A DNA stretch of 64,000 nt from Rhodosorus marinus CCMP1338. Its lineage: Eukaryota > Plantae > Rhodophyta. A program made the position numbers and the translations under genes. Positions 1 to 64,000 of this stretch are shown in pieces (the stretch's first letter is position 1; the number at the start of each line of letters is the position of its first letter). The stretch covers positions 434,001 through 498,000 of the forward strand of contig JAMWBK010000005.1 of NCBI GenBank assembly GCA_029953675.1, read 5' to 3'. Below the pieces are notes generated by a model that was given only the letters and a program-made list of their open reading frames with translations, made no database searches and was not told the DNA's origin.

Positions 1-433
1 CTTAGATTCCGCCAAAGTTAGAAAAATGACGTGTGCTGTGAGCAGACTGAGGAATTAAGGTTTTTTTCTTCATTGAGAAGGAGAGAGGGAAGCAGTCATT
101 TGGGGAAATCCCGGACTTTGAGAGTTCGGTGGAGCTGCTCGCATATTTATTTTGCTCTCTGTTGGGGGTTGTGGGGGGGGGCGAGGTGGAGAAAGGCATT
201 TTCTATTGGAGTGACTGCAAGATTTTTGATCGAATTTTTTTTGAAGGCGAGATTCTTTGTTTCATTCTCCACAGAGGAATTCGTGTTTTTTTTTTTCTCC
301 TTCCTGTACTGTGCGAGCGCCTTCGAATTTTTGCCACTGTATGCATATATAGTGTGAGTTGGGTGGGGTGGAATGGGTTGTTGCGTGGGCTGTAGCGATC
401 AGCGTAGCGGGCGGGGTGCTTTCGTGATTGATT

Positions 434-961
434 ATGTTTAGAGAAGGGCGACGCGGTGTTTATGGAAATGGGATGACAGTCGCGAAGAGGACTGGTGGAC
501 CTAGACGGGATCTGAAGTATCGGTGTACATGGGAAGGATGCGAGAAGAGTTTTTCTCGTCATTATAATTTTAATGTGCATTTGCGGTTACACACCGGATT
601 GGAGCCCTATGCTTGTCCACATGAGGGCTGTTCGAAGCGCTTCAAGTGGCAGTCGGGGTTGACAAACCATATTCGAAAACATGAGAACGGTCTCGCTGGA
701 CAGGATAGCGAGGATATGAAACGATCTGCTGGATGGTATACGAGAGCTCTGGACGGAAAGCGTAGGCTGGAGAACCGGGATTTCACGAGTTCCAGTGATG
801 AAGATGGGTCCATGTTTGAATTTGAAGTACGAGAAATAGGCATCCAGTCATCGGGAGTCGTGCTCGGCGGAGACAGCTACGGGGTAGAATATGTTGTGAA
901 AGACAAAGTCCTGATAAGGGCCTCAATTGAGAAACAAGAACCTTCTGTAAATGAAGCGTAG
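434..961 (+). CDS. C2H2 zinc-finger protein (two fingers)
   Basis: Two C-x4-C-x12-H-x3-H fingers (CTWEGCEKSFSRHYNFNVHLRLH and CPHEGCSKRFKWQSGLTNHIRKH) joined by a TGLEPY linker. First ATG at 434. Confidence 0.9.
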   Translation: MFREGRRGVYGNGMTVAKRTGGPRRDLKYRCTWEGCEKSFSRHYNFNVHLRLHTGLEPYACPHEGCSKRFKWQSGLTNHIRKHENGLAGQDSEDMKRSAGWYTRALDGKRRLENRDFTSSSDEDGSMFEFEVREIGIQSSGVVLGGDSYGVEYVVKDKVLIRASIEKQEPSVNEA

Positions 962-1315
962 TCTATACATAGCGACGATTGTAGAGCTGAGAGAGATCGC
1001 TGCAACGTTGATTTTCCTTTTTTCATTTCTAACTGCATTTATGTAAATCTAACATCATTTCGCTAAGCATACTTAGATGATCAAAAAATTGGTCATCACA
1101 CTCAGTATTCACATTTTTGTGAAGGCAAGGTGTTAGTTCGGTTAGTCTTAGTCCAACGGCGAGCCAGAAAACCGAAATCTGAACCCAAAGGGACATCGAG
1201 ACAGCTGCAATGCAGCCATGTCCATTTTGTCCAATAATCCTCTCCACGCTGTCCACAATCTTGGTTGTCAGAGGTTGTTCTAGGCGGACAGCCATCGGCT
1301 CGAACGGGCTTGACG

Positions 1316-2843
1316 TTAGTTGGACGGGAGGAATCTTTTTGATTTATACTGATCGTGACGTTTGGTTGGGGAACCAGACTCGTCGGGTATGATATTCAGC
1401 TCTTTCCGCACCCCCTCTGCGAGTGCTTCAATTCTTCGCTGGACATCCCTCATGAAAAACTTGTCCAGAATCGTCTCATTGTAATTTCTCAGTTTGAGCA
1501 TCTTCATTGCTTCTCTATCTCGAGCCAGAGAGTGCTCCTTCAAAAGCATCACCTCCCGCGTGTTACGATAGGCGTCGAACTCCTCCCGGCTACATTGGAA
1601 GAGATGTACCAATGTTTCGTCCAGGGATTGCGCATCTACTGTGTCTACCCACACGAAATCCGGTTCCTTCTTGAAAACCTTGAGCTGATTCCGAGCCAAC
1701 TTCCTGTTATTGTACACCATTTGCTGTGCCCAACAAAAGAGCAAGATCTCAGGGCATCAGGATAAGCACAGCTTGGGTGTACATGCTAGTTTGTCCCAAC
1801 TTGTTCAAACCTACCTCTACGTAATGCACCACTGCAGGCCTCTTCCGAGTTTGCTCTATGCCCCGGGCAAACTTGAGGAGAACCTCCTTGGTCTCCGCAT
1901 AGCCGACGCTCCTTGATACAGCAAATCCGTCTGGAATCAGATCGTTTTCAAGGAGGAACGCGACCTCTTCTATAATACCGTTATGTCGCAGCATCGATCG
2001 GCACCTGTTGTCAATCCTCTTCCACGTCTCAGCTCTTGGGGCAACGAGGAAGATCGGCCTGAAGTCGTACTCTCCGTATCCAAGCAAGCCATCTCCGCCA
2101 GGAGATCCTCCACGCCGCCCATGATCTGAAATAGTGCTTCCAGAATGGAAGAAAATTTCAAGATATCGCGCTAGCCTGGCCCTGCGTTTCCAGCAGGTCA
2201 AAACGAACGAATATGATCAGACCACCGTCGATCAGCTTGCGAGTACTTCATCTTGCTCTCCAGCATTGTCTGCGTAGTCTAAACGGACCAATTGTTCCTA
2301 GAAACCATCTCTGCAGCTCCAGGATCGACCGCCTCAAGTAGCGAGGTCGCGTAATCCCAATCGGGTTTGCACAAATCCAACATGTGTGAAACTAGCTCAC
2401 GAGCTGGTGGATCAACCTTCCCGGTGCTTGGCTTTCCATACAGAAGAAACCTGTGAACGGCAGGAACCGGAAGCAATGAGCCAGGCAGCAGACGAAGTCC
2501 TTGGACTCCCGAATAGAGATTCTTACCTAAGATACATCCACGTACCACCTACTACGACGGCGCTTGATTTTCGCCTGTAAATGTTGGTCAGGGCCGCCTG
2601 CGCGTCGTCAAAGAACTCTCCGGCGGAATAGTGAATTGACCCCGGTTTAACGAAATCAACCAAATGGTGCTTTAATACGCTCAAATGTAGCCTAGTCGGC
2701 TTATTCGTTCCGACGTCATAGTGTCTATACACTTTTGTGCTATCGCAGCTAACAATCTCCGCACCGAACTTCTGAGCAAACCGCCGTGCAGCACTTGACT
2801 TCCCCGCAGCAGTAATTCCAGATATGACTAGCACTTTTTTCAT
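1316..2843 (-). CDS. tRNA dimethylallyltransferase/isopentenyltransferase (IPPT family), divergent paralog A, 4 exons
   Basis: VISGITAAGKS P-loop, DSTKVYRHYDVGTNKP, HHLVD, YSAGEF, VVVGGTWMY, KRIDNRCRSML and SRSVGY. GT-AG introns join the exons in frame (YLR|FLLYGKP, NNW|ARLARYLEI, HYVE|QMVYNNRKLARNQ). No evident transit peptide. Confidence 0.85.
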
Positions 2844-3990
2844 AACCTATTGTCCCTCCCTCCTCACACGTCCTCGGCTGCCTAACGGCAACCTTCAAGA
2901 ACGCTCTTCAGCGAGTACTAATTCCACACCTTCCAAAAAAAATTCTGAAACCCATAATTTAAGTGCACTACATCCAGACAAAGGGCTTTAAACCCATCAG
3001 CTAGCCACACCCCGCACGCTACCGATCAACTTCAGTCGCATCCACCCCACCATCACACGCTCCTACTCAACGACGTAGGAGGAGCAGGTTCTAAGCCGGT
3101 TCTCTATAGACTTGAGGATGGTAATGTCTATGACTACCTCATCAAAAGCATCAAACCTCCCCCACTAAAACGTAACACTCCGACATTGACTTGTTATGGC
3201 TTGCGTGGTGATAGCTTCGACGGGGTTGACGGAGTTGTCGCTAAAGGCCTACAAGAACCTCGTATTAGCTACAGCTTAATCTACCGCCCGCTAGGTATGG
3301 ACTGATCCCCTGGAAGTCTTTGTCACGGTTTCTGAAGATGTTGTGATTTCGTTGCTAATCAATGGAATTGTTTCACTGGCGTGGGGTGAGGGCTTTCATG
3401 CCCGCCGCGTTCATCGGTGTGAGAGAGTTCACCCGAAGCAGAACCCTTTGCATGAAAAACGTTAATCGGATCCTAGTCTGTTCCAACAGGACGACAAGTC
3501 GATAAGGAAATGACAGCGTGCCTGCTGAGCCAGTCGTAGATGAGCCAAGTTACACCACCCTTCTCTAAGCAAACGAACTGGGGTGGGAGACCGGAACATA
3601 AACCCTCTTTTCGCGCATCAAGTTGCCCAGCGGGAGATGGATACCTCGTACCTAATCTAGCTGTTGTGTCAGTCGATGTTCGACCATCGAACGTAACGAT
3701 CGGTTGCGGTTTGCTCGTTCGCCAAAGCTTGTCTAGTTGGCCCTATGTACTCGGCCATGTTTCCTCATCTCGACGACGCTATTGATTTCTAGTACTCTAC
3801 GAGTACACGTTCGCGGGCGAGATCTAATCTGTGAATCATTCATACAATAGGAAGAGGGCGATGAAGGCAGGTTGCTGCGTTTGCTGTCGGATTCTGCGCG
3901 AGCGGGTAAGAAGTGTTATGGCGTGCAAGAAGAAACCAACTCGATGAATTTGGTTGTTTGCTTCCGGTAGAGGCAGTTGCAGTCTCCTTA

Positions 3991-5404
3991 ATGGACTCCT
4001 CTGCGTTTGTGCCAAGCGGAGCCAAGTTGGGGTGTCCAAGGAAGCTTCGTCGTTGCAGAGCCGTCTCGATGGCTAGTGATCGAAAAGTACTTGTTATTTC
4101 TGGTCCAACTGCCGTCGGAAAGTCTTCACTTGCGATCAAACTGGCACAGCGGTTGGACGGGGAGATCATTTCCGCAGATTCCGTTCAGGTTTATCGCAAC
4201 CTCGACGTCGGATCCAACAAGCCTAGCGAAGAGGAAAGAAGAACAGTCAAGCATCATTTGATCGATGTAGCACTGCCTGAGGAGGATGATTACTCTGCTG
4301 GTCAGTTCTTCCACGACGCCAGAGCGGCGACACAGGACGCGCTTGGCAGAGGAAAGCTTCCCATTGTTGTCGGAGGGACGAGCATGTACGTCCGATGGTT
4401 TGTTTACGGTAAACCTCCTACGGCCGAGTCAAGCCCGGAAGTACGAGAACAAGTGGAGCGGGAAGTGGCTGAAGTACATGGAGACTGGAACGCCGCGCTC
4501 AACCTTTTGTCGGAACTGGATAAGTCGAGAGCGGAAAAGCTGGAGAAGAATGATTGGTACAGACTCAAGAGGTCACTTGAGATCATACGAAGCTCAGACA
4601 GGACCATTACGGACTTGCCCGATGTCGGAGCTGCACCGGCTGCCGTCATGCCCGAGAAGTCCGATTTGGATGTGAGATGCATTTTCCTCATTGACTCACG
4701 GCAAGCACTATTCAAGCGGATTGATGAGCGATGTGAGATTATGCTCGCCAAGAACGGATTGATTTCGGAGGTCGCTGAGCTCCTGCTCGAGAACCGTTTG
4801 AGGCTTGAGTCTTCCCCTACTCGTGCCATTGGATATAGACAAGTCATTGAGTACCTACTTGCGAGAAAGCTTGACCTAGAAGGGGTGGAAGATCCCAAGG
4901 CGGCGTTCAGGAGTTTTCTGAAGGTGAGCATCTTGCGCTTTGTTCGTTTAAAATTTCACCTGAGCAGCTTGCGCGGGTCGGTAATTCTGAGCTAGTATGT
5001 CTGAATGAATCATCTTCTCCACCTCCTTATCCAACCGAACTCATAAGGTTTTCATGTCTGCAACGAGACAATATGCAAGGAAGCAGATGCAGTGGTTTCG
5101 TTCCGATAAGAACTTCCTCTGGCTACCAATCTACCCAGCAGATTTTGAAATGAACTACGACAACCTCGAATATGAAGCGGAAAGATTGATTTCTCTCGAT
5201 CGGGAAGCGTTTGATGCTGAAGTAGCGTCGTCAACGCAGACCAGACTTCGCGAGTTGTATTCAGCAGAGGGGCCCTCTATGAAGCGCTACATCTCACAAC
5301 CAGTCTTGATAACTCCTGACGGGCAAATCGAACGAAAGCTGCTCGCTGAAGTGGAGAATTCCGCAGCTCGACTACGAGCCGAAGAAATGTACATCAAAAC
5401 CTAA
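3991..5404 (+). CDS. miaA: tRNA dimethylallyltransferase (MiaA/IPT9-like), paralog B, 2 exons, with organellar transit peptide
   Basis: VISGPTAVGKS, IISADSVQVYRNLDVGSNKP, IVVGGTSMY, RAIGYRQ and TRQYARKQMQWFR. Intron 4924-5047. Ser/Arg-rich N-terminal extension (MDSSAFVPS...RAVSM). Confidence 0.92.
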
Positions 5405-6115
5405 CCATTATTGATTTCTTGCAGAAGCGAAGAGCGAAGGGTCCCCACAATGTCCTGATGGTCAAGGGCAGTCGGGACAGTCTCCATAGTCCACCGAAGC
5501 AGCTTAGGACTGAGCGTTGACCCAACTACGGCGTGAAGAAAAAACATCAGATGAGGTTGAGCTGTCTCAGCTCGGCTTCGCTTCGAAGCGAATGAATTCC
5601 CTGAGAATGAGGGAGCTGTAATGCATTTTTCCGAAAATTGAATCGCAAAGAGAGTGGAATTTATGTGACCCCTCACGCATAGCCATTTCTGCGTCTATGC
5701 TCTGGTTCATCTGATAAAAACAAATTGGAACCCGGCGGATCTTTCAAGTCTTCATCCCGTGGTTGGAAGCCATGACGGGTTCTTTCTGGGCGGCTTTGTG
5801 GCGAGTTAGGGAAACCTATGATGATGTTGATGAATTCGTGAATGGCCGCTCTACATTGCTGTTAGAGTAGCTCGACTCGCCCAGCTTGAAAACGCGCAAC
5901 GTATCATACTGCATCAATGCGCTTAAGCTTGGAATGGCCTTCAGTATTTCGCCTGGCCGGCTCCTACAGCGATTGCGCCGGACATGCGTTTCCTGGAATT
6001 CGACGTAAGATATCGGCAAAGTCCTGGAGATAAGAGCATATCGTCGAGCGGCGCTGAGCCGCGTTTCTTTCAGAAATTCACGCTTGAACCGAAACCTATA
6101 GTTGTGCGATTCCAA
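5401..6115 (-). CDS. possible hypothetical protein (ORF fragments 5816-6115 and 5401-5676)
   Basis: Two ORFs on the same strand in coding-like composition. No recognisable domain, and the exon join is unresolved. Confidence 0.25.
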
Positions 6116-6172
6116 ATGTCACCTCATCAGACTACGTCCAGAAGCCCTTTTCCTGTACCATTGACTGGGAAC

Positions 6173-6216
6173 CCAAAGGTTCCAAAGGTTCCAAAGGTTC
6201 CAAAGCTACCCAAAGG
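6173..6216. repeat. 9-bp tandem repeat (CCAAAGGTT)x3 plus degenerate units
   Basis: Read directly: ccaaaggtt ccaaaggtt ccaaaggtt ccaaagcta cccaaagg. Confidence 0.9.
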
Positions 6217-8622
6217 ACAATATAAAACCACAATGTAAAACCTGTCCGCACTCGCTCCCACTTCTTAGAACCTAGGAGCAGGTCCTGATCGAAACAGTTT
6301 CAAATAGAGCGCCATAACTCTTTTAGATTCGCTTCTCCGTACAGAGTGCCGTGTCAACAAGAGATATGCGGTTAGCCACGCGCACAGAATAGCTCTACTA
6401 ATACTCTCCGAAACTGATTGTTAAGTGGATAAACAGGCGTCGCGTCACAACTTTAAAAAAACAAAACAAACAGAGACGAGAGTTCTCCACATGCGAGCAG
6501 CCAAAATCTGCTGTCCTCGTTCACCAACCACTGCCAGGCACAACAAGCAGACGGTCAACCCCCACCCAACCGCATGAATGTAATAATAAACTCAATACAT
6601 CTATCGATAATAACACTAATATCAAATGCAAAACTTAATAAATTCAATATTAATGAAACTTATAGATATCAGTAAACGGTCTGGGGTGGATCGTGCAAAA
6701 AAAAACAAAAACTTACCGGTCTTTCTTTGAATTTATAATGGTGGCAAAAAGAAAAGAAAAAGAAAACCAAAAGGTTTTTTTTTCATATTCATCGTTTTAA
6801 TGCTTGTTTTGGAAGGTCTTGATAACCGGAGACAAACATCTTGGAAAAAATTGAAGTGTCAGCTTTTTCTTCTTGAGTTCACAATTTGAAAAGAACTTTT
6901 TTTTTGTGCCTTTATGCCAACACTTCCGTTTCGCATAGTATTGGCAAAAAAACATGCCTAAGAGATGGCAAAAGTACCCCAAAAACAAAAACCAAGAAAT
7001 TGATAAACTTGTTTGTATCTTGTTTTAAGTAAGAGTACTAATTTTTTTTACAATTGTATAGGGGGTATATAGTCTTCACTCAATCAATATTTCATGTTGA
7101 TTGTGCTATATTAGAGAAATGTCAGCTGTTAATTGGCTCACATATTTTTGAATATAAGTTAAAATAATCGTCAATTCTGACGAAATCGTTGATAGTTGGT
7201 GTTTTAGGGGATATTTGTGAATTCGCAATGAGGGGGTCTGTTTTGGCAAGTACCGTCTGGTTCGTTTGGACTGACACAGCAAATGTATTCTGAATACAAC
7301 TTGAAAGCTCCTGCTGATACGGAAGAATTATCTTCTGGAAAAGCGCAATTCTGAGGGCCGATAATTGCTGAATTTCAAAAAACTAAAAAAAACTAAGGCC
7401 GGGGGGGGGAGCGGCGTTTGGAAATGGATAAAGTATGGAGGGGGTTAGGAAAGCGGAAGAAATCGTGCTGGTTGGATGACGTTGCTTAGCGGTGGTAAAA
7501 TATTTGAAAGAAAATCGAGCGTTTTTCTGCCCAACTGGACACAAGCGCGAAGAAAAAAAGGGGGCAGGAAATATTGTCACCCCTTCTTCTTGTGTGCTCG
7601 CAATCGCGTACAATTTGACGAGACACAACGACCTCGGTGTGGGGCTTAAAAAATGAGACCGAATACAAAAAATATTGAAATTATTTTAAAGGTACACGAA
7701 TGACGAATTTCCTGTGTTTTAGTTGGACGTAGGATCCTTCTAAAACTTAAATTAAATTCAAACATCCCGCTCGTTCACCTCTACAGAAAAAAAAAAGGCA
7801 GTTAGCAGCCACATCGCCACCCCCCCCCTTTTTAAAGGAAAAGAGACCCCCGAATTCCAAACTTAAGTATTACTAAAATTATTACAACAACATATCTGCC
7901 TAGTAACGAAAACAGAAATGCAGGGCGACAGGCATTCTTCATCAATTAACGTATAGTCAATTTACTTGTATCGCCTCCGCCACCTATCATATACCTTAAT
8001 ATTTCTTCTATTAATTTTCTTTTTTATATCGTATACAATAATATATATGATATATCCATAGAAAAATTCGATTATATGTCGCGGGTTTCTCCCTCATCCT
8101 GGAACCCCCCAGCCTTTTGTATAAGAATTGTACAAGGCTAGCAAATGCTTGAAGGTTTTTTGAACGAACGAGTAGGATTGGATTGCTGATATTTAGTAAA
8201 TCCTACAGAGGGGAGGGGAGGGGGAGGAGCGGGGAGGAGGGGGTAAGGAGAAGCTTACTATCCTTGAACGTTTTGTTTTTGGGGCGCACCTGAAAGGTCT
8301 GGTTTTTTTGGTGCTCTATGACAACGGGGTCTCATTTGGGAGTTGGGAAGACGCTAAACGGGCTTCAAAAGCTGTTTGCATTATAGGGTGGTGATGTGTG
8401 TTGGTTTGGGGTTGGGGGAGGAGAAGGTGTGAGGAGATATATATAGTGTTTGGAATGTTGGGATTAAGAGAATCTGTAGATCGAAGGGGGTGAATTAATG
8501 AAGTGGAAAGGGGAGGCTTGTGGAGTTAGTTTGGACTGGAGAAAGATGTTGCGGGTTTGACAAGGCAGTTTGCGGCTTGCTGGAGTTTGTGGGGGTGGTT
8601 CTTGGTGCGGTGGGTGTTGAGG

Positions 8623-9780
8623 ATGCAACTTCCAAAGTTTTTGTGGAGGAGATCTCTGGTCTCGAAACGAAAGAACTTCTCGTTCTCGTCGAGCGGGATG
8701 AGCATGACTGGCTCGGAGGATGTTTCTTCTTCGAAGACGGGTAGTAGTGGTGATTTGGTGGTCCCCGATGATAGTTGTGGCATGAGCAGGCGAGATTTTG
8801 TAGAGGAAAAGGAAACAATATCGGAGGTTGATGGGTCGAAGATTCCCACAGGAATTGCTGTTGCGTACCGGGAAAGAAAGCCCAGCTCGTCGTCGAATCC
8901 TGTGAACTGGAAATTGATGCATACGGCAGTTCCTGCCACGCTCTTTGACGCGCGGGTGAAACGCTCTGTGGAGCCGGTGGAGGTTTCAGAAGCTTTTGGT
9001 GTGAAGAAGTCAACGGTTGAGAAGAACTGGCATCTTCCAAAGAATGAGAATAGACGGCCACGTCAGCGTTCACCTAAAAGTGAAACGCAGTGGAGGAATA
9101 CTTTCTTTTCGAAGCCTGTGAACCCGAAGGAGGTAACTGCTAGCCTGCTATTATGGCGTTCGAGTGAACCGGGCCCTTTTGGCTCTGAGTTCAGGGAGGA
9201 GGCGCAGGAGAGCCTCCACATTGATGGGGATTACGATCTCGAGAAGGGAGGATCTTTTGTGGCTGAGGCATCGGTGGAGAAGCTGCATAAGGGAGAAGTG
9301 TGCCTCGAATTGGGCATTGGAGTGGGTCGTAAGGTGCAGTTGTATTCAAATGGCGAGGTTTTCTTGGATGAGAAGTATCATGGTACTGCGGTTGGTTTTG
9401 GCTCCAAGAACGTTGTAAAGATTGTGCTTGAACGTGACTGCTCAATGCCGGTAGAGTACTGTTCCAGGGTAACTTCGGAATCGGAGAAGTCGGTTGACGA
9501 GACCTTCGACACCAGTAAGGAGACCTTGATACCCAGCAACCTCCAGCTCAGCGTCTTGAAAGACAATAATAACTACTACACAATGTTTATCCCGAGGGCT
9601 ACGGCGAACTTGGTTCATGTAGAAATGTGCGTGTTTTACCCAAGTGCGTGTATCGTTGGGCTATCAACGGCGGTTGAAGACGTTCCGGAGGATGAGCCTT
9701 GCGCATTGCCGACGCTCTGTGCTGTACAGAGCAGCGACGTTATGGGAAGCAGCATTATTAGTCCGGTAATTGCAATCTAA
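8623..9780 (+). CDS. hypothetical protein (~385 aa)
   Basis: Long uninterrupted ORF, first ATG at 8623. Ser-rich N-terminus and a beta-strand-like C-terminal half. No family recognised. Confidence 0.7.
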   Translation: MQLPKFLWRRSLVSKRKNFSFSSSGMSMTGSEDVSSSKTGSSGDLVVPDDSCGMSRRDFVEEKETISEVDGSKIPTGIAVAYRERKPSSSSNPVNWKLMHTAVPATLFDARVKRSVEPVEVSEAFGVKKSTVEKNWHLPKNENRRPRQRSPKSETQWRNTFFSKPVNPKEVTASLLLWRSSEPGPFGSEFREEAQESLHIDGDYDLEKGGSFVAEASVEKLHKGEVCLELGIGVGRKVQLYSNGEVFLDEKYHGTAVGFGSKNVVKIVLERDCSMPVEYCSRVTSESEKSVDETFDTSKETLIPSNLQLSVLKDNNNYYTMFIPRATANLVHVEMCVFYPSACIVGLSTAVEDVPEDEPCALPTLCAVQSSDVMGSSIISPVIAI

Positions 9781-10101
9781 CTTGCTAACTGAAAGGTTTA
9801 ATTACTCCTTACAATAGGAATGTATAGATAGTCCTCGATATGTGTGTGTACCTCTGTCCCCTGTTACTGTAACATTAAACTAGTGGGAGGAAAGCTTCCC
9901 TTTGAAGTCAAGTAGAAATGTTCACTTCTCGACAATTCGCGGTAACCTATGGCCTTGTTTTATGCAGCCTTTGTCATAGCTCCAGCAGTTAGAGAAAAAG
10001 CACGGAAACAGGTGCCGCCACTGAGTCAGTTGCTTCGTCCGGTCCATAGCATATCGCTTCATTGACGTGCTAGAAATAAATAATCCCCTTCGAATTACTC
10101 T

Positions 10102-10767
10102 TCACACCGCACAAGCTGGATTCTGTTCTTCAAATCTTAGGTATTCGCCCACATCACCTTGATGGAGCACAATAATGTCTGTTGGACCAGCTTTTCTAGC
10201 TTCTTGTGTGGTTCTCGCCGTAACTCCAAAGCCTGAGGTAAGTAGGAGCGGTTAGGTGCTGTTCCTCTCAATCTTGTTCAGATTTTCATAGGTCGCGAGA
10301 TACGTACCCAACGGCGTTCCAGCCATATTGTACACCACCACTCCAGTGTTCTGGGGTGTGTTTTCTGTTATCCTTCCTAGACCTGCTTTCAAAATGTGGT
10401 TACCATACAGGAAGGACATCTCCTGGGACGGCTTTAACCAGACTTTGAACTAGAAAAACAAAACGAGAAGTTGGCTAGAATTTTCGTTCGAGGTTTCGCG
10501 CCATCCAGTACGCCCTCTTACCTCACAAAGCTCAGAAAGCAACGGTAGGCAGGTTATCAGAATGTGAAATTTTTTGTGATGCGTAAAACGTCCTACGCAA
10601 GTGCCCAAACAGGCGAGAGAATCTCTGCTTATGTTCGTTGCTTTTTTCATCAACTCTTCCGACGTATAATAAACGCGGTCCTTTTGAAGCCTGCAAGAAG
10701 GAAAGGATCCGCGAGACCGTCAGCAATAAAGCGACCAAAACAAAAAACAGTCAAAGCGATACTTACG

Positions 10768-10809
<42 letters not shown>

Positions 10810-10961
10810 TTGTATGCATAGGTCATAGTTGTCACTTGAACTTACCGAAAGCAATAAATCTCCTTGTCCTTCCTCTCGATCATCAGCTTCACATTCGTGC
10901 CAATGAACTTGGACAGCTTCTCAAACACTGCTCGAGTCTCATCCTCTGTCAATGGCCTCAT
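10102..10961 (-). CDS. NIP7: 60S ribosome biogenesis protein NIP7 (4 exons; missing from ORF track)
   Basis: Manual splicing gives [21 protein letters not shown]...YCFR|LQKDRVYY...[12 protein letters not shown]...|[47 protein letters not shown]|GFGVTARTT...[15 protein letters not shown]. These are NIP7/PUA signatures. Confidence 0.95.
10771..10805. repeat. (TA)17 microsatellite in NIP7 intron 1
   Basis: Perfect TA run read directly. Confidence 0.97.
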
Positions 10962-11786
10962 TATTCGTTTATATTAATGCAGACCAAACCGTCTATAGAC
11001 CTTCTTTATTTCAACTGTTTCCTTACAAGTCTTCTCCTTAACATCTCTTGAACACTTCCCGACCATCACTTCCCCCGTCCCCATCTACATCTTCCTTTCC
11101 ATTCCCAACACCGACGTCGACCGTATAAGCTTATTGCGAAATCAAAATCAACCCTTTGAACAATATAATTGGTCTATAATTTGACTATTTCTCCTTCTAA
11201 AGCCAATTAATTTTACAATTAGTAGATAATAGAAAACTAGCTTCCAGTATATTTATGCCATATTATTATCAATAGTGCTTACGATGAAGTACGTTAATTG
11301 CAGCTTGCGCGCGTGGCTCCTGTTTCGGTCTGGAGCAACGAGGTGCATTACCAATGTAAAAAACGACGAATAGCCTTGTATAACCTCTGCTGACTGGAGG
11401 AGTAAGCAGAATCTAGCACCCAGTTCAGCTATCCTCTGACCTGGAATTGGTTTGCACAAGGTTTGGATTTAAGTGCTATCGGCCAGCGCGGAGAGTGCTA
11501 TCGACCATTAGCCGACTTGACAGGCTGTGAGTAGGTGCAAGATACCCTGATCATAGGTCTCATTCTCTCGCGCGACGAAACTGATTTGACTCGATTTGCC
11601 CGTCCTGGCTGATGATCGTCTCTTCTCGGCTAGACTCTGTGACGGTATGGCTTTGAGAGTTCCGTGTTTGTATACATCGTCAGTACAAGGAAAGCACCCT
11701 CGCATCTTTATTCGGAGCCTTTGGCATTGGAAGGCTGTGAAGGAAGACGAAGTCGTTTTGGACAGGAGTAGAGGGCAGAATGAAAA

Positions 11787-12376
11787 ATGACCGTTGGAAA
11801 GGGTTCGAATGTTTCCGCTGAAGGAGAGCCTGATGTTTGGTCTCTAGTCGGAGATACCGTTTCTGTAGAGCTAGAGAGCAATTCCATAGTTTCAGGAGTT
11901 CTTTATGCGAGAAATCCAGAAGACGGAACTCTGGTTTTGGTAACGGGAGGAGCTGAAGTCAGCGATGTCTTATTTATTCAGCAATCTTCCATTCGGAATC
12001 TTGCTAGGGCTGAGGAAGACGCGTCGAATCTTCAGGAAACGGTCCACGGCTGTGAGAATCTCGCGGAGCTCTTTCCAAATGTAGACACAAATGCAGACCG
12101 AGAGGATGACCTACAAAGTGCAAACGCGCGGTTTGAACAGATTCACAAATGGCTTTCTTCGGTACGTATAACCAAGCCTTGTCAGCGTGTTCTGGTTGCT
12201 AAATAAGCTCCAATTTTTTTCATCGACAGCAAAAGATCCCGTTTGAAGTTGTAGACAAGACGTTCAAAGTTCTCGGAAGCACGCGAGTAACGTTCCCATA
12301 CAAGGAAAGAGATTGTATGGGACCTAATGAAACAGTGGTAATGAACCTGAGGACGTATCTCCAGCAACTACCGTGA
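11787..12376 (+). CDS. Gemin6-like protein (Sm-like fold plus AD domain), 2 exons
   Basis: N-terminal Sm-like region (VSVELESNSIVSGVLYARNPEDGTLVL). After an intron: KWLSS|QKIPFEVVDKTFKVLGSTRVTFPYKERDCMGPNETVVMNLRTYL, which matches the Gemin6 C-terminal pattern KWL..IP...V.G...PY...C...NE. Confidence 0.7.
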
Positions 12377-12866
12377 CCTCGAGACTCGACATGCTCAAAA
12401 TGGTAAACCTGGACTAGATCACGCTCTGACAATGCTTGATGGACTGCAGGTCTTTTTCTCACGCGCATCGATGTTGAACCTGAGTAGTGGACCTCCAAGA
12501 AGCACTGCAAGAACTTCAATACTCATAGAGCTGCAAATCACCCCTTTTTTGGCCTGTGGAACTTGCCAAACCTGTTCGTGCAATGCGGCGGTTGAGTTCT
12601 AACCATATCCTTCCGGTGCTTTTCTGACAGAGCTGAAGAAGAGCAAGATGTTCTTCGATCCCGTTACCCAGCAGCATTTGTTGATTCAAGCATCTTGCGC
12701 TCTTGAAACGATGACGGGGGAAACGTAGGATGGACTCGACCGTGGTTTTCATCAGCTTCTTCCTCTAGGCCGCTCAGAAAAGGTTCATGCATGGTCTGGT
12801 CTTCCCAAACTTTATATAACTGGAGGCCTAGAGCAGTAAACTTTCAACCTCATATCGGTCTGCTCT

Positions 12867-13380
12867 TCACACGCTCACAAGCGCAATCTTGAAAAAGCGT
12901 CCGACCGTAAAAGCTAAGAAAACGGCTTTAATGGAATCAAAAGTGGTCCCTGGGCGATCTAATCTTCGTTCCACCCGTTCTGAGCATTCTTTCGAAGTCA
13001 GTCTCAGAGCTGGCTGGACCTTGAGATTTTGATGGGCCCATTTTCTCCTCATTGACGCACTTCTTTCCCTCCTCCTTCTCTTCCATACATATTTTCGACT
13101 TCACATCACCTTTCTTGGCTTGATCTCCTCCTCCAAACATGGGACGCTCGCCTGGTCCACCATTCTCAACACTAGGGGCTGCAGAAACGAAGTAACTCGC
13201 TCCTCGTGCATCCCATAGCTCTCCGGATTCGACCAAGCTCACGGAAGCCCCGAGATGGAAGGCAACTAGTGCACCCGCAGCACAACATCGACCAACATGG
13301 TACAACTGGAGATTCCTGCTTGAACATGTTCTATTAGAATGTCTAGAATCAGAAACGAAGACAGAGTTCAAGAACGCCAT
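12867..13380 (-). CDS. hypothetical, possibly plastid-targeted protein
   Basis: MAFLNSVFVS start resembles a red-algal transit peptide and is followed by a hydrophobic segment. 3' exon structure unresolved. Confidence 0.35.
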
Positions 13381-14493
13381 GCTTTTGGACCGTCAAGCTG
13401 TCGCATCTAAGCTTTCTCCCTCCGAGACCACAGTCAGCTCCACTCTGTGACTGCACGAAAGCTCGATCAAGACTCTACCAAGTATCCACAACTACTATGA
13501 GAATGGAGATGCTTGATGTCCTCGCTCTGATTGTATCTCAAGGAGAACTGAAAGTGGTCTTTGATGTCGTCGCAGTAATCTTCCGACGGGCAAGTTGAAG
13601 GCTCTGCGAATCAAGGGAAGCTTATGAAGAAGGCCCATCTGCTGAGACGGTTGACAAACGCCATCAGACCCTTCTTCATAGCTTTGATCATGAAGGGGAG
13701 GGGAACAGAGCCGTGAGAAGTAGGGTTTCCCCCTTGTGCATCGTCGTAGGCTTCAAGAAGCTCCCGCTAAACTCAGAACAGCATGAAACCAGCAACGGGT
13801 GTGTAACGGACGATCTTCAATGGATAAAATCATTTGACTGCCCAATGGCTTGGTCCATGGTGGCTAACGGCAGCCAGAGCTCGAACAAGCATGAATATAC
13901 GCAGACTCATTCATGTAGTCGTCAAACGACAACTATAGACATGGGGTTCCTTCTCAGTTTCTACTTTTTTTACGAAGGGCTCAGTTCGGAAGCATTTCGC
14001 TTCCGAAGGAGGAGACAGGAACTCCATGGAGAACCGGGAAGACCCAGTAGTGCGGAACCTTCCACAGTTGCTGTTTAGCACACGCGATCAGAAGTCATAG
14101 CCAGACAGGATCCTCGTAATAGTATAGAAGATCTATCTCCTTATCCATTGATCGCAAGGCTGGTCAGCCCACCTCTGGCAATGGGAGGTTCGTCGAATCC
14201 CGTGGCCTCAGGCAGTCCCTCTCCACCAGGGGCCTTCATTGGACGGAGCAAGTCTGATTCAGTCGATATCAGAAAGTCAATCATCCATCCGCAGAAACTT
14301 CTTCCGTTCAAAGTAATAGGAGAACCTTCATCATGACAAGCTACGCAGGGCTGTTGCCTTCGGGAACATGTCATGCCCCCTCACCCTAGCGGTTACGAAG
14401 TTCTTGGCAGAGACCCTCCTCAGCACGGTTCTTAGCTTCCACGGGCATTCTTCTCAGAGCCATGCTCTATCGGTGTAGAGATGAAACTTCTCA

Positions 14494-15486
14494 TTATCTC
14501 CTGGACATAATTTCTTGAATGCTGGAACCGGTTCTGAATGCGTGAGCAAGCTTCAATACCAGCTCGACGTCCACATTGTTAGTTGAATATCTTAGAAGTG
14601 TCTGTGCAGCTGTGTTGAAGTCGGCTCCCAGAAGCTTATCACGAACAGCGACCACCATGGAGGAGCATATGGAACGAATCCACGGCATTCGAGGATGAAC
14701 GGATAGAATCGAATCCCACAGAATCAAAGTCTGTTGCAGACTGAACTCTTGTGTGAGCCAAAGTCGAATCCACCTTGTCCCGTAGAGCTGCGGTCGTATT
14801 GACAAGGAGGTGAGATGTCTATGCAGCTCTGGATCACGAAGTCTTAGGGTGTCATCGAGAAGATCCAGCTCCTTGTGAAGTGCTTCTAAGGATGGAGTAT
14901 AGTACGGTGACATCTCCTTCATCACCGTGGCAAGTGAGTGATAAGCATCTGCTTCTGCATCGATGGACTTGATCCCAGGCACTTCAGAGTAGATGTAGAT
15001 TAAAGGTGCGAGGAGCTCATTCATGCCCTGTCGGTAGCCAATCTCCTGATGCTGTAAGGAGTATGCCAAAAGGATTCTGTGCATGGGACCCTCCAGTCTG
15101 CGGAATTCCGAACTCGTCGGATGTGTTCTCTTGACGTCGAGATCGATTAACTTCTCCGATTCTCTCACAATGAAAAAATGCGCCCAGTGTGAGTCCTGCT
15201 TGAGACTCAGGGGATGATCCCCATCGGGAGCGCTATCCGCCGGATGTTTCGCAATCTCCCTCACAATTTCCGCGTACTGAGTTCTCCACTCCGACAACGT
15301 CTTTTCCCAGAGACTTTTATCCTGAGGTAAACATGACAGTAGCAACTGCCACAGAAGAGCCCTCGACCTAACATTCTCCGGCGTCGATCCAGCCCAAACC
15401 TGAACCCTCAGCTCCTGACAATCCACAACCGCATTGTTGTCGATCAACTCGGTTATGGACTCTGGTCCATTCTCCTTCTCTCTCAT
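14494..15486 (-). CDS. TBC-domain Rab GTPase-activating protein (TBC1D13-like)
   Basis: IDLDVKRT (IxxDxxR arginine finger), GYRQGMNELLAP (YxQ glutamine finger), EADAY, RWIRLWLTQEF and LWDSIL. Confidence 0.93.
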   Translation of the reverse strand: MREKENGPESITELIDNNAVVDCQELRVQVWAGSTPENVRSRALLWQLLLSCLPQDKSLWEKTLSEWRTQYAEIVREIAKHPADSAPDGDHPLSLKQDSHWAHFFIVRESEKLIDLDVKRTHPTSSEFRRLEGPMHRILLAYSLQHQEIGYRQGMNELLAPLIYIYSEVPGIKSIDAEADAYHSLATVMKEMSPYYTPSLEALHKELDLLDDTLRLRDPELHRHLTSLSIRPQLYGTRWIRLWLTQEFSLQQTLILWDSILSVHPRMPWIRSICSSMVVAVRDKLLGADFNTAAQTLLRYSTNNVDVELVLKLAHAFRTGSSIQEIMSRR

Positions 15487-16309
15487 CACGAATCAATACT
15501 GCAGATTTTCATTCCCTTAATGGATGCTAATAATTATACCATCTCGCATCCAGCTGCTCGGAGGCTGTTCCACTACCACTCCAACCTCCATCCCCATCAA
15601 CGCTCCGACCGTAAGTTTCCCTTTGTTACTGTCCCATACCTTAACGATTTGGAGTGGGACAGTGTTCGATCTATACCTCTGGAAAAAAAGTTGCTGAGGT
15701 TGCCTAGCGCTGTCGGTCTCCGTCCGTTCTGGGATAACGGACTGGTTAGCTATGGTTCCGGAATGACTGGAATGGCAGTATTGGACTACACTCTTGCTTT
15801 GGCGTAGTTTGAACGGGCTGACTGAAGACGAAGATCAGCAGACTTTTTTTTATCGTCATTGCTTCTAAATTTGAGTCTTTAGAAGTCCACACATCGCTGG
15901 TGTTAGTTGGCGATAGGTTATCGTGAACACCACTTTCGTTATGAGCCAGGGGAAATTTGGGCTTGATGATATCCACTATGAAATAAGCTGATGAGAGCAC
16001 TTCGAAATGAGCATGTGGAGGTACCTACTTAGGTGGAAAGAAACGGTGATCTGTGCAAGGTACTCATTTCGTGTACGATACGTAGTGCAGTGCACGGCTT
16101 GCATTGCTGGTGGCCTATGTTAGTGCTCGGTTCAAGGGTCGGCCTCGGGCGCTTCAAATATGGAACGGCCATGGACCGATTTCTGATTCAAACGACTTGC
16201 TCAGTAGTTTCCCAGCTTCACGTTCGTTGATAAATGTCAGTCAGTTTATTTCCTCAACGACTTCGCGCCCGGAAGCCTTCGATCCCTCTTATTCTACGAT
16301 TTTTGAACA

Positions 16310-17621
16310 CTAGAGATCCTCGTGTTCTTCTTCGTCTGGATCTTGCACGGGAGGAGGTTGAGGAGTTTCTTGCTTTGGAGTAGGACGTGGTGTAGGGCGA
16401 CCAGGTGGAAAAGGCTTTGGTTGCACTTTGCCCTCGTCCCAACCCGGAAAGTCGTACATATCCTTCCACTCTTTCAACCAATAGTATCTTTCCCCGACGT
16501 GCCGATATCTGTTCGGTATCGAAATGGCTCCGAGGGGTTCTTCAAGCTTCAGTCGGTGTTCGGATTCCGGAGGGCAGTCCCGGTTCGGCAATTCGCGTAA
16601 ATCGCACAATCCGGAGTAATATGTTAGCACGTACTTTGAATAAAGAAAGCCCCTGGCGTAGGATGCATCCGGAGCAAGCGACAGAGCGTCGTACTGCCGC
16701 ATAAGCGCAGTCGCTCCTTCTACGCCTGCCTCGTAAAGCTTTCCAGCCATGTGCAGTAGAAAATCGCCTGGTCGGTACTCTTCGGTATAAACGTTCATTG
16801 CCCATTTGGGTACGTATTTCACGTGTTTCTTTGCTTCCTCCTCTCCCAACTCATCGATGTAATTCTGGAAAGAACTTTGATCGAGTGCTCTAGCCTAGGG
16901 GGTACGTTTCCACCGAAGGCTTAGAACGCAGTACATGAAAAGGATCCATATTTAAAACATACCTTGTCGAATTCCTTATCGTCGTAAACACGCTTCAGGA
17001 ACGATAACGTCCATTGATTGCATTTAAGCAGCATCATTCCAGCGTTCATCATCAGCCAATCCTTGGTAGTTATTATATCATATCTGTCGTCGATTAGGTG
17101 CTCCTCAAGTTTCAGTGTCTGATTCATTACCAGGGCATCCGCATCCATCCAAAGCAGCCAGTAGTTCTTAAAAAAAAGAAGGAAAACGCAACGAGCTCGC
17201 GATTGAGTGAAGGCTGCAGTAGGCTGCCTCAAGATTTTCGCGATCTTACCTCTCTCCCAACGCATGCATGCTGAGCAAGCTTAATTTTTCCAAAAGTGGC
17301 TGCCCTCCTGTCATTCTTGTAACCGAAATTATTGGGAACATAACACAACCCATCGTGGCGCAGTGGAACATACCCCGGTTCGTCACAGGAGATTTCGCTC
17401 CATAATCCCTGCGTCCCTTCGGGAATATGCTGCACAAGCTCGTATCCATGCTTAATCGCATACCTTCTCTTATTCTTCAATGAAATCATTCCATATTCCT
17501 GAAAGGTCGGAGCACCGTCGTGCATATGAAGCAGACACACGGGGACCTTTCCGAGCTGTGTTAGTTCATCAGCATATGCTCCGGAAAGCAAAGCTAATAT
17601 CAAGAAACCTATCGTAAACAT
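16310..17621 (-). CDS. glycosyltransferase family 34 (GMA12/MNN10-like), 3 exons
   Basis: KNKRRYAIKHGYE, FGKIKL, YWLLWMDADALVMN (DxD), NAGMMLLK..W, ARALDQSSF and GDFLLHMAG. N-terminal signal peptide; Pro-rich tail ending HEDL. Confidence 0.9.
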
Positions 17622-18439
17622 CTTCTATTTCACCTTTCCAAAACTCGCAAATCCTTACACTACATCATTCACCCGACTGCTTCCCACCCCTTCCCAGATC
17701 GTCCTCTACACACGAGCCAACAACTTGGGATGTTTGATCAATAGTTTTCCTCCATCATTCCCACACCAAAAAAAAATTCTAAAAGAACAGAATAACTATC
17801 ATAATTAAGATCTACACCTTGATATTCAAAAATAAATTAACCCCGTATAGTCTATATTTAGAACAATACGAAATCTGTTACAGGGGAGTCCTAGAGACAC
17901 AAAAGTAGGAAAGCGTCTTTTTAAGCGCCTGGAGTAGATTTCCCGTCGATGGATGAAATACAGAAAATTAAGAAGGACTACACCATCCACGATAATTCTC
18001 AGGGGGGTACCAGATTGATTCCTTCGATCTCGGTTTGAGAAATTGTTTTATGAATTCTAATCTTGATGTATTTTGGATATTTGAATCAGCCCCCTGGTTA
18101 AGGAGCTAAAAATACATATCGAAGTGCAAAAAAAGTTTGTCCACTAATCTAATATTCTTGTATTATTCAATATATATGTGAATATGTATTATTGTACAAA
18201 TTGAAGCCCATAGCATAGCGAGCCAATGAAAACCATCTAGATTGGAACAGTCTTTGGAGTGCCAGCGCGACCCCGTCTAAGAGCTTTGCTAAGAACTGTT
18301 CGAGGGTAGACCCTAGGTCGCTGAAGAGCGTAGACAGTAAACAGAAAGATAGGTTCAATCGAAGGCTAAGATCCCCGAATAAGCTACGCGTCAAGGGCGC
18401 AGACAGCGCGCCTCCAGAGCTAAGAGCACATGAAACAAG

Positions 18440-18920
18440 TATAGCTATGGCCCTTCCTTCATCGAGTCCTTAGGGGACCGATGCGAATATCAAGTCTTAT
18501 CGTTGGATTTAATCGTTAGCCTACCTCTAGCTACGGAAGGCTATGACTCCGTTTTGGACATCGGACTCACGAAAGATGCATGGTTTATCCCGACGAGAAC
18601 GTCTCGACCGCTACCGGCCGAAAAAGTTGCCCCCCCGTTCTTGAACCAGTGTGTCCATTTTGCGGGAGTTCCCCTCAACTTTGTATCAGATCGAGAACCC
18701 AGATTGCACACGAGTAAACGCCGTGAACAGATGTCTTCTCATCCGCGACAAGCATCTCGTCAACCCATCAAACAATTCTTCCCGACTCTCGGAATTTGCT
18801 TCCTGTCCACTTAATAAATTGCTTTCCCTGTTGCCTTTCCGACAATCAAAAGGTACGTCACCTGGCGTTCCCGAGTCATCCCTGACCTCAGTACTCTCCA
18901 GGCCCGTTCGAGCTTAACTT
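18440..18920 (+). mobile_element. decayed Ty3/Gypsy integrase relic
   Basis: SLDLIVSLPLATEGYDSV...LTKDAWFIPT...EKVA..F...GVPLNFVSDREPRL...SSHP parallels the Gypsy integrase pattern (MDF..LP..GYD..D.LTK..HFIP, G.P..IVSDRD.RF, AYHPQ). Contains stops and frameshifts. Confidence 0.75.
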
Positions 18921-20145
18921 CCGAATTTGAGATAGGATCGGGTGCGTGTTCGAGAGGTATGAACGTATCTCCAAGCTTAGCGTTCTAAACAAGAATTTAA
19001 AGCTCGCTTCGTACCCCGTTTAATGTCCCATTGGATTCGTCGACAGCTGTTGAACCCAAGCAAACTATTACCATTTAATTGCTCTCAGAAACTACCGAAA
19101 TACAAGGATCAATTTTCGGGCTGTTCCGGGGAGGCCGGCGGGGAACTGCTTTCATCCATTTTCGTCGTTTTGTTACCTAGTTTTCTTTTGCTTAAAGGTT
19201 TTTGTACGCTTCTAATACGGTGTACACTTTTTACACTTTTTCTTCTTTATGTGGTGCCCTTTCGGCTGGGAGTGCCGCCCACTGATGTAAAAGCGGGGAT
19301 TCGATCCCACGACTTCAGATAAGAAAATGACTTTTAAGCATGCTCATGGTCGATCCCTGTTTGGAAGCTTTCCTAGCCATCTGCGTGCTCGATGTGACCG
19401 GGGAGAGGGCGCGATGAACGAGCAAATACAGGGCACAAGGGAGGAAGATGCGGAAAGCACATGATCCCTCGTGAAGGCGACTCTGCAAGCAAGAACTCAA
19501 CGATGCCGAGAATTGTAGATCGGGCGGCGACTAGCAATAGATCGCTTTGATTGCGAAACTCCAACTTTATCTATCTTGGCGGATAGCCAAGATTCACGTC
19601 ATTCAACAGCTCACCTCTTCAGTCAACAAATCAAAAATGACTACATATCAGTCCATTTCACCACCCGAAGAAGTCTTATTTATTCTTAAAAAATGTGAAC
19701 GTGTGGCCGGAGTTATGAAAATTTCTGAAATGTGTGAGCTGCCGTTTTTTCTTTTTCTCTAGAAAAAGCCTACGTTTTTGAACTTGAAATTTTCAAAGTC
19801 CTAACACATTTTACTCCTATTTTTACGCCCCGTATGGAAGATCTAAAGTTCAGTCAAGTAATTTCTGGAAGTTATCTTTTTTAAATATATTGTATTCATG
19901 AATTGGGCTGGGAGGGGTTAAAAGTTTTTTTTCGGCATATTGCTCAGGACTTTGGCGTTAGGAGTGCGATAGGGTTGGGGGGATGGATTGGTGAATTGTA
20001 GTAGTCGATGACGTTGTAGCCATTCCAACGGAGAGGTAAGGGTCTTGTTGCTGGTGGTAGGACATTAGGAGCGGTGGTTCGGATTGAATTCTGCTCAGGA
20101 GGAGGGTGAGTGAACTTCCCCAACCGACGAGAGTTCGGGAACGAA

Positions 20146-21207
20146 ATGGTTTTGAAGGACATGAGGACGGTAGAGCGGTTGAGCACCAGTCCTGTATCGA
20201 TGGAGGACCATCAGTACAGGAAGGAGTTTGGGAGACGGAAAGCAAAGTCCATGGTAGTTGATAATGATGTTGCTTCGATATTATCTGCCCTTAGTGAAGA
20301 GGACCTCCGAAATTCGGACGATGTGTATCCGAAGAAGCGATTTGAGGATCGGACACGCCAAACTAGCCGGAGAATGAGCGTTCGCGGTTATAGGAACTCG
20401 GCGGATACACAGGCAGCGGTTGCTCCAAAAGTTCAAGGGTACATGATGGGGGAATGTGAGACGTACTGCGGGGAGGAAGGAGCGTTTATTGACGAAGAAG
20501 AGTCAGAGGGTTCAAGCAGGAAGAGCCTTCTGGATATGCTCAAAATACGAAAACGCAATCGTTACAGATCGGTAACAACCGTTCCGGAGGAGCTCTTCAC
20601 AGACTATTCAACGCAAGCCATATTTGATTGCGCTAGATGCGTGCGTGTTCACAACGGCAACAGTATCCTCGTCGAAGTTGTTCCCAATTTCCTTCCACGT
20701 GAAGTATTCGAGACAAACAAGGCGTACCTCCTGGCCAGCCAGCAGAATGCTGCGGTGTCTATGAAGAAATGCCTTCAAGATATGATGCAACACAACTACT
20801 ACCCTACCTCGAATGGTTGTGCTGCAAGATTGATAACTGTTAGGCTTCGCGGATTACTGACTCCTAGTCCGGGGGAGAAACACCACCAGGAAGTCACAAG
20901 ATTGTTGAAAGCGCTCGTCGAGAATCAAAAGGTTCAGGTTCTTGTCTATTTCAAGGACCGCTTCAGTCGTGCCGTGGCCGATGTCGTGCTGGAGGACGAA
21001 ACGTCGGTTTCCCATACAATGTTGAGAGCTGGCATGGCTTGGTACACGGCGCGGTACGACCGCGGGTTCGACCTCTTGGAGATAGAAAGGGAGGCTAGGA
21101 GGGCTAAAGTTGGTATCTGGGCACAGCGCGGTCCCTTCAAGCTCTGGCCGTCAGCAAAACAGTCTACCGAACTACCCGTGCGGTTAGACCCTGATGCCGT
21201 TCTTTAA
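20146..21207 (+). CDS. staphylococcal nuclease-like (SNase) domain protein, catalytically degenerate
   Basis: C-terminal VRLRGLLTP...KDRFSRAVADV...MLRAGMAWY...EREARRAKVGIW matches the SNase fold. Low-complexity N-terminal half. Confidence 0.85.
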   Translation: MVLKDMRTVERLSTSPVSMEDHQYRKEFGRRKAKSMVVDNDVASILSALSEEDLRNSDDVYPKKRFEDRTRQTSRRMSVRGYRNSADTQAAVAPKVQGYMMGECETYCGEEGAFIDEEESEGSSRKSLLDMLKIRKRNRYRSVTTVPEELFTDYSTQAIFDCARCVRVHNGNSILVEVVPNFLPREVFETNKAYLLASQQNAAVSMKKCLQDMMQHNYYPTSNGCAARLITVRLRGLLTPSPGEKHHQEVTRLLKALVENQKVQVLVYFKDRFSRAVADVVLEDETSVSHTMLRAGMAWYTARYDRGFDLLEIEREARRAKVGIWAQRGPFKLWPSAKQSTELPVRLDPDAVL

Positions 21208-21546
21208 CCTATGTATAACTCGGCTGAGGGAAACCTCTGCCCACAACTACATGCGGAACTGAAGCTGCTCGGACATATCGTCCCTGCCGCATCGGGGTTA
21301 CCAAGCTAAGCTGCGAGAGCTCCTTGTGCGATCGACGAGTTGCATTTTACTAAGCTCGTCCCAAGAAGGACGAGTTCACCGCTTCACGCCCGTTTCGGTA
21401 GGTGACATTTCGCGTTTAATGGATGAGCCTCTAAATTATGTCTACAAATAGGTCATTTGAGCTACGGCGGGACAGCTAGTCACAAACAAAGCTTACGAAA
21501 CGAAACAAGCTAGTTGCAGACGCGTCAAGCAAACTAGCTCGCGTTC

Positions 21547-22059
21547 CTACCCCAGCGCCTTCATGTGTTCCTCAGGGAGATCGTCACTAGCTGAAATCAT
21601 CTTAAAGTATCCGACTGGAAAATCTCTAAGAATTAGCTTTCCTTCAAAGTTAATTAGTTCCTCATCCTTCGACATCGACATCTCTCCGTCGTAGGTACGT
21701 TTCACTTCATAATCACCCGTATCTTGCTCAAACGTTCTCGTCAACTTCATCATGAACCGATTATTCTTCGGGTCAAGATCCCACTCCCCAGACGCCAACT
21801 TGGGTATGGGACCAGTCGTGTTACCGCAGTCCACCGTCCCGTCACGATTCAAATAAAGCGCTGTCGTAGTCGAGTCCTTATCCTCCAACTCATCCAACTG
21901 ATAGGACTTGTTCCAGATACGTTCTCTATCCAGACTAGCCACAACCACAGTCACGCGGCCACCAATCTCCCTCGAAGACTTTACAAACCCACGCACCGCT
22001 CTCTCCGAGGATATCCGATTGCTCCTCCCAACACCTCCAAACCCAGAAACGAACGCCAT
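21547..22059 (-). CDS. plastid-targeted hypothetical protein (170 aa)
   Basis: Intronless ORF with MAFVSGFGG...RVTVVVA transit peptide and a beta-rich mature part. Confidence 0.8.
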   Translation of the reverse strand: MAFVSGFGGVGRSNRISSERAVRGFVKSSREIGGRVTVVVASLDRERIWNKSYQLDELEDKDSTTTALYLNRDGTVDCGNTTGPIPKLASGEWDLDPKNNRFMMKLTRTFEQDTGDYEVKRTYDGEMSMSKDEELINFEGKLILRDFPVGYFKMISASDDLPEEHMKALG

Positions 22060-24734
22060 CTAAAACCCTCCCCAAAATCCAAACACACTCCTAACCTAAA
22101 GATCCTTTACTTTTATCAACACTATTAAAAAAAACAGAAAACAAAACCCACTCTCTAACTCCAATCCTTTCCACAATCCAAAAGTCTTCTCAGGAAGCTT
22201 ACCGCCTTTAACGCCCACCCTCCCCAACACCAAACTAAAACTCAAATTAAAACAATCAATTCCCCCCCCCGCCAACCACCGAAAAACGTCTTCTCTTCCC
22301 AACAAAATCAGATATATCCACAAAAGGCCACCAAAATATCACAAAATCCTCTATATTGCCATTCAATAAAAAAAAACCACTTTTTCAGATTCGATCTTTT
22401 TTCATACAAACCAGATCTTAAACTTTCAATTAGTTCATAGGGAGGGGGGTTATGGTTTTTCATGCAATTATTTAACTAAATATGTACCCCTAACAATAAA
22501 ATTAGAGTGTAGTTATTATTTTAGTAAACAATAACTACGAAACTTATAGGGGTGTCACAGTTTTTGCTCTTTTAGAGTTTGGGAGTTTTTTTTTTGTACA
22601 AAGGGTATGGACTCTACTTTCTTTGTTGGGATTTATGCTGTGGCCGGTGGGATAAACGGGGTTTTATGTTTTTCGGAATAGTTTTGATCGTTTTTGTTGT
22701 TGATGGGGTGGGAGGTGAGAGTGGTCTTCGCATCGCGGTGGTTGGTTTTTTAGTTAGCCTTTACAAAGGGCTACGGCAGGGCATGATACAAGCTGGGAAC
22801 GAGGAACGAAAGCGTTCAATCCAAGGGTGCGGTAGCGAGCCTCGGCTGACATGCTGCTAGAATATCACCTTAAAGCGACACTGAGTCTCGTAGTTTGATG
22901 AAGCAGGTCTGGATAGAAAGAAGGTAAATACGTCGAGTTCTGTGGCGCTAATGATTCTGGAAATATACTGTTGATGTTCAGTTAAGCTCAATTGAGCTGG
23001 AAAATTTGTCTCCCGCTCATGAAATCAGGAGGCTTTCGAGTTTGTTTGGATCGATCGTCGATGAGTCGGTCACTGGTTATCCTCTTGGTGAGGTTGGATC
23101 TGTATTGAGGTTTGTTGGGTCTGCGTATGATATGAGAGTGATGAACTCCCGAGGCCATCAGGATAGATCTGGACACTCTATCGGTATGGTCGCTCTACTT
23201 ATTCTGTTGAGAGAGCTTGTTGTGGAGAAACCATGCAAAGTGCTGGCTCGATTGGTTGGCCTCTTGCCTGTTCGTGTGCTTGTTTCAGATTCTATCTTTA
23301 TGGACTACGAATGTTGAGAATAGTAGGGCTCTTTCGTTCGCCGTCGCTGATCAACTCGGTTTTAGACGAAACATTCACGTTCGCCAGGATGCTTTTGAAC
23401 GCTCCAATTCTAATGACCAGCAGATTACGGACTTGAGAACATCTTCTCCCTGTGGCTGTCACCTTCGAAGGGAGAAGCAAAATATCCGTTGACGCTTCAG
23501 CGAGGATACAAGCAATCTGTGATCGACATCTGGCTTCACGCCGTCCTCTCCGTGCCGTTCTCGAATTCAATTTTGCAACCAAGCTTTGTCTCTGTCAAGG
23601 GATTCAGGCGGGTCTAGCCCACGGTCACGTCGCCTTGCTCATCGGAACAAGGGAGATGATTCTGCCTGCAACTCGTGAACTCCGCGAAGTGTACCCCAGG
23701 GTCTTATCATCATCATCATGCGTTTATTCAGGGCCTACCTACCCTGAAGAGCGTCCAACAACAAAGCAGGTAAAAGGGCCAGAGTGTCAGAGACAACTCC
23801 GTGAGGAGGCTGTCAACCGCTGCAGGCATTTCGAAAAACACCTTATCCGGGCGCTGGATACAACTACTATCAAAAATACTAGAGTCCAGACTTCAGAATC
23901 ACAGCGACCCAAATGCGCTCAGCAGCTAACCTATGTCTGCTAAGATTTCGAAGCGAGTGGGTCAAAGGCGTCAACCGCCCAGCGTCGTGGTAGACCTCGC
24001 CACATGCACCACTGTACGGACCACTACACGTCGATCGTCAACCCCAGGGCGCCGATTTTTTGGGAAGAACTTTCCGGACTTCGTTGTCCGGATAATACCA
24101 TACAAAGGACTCCAGAAAGAGATAAGACCCCTTAACGACGAAACTCCGAAGCAACCGAGCTCTCCGAACTATTCAACTATTTCATCAATGCTAAAATTAG
24201 CATATCTGTTTACATACAAAGAGAATTTAATGAAAATATGAATAGAACGGACTGCCACAGAATCCCCGCACTACTAAAAATGGACAACGGAAGTGAGACA
24301 TGGTCGGGTGTTGCATATCTTCAAATTTTGGCAATTTTCAATTAAGCCCCAAGAGACGATCTATTTTCGTCTTCGTGTCAATAAACTCCATTTGGACGGT
24401 TGGGAAGTGGTAAATTGGTGGATTAAATCAGATGGTTTTTGGTTTACGGTCTCTTGGCTACCTTTTGCCTGAACTGCCCGCTCCATGACGAGGCGGTAGA
24501 AGTGCTGACGTCCCGGGGCAAAGCTCATTGTTCGTGAACTAGCGACGTTTGCCTGCATCTTCTGTAGCACAAAGAGGAGCCCGAAAGGTACTTAAGGGTT
24601 GCTTGAGTGTTGATGAGTAGGATGTGTAGAGAGATGACCAACAACAAGCAAACAGAGAGAGAGATAGAGAGAGTTCTGAGACTGAGAAATAACGGGAAAC
24701 AAAAAAGTTGTTTATTTGTCAATACTATTCGAAA

Positions 24735-25022
24735 ATGTCGAGCAAAGTTGTCAGAAGCAATCCGGTGAAGGCGTTCTTCAAGGCCGCTAACGGGGCCTCG
24801 GAGAGGAAGGCTACGAACATCGCGGAGAAGAGAGCTAACAACAAGAATATCGTGGCGTTCAACGGCGGCATGCCCCGTGCTTATAGTAACATGCCTGTTT
24901 GCAGCGCGAAGGACACCGCGAAGAGCATCGGAGAGAAGCGAGCCGACGCCCTGAACATCGTTGACTATTCCGCGGTTAGGCGGTCACATCAGCCAGTTAA
25001 GGTTGTCGAGGAGATGTGGTGA
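24735..25022 (+). CDS. small basic repeat protein, paralog 1 (95 aa), unknown family
   Basis: Clear homology to the ORFs at 27258 and 29224. Doubled IxEKRAxxxNIVx(F/Y) motif; C-terminus KVVEEMW. Confidence 0.85.
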   Translation: MSSKVVRSNPVKAFFKAANGASERKATNIAEKRANNKNIVAFNGGMPRAYSNMPVCSAKDTAKSIGEKRADALNIVDYSAVRRSHQPVKVVEEMW

Positions 25023-26318
25023 ACAGCTAAAAGTGTAAAGTCTGGAGCCTAGGGCTCCAATCAATGTACAATTGTGAATGAGTGCCTTTGCACTGAAACG
25101 AAAAAGTGTCGTCCTACAGTTTTGGAGGGAATAATGCCCTCGTGGGAATATAAATTACGACTTTCGTTTAGATTTTTTTTTTGTGTCCCAAACGTTCTGA
25201 GTGTGAAATTTCAGTGATAATTTCGTGAATCATAGTATCGCTAGCTGCACTCAATGGTCAAAATAGTGTGCCGACTCAGGGGCAAAGCCCCCGCGTCGAG
25301 GAGATCACAGGTATTGAGCCACAGTGATTTGAGGCCACTGGGAGCGCCACAGAAAGAAGTCGGGGCATAGAACACAGAGCAAATAAAAGAACGGAGATTC
25401 TTTGGGTGTAAATTGTGACTACAGGTGATGTCCCTGCGTATGATTTGGACTGCTCGTGGCATAGTTTCGGTGGGTTTCATCCTGCTCTCGGTAAACTTCC
25501 GTGTTCCTGGGCTATAAGAGATGGAGTTCTACGCTGGGTACTAAATCTCGCCCTGCCAAATAAAAATCGCTCACCTCGGAGAACCGGCAATTAATCTCCG
25601 CAATCCATTCATCTCTATGCCCTTTCCTAGTAGTGAGGAGTAGTCGAAAACACAATCACAGGGTAATCAGAGTTTTGTCGTTTGTGCAATGCCGTCCACC
25701 GCGCGACAACGGCTCTCGATGCTCAGCAACATCCGAGTTGCGATGTCCAGCAAATCAACTTCAAAACAAACATTTCTTTCGCATATGAAAACAACAATGG
25801 CTTCGTGAAGCGGTCGGCGATCGCCCCGATCCTCTGCTCACTGTTTACAAGCTGTCTGGTGTTATGTTTCTGTAAGCCGCGCCCTCCTCCACTTCGCCTG
25901 GAGAAATGTATTTCTTGTATTTTCAAGAAATAGGTTTTTTGTAGAAATAGGCTCAGAATGTTTCAGAAATCTGGGTTCGTTCCAATATATTTTAAGAAAA
26001 TAGATAGCAACACGAAAGCAGTTTTGTGGACATTTCTCCTTCAAGAATAATCGCTCTTGGTGACTGGAGAAATGGGGACCCTAGCTGATCCAACGCTGAA
26101 AAGCGTGATTGGCAAACCTAGTTGCAGTAGTATAACTTAATTTTAATCACAATCTAGAAAGAGGAACCCCTTTGTTAGCACCATGCACCGACACCATCTT
26201 GCAAGTCGGAAGGTTTTCGATGGGTTACAGTTAACAAGTGTCAGTCTGACAGTCCCATGGACAAAGGTAGTTTCATTCAATCTATTCAACAATGGAGTTT
26301 CTTGGTGGGCAGATCGGC

Positions 26319-26543
26319 TCATCTACAGCGAGTCGAACTTAGTTTAGCCCTTTGACGGGGGACAAGTGCTACTATTCTCGAGGTTCGATAATTGCGTCGC
26401 TCGTAATCCTGGCTCCTCTGTGTGACTAGCTCTGGAATAAAGTCCATCCCAGTACAGTGGTAAATATTTGCTGGTACTGGCTTGTTGTTCGGAAGGGAGA
26501 AGCGCTCGAAAATGGAGGTTTGGACACGCTGTCGTTTAGTCAC
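26319..26543 (-). mobile_element. decayed Gypsy integrase relic
   Basis: LPNNKPVPANIYHCTGMDFIPEL resembles the L.PLPVP..PW..ISMDFI..LP entry into the Gypsy integrase core. Confidence 0.4.
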
Positions 26544-27257
26544 GTCAAGGTTGAAAGTCTAAACCATCATTCCCAACCGCAATGTTGCAACCGTATGTTT
26601 TCGAACGGGACAGACGACAGCTGAGAACAATTTTCATCTGGCTGTTGTCTTATTCGAAAACATGCCGGTTGCGGTATTGGGGTTCGGAACGATGATTACA
26701 CTTGAGTCTCCCTCATCAACGTGCAGCAGTCCCACCAATGAGCCTCATATTCTCAAACGGATGTGCAAGTATTAGAAAAGCGGCCATCGCCCTGAAACAG
26801 AATCAATGGCTCAAAATTTATAACTATATGAATCAGCACCGTCATGCCCAAATATTATATTGCGTGGAAAAAACCCATCCAGGCGAAAAGCATGGAAAAT
26901 CGATGTACACTATAGTACAAATACATGTTTACTTCAAGAAAATACAAGCCGAACACCAGTTTTACAAGGAGTGAAACTCCCGAATTCTAAGGAACTTACC
27001 CATTGAAGTTGTTTCATTCAGAGCCGGTTGCTTACCGGTTCCGATCGGGGACGTCAGGAGCTAGGTACTGAAAGTAAGCACGAGGTTACTCGCCTTTCAA
27101 CTATCGGAAATATTGGGCGGCTACGAAGACTATAAGAGTGTGGTTTGCTGAACATGGTGGTTGAGGAGTTGGAGTGGACAATAATCAGTTAAGGAAAAGA
27201 AGTGATATAGAGAGGCTTAGAATACAAGTTGAAAAGCGTTTGTTTGGAGAAGTCATA

Positions 27258-27563
27258 ATGAAGATGTCTGACAAAGATGGGAAGAGCAATATCATCGTCC
27301 GTGGACTGAAGGGATCATGGAGAGCCTTTGATGACTGGTCCGATAAGAGGGCTGTTAGCATTGGAGAAAAGAGAGCAAACAACAGGAACATCGTGAACTT
27401 CACTGGAAACGAGAGAGCTGAGATGTACACGAACTGGCCATTGCGGACTGGGAAGAGCAGCAGGGCCCAACGTATTGGGGAGAAACGCGCGGATGCCCTG
27501 AACATTGTGGACTACTCTAGGCCTGTACAGATGCCTATCAAGGTCGTTGAGGAGGCTTGGTAA
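27258..27563 (+). CDS. small basic repeat protein, paralog 2 (99-101 aa), unknown family
   Basis: Contains SIGEKRANNRNIVNFT and RIGEKRADALNIVDYS; ends KVVEEAW. ATGs at 27258 and 27264; TATAAG at 27131. Confidence 0.87.
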   Translation: MKMSDKDGKSNIIVRGLKGSWRAFDDWSDKRAVSIGEKRANNRNIVNFTGNERAEMYTNWPLRTGKSSRAQRIGEKRADALNIVDYSRPVQMPIKVVEEAW

Positions 27564-28654
27564 AACGAAGGTGGTGGAAAAAGGTTACTAACTACAGCCA
27601 CAACGCTGGCCTGAACATAAAATCTTCTATCAAAAATTTGAAAGTATAGCGCATGTCTAAGAACTGCATATAAATAAACAATCGAGTTTTTCTTATGAAA
27701 ACAATCGGAACGACTACAATGCTCAAGGTCGACAAACCGACTGTAGGCCAAGTCCTCTCAAATGGCCCTCTAAATAGTACACAGGATTTCAACACCAGAG
27801 CATGTGGACCCATGCTCAGATAAATGCCGACATTCCTTGTGAACAGATCAGAACGCCGCGAGGGTTTGTCTGTTGGTGATGACTCGGTCCTCGAATGTAC
27901 GACTCAATTTTTATCGTTTATTTACTTCGAGCTTAAGGTATAAATAGGATGAGGCCCACTCAACAGGAATGCAGGAAGAACCTTGCTAGGTGCAAAACTT
28001 GATTTCGCCCTATTTCGTACCAACGCCCGCAATTGATCCTATACTGCTGAAGCGAACTTTGTATGAACGGAACGTTCGCCCTCCGTAGCGCTTAAGACTA
28101 TGGTAGCAAATCCACCACTGTAGATTCTGGCCGGCTTTGAAATGAAGCAGTGGGACGAGTCTACCAGTTCGTCAACTCTCCTAGAATGGGTTTTAAGATT
28201 TGTGTCCGGCTTGCCCAAGCTGTGGAAAACTAAAGAAACCATTGCAGGGTTCAATGCGTGTGCAAAAGACTTCATCAGCGTGTTCTACTCAACCCTTCAT
28301 AAAATTTTCGTCGCATACTCAATCCTCGCAGAAAAATCCAAAAGGAAAGTGTAATTCAATCATTTCTAGAGCGCAGCACAGAACAACCGAAAGTGTGTTT
28401 CAAACGGGTTGTCGGCCCCTAGCTCGCTTGTCCCAAAACGAACTTAAGCAAACAGCCCTAGTCCGAAGGTCGCTCCTGCTTTGTGGAAAACTGGTTTAAC
28501 CATTCACCACATTCGGAGTGGTACCTCCACGTCCTTGAACTACAAATATAGACCTCTGGAGAAGGAACCCGACAGCACCGGCAGTTTCCATAATGAGATA
28601 CTAATAATCAAATGAAGTCTCCCATAAAACGGACAAAAAAACTGCTAGGTCCTG

Positions 28655-28686
28655 ACGGTAAAGCTCCACCACGGTAAAGCTCCACC
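28655..28686. repeat. perfect 16-bp direct tandem duplication (ACGGTAAAGCTCCACC)x2
   Basis: Read directly. Confidence 0.9.
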
Positions 28687-28789
28687 AAGCAAAATGTACA
28701 CTGACTACATATTTTGAAAATAACTAGATCGAGGACCGCTGCTTATCATATTTTAGAAATCGTATCATATAAACGCTACAATTTTTCAC

Positions 28790-29026
28790 TTAAATACTCA
28801 AAATATCAATATCTTTACGTATTAGCTTCCCCCACGTACCATGTTTTAGATAATTTTCCCATATAGTATCCGTTTTTCGAATATTTTCAACCATCAGACC
28901 GGTTTCTATGTCGACAAATATGAGTCTATTGTGTAAGGAAGTTTCTACTCCACGTTTTACGAATTCAGCTTTTGCAGAAGAAAAAACTACAACAGTTTTC
29001 AGGCTACTGTCAGGACTTTGGTACAC
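28790..29026 (-). mobile_element. possible Ty1/Copia RNase H relic
   Basis: KTVVVFSSAKAEFV resembles the Copia RNase H motif Q..VA.SS.EAEY. The rest is poorly conserved. Confidence 0.3.
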
Positions 29027-29223
29027 ATCCGAGGCGACTCAGGGTTGAGGGTCTGTGCATGAGCAGTGCTTTGGAAGAGTATATAAACATGCTTGAGAGC
29101 AAGCGGATGATGGGTGAAGCACGATAGGCTCACTAAAGATCAATACACAGAGACAAGCAATAATCAGAAAGATAGAAAGCAGTTGAAGAGTTATTTTTTT
29201 GCGGGGGAAGAAAGGTAGTCAAG

Positions 29224-29520
29224 ATGTCGAGCAAAGTTGGAAAGAGCAACATCATCGTTCGCGGCCTGAAGGGAGTGGTGAGGAGTGTGGATCAGGCGTC
29301 TGAGAAGAGGGCTGTGAGCATTGGGGAGAAGAGAGCAAACAGCCGGAACGTGGTGAACTTCAGTGGAAATGGGAAGAATGAAATGTACAGCAACATGCCT
29401 ATGAAGTCTGGAAAGGACAGGGCTCGGAGCATTGGAGAGAAACGTGGTGACGCTCTCAACATTATGGACTACTCGAAACCAGCTGCGACGCCAGCGAAAG
29501 TTGTCCAAGAGGCGTGGTAA
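29224..29520 (+). CDS. small basic repeat protein, paralog 3 (98 aa), unknown family
   Basis: Contains SIGEKRANSRNVVNFS and SIGEKRGDALNIMDYS; ends KVVQEAW. TATATAAA at 29080. Confidence 0.87.
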   Translation: MSSKVGKSNIIVRGLKGVVRSVDQASEKRAVSIGEKRANSRNVVNFSGNGKNEMYSNMPMKSGKDRARSIGEKRGDALNIMDYSKPAATPAKVVQEAW

Positions 29521-30060
29521 TTGTAAAACTTGAACTGTTGTACCATGGGCTAATACGAAAACACAGGTTTGAGGTTGTTGTCTAAATTTTTGGATATGTG
29601 CGTAGACTCTCTGAACATAGAAATTTTGGTGAATAAAACAACTGCTTGTTGTGAAATTGGATGTGAATTGCTGTAACCTGCTCTCCAAGGGCGAATCAAA
29701 TCTGTTCAGTTGTAGTCGCGGTTAGTGGGTTGCGTACGTCTGTTGATCATAGGCAAGATGCAAGTGGATGGATTCTTGCTGGGTTAGTCAAATAGAATAT
29801 GTACATCTCCATCGGATTTCCACAATAGATTACTGTTCACGCTGAATTCCTTCTTTGCAAGTGCTTTATGCTGATGGGACGCTTTCCACTCTTAAACAAT
29901 TCCTAGAACATGCGTTTTTTTTATTTATACTATAGTAAGTTTGCAGGTCGAGCTTAGCTCGTCCTCGTAAGTTAGTTCTGTGACTGTAAACCTCTGGCCT
30001 ACTATTGCTTCGTATCAGCGGCTCATTCAGCCTATTTGTTTTTGGTATTCTGTACATACT

Positions 30061-30222
30061 CTACGAAGCGCCCTCAACGCCCCGCTCAGCCGCCCTGAGG
30101 TACTCCACACGTCTTGGTTCCATCTGCCTTATTCCAAACGGCATCGTTCCCATTCGGACACATGGCTTAACAAACACGTCCTCCATCACCATCACAAACA
30201 CCCGACTCTTTCCAACAGACAT
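30061..30222 (-). CDS. 53-aa microprotein, copy A (not in ORF track)
   Basis: Manual translation MSVGKSRVFVMVMEDVFVKPCVRMGTMPFGIRQMEPRRVEYLRAAERGVEGAS. Homologous to 31796-31957, with a shared TATA-containing upstream block. Confidence 0.7.
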   Translation of the reverse strand: MSVGKSRVFVMVMEDVFVKPCVRMGTMPFGIRQMEPRRVEYLRAAERGVEGAS

Positions 30223-30268
30223 ATCACCACCTTCCCCTTTTCCAACTACAACCGCGGCTCTCCTCCTT

Positions 30269-30292
30269 CTCAGTTCGCTTTTATATCACTTA
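30269..30292 (-). promoter_or_regulatory. conserved TATA-containing promoter block of microprotein A
   Basis: TAAGTGATATAAAAGCGAACTGAG, 21/24 identical to 31733-31756. Confidence 0.6.
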
Positions 30293-31271
30293 TAAGAGTA
30301 TCTAAACACTTGATGCTTGTACCATTCGTCCATGTCACTTCTCAACACTATCCAACCTGGATTATATACCCATACAGACCCCGAAAGCATAGCACGCAAT
30401 GCATATGTGTCATCATCACGGAATCTCGAAACCAAACCACAGCCCGCACTTCGAGATGGCAAGAGGTAGAAACTCCGAAATTCATTAGGTTTGCTTTCCT
30501 CGACTAAATATATTTGAAAACTGAGATGAACTATTTCGGGAAACCGGTGATTTGAATGAATTCGTTTTTGGTAGCATTCTCAAAAGGAGTAAGTGTACGA
30601 ACAAATAGCGCTTGAAACTGGACAAATCTATTTGTGGATGACGCCAACACTCAATTGAACGAATTCTGCTCCCTGGCTCCATGAGGGGGATAAGATTGTG
30701 CTTTCTATGATGAGCAGAGCTAGCGATGTGGCGTATGGTGCTTTCTGTTTTGTCTGTCAACAAGCAGCGACGATTGTAAAAACTCGTCGCTTTCCATTAA
30801 GGGGCCATGAGAAGGGCCGGAATGATCTACTCAGAAGATGCTGGAGGTAGGATGCATGACCACACTCGTGGTTAGGAATTGTAGAAGAGAACGCACTGAT
30901 GTACTACTGATCTCGCTCGCATGAGGATTTCAAGGGCACATCAGCCAGTGCCTTGCATAAGGAAGAAATCTATGTGCTCTTCAACTCGTTCACGAGGTCA
31001 TCAGAATTTTCGATAGTTGTGCGTTAGTTACAACAAACATGCCTTTGCCTTACAGATAAACTTACTAAGCTACTGTACTGGGGGATTTCCGAAGATAGAA
31101 TCTCGTTGTTCACCCTCCCAGGAGATGATAAGCTTACACATTATCCGAAGTGAGTTTTCCTTCCACTCAGCCACCGAAACCCAAGTTCAATGCGAAGAAA
31201 ATCCCGATGGGCAAGAACTCAGCCCACACTCCCACAAGTCCATGCCATAGGCCGTACACCACCAGAGATCC

Positions 31272-31326
31272 AACATGATGGTGCCTTTACTGCCAATTAT
31301 TATTGGCAGTAAAGCACCATCATGTT
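31272..31326. repeat. near-perfect hairpin: 25-bp stem, one bulged C, 4-nt loop
   Basis: AACATGATGGTGC(C)TTTACTGCCAAT-tatt-ATTGGCAGTAAAGCACCATCATGTT. Confidence 0.9.
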
Positions 31327-31732
31327 AATAGTTCAACTGATCCCGCAGCTCCCACCGCATTTAGCACCGGTCATCAACCAGCACCAAAATAGATTCAAGT
31401 TTTTCAAATACTTTCAATACGTGCCACATCAGTATTTTCAACGTCCTCCTGAATTCTGCGAAATTCACCATATACCAAAAATAGTTTCTCCTCTTGTCAA
31501 ATAGTTTTAAATGGTAAGAGAACCTCCTACTGTCTGTGCAGTTCCTAAGTGATTGAGCGTGTATCTAATGCGAATAAAAATTGAGCCTTGCGGAGATCAG
31601 CGAAGGTTTTGGATTCTCCTTAGACATCGATTGCTTAGGTGCCGCATGGTTTCGAGGGTCCGTATATGTATATGAGCGTGATCGATGGTGGTTTGAGGAG
31701 AGACACAAGCATCAAGAGTTTAGATAATGCCG

Positions 31733-31756
31733 TAAGTGATATATACGCGGACTGAG
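31733..31756 (+). promoter_or_regulatory. conserved TATA-containing promoter block of microprotein B
   Basis: TAAGTGATATATACGCGGACTGAG, ending 40 bp before the ATG at 31796. Confidence 0.6.
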
Positions 31757-31795
31757 GAGCTGTGTTGTTGTAGTTGTTGGGGAGAAGAAGAAGAT

Positions 31796-31957
31796 ATGTC
31801 TGAGGGAAAGAGAGGAGTGTTCGAGGTCATGGAGGACATGTTTTTGAAGACGGATACACGAACAGGAATGATGCCCTTTGGGCCAACGCCGGTAGGGCCA
31901 AGTCTTGCGCAGTACTTCAAGGATCCGGCGGCTGAGCCTGCGAAAGGACACTATTAG
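31796..31957 (+). CDS. 53-aa microprotein, copy B
   Basis: MSEGKRGVFEVMEDMFLKTDTRTGMMPFGPTPVGPSLAQYFKDPAAEPAKGHY. Shares MS.GK..VF.VMED.F.K...R.G.MPFG with copy A. Confidence 0.72.
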   Translation: MSEGKRGVFEVMEDMFLKTDTRTGMMPFGPTPVGPSLAQYFKDPAAEPAKGHY

Positions 31958-32539
31958 AGAATATAGAGAATAGCAAAATAAGCTTCATTTGGTTGCTGAA
32001 ACGTAGCGAGAGGAGGCCCTGGACGTTAAACCTCAGAAATATGTTTCAAGTACGAGCCAAATCTGGCGAGAAGCCATAACTTAAGAGTACAATGATTCCG
32101 GTTTTCGTCAAGTTGCGCATAGGCCCGAAGTCAGTTGTTCTGACGTTTCGTCTTTGTCTCCCTCCCCTCCCACCTCTCCATTACCGTGGACCCTGAACCT
32201 CCTCTGTTGCCTTCATTTTAGAAATTCGAAGTTGTCGAAGCTCTAACGAGTCAAGCGCTGCGCCGTAGGGTTGAAGCTCATGGCTTCCTAGCACCCCGGC
32301 GTTCGAAACAGTTTTCCAACCAAAACCCTTCCAAGACGTTCTAAAAAATATAACTTATTGCTCGTTCTAGAATTAAGGACCTACCGCCTAATTATGAAGC
32401 CTTCTTCAAAGTTGCATAGTAAACATTAGAAACAATTTCCTCACTTCAAGCTCAATACGACCATTTCAAAATTTAGAAATAAAGTCTTCTTTATTTACGC
32501 ATCTACCCGGACCATCAAGAAAGGCGAGCCGGCAGGTTT

Positions 32540-32960
32540 TCATGGTGACCAACGGAGGATGAGACTTGTTTTAAGAGCGCAAAGACCTCTTATGAGCTTG
32601 AGAGTTCGGTGGAAGATAATACCAAATATAGGGGATACCAGATTCAGTATTGACGTGAATCGGCAGCAAACAGGATAATGGGTAGCAAGCTCTGTTCTCG
32701 ACCTTTTCCTTTCTCCATCACAGACACCTCAAAATATGCGATACCGACTATTTTCAACGTCTCGAGTCTTTATCCGTTTTCACGGATTCACCAATCCCAT
32801 GCGTCCTTACAAATGGTCCTGTAGATGAACCAAAAAGCACCTATCCAGTCAGAAGTGGGATTAGGCGGATTAGTTTAACCAACTCCTTCTATCGCCCCTC
32901 TGACTTCAAAATTCTGCTGTTCATCTGGCACGAAGAAAACTTTCTCCCAATTGGTGTGTT
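32540..32960 (+). mobile_element. decayed Gypsy integrase C-terminal / chromodomain relic
   Basis: Fragments PKYRGYQI and IPTIFNVSSLYPF resemble Gypsy PKY.GPY.I and IHPVFHVS.LKPY. Heavily broken. Confidence 0.35.
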
Positions 32961-33574
32961 TCCATGCGCTTTCGCAACGTCACCGCTAGTAGTCAATCCG
33001 GATTCCACCCTGGGCATCTGTCCCTGGCGCATCAGCTCGTCCTAAACTCATCGTAGCTCGCAACAGACCCAAAAAACATGTTCCAGGGCCATGCTGGACC
33101 CTTATGAGCTGTTCACGGACCGGACCATATCTTTCATAGCTAGTTGTCTAGGAGGTAACAAGGCAACTAACTAGAACCTAAGAGGAGCTAGTCTGTAGCG
33201 TAGCTAAATCATACAAGTTTCTGCAGTTCGCCAAACCCGACTAAAATAGTCCATTCGTATTTGATTGAAATCAGTCAATGTTCTCTACTAGCGAAAAAAC
33301 GCTGTTATTGTGAGAAACGCGATAATCGCGACTTTTGAGGTGTTGGGGAGGATGGCCATTTCTGTTCTTGACGGAGCAGGATTTCTATGTGATTGATGGT
33401 TGTGAGTTACGAGCATGGATACTGGGCCTGTAGAAGGTCGGAATAGAGTTCTGATAGTTGTTGGGGCCGCTTGAGTGAGGTTAAAGCACTTGTTTCGAGA
33501 CCAGTCTCAAGGTTTTTGTCCTTATTTTTTTTTTCTCCCTTTTTGGTTGATGTCTGGAGCGGTTTCTGGGTTCG

Positions 33575-35197
33575 ATGGGGCGCTTTGTTTTCGGAAGTTT
33601 GTCGGAGACGGGGTTGCGCAGGTGGTTGATCTTTTGTTTGCAGATTTTCGTTTTTCTTTTGGGGAGCGGAAGGGCTTCGAGGTATGATGTTGCTCACGAG
33701 TTCAGTCCCCCCGACCAGTGGGCACTCGCTGAGGGGGGGGTATACGCATCTCGGGACCCGGGGCGTCCAGGGAAAGCGGGTCGATCTGAGATTCTCATAG
33801 ACCTTACGTTTGAGAGGACGACGGCAGATCAGGAGGCTTCTATGGAGATTATTCTGGTTCGCCCTGAGCAGGAGAAAATGCTTGGCTTTACGGATCTGGA
33901 TACGAGTGAAACCTTCTTTTGTTGCACAAAGGACCTGCTTGACAAAAGGGCACCCGGGTGTAGTGAGGTTGGAAAGATCATTTACAATCGACCAAGAACG
34001 CTCAAGTCGAGCCCGCTTAAAGACGGCATGTTCACGGAGCCGCTGAACCCCGAAGTATTAACTTTCAAGAAGAGAGAGAAGGTCACCATCTTTAATGAAT
34101 CTATGCTTATCCACAGAACGGGGATATACCAAGTGCTGTTTTCCACATGCGACGAAAACCTTGGAAACGTTTCTGCAACGGGGAATGTAGCTTTTCGCAA
34201 CCCCTACGGCTATCTACCTGGTCAGCTGTACGGATCTATACCTTTTTACCGAGTTCTGAGTGTGGCCTACGCTGTGGTAACTCTTCTGGTGAGTTCAAAG
34301 CACGTGAATGAAATATTACTTTAGCCGCTTTGTTCCTTGATGTCTTACGTCTCAGTCCAAACTCTGTTTTCGCCTCCCGCACAGTGGCTATTGGTATTCT
34401 TCAGGTATAGACGTGTGTCCCTGCCTATTCATCGGTACATGTCGATCGCTCTCATACTGGGTTTGGCGGAGAGCATTGTTAATGCGTGGAATTATACGGA
34501 GCTGAACGTTACTGGTAGACCTGTCTGCTGCCCAGTTTTTCCTGGGATAGTTGCCGCGGCTATTCTGTCTGTGCTCAAGACGGTCCCCTCCAAAGTGTTG
34601 GTTCTTCTCATTTGTATGGGTTGGACCATTGTCTATGCCTCACTGGACAGGATCAAGAGGACGTGGGTTGTGATCTATGCGTTTACAATTTTTGTGCTGT
34701 CGTTTTTGCATCAACTCGCGGTCCTGACTTCACATCATGAAACAGTGTCACTCAAAGTATTTGTGAGCTTGCCCATGTACGTTTTGGATTTGGTTTACAC
34801 GGTATGGGTCTTCCTGGAGCTGAGAAAAACGAGGAACTACCTGAAGGACCGGGGAGCTACCGAGAAGAACATTCTTTATCGGCGCTTCAAGAACGCACTC
34901 TTGGGCTTCGTCGTTGGAATTTTAGTCTGGGGAGTTTTCGCCGTCGTTAACAGCTTGCGAAGTACCACCGCGGATCGCTGGCGATTCGTCAACTGGAAGT
35001 TGTACTGGATGGTGGGAGGAGTTCCGCCGGGTGGTGTTATGTGGGACTTGATGTACTTCCTACTTCTTCTTGTCATAATTTCAATCTTCTTTCCGGGCGA
35101 GAAAACTTCAAACTACGTTTACAGACCCGAGGACGATCTCAACGTAAATGCAGCCTTGGTATCCGGAACAGGGCGCGATAGTGACGATGACCCGTGA
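33575..35197 (+). CDS. GOST/lung seven-transmembrane receptor family protein (TMEM87/GPR107-like), 2 exons
   Basis: Signal peptide, luminal domain (FCCTKDL...C, RTGIYQVLFSTCD), FRNPYGYLPG motif, then multiple TM helices (LPIHRYM, LLICMGW). Intron 34289-34384. Confidence 0.9.
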
Positions 35198-36179
35198 AAA
35201 CGACACAGCTGTAAAGATGAACTGGCGTATCAGGAAACGGAAAAGAAAAAACCAAGCAAAGACTAAGGATACCGGAGAACGTGCGGCGGAGGAGAGTCTT
35301 CCCTGCCCATAACCTTATCCTCGGGATCGCCTTGCGCAGTAGCCACGCAGATTGGAGGGATGCAAGTCGAGGTAGCACTCTCCAACGCAGCTGCTTCTAC
35401 AGCAAGACCTACATCTACGCCAACATTAGCGGAATAAGTGCAGACAATGTCAAACATCGTTCCTCGTCTCGGTTATCCTAACCGAGACCCAGTCAAAATG
35501 TGCTATGCGACACTTCGTATGTGTTAATTGGCGAGCCGAGAAAAGCAATTCGTTGACTTTCCTAATAGAGTTCTATTACAATTTAGATGAATACAAAGAA
35601 TAACTTATTGGTATTCGTCAAATTGAGAAATGTATCTAGATTTTATTGGTTTAAATAGGATGATTTGAAAACAAAATAGATGGACCATGAGAGGCCATAT
35701 ACAATAAAGGTCCAAATTCGAGGATTCGAAATTGTCTTGTGATCTGCAAGCGATTGCCAAAAAAAGTAGCAAGTTTCCTTGAGATGGATAGAGAGAAATT
35801 CCGCTTGGGGTTAAATTGGTTCATGCAGTTTCCAACTAGGTTGAGCGTATTAATATAACCTGACGGATGGCTAGAGGAGAGGCACAGTTGGGTGAAGATG
35901 GCTGGCTGAGGATGACGAAGGGTTCAGCACATGTGGGTTCAGCGCTGTAGATGTAGGGACATCTACGAAGCCCATTTTGTCGAGCCTCCCACAGGATGTC
36001 GGATGCAGAACATGTGGGTGATAGGGGTCCCAGTAGCGAGGACAGACGTGACACGATGCAACCTGAACAAAAACGTGAAACTGGAATGACGCCCCTCTCC
36101 TCCCTGTTGTTATCGGCAGACGAGCTGTGAGGTAACGCGTAGATTATGTAGGAGATCTTGAACCAAGAGGAGGAGGACA

Positions 36180-36700
36180 CATCGTTCTGCATGGCAATGA
36201 AGAGGTGAACTACTCGGAGGACCAGCTGGCCAGATTGCATTAGGCATTCGGCAACCCGCCAAGGGAAAACCTGGTTAAAAGTTCTCGGCGGCACTGGTGA
36301 AGAAAACAGGATCCTACCCTACCGAGTGGGCGAACAGACAACGAAGAGATGCGAGGTATGCCAGGGTTTTGTCAAGAAACATTTGCTCCCAAAAGCAATA
36401 ATTATGGATGATGTCATGCTGGGATATATGGTTCAGCTGGACGTGTTCTTCGTTGATGGTGAAATGTTCCTGCACATGGCTGATGAGGGAACGCGGTTCG
36501 GAAGGGACAAAAAGGTTAATAACCAAACGGAGCTCGGAAACCCCTGGCATACCTCGCATCTCTTCGTCGTCTGTTCGACCGACGCCTGCAGAGTAGCATC
36601 CTTTTTTTCACCAGTGCTGCCGAACAAATTTAACCAGCTTTTCCGTTGCGAAAGGTTTCTTGCCGAAAACCCTGCCTTACAACGCATGTCGACCTAAAAT
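36180..36700 (+). mobile_element. decayed Ty1/Copia gag-pre-integrase/integrase relic with an inverted duplicate
   Basis: LARLH*AFGNP (LH..FGH), CEVCQ zinc knuckle, and VQLDVFFVDGEMFLHMADEGTRF (integrase first Asp region). 36331-36366 recurs inverted at 36542-36577. Confidence 0.7.
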
Positions 36701-37710
36701 ACCAGAAATACAAAGTCCTTTAAAAAAAGAAGCAAATCCGTTGGGGTAAAACTGTCCCATCGGGACACTTTGTCCCCCCGAAATGTGATTTCGTCGTCGT
36801 CCCATTGGAATTTTTTTTAATGAATTCCCTGTTTTTAGCGAGGACAGAATAAAAATAGTATTTCAATGTGAATTCGACTTTACAAAGAGACTGGCTCAAC
36901 CTCACTTCCAACCGAGAACGAAAAGACCTCGGCTTCAGGATGACGGCAGCGTTACTACGCTATACCGCTGCCGAGATGAGCACTGCATACGTACGCGCCA
37001 AGTGGGTCGGGACGCTCAATAAAAGCTCTCCCGCAGCCAAACAGCACCGGCACCGGAAGCCGTCGAGCTTCTGCTGGAGTACCAAAGCGATGTGCAGCGG
37101 GGACTGGAATTCAGAATTCTGAACGGCATCCGCGTACACAGCTTCTTTGTGTGAACGCATAGCCTTCGTAGTGGCCCGCAGCCGACGAGAAGAAGCGGCC
37201 AACAAAGAGTGTGAACGTTGTTTGTGCGCCGTCTTTTTGGGGGTTTTTAACAGCGGTTTGGCGGGACACTCGTAACAAGCAATGGCAAAGATACGGCTCA
37301 GGATCACTGGCACGTCAGGCGCCAAGAGGCACAAGCAGCAGCGTACGTAATTGAGCAACTTTCTATAGATCTAATACGCTCAGTCTGTCTTTATCTCCAC
37401 AACCGCTGTCACCATCAGACCTCGTAGAATGGGTTCATCCAGGTCTGTCTATTTCACCCCGAATTGTTAGCCTCCGCCAAAAGTGAACGTTTATAGAAGT
37501 TTAGATCTTGACGTTTAGGAACAGGGAGGGAGGAGGGAGGAGGGAGGAGGGTAAGACTAGGTTTGGGCTTAGTGTGGAGAAGATGAAGTCTAGAGAGTTT
37601 CATCTTGTCTGTTAAGGTTTTGCTTTGATCGTTTGGGTTTGGCGCAAGAAGAAGAGAAAATTTTGTTGGTTTGTTTTGTGTTTTTTGGACGTTGATTGGA
37701 GTTGACGAAG

Positions 37711-40289
37711 ATGGCTGTTGGTAAGTTTTGTTTGACGAGTTGTAGTAGATGAAAGGTAGAGTTTCTGGATTTGGTATTAGGGACTGAAGGATGGTTTGAT
37801 TTTGTAATTTCTTTGTTTAGATTCGGAGAAGAAGAAGAAGAAGTCCGGCGGTGGATCGAAGGACAAGTCTGTGAAAGATGGTGGGGGAGGTGGAGGCAAG
37901 GACAAGCCAGCGAAGGGCGGAAAGGATGTGAAGGAGAAGAATTCTGGGAAGGACAAGGGTGGTCCCGGTGAAAATGGTAAGGGGAAGGGTGCTGGAGCGA
38001 AGGATAAGAAGGGAAAAGCTGGAGCTCCGAGTTCTTCTACGGCGAATGCTCCGGACAAAAAACCCAAAAAGAAGAAGGGTGCCAAGGTGATCAAGAAGGT
38101 GGAGGAGGATTTCTACGAGGGGATCGACATGCCCCCTTCGGAGAGCGAAGAAGAATATGAAAAGGAAGAAGTCGAGAAAAACCAGGAGATCGACGTGGAC
38201 ACCCCGCGCGATTACTCTAAAAAGGACGTGAAGAAAGCCAAGAAGATAGAACAACAGCAAGGTACGCGCGAATTTAATTTTCTTGCAATCTATATAGGCA
38301 AACCGATGGGATCCTATTCTTACCCTCGCTTCTTCGATCGATCGTTTTGTGCTCGCCTTACTTAGCTTATGCAGCCGATGCGGCAAAGCGAGAAGCTTAT
38401 TTGGATGACTCCCTGGTTTTCTCGGTGACTGTTGCCGGAGCGGCAGATGGCAAGTCATCGACTGCGGACGCGAACGCACGGGACATAAAAGTCAGCAATT
38501 TCTCAGTTTCTGCGAAGAAGAAGGAGCTTTTCTTGAATACCAACATGACGATCGCGTTTGGTAGAAGATATGGCCTTGTTGGACCGAATGGTGAGCAAGC
38601 AGAGACAGATGAAATACGAGTCACGGCTGTTTGTCCAAGTGCTGAACATGCTAAAGCGCTTTCCCCCCCGAATTAGGTACTGGCAAAACTACAGTAATGA
38701 AGCTCATCTCTCGTAGAATGTTGCCAGTTCCAGATAACTTGGACGTGCTTTTGGTGGAGCAGGAGGTTATTGGCGATGAACGGAGTGCCTTGGAGGCAGT
38801 CATGCAAGCGGATGAAAAATTGACGTCACTGAAAGAGGAGGAAGAAATGCTTTCAAAGCTGACGTTGGAGGATCCCGTTGACGAGGACGAAGAGGATGGC
38901 GAGGATTCCGATGGAGAAGGCAAAGAGGACAGTGCTCTACAGACAGCCATGCGGTTACAGGAAATCCAAGAACAGATCGAAGAGATAGGTGGCTCTACGG
39001 CAATTTCTCGAGCAGCCAAGATTCTTGCAGGATTGGGCTTCTCTCCTGACATGCAGAAGCGGGCTACCCAGTCGTTCTCGGGCGGATGGAGAATGAGAAT
39101 CTCGTTGGCAAGAGCTCTGTTTATGCTTCCTACAGTGCTCCTCTTGGATGAGCCCACAAACCATCTGGACCTGAGAGCTGTTCTGTGGCTGGAAGAGTAC
39201 TTGTTGCGTTGGAAAAAGACGCTGGTGGTTGTTTCCCATGACCGTGACTTTTTAAATACCGTGTCAACCGATATCATACACCTGCATGAGAAGAAGCTAT
39301 GGCAGTACAAGGGCAACTTCGATTCCTTTGAGAAGATGTTCGAGCAGAAACGCCGTGAGCAGAACAAGATGTATGACAAATATGTCTCCGAGATGAAGAA
39401 GGCGAAGACGAGTAAGGCTGCGCAGGACAAGGCGAGGGAAAAGGCCAAAATGGACAAGGAACGTCGCGCGAAGAGGTCCGGTAGAAAGGCAGTTGCGGAT
39501 GAAGAGGACGAACAGCAGCGAGCGGAAGTTGTTTCCAAATGGAAAGACTACAACGTGAACTTTGCGTTCCCGGAACCAACTGAACTCGGACATCCGCTGC
39601 TGCAGCTCGTAGACGTAGAATTTGAATACCCTAGTCGCCCGGATTTCAAGCTGGCCAAGGTGAACGTGGGAGTAGGTATGGGCACCCGAGCAGCGATTGT
39701 GGGTCCAAATGGTGCGGGGAAGACGACGTTTATCAACCTTCTCGCTGGCGAGCTCTCCCCGACCAGTGGAGAGTTCAGAAAAAAGCCCAAGCTGCGTGTT
39801 GGTAGATACTCTCAACATTTCGTCGAAGTACTGAACATGGAAAGCAACCCAGTTTTCTACCTTCAGTCGCTCTACCCAGAGGAGTTTGCCGGATCCAAGG
39901 GTCAGCAGATGCTGCGAGGAAGGCTCGGTCGTTTTGGCCTTGCCGGGGAGCACCACATGACTCCTATCGCGAAACTATCGGGAGGGCAAAAGGCTAGAGT
40001 TGTCTTCACCATGATTGCCTTGATGCAGCCACATCTGCTTCTTTTGGATGAGCCCACGAATAATTTGGATATGGAGAGCATTGACGCCTTGGGTGATGCC
40101 GTCGCCGAGTTTTCAGGGGGAGTGGTGATCATTAGTCACGACTCGAGACTCGTTTCGAGGGTCTGCGAGGACGAAATGACTGCACAGCTATGGGTTGTGG
40201 ACAACGGCACTGTCGAGGTATACGACGGAACTTTCGAAGACTACCGAGATGAAACAATAGAGGAGATCGTTGGGGAAATGGAGGAGTAG
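37711..40289 (+). CDS. ABC-F family translation factor (ABCF1-like), 4 exons
   Basis: Lys/Glu-rich N-terminus and two NBDs with no TM domain: [11 protein letters not shown]|[53 protein letters not shown]. Confidence 0.95.
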
Positions 40290-40469
40290 AATCCTGCTCC
40301 CACCGCAAATAGCGACGAGGGGCGTGCGTCTCGCTCAAAATAGATTCTTGCGTAAAGGTGCTACGAGTACCTATTTAGAACTCGTCTCATGTACAAATAC
40401 ATCCTAATATTGTCCCTTCCCAAGTTAAAAACCTGCGCTTCTAAATCTTGCCCTTGGGCCGGTGGGCCC

Positions 40470-42658
40470 CTATCCGTGCCCCTCCCGCCTCAAGTTAATT
40501 ACCTCACCAAATAAGCCACGAACTTTCTTGCGGAAGCTGACCATCACCACTCCAATCCCTTGAGCCTGCATAGCTTTCACCAGAGTCACCTCTGATTCCT
40601 CATCCAAACAGCTCGTGGCTTCGTCCAGAACAGCAAATGTTGGCTGGTGGTATAGAACCCGTGCTAACGCCAGCCTTTGCTGCTCTCCCGCTGAAAGTAT
40701 TCTGTACCAATCCACTTCGTCCTGCACATTCATCCGACAAGTGGCGAGTTAGCCGACTCCCAAACAGATGGTTGAGGTCAGGTGACGCCTTGAGCCGCAA
40801 AGTAAGGCTAAGGTTACTTCAGCAACGAGTCGTCTTACCTGAAGTTTGAATCTATCGAGAAGGTACTCCAGTCCGACCCTTCCGAGTATAATCTCAGTCT
40901 CGTCCTCTGCTTTAGTGGTCGAAGCGGTGTCAGGATATGCTACCTGCTCAAGTAGTGGTCTCGAGAACGGGAGGTAGGGTTGCCCGGTGAGGAACATAAT
41001 CGAGCTGGAGTGACTGTCCGCGTAAGGGTCGCAGCTTCCGACAATGGGGGGGCGCTCCAGTACTCCATGAGCTGGCCAAAGCGCTCGAATTCGACGAAGA
41101 AGCGTAGTTTTTCCTGATGCGTTCGGTCCTGCGATCAGAAGAGAACTCTTCGGCACGAGCCGGATATCGGTCGATGAGGACCGGTAGTTGAGACCGTCTG
41201 TCCTTGTTACAGGGTTGTCATCCACAGACGTCACAGAGTCAAGGAATTTCCCAATCCTCCAAGCCTGAGCAGCCAAGTTGGAGGCTGGAGAGTTCAGGTT
41301 GATGACGATCGTCAAGGACGTCAGCAGTGAGATGAAAATTCCTCCCGTCTGGGCGATCCACTTGGCCTGACACACAACGAGGAGCTCAGAAAGGTATGAA
41401 GACTTGAGGACGCGGAATTCCACCGGCCAGTAGTCTTTGTGAACCCAATCGAACCTTCTCAGATGGGTCCGAGTAGAATCCATTCTCTTCACCAGCGCCG
41501 CTGAAGACTGCCACTCCAAGAGCCGAGTACATGACAAATGAAAGGAAATACATGAAAAAGTTGTCCACGCTGTTCAACGACGTTCTCCAGGCGATAACCC
41601 TGTACATGTTCTGGACCGCTGAAGTTACGCAGCTGTTCAAATAGTCCTTTTCAAAGCCACCGGGGCCATTGAACGCCATATCTTCACAGCGGTGCTTCAC
41701 TTCCACATGACTGCTTCGAAAAGTTGCCTCCTTGAAGCGGCCCAAAGAAAGAAGCAGAGAAGCTCAGTGAGAAAAATCGTGACTCGAGGAGAAGCCCTAA
41801 AAGTAGTAACGTTCCTACCAAAGCTTCCTGAACAACAACCAGACTCGACGTTCTGTTGACAAGAAAGTAACCAACAAAGGCGACCACTGCCGTCCATCCG
41901 TAGGCGAAAAGAACAGAAACCCAGCCGGTCCTCTTGTACGTCTGGAACGAATACCAGCTAAGGGTGATCACGGCTTCTAAAATTCCTCCACCGAGGTCAC
42001 CAATACCATCGGTTCCGCTGCTTCCATACCCACCAGCTATGATTCCAGCCAGCGTAAACGGGAACGTCCTAGCGTCATCAACAATCCGTTGATCCGGATT
42101 GTCTACCCTACCATCTCGACAGACTTGATAGCAAGGTGGGACGTCGCCGCTCCTAAAAATGAACAGTAGGTTTGTTGCTTTAAGCGAACCATTGACCACC
42201 TCACGGGCTGATGAGGATGCGTCGTTTCACGACTTAACCTCAAGTACTCCTTGTGGAGATAAAGAGTTAAACAATTTCTCCAGCGGTTTGCTGCTACGTC
42301 TCTGCTGAAACCTATCATCGATCTGGCAATCACCGTCTTCGAAACGGAGTCCGGAAGGTTGTGTCAACGAGGAATGCTTGTCTTGCGATCGCGAGAATGG
42401 AAGCAGTGTTCTTACCGCTAGAGTTGTGAAGAACAGTTTCGTCATGGCTCTTCTGAAAGCTGAAGTATCATCATTGATCAGTGCCTGGTAGATCTCACCG
42501 GGAACGAGAAGCATAAGATAGCCGAACATGACATACAAGATCACGAACGTCGTGATCCCCAGTATCGATATCCAATCTAGCAAACTCCCATTCTGGCATT
42601 GGGAGCATAATCGAAAAATTGTTCCTATCAAAGACCAGCTCAGCTTCCCAGAGTCCAT
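40470..42658 (-). CDS. ABC-D family half transporter, multi-exon
   Basis: TM region with VDNPDQRIVDDA motif, Walker A GPNASGKTT, QPYLP, LSAGEQQRLALARVLYHQPTFAVLDEATSCLD. Confidence 0.9.
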
Positions 42659-43883
42659 CTCAAAACTCCAGCGAAAAGAATGCTGATCCACACGGCAGTC
42701 GGATCCTTCAAGATTCACATTTACATTTCACTCTATCGATCTCACTCAAAATTGTCGAGCGGCTTCAATATCCAACCTTCGCCAATAGTAAAGTACGACT
42801 GTCGTCGTCCAGACTACGCTAAACGTCAAGCTGGTTCCGGAAACAATCAATTCTGTGAAAAGTCAAGAGACGTTGGTTACGCTATCTGGAAACAGTTCTT
42901 CTTTGTCGTCTTCATCAGGTTTTCGCAACTGAAGTCCACGTCAACGAAGGCGTTTTGCTCTAGTTGTGCTTCTTCACGTTTCCTTTTTGTGGATGGGATG
43001 TCTTGAGCGGATTCATCCTCCTCCGGGTGGTTAGGCTATGAACGAACGGACGATGAGAGAACAGTTTAGAAAAGGCTGTCGCGATCTAGTACTAGGTTAT
43101 GCTCATATTCTTCGTCCAGGTGAAGATAGATAGTCTTTTCCACGAGGGGTTGTAGCGGTTCTGATCGCGAGGCCAACTCCCTTGTTCGGGTGATAGAAGA
43201 GAAGCAGTGTGAAGCAACGGTCATTGTCTTCACTTGGAACGGAGTTGTTGGGGGTCGTCGCGAAGTCAACGCCCACCGTCGTGGAAGCGAGTAGCTTTCT
43301 TCTTTTGCTAGAAGAGTTTCCAGCTTTTTCTCTCTCGCTTGAGTCCCTCCTAGCAGGCCGCTAGGCTTTTTTCTGGTGCGTCGTCGGCATCTTCATGGTG
43401 TCCCAGCGAGGGGAAACTTTCATGGCCTCTCTGCGTCAAGGGAACGGTAGAACTCGGTAAAGGATTGATCAGAAAGAAGAGATGCAAAGCAGCCTGAGTA
43501 GCTCTGTCATCAGCACGCGTTGGTGTATCGGAGGGTAGCCTTGGGGGTACTGCCAAGCAACAGGTCAAGAACGAGTTTGGGCAGGCTTATGTTCGTCGCA
43601 GATGCGAGGCTCGGCAGTAGTTGTTCATCAAGCTGTAATTGTCAGGTATGTAAATCTGAAGGTGATGGACAAGAGGGGAAGGAGAGGAAGGAGAGGAAGG
43701 AGTGTGGAATAGTGTCTGGGATCTTGTTCTTAAAAGGAAATACACGAACCAGGGTTTTTCTTTTGTTGACGAATGAAGATCGATCGGAATTTTGACTTTT
43801 TTCGGTTTGGGTTGGAGTTGTTTGGAGAGGTGTTTGGGTGAGTACCGGGGGAAGGCCAAGCATTGGATTTGAAGTGGAAGCGA

Positions 43884-44774
43884 ATGACAGAGGAAGGATC
43901 GAGTGGAAAGCGAAAGCCTGAGAAGCGCGGAGGACGCGGAAAGAGAGTGAGTTTGAAGGAGGATGAGGAGAAGAGACTTTTTGGAAATTATTCTGGATAC
44001 AAGAGGAGACGAACGGGGAGAGATTCTGATGTAGATCGGCGTATTGAACTGTTCAAGAGGGAATGGTTTGCGGGGAAAGATGTGGTGGACTTGGGATGCA
44101 ACGACGGGGCTGTGCTTATCGAGATCGCCTCCAAGCATTCGATAAAGTCCGGAATTGGTGTGGAAATCGATGAAAAGTTGATTCTTCGAGGTCGTGATGC
44201 GCTTCGTAAGGAGGTATCAAAGCGAAAACCGAGGAATACGACAACTCGAGGAGCGTATGATGCTGAAGTGGAAAAGATGAAGGGCTGGGTTCCGTTATCT
44301 TTTCGCTTGGCAGGAATGAAAGCGAAACCAACGAGCGACTCGATCGATGGCGAGGGTTATCCATTCAACATCACGTTCGTCTGTGAAGATATCCTGAACG
44401 AACGCGCGGGTTACCTCCCGGAGGACAGCTGCGACGTTGTTCTTCTATTAAGCGTAACCAAGTGGATCCAACTGCACGGAGGAGACAAGGCGCTGAAGTC
44501 ACTTTTCCACCGAATCTTTCGGGGCTTGAGAGAAGGAGGAATTTTAATCCTCGAGCCGCAGCCCTTTCACTCCTACAAGCGGAAGATCAAGCTGCACTCG
44601 CACCTCCGTGAGAACTACTCAAGAATTCGTTTAAAGCCGGAGAAATTTGTCAACTATTTAAAGAAGAAGGTGGGATTCGAGTCTTCTCAAGTGGTGAGGG
44701 ACCGTGAGGAAGGGGGAGGCCATCAATTCAACAGGGCGATATACTTGCTAAGGAAAGGGAAAAGCGCTCATTGA
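43884..44774 (+). CDS. Bin3/MEPCE-type RNA methylphosphate capping methyltransferase
   Basis: FGNYSGY, WFAGKDVVDLGCNDG, DVVLLLSVTKWIQLHGGD and GGILILEPQPFHSY are Bin3 family signatures. Confidence 0.93.
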   Translation: MTEEGSSGKRKPEKRGGRGKRVSLKEDEEKRLFGNYSGYKRRRTGRDSDVDRRIELFKREWFAGKDVVDLGCNDGAVLIEIASKHSIKSGIGVEIDEKLILRGRDALRKEVSKRKPRNTTTRGAYDAEVEKMKGWVPLSFRLAGMKAKPTSDSIDGEGYPFNITFVCEDILNERAGYLPEDSCDVVLLLSVTKWIQLHGGDKALKSLFHRIFRGLREGGILILEPQPFHSYKRKIKLHSHLRENYSRIRLKPEKFVNYLKKKVGFESSQVVRDREEGGGHQFNRAIYLLRKGKSAH

Positions 44775-45761
44775 AACTGGTTTTGAGGAGTAGGCGTAGT
44801 AGACTACCAGCTTGTGACTAGAGGTCAGTACGCCCTTGTGGGGATCCTGCACATTAAAAATTTGTTCTTGGACGACTCCAATTCTTCGAGCCTGGGTGAG
44901 ATTGACGCGCAATATGTCGCTGGCACAGATCAGTCAGCGTTGTCATCGAAATGTTTCAACTTCCGAAGAAACCAGCAACCTCCACTGACCAACCCCGGTC
45001 GAACACCTTCTCAGAGTCGTGATGGGCAGGAGGACCAAAATCGGAACTCGTCGTTCTCTCTATTGACAGATCGTTTAGAAGCGGTAATAGACAAATAATC
45101 CAGTCCGGACCCGAAAACAGCAAACCTCGTCTCTCTAGAGTTCAGACACCTCCCCATGACCAGAGAATCATTGAAGCGGGTGTGTCAACGACAGTTCATT
45201 CGAAGGTGCATGTGGTGACCCCCGAACGTGGGGGAGGCAGGCGCTCGTTCACGAAACAAATCTTCTTCTAAGCGTGATCTTAGAAAGAACATTCAGTCAA
45301 AGCAAAACATTTCTCTCTGGATATCAACGTTCTGGCGTACGACCACAGCGGTTGCATAATAGTCAGAGGTGTCGAAGACGGGTCCGGAAGACGGTCTTGT
45401 GGGACGGGACAGATCTCTCAAGGGTAGTGAACAACAAAGTACTCAGCCCCGACACGAGACCACCTCTCCAGGTTATCAGTGAGTATCGACGAACACTAAT
45501 TTAGAGTTTATGGAAAGGGAGGATTCCTATCTGGAAGACTTGTCCTCGTAGGAGGACATGCACTCTTAGTACAGGCCATAGATATAGTATCCAGTCCAAC
45601 AAACCAACAAGGAAATCGCTTCTCCGTCTAGATGTCAGTGTCGCTCATACGAGGACAGCTTCAGTAGTAGAAGCGGGTGAGCGTGGTGGTGAAGACAGTC
45701 TTCCTGCCAAATGGTTTGCTATGACGTGAGGACGAGAACTGTTCCAATCGATAAAGCTTTC

Positions 45762-45878
45762 GAGAGAGAGACAGAGAGAGAGATCGAGAGAGAAACCGAG
45801 AGAGATCGAGAGGGAAACAACCGAGACAGACGTAGAGAGAGATACAGAGAGAGACACACACAGACAGACAGACAGACA
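45762..45878. repeat. compound GA/GACA microsatellite
   Basis: Imperfect (GA)n, GAGATC and (GACA)n runs. Confidence 0.85.
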
Positions 45879-45954
45879 GTTTATCGGATAGACCAAATGA
45901 GGATATCTTCGTGAGGGGAGTCGAGCGTCAGATGTTTGTCTAAATGGAAAGAGG

Positions 45955-46872
45955 ATGAAGATTCGAATAGAGATTGAAGTAGGTGCTGATGAGCTGAATG
46001 AGGTATCGGATCTGGTTTCAAGTCTTGAGAAGATAGTTTCGAAAGCGAATGGTGGTGGTGATGGAGGTGGGAAGGGAGACCCGAGCTCGGGGGATAGAGT
46101 TTTCAAGGTCGAAGTGCGGGAGGGCTCATCTGAATGTCCGGCGAGGTCTGGAATCCGCCCGCGTATGACGCGTATTCAAGATGTGGAATCTTGTTTGAGG
46201 ACGCTCGACGAGAGTTTAATTGGGTAAGACTGGCATTAACAGGTTAAGCTGGACTCTCTAAACCTTACAGTTACCCTAACTCTGCCCAAATCTTGCCTGA
46301 TTGTGTACAACAATAGGAGCACTACTGAAGTAATAGGATGGTACCTTGACGAACACCCAGACGGATATGTAGACTTGCGCGATCTGTTGTTTTCTCTACT
46401 TTGGGACAATCGTGAGATCGAGGAACGACTACGGGGGCGCGGCATTCCTTCAAGAAACCTTTTGAAAGTTGTGCACCAGATCCGTCTGCCAGGACAAGAA
46501 GACAAAATGCAGCTCTTCAAGGATGTTATATCGACCTCCTTGAAGGGTCTGAAGGCGCCAGATGAGCATAGTGAACGAAGCCGTCTTCTGAGCTACGGTT
46601 ATTCAGAGACAATAGCTGAAATGGTGGCGCTTGACATGGCACCGGCTTCAGCTGCGATTAAGACAATCACAACCCTGCTCAAAAGCCCCAAGACTGGAAG
46701 ATCGGGTTTCGAACTGTTGGATCGAACTTTGTATATCTGTGGGGATAAGCTGCACGGCGTGGATATAGCAGAGCTCCAAGGCGTGCTTGACGTCTGCGGG
46801 GGAGGCTTACCATGGCAGAACAAATCGCGAGAATTCGCCGAGGACTTGATCGCCAAAGCCACATCGGAGTGA
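45955..46872 (+). CDS. hypothetical protein, 2 exons
   Basis: ORFs 45955-46227 and 46303-46872 join in frame through a GTAAGA...AATAG intron containing CTAAC (…ESLIG|STTEVIG…). Confidence 0.65.
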
Positions 46873-47140
46873 AAAGAATTGCAAAATGGGTGGCAGTACG
46901 ACGAAGATCTTGACCCCACCCTCAAGACCTTACTGGCCCCTGCCTCTTTAGTCTACGGTTGTTCTCGGTGAAAGCTTGCTGATACCGGCGCTCGACACTT
47001 TTTGTATTATAAACGTTCGTCTTATGGAGAAACAAAGCGGAGGAGAGCGACCTCCGGGTTTCGTTAAATAGATGAATTACGTCGTCAGCCACGGGATTAG
47101 CACAGAAGGTTCCTGATCCAGCTAGATCAGAGAGTTTTGT

Positions 47141-48395
47141 TCATAGTCCCCGCACGCTTATTGACTTTGAGCAATATGGACACTGGCCGAAGAGAGCGTC
47201 GAAGCTCTGTCTAGAATCTGGGACCGAGCGAAGCCACTCGAAAAGACAGGATCTATGAAACGGACGCGAGCAAGGCTCGTAATCGCAGGCTACATCGGGT
47301 ATGCCGTGGCCCTCCAATCGGAACGCGTAACAGATACCACATTCCAGTGAAAACTCCGCAGCCTGAGTTCCAGACTTGGGCGTGTCGAAGGTGATTTCAA
47401 GAATCGCCTCCAGATTCTCAATAGGCATCAGAGCTGAGTCCCACTTGTGCAGACCCTCGTCCAACCTCGTTCGAAGGGGCCCGATCGCGGTTTCAGAACC
47501 GAAGAATCGGAATTCGGGAACCCCAGTAGGATAAGCAGTATCCAGATCGACAAGCAGAGAAGAGAACTTGCCGATCACGACCTTTCTGAAGGTTTCAGAC
47601 CTCGTCGGGTGCTCCGGTTCAACTACCCAAGTTCTCGCGTCGAAGTCATCCAGTACATCGAACAGTTTCTGGTGCTTCTCGACGAGCTCGTTGAACCTCC
47701 TGACCGTAGAAGCAATGGGCTTGTCGCCGCTTCTGGCAGGAATCTGCAACGCCGTCGGCAACTGTGTTATCGTCTTCAATATCTCAAAAGGATGCTCAGC
47801 GCTTAGAAGAATATCAATATCGTGCTTTCTTTTAGATCCATCGACAAGCCTCAGCTTCACCTTGGTTAAGGATTCATCGACAGACTCAACACTCGCCCAA
47901 CCGATGCTCTCGAGTTCATCAAGAAGGTTCCGGTAAAAGCTCGCAGTCGGTAGTCTATTCGTCAAGAGGTGCCCATGCTGATCGGCGGATTGGTTTTCCA
48001 CCGACCTCTGACATAGTTCACGAAGTTCAACTAAGAAACCATGGACGTCCTCGCCCGGTCTGTTAAGGAGCTTGGGGACGATCCACTTGTCATTCTAATT
48101 TTCGGAAAACGTGACTGGCTTGGACGTTCAGAAACTAGAAGAACCATTTCTTGCGATGAAGAGAGCGCCTTTCACAAGTTCGTACCTTCAGAAACAGTTC
48201 TAACTCAGAGTCAACCAGAACCGATGCTCCTCTCAAGCTCAATGGGCCTTCAGGACATGTCAAACGGATCTCAAACTCCTTTCTTCCGATCTGGAACATG
48301 CCTTGAAGCGCACAAAACTCCTCGCTCTCCCAGAACAGAAGAGGAAAGTCGTCCAACATCTTCTGTGCGTGCGGTCCGGTTTTCCATCCTTCCAT
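47141..48395 (-). CDS. FANCL: E3 ubiquitin ligase FANCL, 2 exons
   Basis: C-terminal RING ECGICYAFRL...PDVAC...CSRPFHRSCLFEWLRS...SFDALFGQCPYCSK. Also LDDFDARTWVVEP and the N-terminal FPLL exon. Confidence 0.95.
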
Positions 48396-48609
48396 CGGCC
48401 CAGTTCAGACCGGCTTGACGACCGACTTGATAGACCTCCACACGCTCGAGGCAAGTCCAACCAGACCTTCAGCGACGCCGGGTCATCGACAATCGAGTTC
48501 TTTTATCCATCCTCTTCAATACAAGAACTGTCGCAAAGCACCCACAAACGATTTTACGAAAGGTTGATGGACGAGCAGTGAAAGAACGGGGAAGCCATGA
48601 GAACATCTC

Positions 48610-49090
48610 ACCAGTCAGCGCTTGGGCTTTACTAGGTCCGATGAGGTGACCTTTTATCCTGATCTGAGGCGTCTTAGAAGACCACTAACAGTTCACCTGA
48701 TACATCTAACCAGATACTTTTTGGAGCTTGGCCAGGTCGATGAGGTCAGCAACTCCTCCTTTGGAAAGAATCTGAAGCTTTGTTGCAGACCAGGTCTAGT
48801 TCGTGCACCCTCACCAGCTGATACGGTTAACCAGTTAGGCAGTCGGGCTTGAGGTGATATTTCGCTTCAAGCAGTTCCGTCAGGAAAACTCTCGCGCTTG
48901 TTGGGAAAGACCACGACCAGTTCGCCATTTTAAAAAACAGGATATATCAGTTAGCTCGTCGCTTGGGTACGTCGATGAGGTGACCTTTTCCTGGAAAGCC
49001 AGGTCGTATGAAAACGATCTGAAGCCTCCTAGAGGAAGCTCACGCCAAGCTTGCCATTCTCATCCTCGCTGATATAGATACTAGTAGCCA
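48610..49090 (+). repeat. four degenerate ~100-120 bp tandem units
   Basis: GATGAGGT(GACCTTTT) at 48640, 48739 and 48974; TGAGGTGA at 48850; ATCTGA(A/G)GC at 48662, 48770 and 49018; CTGATA at 48697, 48818 and 49069. Confidence 0.55.
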
Positions 49091-49585
49091 TCGGATGAGA
49101 TTATAGTGTTGACATGTCGCTGATTTGGAACGGGGTTGTTCTTTGGGTGACTAGGCAAATGGATAGTTTTTGCAAAAGCCTCATCTTCCTTCGAAAGTAT
49201 CTGAAACCCTCTTCAAGAGCTCAGAAAAGCAACGAGTTTGTTATTCTTGACAGTTCATTAGCATCGAACTATTGCCGAGGGGGTTTGGACGGGTAGAGTG
49301 GGTCTGGTCTAGGTCTCTGGCTTTCGACTGGAACGGAGCTGCTTTGGACTCCGTGGAATGGGCATGTTACGTAAGCGACGAATCCTGTTTAGAAGGAATC
49401 TAAAAGTTTGTCGGAGTGCTGTGCAGGAGAACGAGTTCTGATCGGTCTGGTCGTCTGCCTCAGAGGGGTATGAATCCAGTGAGACCTTCCTGGGTTTTAG
49501 TTGGGAATGGAGTAGATGGATTTGTCTCTTCTGCCTAGTTCGCTGGTGAAGATATGCGAGGGAGTGGAATGGTAAGCATCTATGG

Positions 49586-51848
49586 ATGATGGGCGATTTG
49601 AGGTTGTCTAACGATGGGGTTCGAGGCCTCAATGAGAGAACGGCTAGAATCGTATCGGCTTGTGCGAGAGTCGGATCTTACGCTGAGGCTATTGGTGAGC
49701 TTGTGGTAAATTCGCTTGAAGCCGGAGCGACTGATATCAGAGTTGAGGCCGCCCCAAGTGCCTTGCGGCTTTCTGTTGTGGATAACGGGCATGGTGTTAA
49801 CAGAAGTTCACTCGAACTCCTGGGAGCTGCTGGCGCTTCATCGAAGGGCCTTTCGGATGGCTATAGAGGCTCCTTTTTAGCAGCTTTGTCGTCAGTAGCT
49901 TCTGTAGAAGTGAGAACTCGATGTGGATCAGGACCAGTCCTCCGAAAATGGCTTCGGCATGGTGAGACGCTCTTCGTTGGAGATGAGGAATTCGGTCTCT
50001 TGGAACGTGGAACCTCTGTAGACGTCTGGGAAATGTATCAGAACGTTCCTGTAAGAAAACGAACCCTTGCACAGGCCGAGCTCGGACCAGATGATCAACT
50101 CGATGCCAGTCGTCACGTATTGTCAGTGCTGTCGCTCTTTCATCCGGACACCGGATTCCATTTGACAGATGGTACAAGGTAATGCCTCCAAGAAGAACCA
50201 GAACTCGGCTGGCCAGTGCCATTTCCAGCCTCCCCGCTTAATCGCTCAATTCTTTTTTTTTTCCATGACTCAATCCAGAACAATCATCAAAGACGAGAGG
50301 AGGAGCTCGGAAGCTGGTGCATGGCTAGAACGATTGGGCGGTGTACTTGGACCTAGGGCTGGTGCACAGCTCGTACCACTCCCGAAGCATAGCTTCAATG
50401 GATTCAACGTAGACGGATTCTCCACGGAAGAACCTGTCGTTTCCTACGGCTTGGGAGATAGCCAGTTTCTTTGCATCAACGGGAGGGTGTGTGGAGATGA
50501 CGAACTCGTACGGATGATTAAGAAGGCCTGGAAACGTTCTTTTGCGAAAGCCGGCAGGCGCGATGAAGTTCCTCACAGAAAGTCACCCGCATTTTTAGTC
50601 AAGGTGAAGTGCTCAACGGAGGTATGTACTGGGGAAAGCCGTGGTGGCGTGACATACTTTGTCCTCGCGGACAAAGCCGCTTTCCAAGAGTCCATGGATG
50701 TGCTCTTCGACCAGTTCTTTGGTGTACGTCGTATCACGAAGAGAGAGCGAGTTCCTGAGAAGCGCGACGAAGCAGAACTCATTCAGCTCGGTTTCTGGGT
50801 GACAAAGCGAAATAAGACATTGTCCTTTGGGAATGAGCGCTGTATCAGCGCCAAGAGCAGATTTGATGATCGACTGCTTCCGATGGGCTCCTCGCTACTA
50901 ACTTCGGTCGACAGGCTTCCAAAACGCCAGAAACCAGCGGAGTCAGCGAACGAGATTGAAAGCCGGCTTGCGGCGATTGCTCCGGAATGGGAGAATCCTT
51001 GCTTGCCGAGCATGGGGAGGTCGCTTGCCGTGCAACGGCCTCGTGATCAAGGCGAGCGACTGCTTTCTAAAAGCTTTCGCTACGATACGAAGGTGCTCAG
51101 CGCAATGAGAGTCATCGGACATGTGGAGAACAAGCTGATTGTGGTGGTTCTGGACGATTCCATCCATGTCATTGATCAGCACGCAGCAGATGAAAGGATA
51201 CGTCTGGAGAACATGCTTTCCAGAATTAGGGAAGGAGACAGCGATTCCGTGATCAAGAAATCTCCCACTCTAAATCAAGTGCGCCTGGAGCTCACAGCTG
51301 AAGAGGAGCGCATGTATTCTATGACGAAGAACGTTCTAGAGTTCTGGGGATGGACCCTCCGCGAGAGCGTGTCGGCTCAGTCTGTTCCTCGAACCTTTGA
51401 AGTACTAAGCTTCCCGCGCATTAGTGGGATGGTAGTTGATGACACTGCCGTTCTTCACGAGCTCTTGCAAGAGCTCAAAGACCATTCCGAATCACGTTCG
51501 GTTTCTGGAGTCCCACGTGTGATGCTGCGCTACCTCGCTACGGCTGCTTGTCGCTCGGCGATCATGTTCGGAGATGTCCTTGAGCAAGATCAGTCAATCT
51601 CGCTTGTACAGAAATTGCGAGATTGTGATCTTCCGTTTCAATGCGCACACGGAAGACCATCTATTGTACCCCTTGTCAAGTTCGAGACAGGCTCACACGG
51701 TGGTCGCCTTGATAGGCGACCTATTGCCGAGCGAGTTTCAAGCGGGCTCGCGTACCTCCGGTCGAGGAATACTCCGTTGAATAGTTCCTACGGCATTGAA
51801 GAGACTCAGCGACCTACTTTCTTTAAAGAGGCGCTGAAGAGTGTATAA
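49586..51848 (+). CDS. MLH3: MutL homolog MLH3, 2 exons
   Basis: GHKL motifs ELVVNSLEAGA and VDNGHG; MLH3-type endonuclease motif DQHAADERIRLE; ACRSAIMFGD; PFQCAHGRPS. Intron 50180-50278. Confidence 0.93.
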
Positions 51849-51873
51849 CAATGTTTTTCTGGTGTATGCAGTT

Positions 51874-52672
51874 TTATTCGGTCGCAATGGCGAGTCCCTC
51901 CTTCTTTGGCTCCTCTCCACCCTTCTTCGCTTGCATAGTCGACAAGAAAGCGTTGTAACCTACCTGAATAACGTTAATGTAGAGAATTCGCTGCGAGGAC
52001 GGAATGAAGCGGAAGTTAATCACATGAGCAATCGGCCAGACAGTCCAATTAACCTTCATCGTCGGCCAGAGCTTCTCCCTAACTTCACCCTCGATCTCAT
52101 CTGCTTTGCCGTCCATGAGCTTCATAGATCCGAAGAATACTGAGGTGAAGATCGGTGCCCAGAATATTTGATCAACAGCAGTTTTCGTTGCAACGGCCGC
52201 TGCCGAAGTTGCGGCCGCCGGCATAATGGTCTATCGCAATCCATGAAGAGTAAGCAAACGTTAGGAAAACCCGAACCATGGCTGCTAGCGCTTGGAAAGC
52301 TCCTGCACTCGGTCTTCTGCTAGACTAGAAAATCTCCGATTATGTGCCCGATGAGCTTACCTTATCCAAAAATCCGTACCAATAGTGTCCAATGGGTCCA
52401 TGAAGTAAGAGTCCAAAAGCTGCTAGTTTTGTTGTGCGCCAGCTATCCCAGGGTTTTCCAGCTGCCAAATCCGGAGCCTGAGCCACGAGATCTCCAAGGA
52501 TGAATCCTGTAAAAGACTGTAAAACGAAGAAAAACCAATTCCGTCAATGGCCACGAGGCCAACCCGCAACCAGCAGCGGGATGGCTTTCGAATCTGCACT
52601 TACAGTTAAAGTCTTCGTTTGGAGAGGCTTTGCCGTCAACCTAGCATTATAAGCTGCCCAAATTCCCGCCAT
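51874..52672 (-). CDS. Mpv17/PMP22 family membrane protein, multi-exon
   Basis: YNARLTAKPLQTKTLT|SFTGFILGDLVAQ...FGLLLHGPIGHYWYGFLDK|...KTAVDQIFWAP...NWTVWPIAHVINFRFIP...NAFLS. Confidence 0.93.
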
Positions 52673-53349
52673 CCTATCCCTGTCCCTTCAAACAGTTCGA
52701 TCAAACAAAATCCCCCAAAACACCTCAAAACCAAAGGCGAGTTGCAAAAAACAAACCCTTTCCTTTCCTAAAAACACAAAAAACTAAAGTCTTACTAACC
52801 ACATATCCTCATGAACTTTCCCTACTCGCCGTCCTCTCTCCCGCCCCAGTCCCAAGGAGATTCTTCAAACCTGTTTCCACCCCTTATAAGCAAACCGATC
52901 CGCAAGCTCGATCCAATGTCATCTGTCATCCGAGTCGATAGCAAACGCCCTTAAAGGAAAATTCTAAACTCCGCTTAAACACGTCCAAAAACAATATAAC
53001 TCAAGTTCCAATTAAAAACGTGAGAGAACAAAATCGGGAAATATTGATCATAAATTTATGGACTTCCAAAATAAATAATTTCATGAAAATAGGAAGGAGC
53101 CAGACGCGGATGCGTTTTTCTCATTTCGAGATTTACAATATTTAAAATAAAATATTTTCTCTTTTATCTCAATCATTATTTATTTATTAACCAATCGAAA
53201 TCTGCATAGTGTCGACTCTTTAGAATTCAGTCAATGAAGTTGAGATTCTTCATTCAAAAAATATCTGTTTGGGCTTTGGAATTAAGGAAATAATTAGATG
53301 GGTTTGGGATTACGTGAGGCAGGGAGCGGCGAAACAGCTAAAAAGATAT

Positions 53350-53900
53350 CTTAATTTTTTTTGGATTTAAGTTGGGTAGCTCTTTATTCGAGTGGATGTG
53401 GCTGTTGGGGAGTGTTGGACAGGTTGTCCTGCTTGCTGTTTTTTTGTTTTTTTTTGGATGTGGAAGAGCATAATGACGATTATGACTGGGGGACAGAGCC
53501 TGTCCACGCTGAGGATCGGAAAGGGAGACGGTGGCGTCCAGATGAACTGTGATTTACTGAGCACTCATTGCCCTGGTTGCATCCATCCGGCTCGATTATT
53601 AGGCGAGTTCTGGTTTCGATGATGTAGGCTTCTGTTTGGGTGATCGGCCAAGCTGCCGACATGGGAGGGGTCTTTGGACATACTGGATCAATTCGCTGAG
53701 TGGTCTACGCACTTTTTTCACGAGAGTTTAGATCGCGACGTTTGGCTGGATACTGGCTAGTACAGCCATCCTGCGGAGTATCTCTCCCTGTCGATTGTTC
53801 GTCGACGAAGAAAATTTTGTTCCAGTCGCCAATAGTCCTTATACTCTTCCACACCGGTGATTGCCGGGTATCCCTTGAAGGCCTGATATTCCTCTCCCAC
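53350..53900 (-). mobile_element. possible IS630/Tc1-mariner transposase relic
   Basis: Fragments in the expected order: WNKIFFVDE, QDNLS, PNLNPK (compare W..V.F.DE, DNAS.H, SPDLNPIE). They lie in different frames with stops. Confidence 0.25.
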
Positions 53901-54749
53901 ACAGTATATAGGAAGCACGAATCTCATAGCCTGTAAATGACGGTCGCGTCACAAGCAGTTCAGTCATGCACAGCCTCATCGAGTCCTAGCCGTGTCCGTT
54001 ATTGCAGATAATGACTTACATCGATCAACGGGTTAATAGAATTCCATTTTCTTTTCTAAATAACATCGTCGAAGCTGAATGATTTGCAACCTTCGGATTT
54101 GCTTGTTAGCGTCTTGAGGGGGGGAAGTTCTCTATCTAAAAAAATAAAAAGCCGTCCAAAATATAATAAAATTCATGCTTGACATTTGGGATTAAGGGGT
54201 GCGGGGGGGGGCATTTTTTCTGGCTATCCCATCGCGATGGCTTTGGAGCGGGTCATTTCCGGTCCAGCACTTTACAAGGACTAGTGGTGATACGAGGAAT
54301 CAAATCGCTCGATCGTCAGCTGCGAGATGCAGTGCCCATTCACAACTGGCTTGCTCGCGATAGGAACTGACGAAACTTGCCCCGTACAGCTGATCGTTCG
54401 AATCAACGAACATGAATACCGGCAATTTTCTCGAGCCGTTCTCCGTAGGATGTTCCTTCATCGCTGAAAGACCCTCCGTTGGAAATACGGGTACCCCCAT
54501 GGACTTCACCCCCACTGCTCGTTTGGCTGCTATTCCCGGAGTTCGAAAGGCGCCCGTCGGTACAACTTTGTGGTCCATGATACAGTTCACGTCTCCAAGG
54601 TTTCCCTCCTACCCTTTAAGAAGGTTCATCCATTCCCTTCAGCACTATCAAACACCGATTGCAAGAGCATCGAGTACAGCTCGTATCACGCGGTTTGGAT
54701 TTCAATCAGTTGAAAAACCTTGTGTTTATTGGAACAAACTAGTTACTCT

Positions 54750-55099
54750 TCAATCCTTCAAAGGAGGCGACAGAATCGCGATGAGCGTCACGATCGTCAA
54801 AAGGCCAACAACCGGTCCAGTGTAACCTCCCCAGTCGCTTTCCTTGGAGGCGACGGTCATGAACACATCCATCACCTTGTTGGCGACCTCGACGTCCATC
54901 GTCATCCTGCAATGAACAAACAACATAAAAAAGCATAAGCCATAGTTCAGATAACTAGAGATTCAGTGAGACAATCTGATTCAAACGTGGATCGTGGCCC
55001 TTACCTAACGGGCTTGATGGCTGCTCTGGCGGGTCTCTTGGAAACCGCCGAGCGCGACACGAAAGATGAAGAAAATCCAGTAGCTCCTACGAACGCCAT
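54750..55099 (-). CDS. 83-aa plastid-targeted single-TM protein (likely thylakoid), 2 exons; missing from ORF track
   Basis: MAFVGATGFSSSFVSRSAVSKRPARAAIKPV|RMTMDVEVANKVMDVFMTVASKESDWGGYTGPVVGLLTIVTLIAILSPPLKD. Intron 54907-55004 gives an in-frame join (95+157 nt). Confidence 0.8.
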
Positions 55100-57094
55100 T
55101 GCTCCACAAAGCTTTTCAAATGCCAAAAATTGTGTATTCTCTTACCCACTTCTCCTCTAGTCTGTCGCACCAAGCCTACTTCCCGACAACTCCTCCCTCC
55201 CATGCGATTCTTCTCCAGTAGCCGCTGCCGCGAGTTCATGGTTGATAAGCTTTCCTATTCCCAATCCCCACTTTCTGCGGGCTGCGGGAGATCAGTTCAG
55301 CAACATCATGAACAAAACCCCCCGTAATCTATAATCATATATTCCAATCCAATAAAACTCACCAAGTATATAATATTAAATAAATTCAATAATTATTATT
55401 CTTAAGGAGATTTACCAACCCTCCATTCCAGTCCATTTTGTGAATCTGAGCCAAATTTGATTAGGGGTGGAACAGAGGCGCGGAGTTGCATTCATACAAA
55501 GTTAGGGGTAAACGGAAGATCGATTGACCCGAAAATAAAGGAAAATGATCAGTTTCAGTTGATTTGACGAACTGTAGACTGAATTGAAAGGGGGGTACTT
55601 GCTGGTACTTTGGAGCTCACCGAGGGTGATTTCGAAAAAGTATCAGATATTCTTATATACGATATATATATAGGATACGATACATTTGAGAGCTTCCATG
55701 GCTTTGTTCCTTTTGGCTGCTTAGGTTTTAGAGGTCCAGTGATCAACCAACAACCGATTGCTTATCTTGCCTAACGGCACCCCAATACTCTCAGGGTGGC
55801 TTGTCTGAATATACGATGTTGGTTCAGCGCTGGTGCGGTGGAGAATTTTGCGCTTTTGAACCCACCCACCCTGAACCCAGCGGTGTAGAACCCAGTAAGG
55901 ACGCATTACTGTCATCTGTGCTATCTCCAAGTGTTTTTGACTATGGACTGATGATGAATGATCCAAAACTCAATGGATTCAGAAGCAACTCCTTTTCGGA
56001 GTTCCTGGCCATGAGTGCTCAATCTTATGTGAAGCGCATGCCGAGATTCTGGTCACCGAGTAGGTTCGTGAGAGGGAGGTAAAGAGTCCGGCAGTGAGAA
56101 GTGATTAAGCTGCCTGCGGCGATGACTTCCAGGACGCAAGTACTGGGGGCTGGGGGCGCTTCAATACTGCTCTGGGTAAAGACAACCCAACCCTGCCTTT
56201 CTTTACGTGCAAGCCTCGCAGTTTTTGAGAACCCTCAAGAATAACAATTTGACAACCCAACTTCAATTTTGCTCCGCGATTCGATCACGTGCAACAGGTC
56301 CAGTGCATAGCACAACAATAGAACTGAAGCCAGGCAGTTAAATTTTCACTGCCAGGTACCCATCCACTTGATCTGGATCCGAAATGGCCTCAAGGCACGT
56401 CACCCCAATCCTCCACCATAGCAAATCCGCCAAAGTAAGTCTTGACGACAATTCCTGAAACCCTAGCGAACATCCATCACATCTACGTAACCCCTTTCCC
56501 GGGCACCAATACCTAAGGCTATTTTTCTGCACGCCCCGTACCTACGTCCAAACTATACTATAATTCTTACAAATATGAATAAAATTGATGCTAAAATTTT
56601 ACAAGGGGTTAGTTGTCTCACGACATAAGCCATATATGAGATCCGCCCACCCCCCTTGAGCTCTGGAAAGAAATGTCGCGGGCGGGTAAGCAGCTCGTAC
56701 AAATACGTTGAATGTTGCCCGCAATGAAAGGGGTGAGGCCGGCATTCTAAGCAGTTCTAGAGTAGGGGATAATTAATATATAATTTAATATAATTGGAGG
56801 GACATGTGTTTGTTAAGGGGTAGATGACTATATCAGTGCGACGCGCGGTGGATAAGAATTATGTGGTGGAGAGGAAGATATAGGGTTTTGAACGAGGAAG
56901 TATGAGAACGAATAGTAGTTAAGGAGTTGGGGATTTTCTAGAGGGAGAGGATGTGGGAGAGCTATTGAAGAACTGGACTGTCTAATTTTCGTTGTGTTCA
57001 TTTTTTTTCTGCTCATCGATAAGAGGTAGGTAGTATAGTCTGCAGGATAGAATATTTTCACAGAGTTTGTGACTGAGAATTTTTTGAGAGCAGA

Positions 57095-58732
57095 ATGGCT
57101 TTCGTGAACGTCGGGGCTGTTGGATCAGGGGTCAGAACTAAGGTTTCGGTTGAGTCCAGGGCTGGTACAAGTCGGCGGAGCTATGATCGGAGAATTAGTT
57201 TGGCGAGGATGGTTGACCTGGTAAGTTCAGCTCAGCCCTGACTTGGGTAGATGGGTTCAGTTTCCGGTCTTTACGAGGTTCTAAGGCTGAACCATATGCT
57301 GTGGTGGTTGTTTTCCTTCTTTACAGAACCCGCAACCGCAAGCAGGGAACGTTGACGCGAGCAGGGATGATCTGCTTCTCGCAGAGCTCCGCTTCAGTGA
57401 TCCGTCTCGACTACCAAACATTATCAACTTCAGAAAAGATGATATGGATGACGCCTTTTTTGCATTCGTGGATAAGAAAATTGCAGCCGAAGCGGATCTG
57501 GAGGAGAAGGAAAACCTTTCGATCTTAAAGGAAGCCGTTTTGGAGCTAATTGGCAAGGTCCAAGCTTCTGTAGAGGTATTGTACTCGTTCTATCTGAACA
57601 AGCGCCGGGTAGCAGTCTAAAACGTCAATGGCTTCCGCGTGCAAATTCTTCCCCAAGGCTGCGGAGACTGTTGAAGCACCCGTGCTCACACGTGAGGAGA
57701 GTTTCGAGAAGCTGAGGGATGATATCCTAAACTTTCCCGAAGGCGTGGCAATGGGAGTTGAGAAATACTATTCAGGGTATTCTCTCGATGAAGAGGACCT
57801 TCCTTGCTTCCTGTTTTGCTAGATCGAAATGGCCATCTGAAATGAGGCACAACCTCTCTACTGTCGCAGTATGACTCAGGAATTCCTCGCTTTGCTAACG
57901 GCACAAGCTGAGACCAGCCCGAAGGCGAAGGAAGTGCTTGAGGCTGTCTACAATAAGATGAACCTTGTAATGGCCTCTGCACAGGACAATCTGCTGAGTG
58001 CACTGAAGAGTCCTAACCCGGGAGCCCTTGTTGAAAAGCTTGAATCGTTGCATGCTGATAACAAGCTTGATGACTCGTTCATGCTGCTACTCGCGGGTAA
58101 TCTCGAACAAGCTAAGAAGGCCGGCGTTGAGAACGCAGTTCAGGCATTGCAAGAGGTCCAGAAGCAGGCGATGAGCATTCTGGATGAGAGCGTAACTCCT
58201 GAGCTCCGTCTCGTTCGCAAGCTTCTGCGAGAACCCAATGTCGACGCCCGAAGTGCGCTTATCACCGAGGCTTTTAAATCGAAAGGAAGCTTCATTCTTG
58301 ACGATGAGACGGAGACCAGCGCTGGATCAGCAGTACGTACTCCCCGACTTCGACTAGACGCACAAAAGGGAGAAGACAATGTTCCTTTCGTAGGCACTGA
58401 CGAGTAGCTTCCTATGCTTGGCAAAACAGGTTGACGCGAAGAAGTTCGTTCAGACCATGTCCGACTTGATGAAGAATTTTGGAAATATGGAGGAGGGATT
58501 CCAGCAGAATCTGAAGAGGATTGCAGCAGAAGCCGAAGAAATTGCAAAGGACCTATATGGTTACAAGGAGAAGGATATTAAGGAGCTACAGGATGAAGCG
58601 TTTGAGAAGAGAACTGTTTCCGTGTGGGAGTTGGAGCAGATGGAAATGCAAAGCGAGATGCAGGGTCAGGATACTCCTTGGGAAAATCCGAGGGCAGCTG
58701 GATTTGACGACACTGGAAAGAGAATTGTATGA
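57095..58732 (+). CDS. plastid-targeted helical protein of unknown function, 5 exons
   Basis: MAFVNVGAVGSGVR... transit peptide. Exons join in frame through GT-AG introns. PELRLVRKLL...RSALITEAF weakly recalls Arabidopsis At4g37920-like proteins (unverified). Confidence 0.8.
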
Positions 58733-59007
58733 AAAAACAAGAGTTCGAAGATTGTCTACAGTTGGCTGGGATGAAGCCGGGGCATGGTCGTTTGAGCAAC
58801 CCCGAGAGAATGCTCTTCGAGAGGGACAATCATTGCCGTCAAATGGGAATAGTTGACTCGGACGAGCCGTGCTCTTGTTCTTCCTTTGCTTTTATGGTTC
58901 ACAGCTTTCGATGTCAAAACCTGGACGAGCATATTTACAATAGATGTGACAGCGCAACCTTCCTGGCTCGTACGTTATGTAACAGAATCCCACGGTATTC
59001 ACAGAGC

Positions 59008-60308
59008 TCATTCTTCAATAGGCGCCAGCCGCTCGCTGTTGGTCAGCGACGTGAAACACAACGTGCTGGAATCGGTAACATATGCAACCAGATCCCCCTT
59101 CGCGTGCACATCAACAGCGTTGACGCCCAATGTCTTCCCCAACGCCAGCTGCTTGAGCTCGGCTGCAGTCATCTCCGCGGTCCAGTATTCCTCAGCGCCC
59201 ACTCCTCTCTGCGCGGCCTGAAGGAAATCCCACGAAAGCACAGATCCATCCTCCCCACAACTCAACAGCATGCCAGGTCTCGAGTTCATCACTCTAACAT
59301 CCCATACTTGACCATTGTGAGGAGCTGTACTGCTCACGGGGAACTCCTCCTTCCTTCTGTCCCAGCAAACAACTTCTCCCATGTCCGTGCCGCAGAATAC
59401 GTAGTGAGTCTGAGCTCGGTCAGCGTCGATACATAACAGGGCGGCTCTGCTTCTAGGATATCTCAGCCGCTGAGAAGGAGCGCTTAGACCTTGTCGACAG
59501 TCCCACAGAGATACAAATCCGCTGATGCCGGCGGTTGCCTAGAGAAGCGAAGGAGCAATCAGATCGGTGTTCCAGGTGGACATCGCCAGCGTTCGCTTTT
59601 AAATAAGGAACATTAGGAATCATTATGGCTTACAAAGTCATCACTTGTTAATCGTGAGGCTGCTCGGATGCCGATTCCGTCTCCTCCCGCTCTTTCGGCG
59701 GAGGCTACGCCAGTTTCTATATCCATCACTGCTATTGATCCCTCAGATCCAGCACCAGCCGCTGTTCTCTCAGAAAGCGCGGCAACACCAGCCGCGGCTT
59801 CTCCTTGAGGAAAGCCTCCGACCCGCTCCATGGCCGACTTTGAGTTCAGATACAATCGAACCATACCGTCACTGGAGGCACATAGAACCGAGTTCCTATC
59901 CCCGATCGTGACCTCCAGATCAAAAACTTTTCCAGGATGTACACACTCATGCTTTAAATCAATTCCATTATTTCCATCTTCATAAACCCGAACAAAATCC
60001 TCCCCAGGCTCCCCTTCAGAAGAGCCTACCACCGCGCTCGATCCACTCTCCAACCACCTCACCGTAGCTAGTACCTTTCCAGAAAACAATACTTTCTCCA
60101 CAACATCTCCAGATGGACTATCGCTCATCAGATCACCTCCTCCTTCCGTCCAGTTCAGCGGACCCAGAGCAGATCCCAAACCAACCGGTTCCTCCTTACG
60201 CCCCGAAAGGGATACAATTTCACCAAACTTACTCTCAACCTCACCTTGCTTCCTCTCACTTCCAGCTTGCTTCGCAAGCATCCTAGTTGCTGTCCTCTTT
60301 CTGGCCAT
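59008..60308 (-). CDS. NUP43: WD40 nucleoporin NUP43, 2 exons
   Basis: KVLATVRWL, VSLWDCR, CGTDMGEVVCWDRR, HNGQVWDVRV..SRPGMLLSCGEDGSVLSWD and GVNAVDV...VAYVTDSSTL fit the NUP43 pattern. Confidence 0.8.
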
Positions 60309-61230
60309 CTTCTTTTTAACTCTCTTTCCGAATCTTAGATCAATAGTTTTTTCTACTCAGCATACTCAGTTTCCCTCCTTCTCACAAACGATCCAAGTCA
60401 CCCTCTTCACGCACAACGACAAACCCTCAAAACATTTCCATCCACATTGGGATCCCAAACTAGTCCACATATAGCCATTATTATGAATACGAATTAAACA
60501 ATCATAAATAAATATAAATTTAATAGCTTCTTCTTGTTTTAGAATCCTCACGCACTAAATAACGATTTATTCGTAGATTGAATGGTTGGGTACGTTTGGA
60601 CTTGAAGAAGATGGAAACCGACTTGGACTGGAAGTTTCATACAGATCATGGAGATTTTGGAAGACCTAGCTATTACGTACAACCACAGAGGGATAGAGGA
60701 GTACATTGGCTCGGATCTGACGCTCAGTTTCTGGCGAGAATGTCAAGGATACGTGATCGCATCGATCAGCATGTCTGGGGCGTCGATATGCCTACAGTTG
60801 CATTGGGTTTCCTAAATTTCTCCGTTTGAATATCGCTTGTGAGAAGCACTGTGGGATAGAGAAACCTTCAGCACCATCCGGTGAACACCGCCGTTGAAGA
60901 TGACGACTGGTTGAGACGGTTTCCGAGCGTGTGAGTATGACTGGTAGCCTATGACGGAGATGGTGTGTTTGCGTGTGACTGCAAGGGGAGCGTCTATACA
61001 TAAGAACTGTTGTAGTATTTGTTTATTCACAATGAGTAACTAGAGGCAACAAGTTGCGGCTCTGGAAGGGGACGATTGTGGACCTATGTTCGGTCTTCGA
61101 TGAGTTCTGGCTTCATCAACTGAATGCCTAGGTCGTCGTTGGTTGACGTGTTCTCGAGGGCGCCTCTCTGGGCTGTAGCGTATAAATTTCTGACCGTACA
61201 TTGATTTTTCCGCTCGCTGAAGCGGAAGGC

Positions 61231-61671
61231 TCAGTCTAGGACTATGTACTCCGTTTCTCCTTTCCTCGTGCTGAGAAATGATTCCTGAACCGCCTGGTCC
61301 GTGGCCTTTTCTTGCCGGCGCGGAAGGTTACTGTCCTCGTCGTACTTCTTCGTTTGATCCTGGTACATCGTCCACATGATGCGTGGCACGCTCGAAGCAT
61401 CTTCCCACGTGAATTTTTCTCCGCTTCTCTTCGGGGGGTCCCATTCCACTAGCATCTCTTCCTTTCCTGTTGCCTCGACTCGTCTTATCGCCTGAACACC
61501 AGTTATCCTAGGGGTATACCTTCCCTTCACTTCAAGTTCATCCTCGGAAACCTCATCCTCGAACCATGGAAATCCAATCGGTTCGTTCTCAAGCAAATCC
61601 GTTATAGTACACTTCCAAGCCTGCCGCTTTACTCTTTTCCTCGGAATAGAGTCCTTCCTCATACCAAACAA
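61231..61671 (-). CDS. chromodomain-like protein
   Basis: ITGVQAIRRVEATGKEEMLVEWDPPKRSGEKFTWED fits I...R.....E(Y)LV.W......TWE. Further 3' exons are possible (60812-61030). Confidence 0.6.
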   Translation of the reverse strand: MFGMRKDSIPRKRVKRQAWKCTITDLLENEPIGFPWFEDEVSEDELEVKGRYTPRITGVQAIRRVEATGKEEMLVEWDPPKRSGEKFTWEDASSVPRIMWTMYQDQTKKYDEDSNLPRRQEKATDQAVQESFLSTRKGETEYIVLD

Positions 61672-62686
61672 ACCAAATCAACTCCCTCAAAACAGGACTG
61701 CAAACACTACCAGTTTGTAAGAGAACAACCAGCAGCCAACACACCTGCCCCAACTTCTCCAGCAAACCAAACCACCAAAGACCAAGTCCCCCCCCGCCTC
61801 AACTACCAACTACCTATAGATCACCCTCTATAGTCTGTACAGACTAGCTGGTCCGCATAGGGCTCCTCCTAAATGTACAGAACAAGACACATAGCCACAT
61901 CCCAATCTCTGTCCCTTTTCCCGCTCAAACCTAACTAGTACGTCACCCGCCTCATCGGTCCGAGCGTATCTCAAGACTGCAAGCTAGGGACAAAGAAGCG
62001 TTAGTACACTTTATTAGAATTTTGCTTAGTACGGATCTACTAAGTTGACCTGCGGATTGATGGCGATGATGATGGTGAGCAGCCCCAGTCCAGCTGGGCT
62101 GCAGCAGGTGTCATCATTATCAGCACCAGACCATTAAGTATCCACCGTCGTCCTTTTGCCTCGTAGTAGAAGGTGTAACTACCAAGTTGGTTCTGTGTTA
62201 GGGTTGTCATGTGACGTCCCATAAACAAAAGGTGGTACATCTAATACTCGTGCCAACCTTTTTATTGGACGAAACGCAACGAGTTTATTCTGTTGATGGT
62301 TTCATGTTGGTCAGCCAAAGCACAGGTTTCCACTGACGCCTCTGCGTTTCAGAGAGGTTACCCAAAGTAAGTTACAGCTACCAGGAAGATCGATGTTTGT
62401 GGTTCTTCAGAAGTTTTGTTGGCATTCATGCGTTGAGTGCAGCAATAGGTGCGATCGGAAGTAACGAAGAACATGAACACGCCTGCTTTGGGTATCAAGA
62501 GAACCACTTCTCAGAATAGGTTAGGCTATGCGGTATATAGACAGGTTTACAAACGATCAAATTTCATGGCTCGCAAGTTTCCAAGACTGGCCAATTGGAC
62601 ACTTGGGATGGCTTGGGAACGCTGCAAAATACAGGATAGCTGTGCAAAGATCGTTATCGTAGTTCACACCGACATCTGTTTCGGAT

Positions 62687-63719
62687 TCATCGCTTTGCTG
62701 ACTTCTTTTTTTTCTGGGGTTTCGACCCATACTTCGCAGCAAGCGCGTCCGTAAACGCGTCAAAGTCTTTCTCCCGCTGATCTCGTTTCGCTAGAATGCT
62801 CAGTGCGAGGTCGGAGCTACCACCAGTTGGTTTGGATCGTTTTCTGATCTTGTTCTTCTTCTGTGTTTCGTTTGCGCGAGGGGTGAAACCCCCGTACTTT
62901 GCCCTAAGCTCCTCACTACTCTTCTTGTACTTCTTCGTAGACTTGAGCAAGCTCCCCTGGATCTGCTCGTCGTAAAAGCTGAGATATCTTAGAACATCAA
63001 TCTCTTCACTGTAGGGGATGTATGCCAATATCCTAAAGAACAGTGAGATTTCGCGAGCTGGTTAATCCTTCCGAGCTGGCGTGGACAGGATTAGCGGTAG
63101 TTAATTCCTCACTGTGATACGTTGCCTTTGAAACGCCCATAAAAGTTCATAAGATCCTCCTTTTCTTCATCTGAGTAGCGGTACTTTTTCTGTTGAAATC
63201 GATTGTAAGGATGGATTCCAGGAAGGATCAGCACGTGCAAGTTAGAGCCTTCCATTCGTTACGCTGTATTGTCGCGGTTTACCTCGAAGTTGTCAATGTC
63301 CTCTTGGGTTACTTTCGCGTACAGTTCACGAAAGTATTTGTACGCATCCTCAGGATTCGTTGGAATGAAGTTATCGTCTTCATCGCCGGGTACAATTCCA
63401 GTCTCATCGTAAAGCCTGCGCCTCTCCTTGTCTGTCAACACCTCGTACACTTTCTGCAGCTGCTGGAATTTTTCCGCTGCGTCCTTTTTTCATCGAACGA
63501 AGCCTCCACGATTCAGCCCGACGAAAACCGCCTTCAGATTTCGTGGTCTAGAATCTCGAATCTCACCTTATCAGGATTCTTGTCTGGATGAAGCTTTAGC
63601 GCCAGCACTCGAAACGCCTTCTTTATTTGAGCTTCTGTTGCGTCCGTGTCTACTTGCAAAATATCATACAACGTTGCATTCTCACCATTCTCCTTGCCCG
63701 CTGTCTTTTCCTTCACCAT
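62687..63719 (-). CDS. DNAJC9: DnaJ co-chaperone, DNAJC9-like, 4 exons
   Basis: J-domain LYDILQV...LHPDKNP|DAAEKFQQL...YDETG, then [18 protein letters not shown]|[13 protein letters not shown], and a C-terminal ALAAKYG. Confidence 0.88.
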
Positions 63720-64000
63720 CGTCCTGAAGGGTCTCAACGAGCCTTGCTTGTGAATACCAATCAACTGCAATCCGCTAGATTCAAGGAAGCCACCTCTGCC
63801 GATGTGCTTCCCAACCGCATGAACCAATACAGTCTTATGGATCGCTGCTGTTGCGACGCCCTGGCCAATGTGAATCGTCCGAAATGGCAATCTCATGAAC
63901 CAAGCGCGAACCTGATCGCCATCTATCCCTTCTTTAGGACGCTTTGAGAGTATCTCTCCTGGTCAGCTATGCACCTCTTTTAACCGTCTGTTGGAAGGAG

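Follow-up and report, generated by a model that had tools for sequence, protein, structure and literature searches.

Three tandem genes encode small basic proteins

The 64-kb window of the Rhodosorus marinus genome analyzed here (GCA_029953675.1; the window is the whole stretch of DNA under study) contains three similar genes, par1, par2 and par3. The genes are intronless, lie on the same strand and encode proteins of 95, 101 and 98 aa, respectively (Table 1). Their starts are 2523 and 1966 nt apart from par1 to par2 and from par2 to par3. The coordinates and the genes of the GenBank assembly confirm the initial description of three intronless plus-strand paralogues of 95-101 aa at intervals of ~2.0-2.5 kb. 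When the paralogues were compared with each other by tblastn, E values ranged from 1e-22 to 1e-42, a likeness far above chance.

Table 1. Positions within the 64-kb window of the three genes, their motif copies and their C-termini.
Feature	Position	Strand	Evidence
par1 CDS (P0007), 95 aa, intronless	24735..25022, stop codon included	+	ORF call and GenBank called gene
par1 motif copy 1, IAEKRANNKNIVAF	24819..24860	+	
par1 motif copy 2, IGEKRADALNIVDY	24927..24968	+	
par1 C-terminal KVVEEMW	24999..25019	+	
par2 CDS (P0002), 101 aa, intronless	27258..27563	+	ORF call and GenBank called gene
par2 motif copy 1, IGEKRANNRNIVNF	27360..27401	+	
par2 motif copy 2, IGEKRADALNIVDY	27474..27515	+	
par2 C-terminal KVVEEAW	27540..27560	+	
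par3 CDS (P0001), 98 aa, intronless	29224..29520	+	ORF call; annotated gene in GenBank assembly
par3 motif copy 1, IGEKRANSRNVVNF	29320..29361	+	
par3 motif copy 2, IGEKRGDALNIMDY	29431..29472	+	
par3 C-terminal KVVQEAW	29497..29517	+	

We searched the window, including the 4 kb after par3, for a fourth copy or a pseudogene by tblastn, and this gave weak matches only, which were considered noise. Comparison of the flanks of par1, par2 and par3 yielded nothing alignable, and the only promoter element shared by the paralogues was a low-complexity GA-rich stretch. ORFs also occur on the opposite strand of par2 and par3, but par1 has no equivalent, and they were therefore dismissed as by-products.

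Each protein contains a duplicated 20-residue unit

In all three proteins, a 20-residue repeat, [KR]RAxSIGEKRAxxxNIVx(F/Y)S, occurs twice, and the motif pair of every paralogue matches I[GA]EK[RK][AG]xxxN[IV][VM]x[FY]. The two copies are separated by 36, 38 and 37 residues in par1, par2 and par3, respectively (108, 114 and 111 nt), which reproduces the distance of 36-37 residues given by the first-pass annotation for paralogues 1 and 3. Each protein is the product of an internal duplication of this unit, which hhalign detected with a probability of 96% (E=3e-9, 20 columns). A Y(S/T)N(M/W)P linker and a terminal KVV(E/Q)E(A/M)W, both described earlier, were likewise found in three of three paralogues, and the linker lengths differ between them.

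The invariant residues are not the basic ones alone: I, E, A and N are invariant in both repeat copies, and G, D, Y and W also belong to the invariant set. To our knowledge, no class of short linear motifs fits both copies. The patterns set beside the repeat were RVxF, SILK, LxxIxE, PxIxIT, the MAPK D-motif, IQ and 1-8-14 calmodulin, as well as the D-box, PIP-box, SIM and LIR, and we know of none among them that accommodates the two.

The family appears confined to the genus Rhodosorus

The repeat was not recognized as part of any family at first inspection. Relatives were sought in protein, structure, metagenome, viral and prokaryotic collections. HMMER was run exhaustively with the family profile against 1.84 billion representative proteins and returned self matches only, and a word-indexed profile search covering 5.8 billion proteins yielded, from 6087 candidates at E<=10, Rhodosorus sequences only. 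Combined pattern and tblastn scans gave 572 pattern stretches in JGI metagenomes, 49 in IMG/VR and 98 in GTDB genomes, with no relatives in any of the three.

No Pfam-A family reached its gathering score; LLGL (E=0.16) and YkpC (E=0.19), matched by one member each, were far below the cut-off. Sequence and profile searches of PDB chains also gave no match. The best candidates there were SeqA (E=0.66), which vanished when the 6-sequence profile was used, and a stretch of a phage baseplate protein, which covered 10 residues at E=2. Literature queries with the UniProt accessions of the family and with the motif strings led to irrelevant matches only. Thus, no characterized family was found in the Pfam, PDB or protein-collection searches, in line with the initial impression, and the family is, as far as these collections tell, restricted to the genus Rhodosorus. 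The novelty is limited to a sequence family without a detectable relative, and a new kind of biological system is not indicated. The earlier label of an undescribed system was too strong for what is an orphan gene family without functionally linked neighbors.

The genes are under purifying selection and at least partly expressed

To compare synonymous and nonsynonymous changes, dN/dS was calculated by the NG86 method. The ratio was 0.14 between par1 and its orthologue at locus L002 (dS 0.42), 0.14 between par2 and par3 (dS 1.5) and 0.12 between par1 and par3, for which dS was saturated. The three genes are old tandem paralogues, with saturated dS between paralogues. Between par1 and the orthologous locus, the CDS is 88.5% identical and contains no indels, and the flanks are 70-79% identical and contain indels. 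The orthologue differences fall on codon positions 1, 2 and 3 in the numbers 7, 7 and 19. The purifying selection on the protein suspected from the outset is therefore borne out by dN/dS of 0.12-0.15, far below 1, among the paralogues and the orthologue, and by the 19 of 33 orthologue differences at the third codon position. The variety of synonymous codons at conserved residues was also seen again, with CGA/CGC/CGT for R, CTG/CTG/CTC for L and TCC/TCT/TCG for S.

In an alignment of seven sequences, 15 of the 35 columns in the motif cores and the C-terminus were variable, compared with 54 of the 68 remaining columns (Fisher p=3e-4). Within the par1 orthologue group, conservation of the motifs was not significantly above that of the rest (p=0.6), so that constraint covers the whole chain and not the motifs alone. 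At least three strains or species retain uninterrupted reading frames.

MMETSP and EukProt contain par1- and par2-type transcripts labelled 'type:complete'. The MMETSP transcripts are P0003 and P0005 for the par1 type and P0004 (92% identical) and P0006 (86%) for the par2 type. No transcript orthologue of par3 was found in the transcript collections searched. Absence of expression, named by the first-pass annotation as an argument against these genes, is therefore refuted for the par1 and par2 types by the MMETSP transcripts, whereas no transcript match to the par3 type was found in these collections. At least two of the three gene types are transcribed. These results indicate that the genes are genuine, are maintained by selection and are expressed at least in part.

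The free proteins are probably disordered

The six members for which properties were computed have masses of about 10.4-11.6 kDa, pI values of 10.1-11.3 and net charges of +7 to +15, and contain 0-1 Cys per protein. GRAVY is -0.52, -0.87 and -0.68 in the three window paralogues (-0.5 to -0.95 when all six members are considered), and Gly accounts for 4.2, 6.9 and 9.2% of their residues. The proteins have no hydrophobic segment of the signal type, the highest Kyte-Doolittle mean over 9 residues being 1.3, which agrees with the proposed lack of a signal peptide.

AF2 predictions had a mean pLDDT of 50.3 with a 6-sequence MSA and 46.6 with a single sequence, and a pTM of 0.15. The only elements modelled were low-confidence helices ending within the motifs, and no tertiary packing was obtained in either run. 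As the alignment is very shallow, the low confidence is no proof of disorder. In the charge-hydropathy plot, all three paralogues fall on the disordered side, with par1 almost at the boundary (0.442 vs 0.447). The disorder assumed at first is likely in view of the pLDDT of 47-50 together with these charge-hydropathy positions, and we infer that the free protein is largely disordered.

Possible modes of action

Our best guess, to which we assign a probability of about 35%, is that a disordered protein binds its partner through the two equivalent repeats, with the C-terminal Trp as an additional anchor. Each repeat would be a short recognition element, in which the basic, helix-prone RAxSIGEKRA is followed by the hydrophobic, aromatic and strand-prone NIVxF/Y, and would be expected to gain fold upon contact with the partner. 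By means of two equivalent elements ~37 residues apart and the invariant C-terminal Trp, one molecule could hold two equivalent sites. The putative partner may be a dimeric or symmetric molecule, or two copies of one partner, and the protein would serve as a clamp, bridge or regulator.

A less probable candidate function is the binding of nucleic acids or ribosomes by a small basic protein, with its basic helices touching phosphate backbones and F, Y and W stacking on bases. The high pI and net charge are consistent with this function, as are the basic helices predicted at low confidence, but the conserved positions also comprise E, D, G, N and I/V rather than K/R alone, and no known nucleic-acid-binding family was matched in Pfam or PDB. 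An organellar role is conceivable for such a protein, as its N-terminal ~20 residues resemble a mitochondrial presequence. The helical hydrophobic moment of par3 residues 10-22 is 0.82-0.86. Acidic residues are absent from the first ~20 positions in most members, although par2 has two Asp in the first 7, which is atypical of a presequence.

Somewhat less likely again is a small pseudo-symmetric folded domain, in which both helix-plus-strand repeats would form one compact unit with the N-terminal NIIV segment and the KVVEEAW at the C-terminus, possibly only as an oligomer. The regular alternation of hydrophobic NIIV, NIVNF, NIVDY and KVVEEAW with helix-prone basic stretches argues for this arrangement, as do the constraint on the whole chain within orthologue groups and the orthologue CDSs free of indels. 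Against it stand the lack of packing in two AF2 runs, the low hydropathy of all six members and the unequal linker lengths of the paralogues.

It is improbable that the proteins are stress protectants of the LEA/hydrophilin type, acting via bulk physico-chemical properties, as the first-pass annotation had offered as its second choice. They share with these proteins a small size, hydrophilicity, repeats, probable disorder and organization in tandem families. However, the Pfam LEA, dehydrin, SMP and KGG families gave no match even at E<=10, and conservation is by position, not by composition, in that the repeat is kept residue by residue, including its hydrophobic and aromatic positions. The definition of a hydrophilin, said to go back to Garay-Arroyo and colleagues in 2000, reportedly demands a mean hydrophilicity >1 (GRAVY below about -1) and Gly >6%; with GRAVY of -0.52 to -0.87, which is too high, and Gly of 4.2-9.2%, the three window paralogues fall outside it.

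The mitochondrial genome of the Rhodosorus lineage is unusual, being minicircular and of very high copy number (PMC10250338). A long shot would be that the family is an invention of Rhodosorus (or the Stylonematophyceae) that is imported into mitochondria via the presequence-like N-terminus, where its pair of identical basic repeats would attach to a repeated or symmetric minicircle element as a nucleoid or minicircle-maintenance protein. Spurious or decaying, non-functional ORFs would account for the genus-restricted distribution and for the missing par3 transcript in the collections searched, but are strongly disfavored and hardly credible given dN/dS of about 0.14 over saturated dS, the intact frames free of indels and the complete transcripts.

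Comparison with known proteins

CP12 of phototrophs is a small disordered protein that links GAPDH and PRK. By functional analogy, with a single short polypeptide serving two sites, the Rhodosorus proteins may be likened to it in their length of ~80-100 aa, probable and extensive disorder, occurrence in a photosynthetic organism and two separate putative binding elements per short chain. In contrast, they have no sequence relationship to CP12 and no CP12 Pfam match, they lack its defining Cys pairs, and the AWD_VEEL core of CP12 is not found in their alignment. The Rhodosorus proteins are strongly basic, whereas CP12 is not known to be. Moreover, the two elements of CP12 are unlike each other, whereas those of the Rhodosorus proteins are duplicates.

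The family also resembles the orphan tandem families of eukaryotes, which are genus-limited, small and intronless and have no detectable homologue elsewhere. Many orphans are weakly constrained, whereas the Rhodosorus family is under clear and old purifying selection and has a well-defined internal duplication. Since small genus-restricted tandem genes are common in eukaryotes, specialists would be interested rather than surprised. If binding of a partner through the two repeats is indeed their function, these genes would represent a young lineage-specific protein with a duplicated short recognition element under strong selection, and thus a model for the birth of binding proteins. The R. marinus genome is compact, with 8392 genes (PMC10250338), which would make a search for the partner tractable.

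Three tandem paralogues share an internally duplicated unit

The genes par1, par2 and par3 are intronless, and their ORFs coincide with called genes of the assembly (Table). The motif I[GA]EK[RK][AG]xxxN[IV][VM]x[FY] occurs twice in each protein at a spacing of 36 (par1), 38 (par2) or 37 (par3) residues, and all three proteins carry a Y(S/T)N(M/W)P linker and the terminal heptad KVV(E/Q)E(A/M)W. The first-pass annotation had described the trio, the doubled motif, the linker and the C-terminal ending, and every detail was borne out by the ORFs and their alignment; the synonymous codon differences it quoted are visible across the repeat copies. The repeat unit is longer than first described: in a profile-profile comparison, the N- and C-terminal halves align over 20 columns, [KR]RAxSIGEKRAxxxNIVx(F/Y)S (probability 96%, E=3e-9), and thus each protein represents an internal duplication of a 20-residue unit. 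No fourth copy or recognisable pseudogene was found in the window.

Table. Features at and around the par1-par3 locus (window coordinates)
Feature	Position	Strand	Description
5S rRNA gene	18850-18970	-	Rfam RF00001, 77.9 bits, full length
Called gene	21547-22059	-	170 aa
GA-rich element AGAGATAGAGAG	about 24658-24669	+	shared 12-mer search
par1	24735-25022	+	ORF, 95 aa
Stretch 3′ of par1 stop	25023-25122	+	first 100 nt; L002 855-955
GA-rich element AGAGATAGAGAG	about 27201-27212	+	shared 12-mer search
Antisense ORF over par2	27185-27505	-	106 aa
par2	27258-27563	+	ORF, 101 aa
GA-rich element AGAGATAGAGAG	about 29166-29177	+	shared 12-mer search
Antisense ORF over par3	29191-29688	-	165 aa
par3	29224-29520	+	ORF, 98 aa

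The paralogues are old, selected genes

par1-par3 are real, old, selected genes that are at least partly expressed. The non-CDS sequences of the three loci are unalignable, yet the proteins are still 53-68% identical. The proposed purifying selection is upheld by dN/dS values of 0.12-0.15, far below 1 (Nei-Gojobori; four comparisons with estimable dS). As synonymous sites between the paralogues are saturated or nearly so (dS 1.5 for par2/par3; 3 or not computable for par1 versus the others), the duplications are old. The par1 orthologue of another Rhodosorus lies on a 1.5-kb Logan contig (L002, SRR32518360). The two CDSs are 88.5% identical with zero indels, and 19 of the 33 differences fall in codon position 3, whereas the flanks show 70-79% identity and many indels.

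The R. marinus transcriptomes in MMETSP and EukProt include complete ORFs of both the par1 type (P0003 and P0005) and the par2 type (P0004 and P0006). Other strains thus transcribe both types, and par1 and par2 separated before those strains diverged. The check for expression was positive for these two types; par3 had no transcript orthologue in the collections searched and is an annotated gene model only. The ORF of P0005 (MMETSP0315) spans 153 aa, with 57 extra upstream codons and a different C-terminus (...QPERRRTEAIQ), which looks like an assembly error or a frameshift. Provided that the added upstream sequence truly belongs to the transcript, this strain would have a 5′UTR of at least about 170 nt.

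The family is restricted to Rhodosorus

An exhaustive HMMER search with the three-protein profile found no relatives outside Rhodosorus among 1.84 billion cluster representatives, a collection that takes in MMETSP and EukProt. When a 6-sequence profile was used with a word index of 5.8 billion proteins, 6087 candidates were scored and only Rhodosorus sequences passed, even at E≤10. A pattern search combined with tblastn yielded no relative in JGI metagenome contigs, in IMG/VR or in a prokaryotic set with one genome per species, and neither Pfam nor PDB sequences matched the family. The members are labeled only 'Uncharacterized protein' in UniProt, and a literature search found no mention of their accessions or the motif. 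Because no search reached a relative outside Rhodosorus, the family is, as far as sequence methods see, confined to a single genus; it is undescribed and represents a new sequence family. It fits under no known family, and the first-pass annotation had recognised none. Tandemly arranged orphan families that encode small proteins are a frequent feature of eukaryotic genomes.

A candidate bivalent binder

The six members computed are small and basic (10.4-11.6 kDa, pI 10.1-11.3, net charge +7 to +15, GRAVY -0.52 to -0.95, 0-1 Cys per protein) and have no hydrophobic segment. The mean pLDDT from AlphaFold2 was 50.3 when the 6-sequence alignment was supplied and 46.6 for a single-sequence run (pTM 0.15 in both), and low-confidence helices ending inside the motifs were the sole elements of the models. 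Charge-hydropathy analysis places all three paralogues on the disordered side of the boundary, par1 only marginally. Because the alignment is so shallow, these predictions are weak evidence of disorder and no proof.

Among seven sequences, 15 of the 35 columns that make up both 14-residue motif cores plus the C-terminal heptad are variable, versus 54 of 68 elsewhere (p=3e-4). Conservation extends along the entire chain within each orthologue group, and the difference between motifs and the rest reaches significance among par2 orthologues (p=0.016) but not among par1 orthologues (p=0.6). As I, E, A and N are conserved in all twelve repeat copies, and G, D, Y and W are conserved too, the constraint acts on specific contacts, beyond charge or composition alone.

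We favor a disordered bivalent binder (probability about 0.35), because the pattern of repeats, linkers and an aromatic end is what a disordered protein with repeats that fold upon binding should show. The two duplicate, residue-specifically conserved 20-residue elements would fold on the partner; variable linkers lie between them, and the hydrophilic chain, of low fold confidence, ends in an invariant aromatic residue. Such a protein may clamp a dimeric or symmetric partner or bridge two copies of one partner, and an adaptor role is plausible. We know of no short-linear-motif class that fits both repeat copies, and such comparisons serve as leads only. Functionally, CP12 offers the closest analogy, but the Rhodosorus proteins lack all of its defining features that were tested.

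Acidic residues are absent from the N-terminal ~20 residues of most members, which would adopt a basic helix with marked amphipathicity (par3 hydrophobic moment 0.82-0.86; residues 1-22 of par1-par3 considered) and resemble a mitochondrial presequence; par2 is the exception, with D5 and D7. This segment speaks for a small basic nucleic-acid- or ribosome-binding protein, which is conceivable though unlikely. A small pseudo-symmetric fold, or one dependent on oligomerisation, seems slightly less probable. The stress/LEA-like protectant raised in the first-pass annotation is improbable, since the proteins fall short of the hydrophilin thresholds and LEA profiles gave no match; that the ORFs are non-functional is hardly credible.

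Flanking elements and genomic surroundings

Immediately 3′ of the par1 stop codon, 100 nt are as conserved as the CDS between the two Rhodosorus loci (88.9% identity), while the flanks beyond are 70-79% identical; this stretch may be a conserved 3′UTR element. In each of the three paralogues a GA-rich element, AGAGATAGAGAG with ≤2 mismatches, precedes the ATG by 55-77 nt. Four shared upstream 12-mers were observed versus 0.27 expected from mononucleotide shuffles, but the significance of this low-complexity element is doubtful. The antisense ORFs overlapping par2 and par3 have no counterpart of ≥50 aa over par1 and are probably by-products of the sense-frame composition.

R. marinus CCMP1338 is a unicellular red alga of the class Stylonematophyceae, and its nuclear genome (GCA_029953675.1) spans 31.2 Mb and contains 8392 genes and 24,821 introns (PMC10250338). 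A single public contig of this assembly, JAMWBK010000005.1 (3.19 Mb), encodes the par3 protein. The other genes of the window are ordinary eukaryotic housekeeping genes, encoding an IPP transferase, a RabGAP-TBC protein, an SNase-domain protein, a GOST seven-TM protein, ABC-F, a Bin3 methyltransferase, FANCL and a MutL C-terminal domain. The suggestion of an undescribed system found no support here, as the neighbourhood bears no sign of a multi-gene system. The 170-aa called gene has no Pfam family recorded among precomputed hits, and its start, MAFVSGFGG..., looks like a red-algal plastid transit peptide. The 5S rRNA gene lies ~6 kb upstream of the trio.

Follow-up and report, generated by a model that had tools for sequence, protein, structure and literature searches.

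An exact match to the 98-aa neighbouring protein T3 places the locus described here on contig JAMWBK010000005.1 (assembly GCA_029953675.1), part of the nuclear genome of Rhodosorus marinus, a unicellular red alga of the Stylonematophyceae. Throughout, the window denotes the whole 64,000-nucleotide stretch of this contig that we analysed. The genome was annotated with BRAKER under RNA-seq guidance, giving 8392 genes and 24,821 introns (PMC10250338). Over the 10 kb surrounding the locus, the deposited annotation holds only three small plus-strand genes, T1, T2 and T3, followed by the gene of a GOST-family membrane protein. Between positions 29520 and 33575 it calls no gene, and thus includes neither of the two short open reading frames, ORF A and ORF B, that are the subject of this analysis. 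The features of the neighbourhood are as follows.

24735–25022, plus strand: T1, 95 aa, annotated.
27258–27563, plus strand: T2, 101 aa, annotated.
29224–29520, plus strand: T3, 98 aa, annotated.
29955–30060, minus strand: 3′ flank of A, alignable with the 3′ flank of B (67% identity over the first 50 nt) and fading by about +105.
30061–30222, minus strand: ORF A, putative microprotein gene, 53 codons, 162 nt including TAG, product MSVGKSRVFVMVMEDVFVKPCVRMGTMPFGIRQMEPRRVEYLRAAERGVEGAS.
30223–30434, minus strand: upstream arm of A, putative promoter and 5′ leader, homologous to the upstream arm of B; it contains a TATA-like TATATAAT (30361–30368, at −146) and TATAAAAG (at −63).
30435–31646, no strand: unique 1.2-kb spacer between the arms.
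31647–31795, plus strand: upstream arm of B, putative promoter and 5′ leader, with three conserved blocks: the TATA-like GGTTTCGAGGGTCCGTATATGTATATG (31662–31674), ACAAGCATCAAGAGTTTAGATA and TAAGTGATATATAC.
31796–31957, plus strand: ORF B, putative microprotein gene, 53 codons, 162 nt including TAG, product MSEGKRGVFEVMEDMFLKTDTRTGMMPFGPTPVGPSLAQYFKDPAAEPAKGHY.
31958–32062, plus strand: 3′ flank of B; the block TAGAGAATATAGAG, at and just past the stop codon, is common to A, B and the related contig L002 (see below).
33575: CDS start of the GOST-family membrane protein gene, the next annotated CDS past B, 1.6 kb away.

The start codons of A and B are divergent, facing outward from each other, and lie 1573 nt apart. 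A preliminary description of this DNA had presented the two as a pair of homologous ORFs of exactly 162 nt, one of them invisible in the ORF track, beside a trio of 95–101-aa genes. Re-reading positions and lengths from the sequence confirmed the first point; B proved to be nested within a 73-aa ORF with a GTG start (31736–31957), and the stop codon of A lies 540 nt from that of T3. The two products are 47–48% identical (BLASTP E = 2e-10), and each is the sole match of the other within the 64-kb window. The residue pattern that they were said to share is present, but it requires a one-codon indel (VFVMVMED in one copy, VFEVMED in the other). Synonymous differences had also been cited in support of the pair. 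These are real (F TTT/TTC, V GTG/GTC, P CCG/CCC and G GGA/GGG, with G GGC/GGA as a further case), but they do not exceed the neutral expectation, with 5 observed against 5.5 expected under neutrality.

Database searches yielded one convincing relative. An exhaustive HMMER search of 1.84 billion cluster representatives with an A+B profile returned P0004, an 89-aa protein matching profile positions 1–50 with E = 1.6e-13. Two further HMMER matches, to a 2465-aa tandem-repeat protein (P0003) and a 1258-aa HEAT-repeat-like protein (P0005), were rejected as spurious, each spanning about 20 profile positions within repeats. P0004 is encoded on L002, a 1129-nt Logan contig from run SRR32518361, which can be aligned with the window over some 870 nt past B in patchy blocks of 75–80% identity. 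Because this downstream DNA is syntenic with the window, we regard L002 as coming from a related organism and as orthologous to the B locus, and refer to its ORF as B′. The preliminary description had looked to relatives for conservation of the frame, and the one orthologue found provides it, with the ATG and TAG of B′ at the positions of those of B. Two ATGs stand side by side in B′, of which the second is the conserved one; the 89-aa called product of B′ starts at an upstream in-frame ATG that is missing from A and B.

Other searches added no members. A three-sequence profile run against 5.8 billion protein clusters recovered P0004 only, and a word-indexed search of a collection of that size gave no matches when B was the sole query. 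No protein record proved identical to A, to B or to the 73-aa version of B that begins at GTG. A scan of JGI metagenomes with back-translated core motifs produced 376 pattern matches, none of them a true relative. Pfam gave nothing significant, its best match being a sub-threshold Spc110_C (E = 0.02), and no PDB sequence matched A or B. The family so far comprises three members, A, B and B′, all from Rhodosorus-like genomes.

That the pair had been missed by annotation, as previously suggested, holds: there is no gene call at A or B and no protein database entry. BRAKER seldom calls genes as short as these. The MMETSP peptide sets, which we take to be TransDecoder output with the default minimum of 100 aa, contain a near-identical T2 (101 aa), while T1, T3, A and B are absent from them; the length minimum would explain that absence. 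T2 is represented by a transcript in MMETSP0011, an R. marinus counterpart from which it differs at 8 of 101 residues, so strains named R. marinus are already quite divergent. A and B are probably two genes absent from the R. marinus annotation, which amounts to an annotation gap and not to a novel type of system.

When the arms were aligned as nucleotides, their homology proved to reach well past the ORFs, by some 190 nt on the upstream side of the ATG and some 105 nt on the downstream side of the stop. The alignment of the 5′ leaders noted earlier was recovered, with the matches GTTGTAGTTG and GATATGTCTG; beyond these, the homology outside the ORFs had gone unnoticed in the first reading. 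The arms are 69% identical over the 100 nt that precede the ORF, 65% over the ORF itself and 67% over the first 50 nt past the stop. In global alignment, the two 100-nt flanks reached 0.72 and 0.68, against 0.57 ± 0.035 for random 100-mers of the window. The duplicated unit thus delimited measures about 450–480 bp and occurs in inverted orientation around the spacer. Its homology tapers gradually at both the outer and the inner ends, with no sharp termini. The proposal that the pair arose by inverted duplication is upheld.

The upstream arms share several elements. A TATA-like motif is common to A (−146), B (about −130) and B′ (−151), as are two other blocks, AGCATCAA..GT.TA.AT and TA.GTGATA, and the three conserved blocks of the B arm, the TATA-like one included, are recognisable in L002 too. 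These shared blocks are compatible with a promoter carried along in the duplication. Should the promoter be the TATA-like motif near −140, upstream ATGs would fall within the leaders, a point against coding.

To assess coding capacity, we compared the three copies for frame maintenance and codon usage. The start ATG and the TAG stop align across A, B and B′. Between A and B, the ORF indels are of 3 and 3 nt, or of 3, 6 and 3 nt in a protein-guided alignment; between B and B′ they amount to a net 6 nt, which MAFFT renders as two gaps, one of 5 nt within the ORF and one of 1 nt past the stop. Indels within the ORFs are all in-frame, as against 5 of 24 that are multiples of 3 in the flanks of the A, B and B′ alignments. 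We then simulated neutral evolution starting from B. The amount of substitution was set to the divergence observed, its spectrum was derived from the arm alignment, and the flanks supplied the rates and lengths of indels. Survival was scored as an ATG-initiated ORF of 45–62 codons; a separate run used substitutions only. Under the full neutral model, the ORF survived with P = 0.039 in an A-like copy, P = 0.079 in a B′-like copy and P = 0.003 in both.

Codon usage was scored with a log-odds model trained on 3577 codons from long ORFs of the window. In the sense frame, A scored +0.313, B +0.290 and B′ +0.32 bits per codon, and the five other frames were all negative. By comparison, the trio scored 0.28–0.30, and held-out 53-codon chunks of real genes 0.18 ± 0.10. 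Just 1–2% of other ATG-ORFs of 40–90 codons, training genes excluded, scored as high as A, B and B′. Among the 338 ATG-ORFs of the window, A ranked 14th and B 17th, amid plain exons. In keeping their frame, and in having gene-like codon usage in the sense frame only, the three copies behave as protein-coding small ORFs (smORFs) do. The openness of the frame is itself weak evidence; the indel pattern, the shared start and stop, and codon usage bear the argument.

Constraint on the amino-acid sequence appears slight. The dN/dS ratio is 0.49 for A–B and 0.69 for B–B′, and differences are spread evenly over the three codon positions (14/17/20 and 12/11/10, respectively), with no excess at the third. 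As a control, the same code applied to the trio gave dN/dS of 0.12–0.14 and position counts of 20/22/43, with flanks at random similarity. A constrained small gene of this neighbourhood looks like the trio; A and B do not. By permutation, amino-acid identity is marginally above the neutral expectation (p = 0.12 for A–B, p = 0.05 for B–B′), and in the comparison of B with B′ three frames have similar amino-acid identity, at 66–72%. One antisense frame is open in A, B and B′, and a second in A and B. Because the antisense frames are open too, the sequence is stop-poor by composition; these frames have no conserved ATG and score negatively for codon usage. To speak of a conserved microprotein family, as the preliminary description did, is therefore too strong for three members with such dN/dS values and with flanks as similar as the ORF. 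Weak purifying selection, with dN/dS of about 0.5–0.7, is usual in young lineage-restricted genes.

Taken together, we judge it probable, on balance, that A and B are real, translated, fast-evolving, lineage-specific orphan smORF genes, unannotated and weakly constrained, a reading that draws on sequence comparison. A unit of about 450–480 bp, consisting of some 190 bp of upstream sequence, the 53-codon ORF and some 100 bp of 3′ flank, would have been duplicated in inverted orientation. Each copy would be transcribed divergently from its own promoter, and its translation would yield a soluble, Met-rich peptide of about 6 kDa with no membrane segment. The core of this peptide, predicted to be a short helix followed by an M-P/S-F-G motif, would most plausibly bind a partner. 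Since the duplication, the paralogues A and B would have been drifting apart under the weak purifying selection described above.

The main rival to this reading is a neutral relic, in which about 450 bp of non-coding sequence, or of a dead former gene, was duplicated in inverted orientation and the frames have not yet been broken, with nothing functional translated from them. A relic would be expected to have flat identity across ORF and flanks, as measured between the arms, along with flat codon-position differences and dN/dS of 0.5–0.7. It would also fit an A–B amino-acid identity that is not clearly above neutral, similar identity in several frames, open antisense frames, and the lack of a call at A and B in an RNA-seq-guided BRAKER annotation. 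What a relic does not readily explain is the joint survival of ATG, frame and length, given its probability of 0.003 in a neutral model fitted to the flanks. Nor does it account for ORF indels that are all multiples of 3 next to flanks where most are not, for gene-like codon usage confined to the sense frame, or for a stop codon co-located in three copies. We consider a relic unlikely, though it is a serious alternative.

A second possibility is that A and B are translated as regulatory smORFs whose peptide product is unimportant, either uORF-like or contained in a longer transcript; B, for example, could belong to a long leader, or to a non-coding RNA that extends toward the GOST-family gene. 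Selection would then hold the frames open with most residues unconstrained. Maintenance of the ORF despite weak residue constraint is what such an element would show, and the 870 nt over which L002 remains alignable past B would fit a long transcript. Against this, no same-strand gene is annotated downstream of A, where T3 lies on the other strand, and the next CDS is 1.6 kb from B. The A/B homology ends about 105 nt past the stop, as expected of a self-contained unit, and we read no donor splice site from the sequence that is conserved in all three copies. A regulatory role of this kind seems to us improbable. The same lack of a shared donor site, together with the conserved stop and the end of A/B homology about 105 nt later, led us to reject the ORFs as first exons of a larger gene.

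The geometry, in which inverted arms of some 450 bp flank a 1.2-kb spacer with a long hairpin (a 26-bp stem at 31272–31326), could also suggest that an old DNA transposon or foldback element supplied the arms as its terminal inverted repeats, the ORFs being incidental. The gradual fading at both ends of the arms, the spacer ORFs with no match to a Pfam domain, the absence of additional copies within the 64-kb window and the synteny of the B arm in L002 all make this origin very improbable. Least probable of all is a structured non-coding RNA: nucleotide-level conservation without codon periodicity would suit one, but the folding energy of the unit does not improve on shuffled sequence (z = −0.57 and −0.42), the consensus fold of the three sequences is weak, with a covariation term of −3.4 kcal/mol, and neither Rfam nor a tRNA scan gave a match.

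Returning to A and B as translated genes, we asked what their products would look like. The predicted peptides have masses of 5.7–6.0 kDa with 5–6 methionines each, and show neither a signal peptide nor a hydrophobic stretch. Charge is not conserved among them, as pI values span 5.6 to 9.8. Conservation is better over roughly the first 30 residues, where A agrees with B at 17 of 29 positions and B with B′ at 21 of 29; in the weaker C-terminal tail, the counts are about 7 of 22 and 12 of 21. The N-terminal core reads M-[SA]-x-G-K-x-x-V-[FL]-(x)-x-V-M-E-D-[VM]-F-[LV]-K-x3-R-x-G-x-M-[PS]-F-G. AlphaFold2, run on the three-sequence alignment, predicted a single helix at residues 6–14, with a pLDDT of 51 and a pTM of 0.14; we count the low pLDDT against the coding reading. 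The Pro/Gly-rich tail is fast-evolving and probably disordered. Our best guess at a mechanism is that the product would be small and mostly disordered, and would contact a partner by way of its helix and the M-P/S-F-G core instead of acting as a catalyst.

In several respects A and B resemble known systems. Like eukaryotic smORF microproteins and orphan small genes, they are shorter than 100 codons, were missed by automatic annotation and have homologues confined to a narrow lineage. They share with orphan small genes a predicted largely disordered product and, probably, weak purifying selection. Unlike established smORF microproteins, they are known from sequence alone, as a family of three sequences. 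As in the conserved-peptide uORFs (CPuORFs) of plants, a short ORF keeps its frame between relatives; unlike in CPuORFs, A lacks a downstream gene on its own strand, a distance of 1.6 kb separates B from the next CDS, and the unit looks self-contained. The inverted copies, each with its own upstream region, and the unique spacer between them are reminiscent of divergent paralogue pairs created by inverted duplication, although a unit of about 0.45 kb is unusually small for such a pair.

The neighbouring trio offers the closest comparison. T1–T3 are Rhodosorus-only proteins of 95–101 aa, marked by a doubled SIGEKRAxxxN[IV]V motif that is a feature of the trio. A and B, like them, are small and orphan, start with Met-Ser and belong to the same 7-kb neighbourhood. 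Unlike A and B, the trio genes are arranged in tandem and not inverted, are annotated, and are strongly constrained, with the low dN/dS given above for paralogues only 1–5 kb from A and B. The preliminary description had also pointed to an echo between the MSVGKS start of A and MSSKVGKS in the trio. The literal resemblance exists, but it is not significant and is attributable to chance (hhalign probability 0.3%). Kinship of A and B with the trio was rejected on this same value and on the absence of any blastn match between the units.

If A and B are real genes, two genes are missing from the sole R. marinus genome annotation. They would then exemplify how RNA-seq-guided callers and TransDecoder-type cut-offs hide proteins of less than 100 aa in little-studied algae. 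With two paralogues, one orthologue and flanks that can be aligned, the locus is a compact case for the evolution of very small genes after duplication. Its value is mainly for annotation and evolution, and the evidence points to no new mechanism or link to a known pathway.

Going further, we speculate that A, B and B′ could be a very young Rhodosorus-restricted family, either of de novo origin or in extremely rapid evolution, and seen soon after inverted duplication in a local cluster of five tiny orphan genes. Its Met-rich core might serve to bind Cu(I) or another soft metal, or as a redox buffer or a partner-binding motif. We hold this more elaborate scenario to be improbable. M12 and M26 are conserved in the family, and the methionines of A and B occur in MxM, MxxM or MM clusters. 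Tryptic peptides predicted from the two products include GVFEVMEDMFLK for B and VFVMVMEDVFVK for A.

The gene-caller product of B′, the orthologue of the 53-codon ORF B on Logan contig L002, owes its length of 89 aa (L002 63-332) to an in-frame upstream ATG at -114 that is absent from both B and its inverted duplicate A. All three copies share the start codon that lies at L002 177 in B′, preceded there by an additional ATG at 174.

Frames free of stops also lie opposite each copy:

29980-30507 (+), antisense frame opposite A
30005-30295 (+), antisense frame opposite A
31712-31951 (-), antisense frame opposite B
31720-31920 (-), antisense frame opposite B
L002 149-319 (-), antisense frame opposite B′

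Two such frames span the A and B arms, the longest of 175 aa opposite A's strand, and one stays open in 3/3 copies (A, B and B′). As we found no conserved ATG in the antisense frames of the three arms and their codon-usage scores are negative, we attribute this openness to stop-poor, purine-rich composition.

Adjoining A is a tandem trio of genes:

24735-25022 (+), T1
27258-27563 (+), T2
29224-29520 (+), T3

Their products, of 95–101 aa, carry an internally doubled [SN]IGEKRAxxxN[IV]V[xF/Y] motif, and dN/dS values of 0.12-0.14 indicate strong purifying selection. The sole relative of the trio among 5.8 billion clusters is the paralogue inside the window, T2, to which the product of an R. marinus transcript in MMETSP0011 is 92% identical. 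The trio thus makes up an orphan family that is expressed and confined to Rhodosorus.

Downstream (3′) of B, the sequence that the annotation treats as intergenic contains patches of 75-80% identity between the L002 organism and R. marinus, matching L002 700-1060:

32374-32413, identity patch
32453-32492, identity patch
32533-32730, identity patch

Because identity is alike in several frames, the probable reading of the patches is conserved DNA of a non-coding or regulatory kind, or else a transcript missing from the annotation.

The unique spacer between the arms holds a near-perfect palindrome, single-copy within the window, about 470 nt upstream of B:

31272-31326, palindrome, AACATGATGGTGCCTTTACTGCCAAT / ATTGGCAGTAAAGCACCATCATGTT

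Its 26-bp stem has a single bulge and an MFE of -40 kcal/mol, and it may be a small foldback or MITE-like element, or else a regulatory hairpin.

The window's top codon-usage scores (0.29-0.43 bits/codon) belong to three short ATG-ORFs, which are probably exons or small genes:

58457-58732 (+), short ATG-ORF
57444-57620 (+), short ATG-ORF
45955-46227 (+), short ATG-ORF
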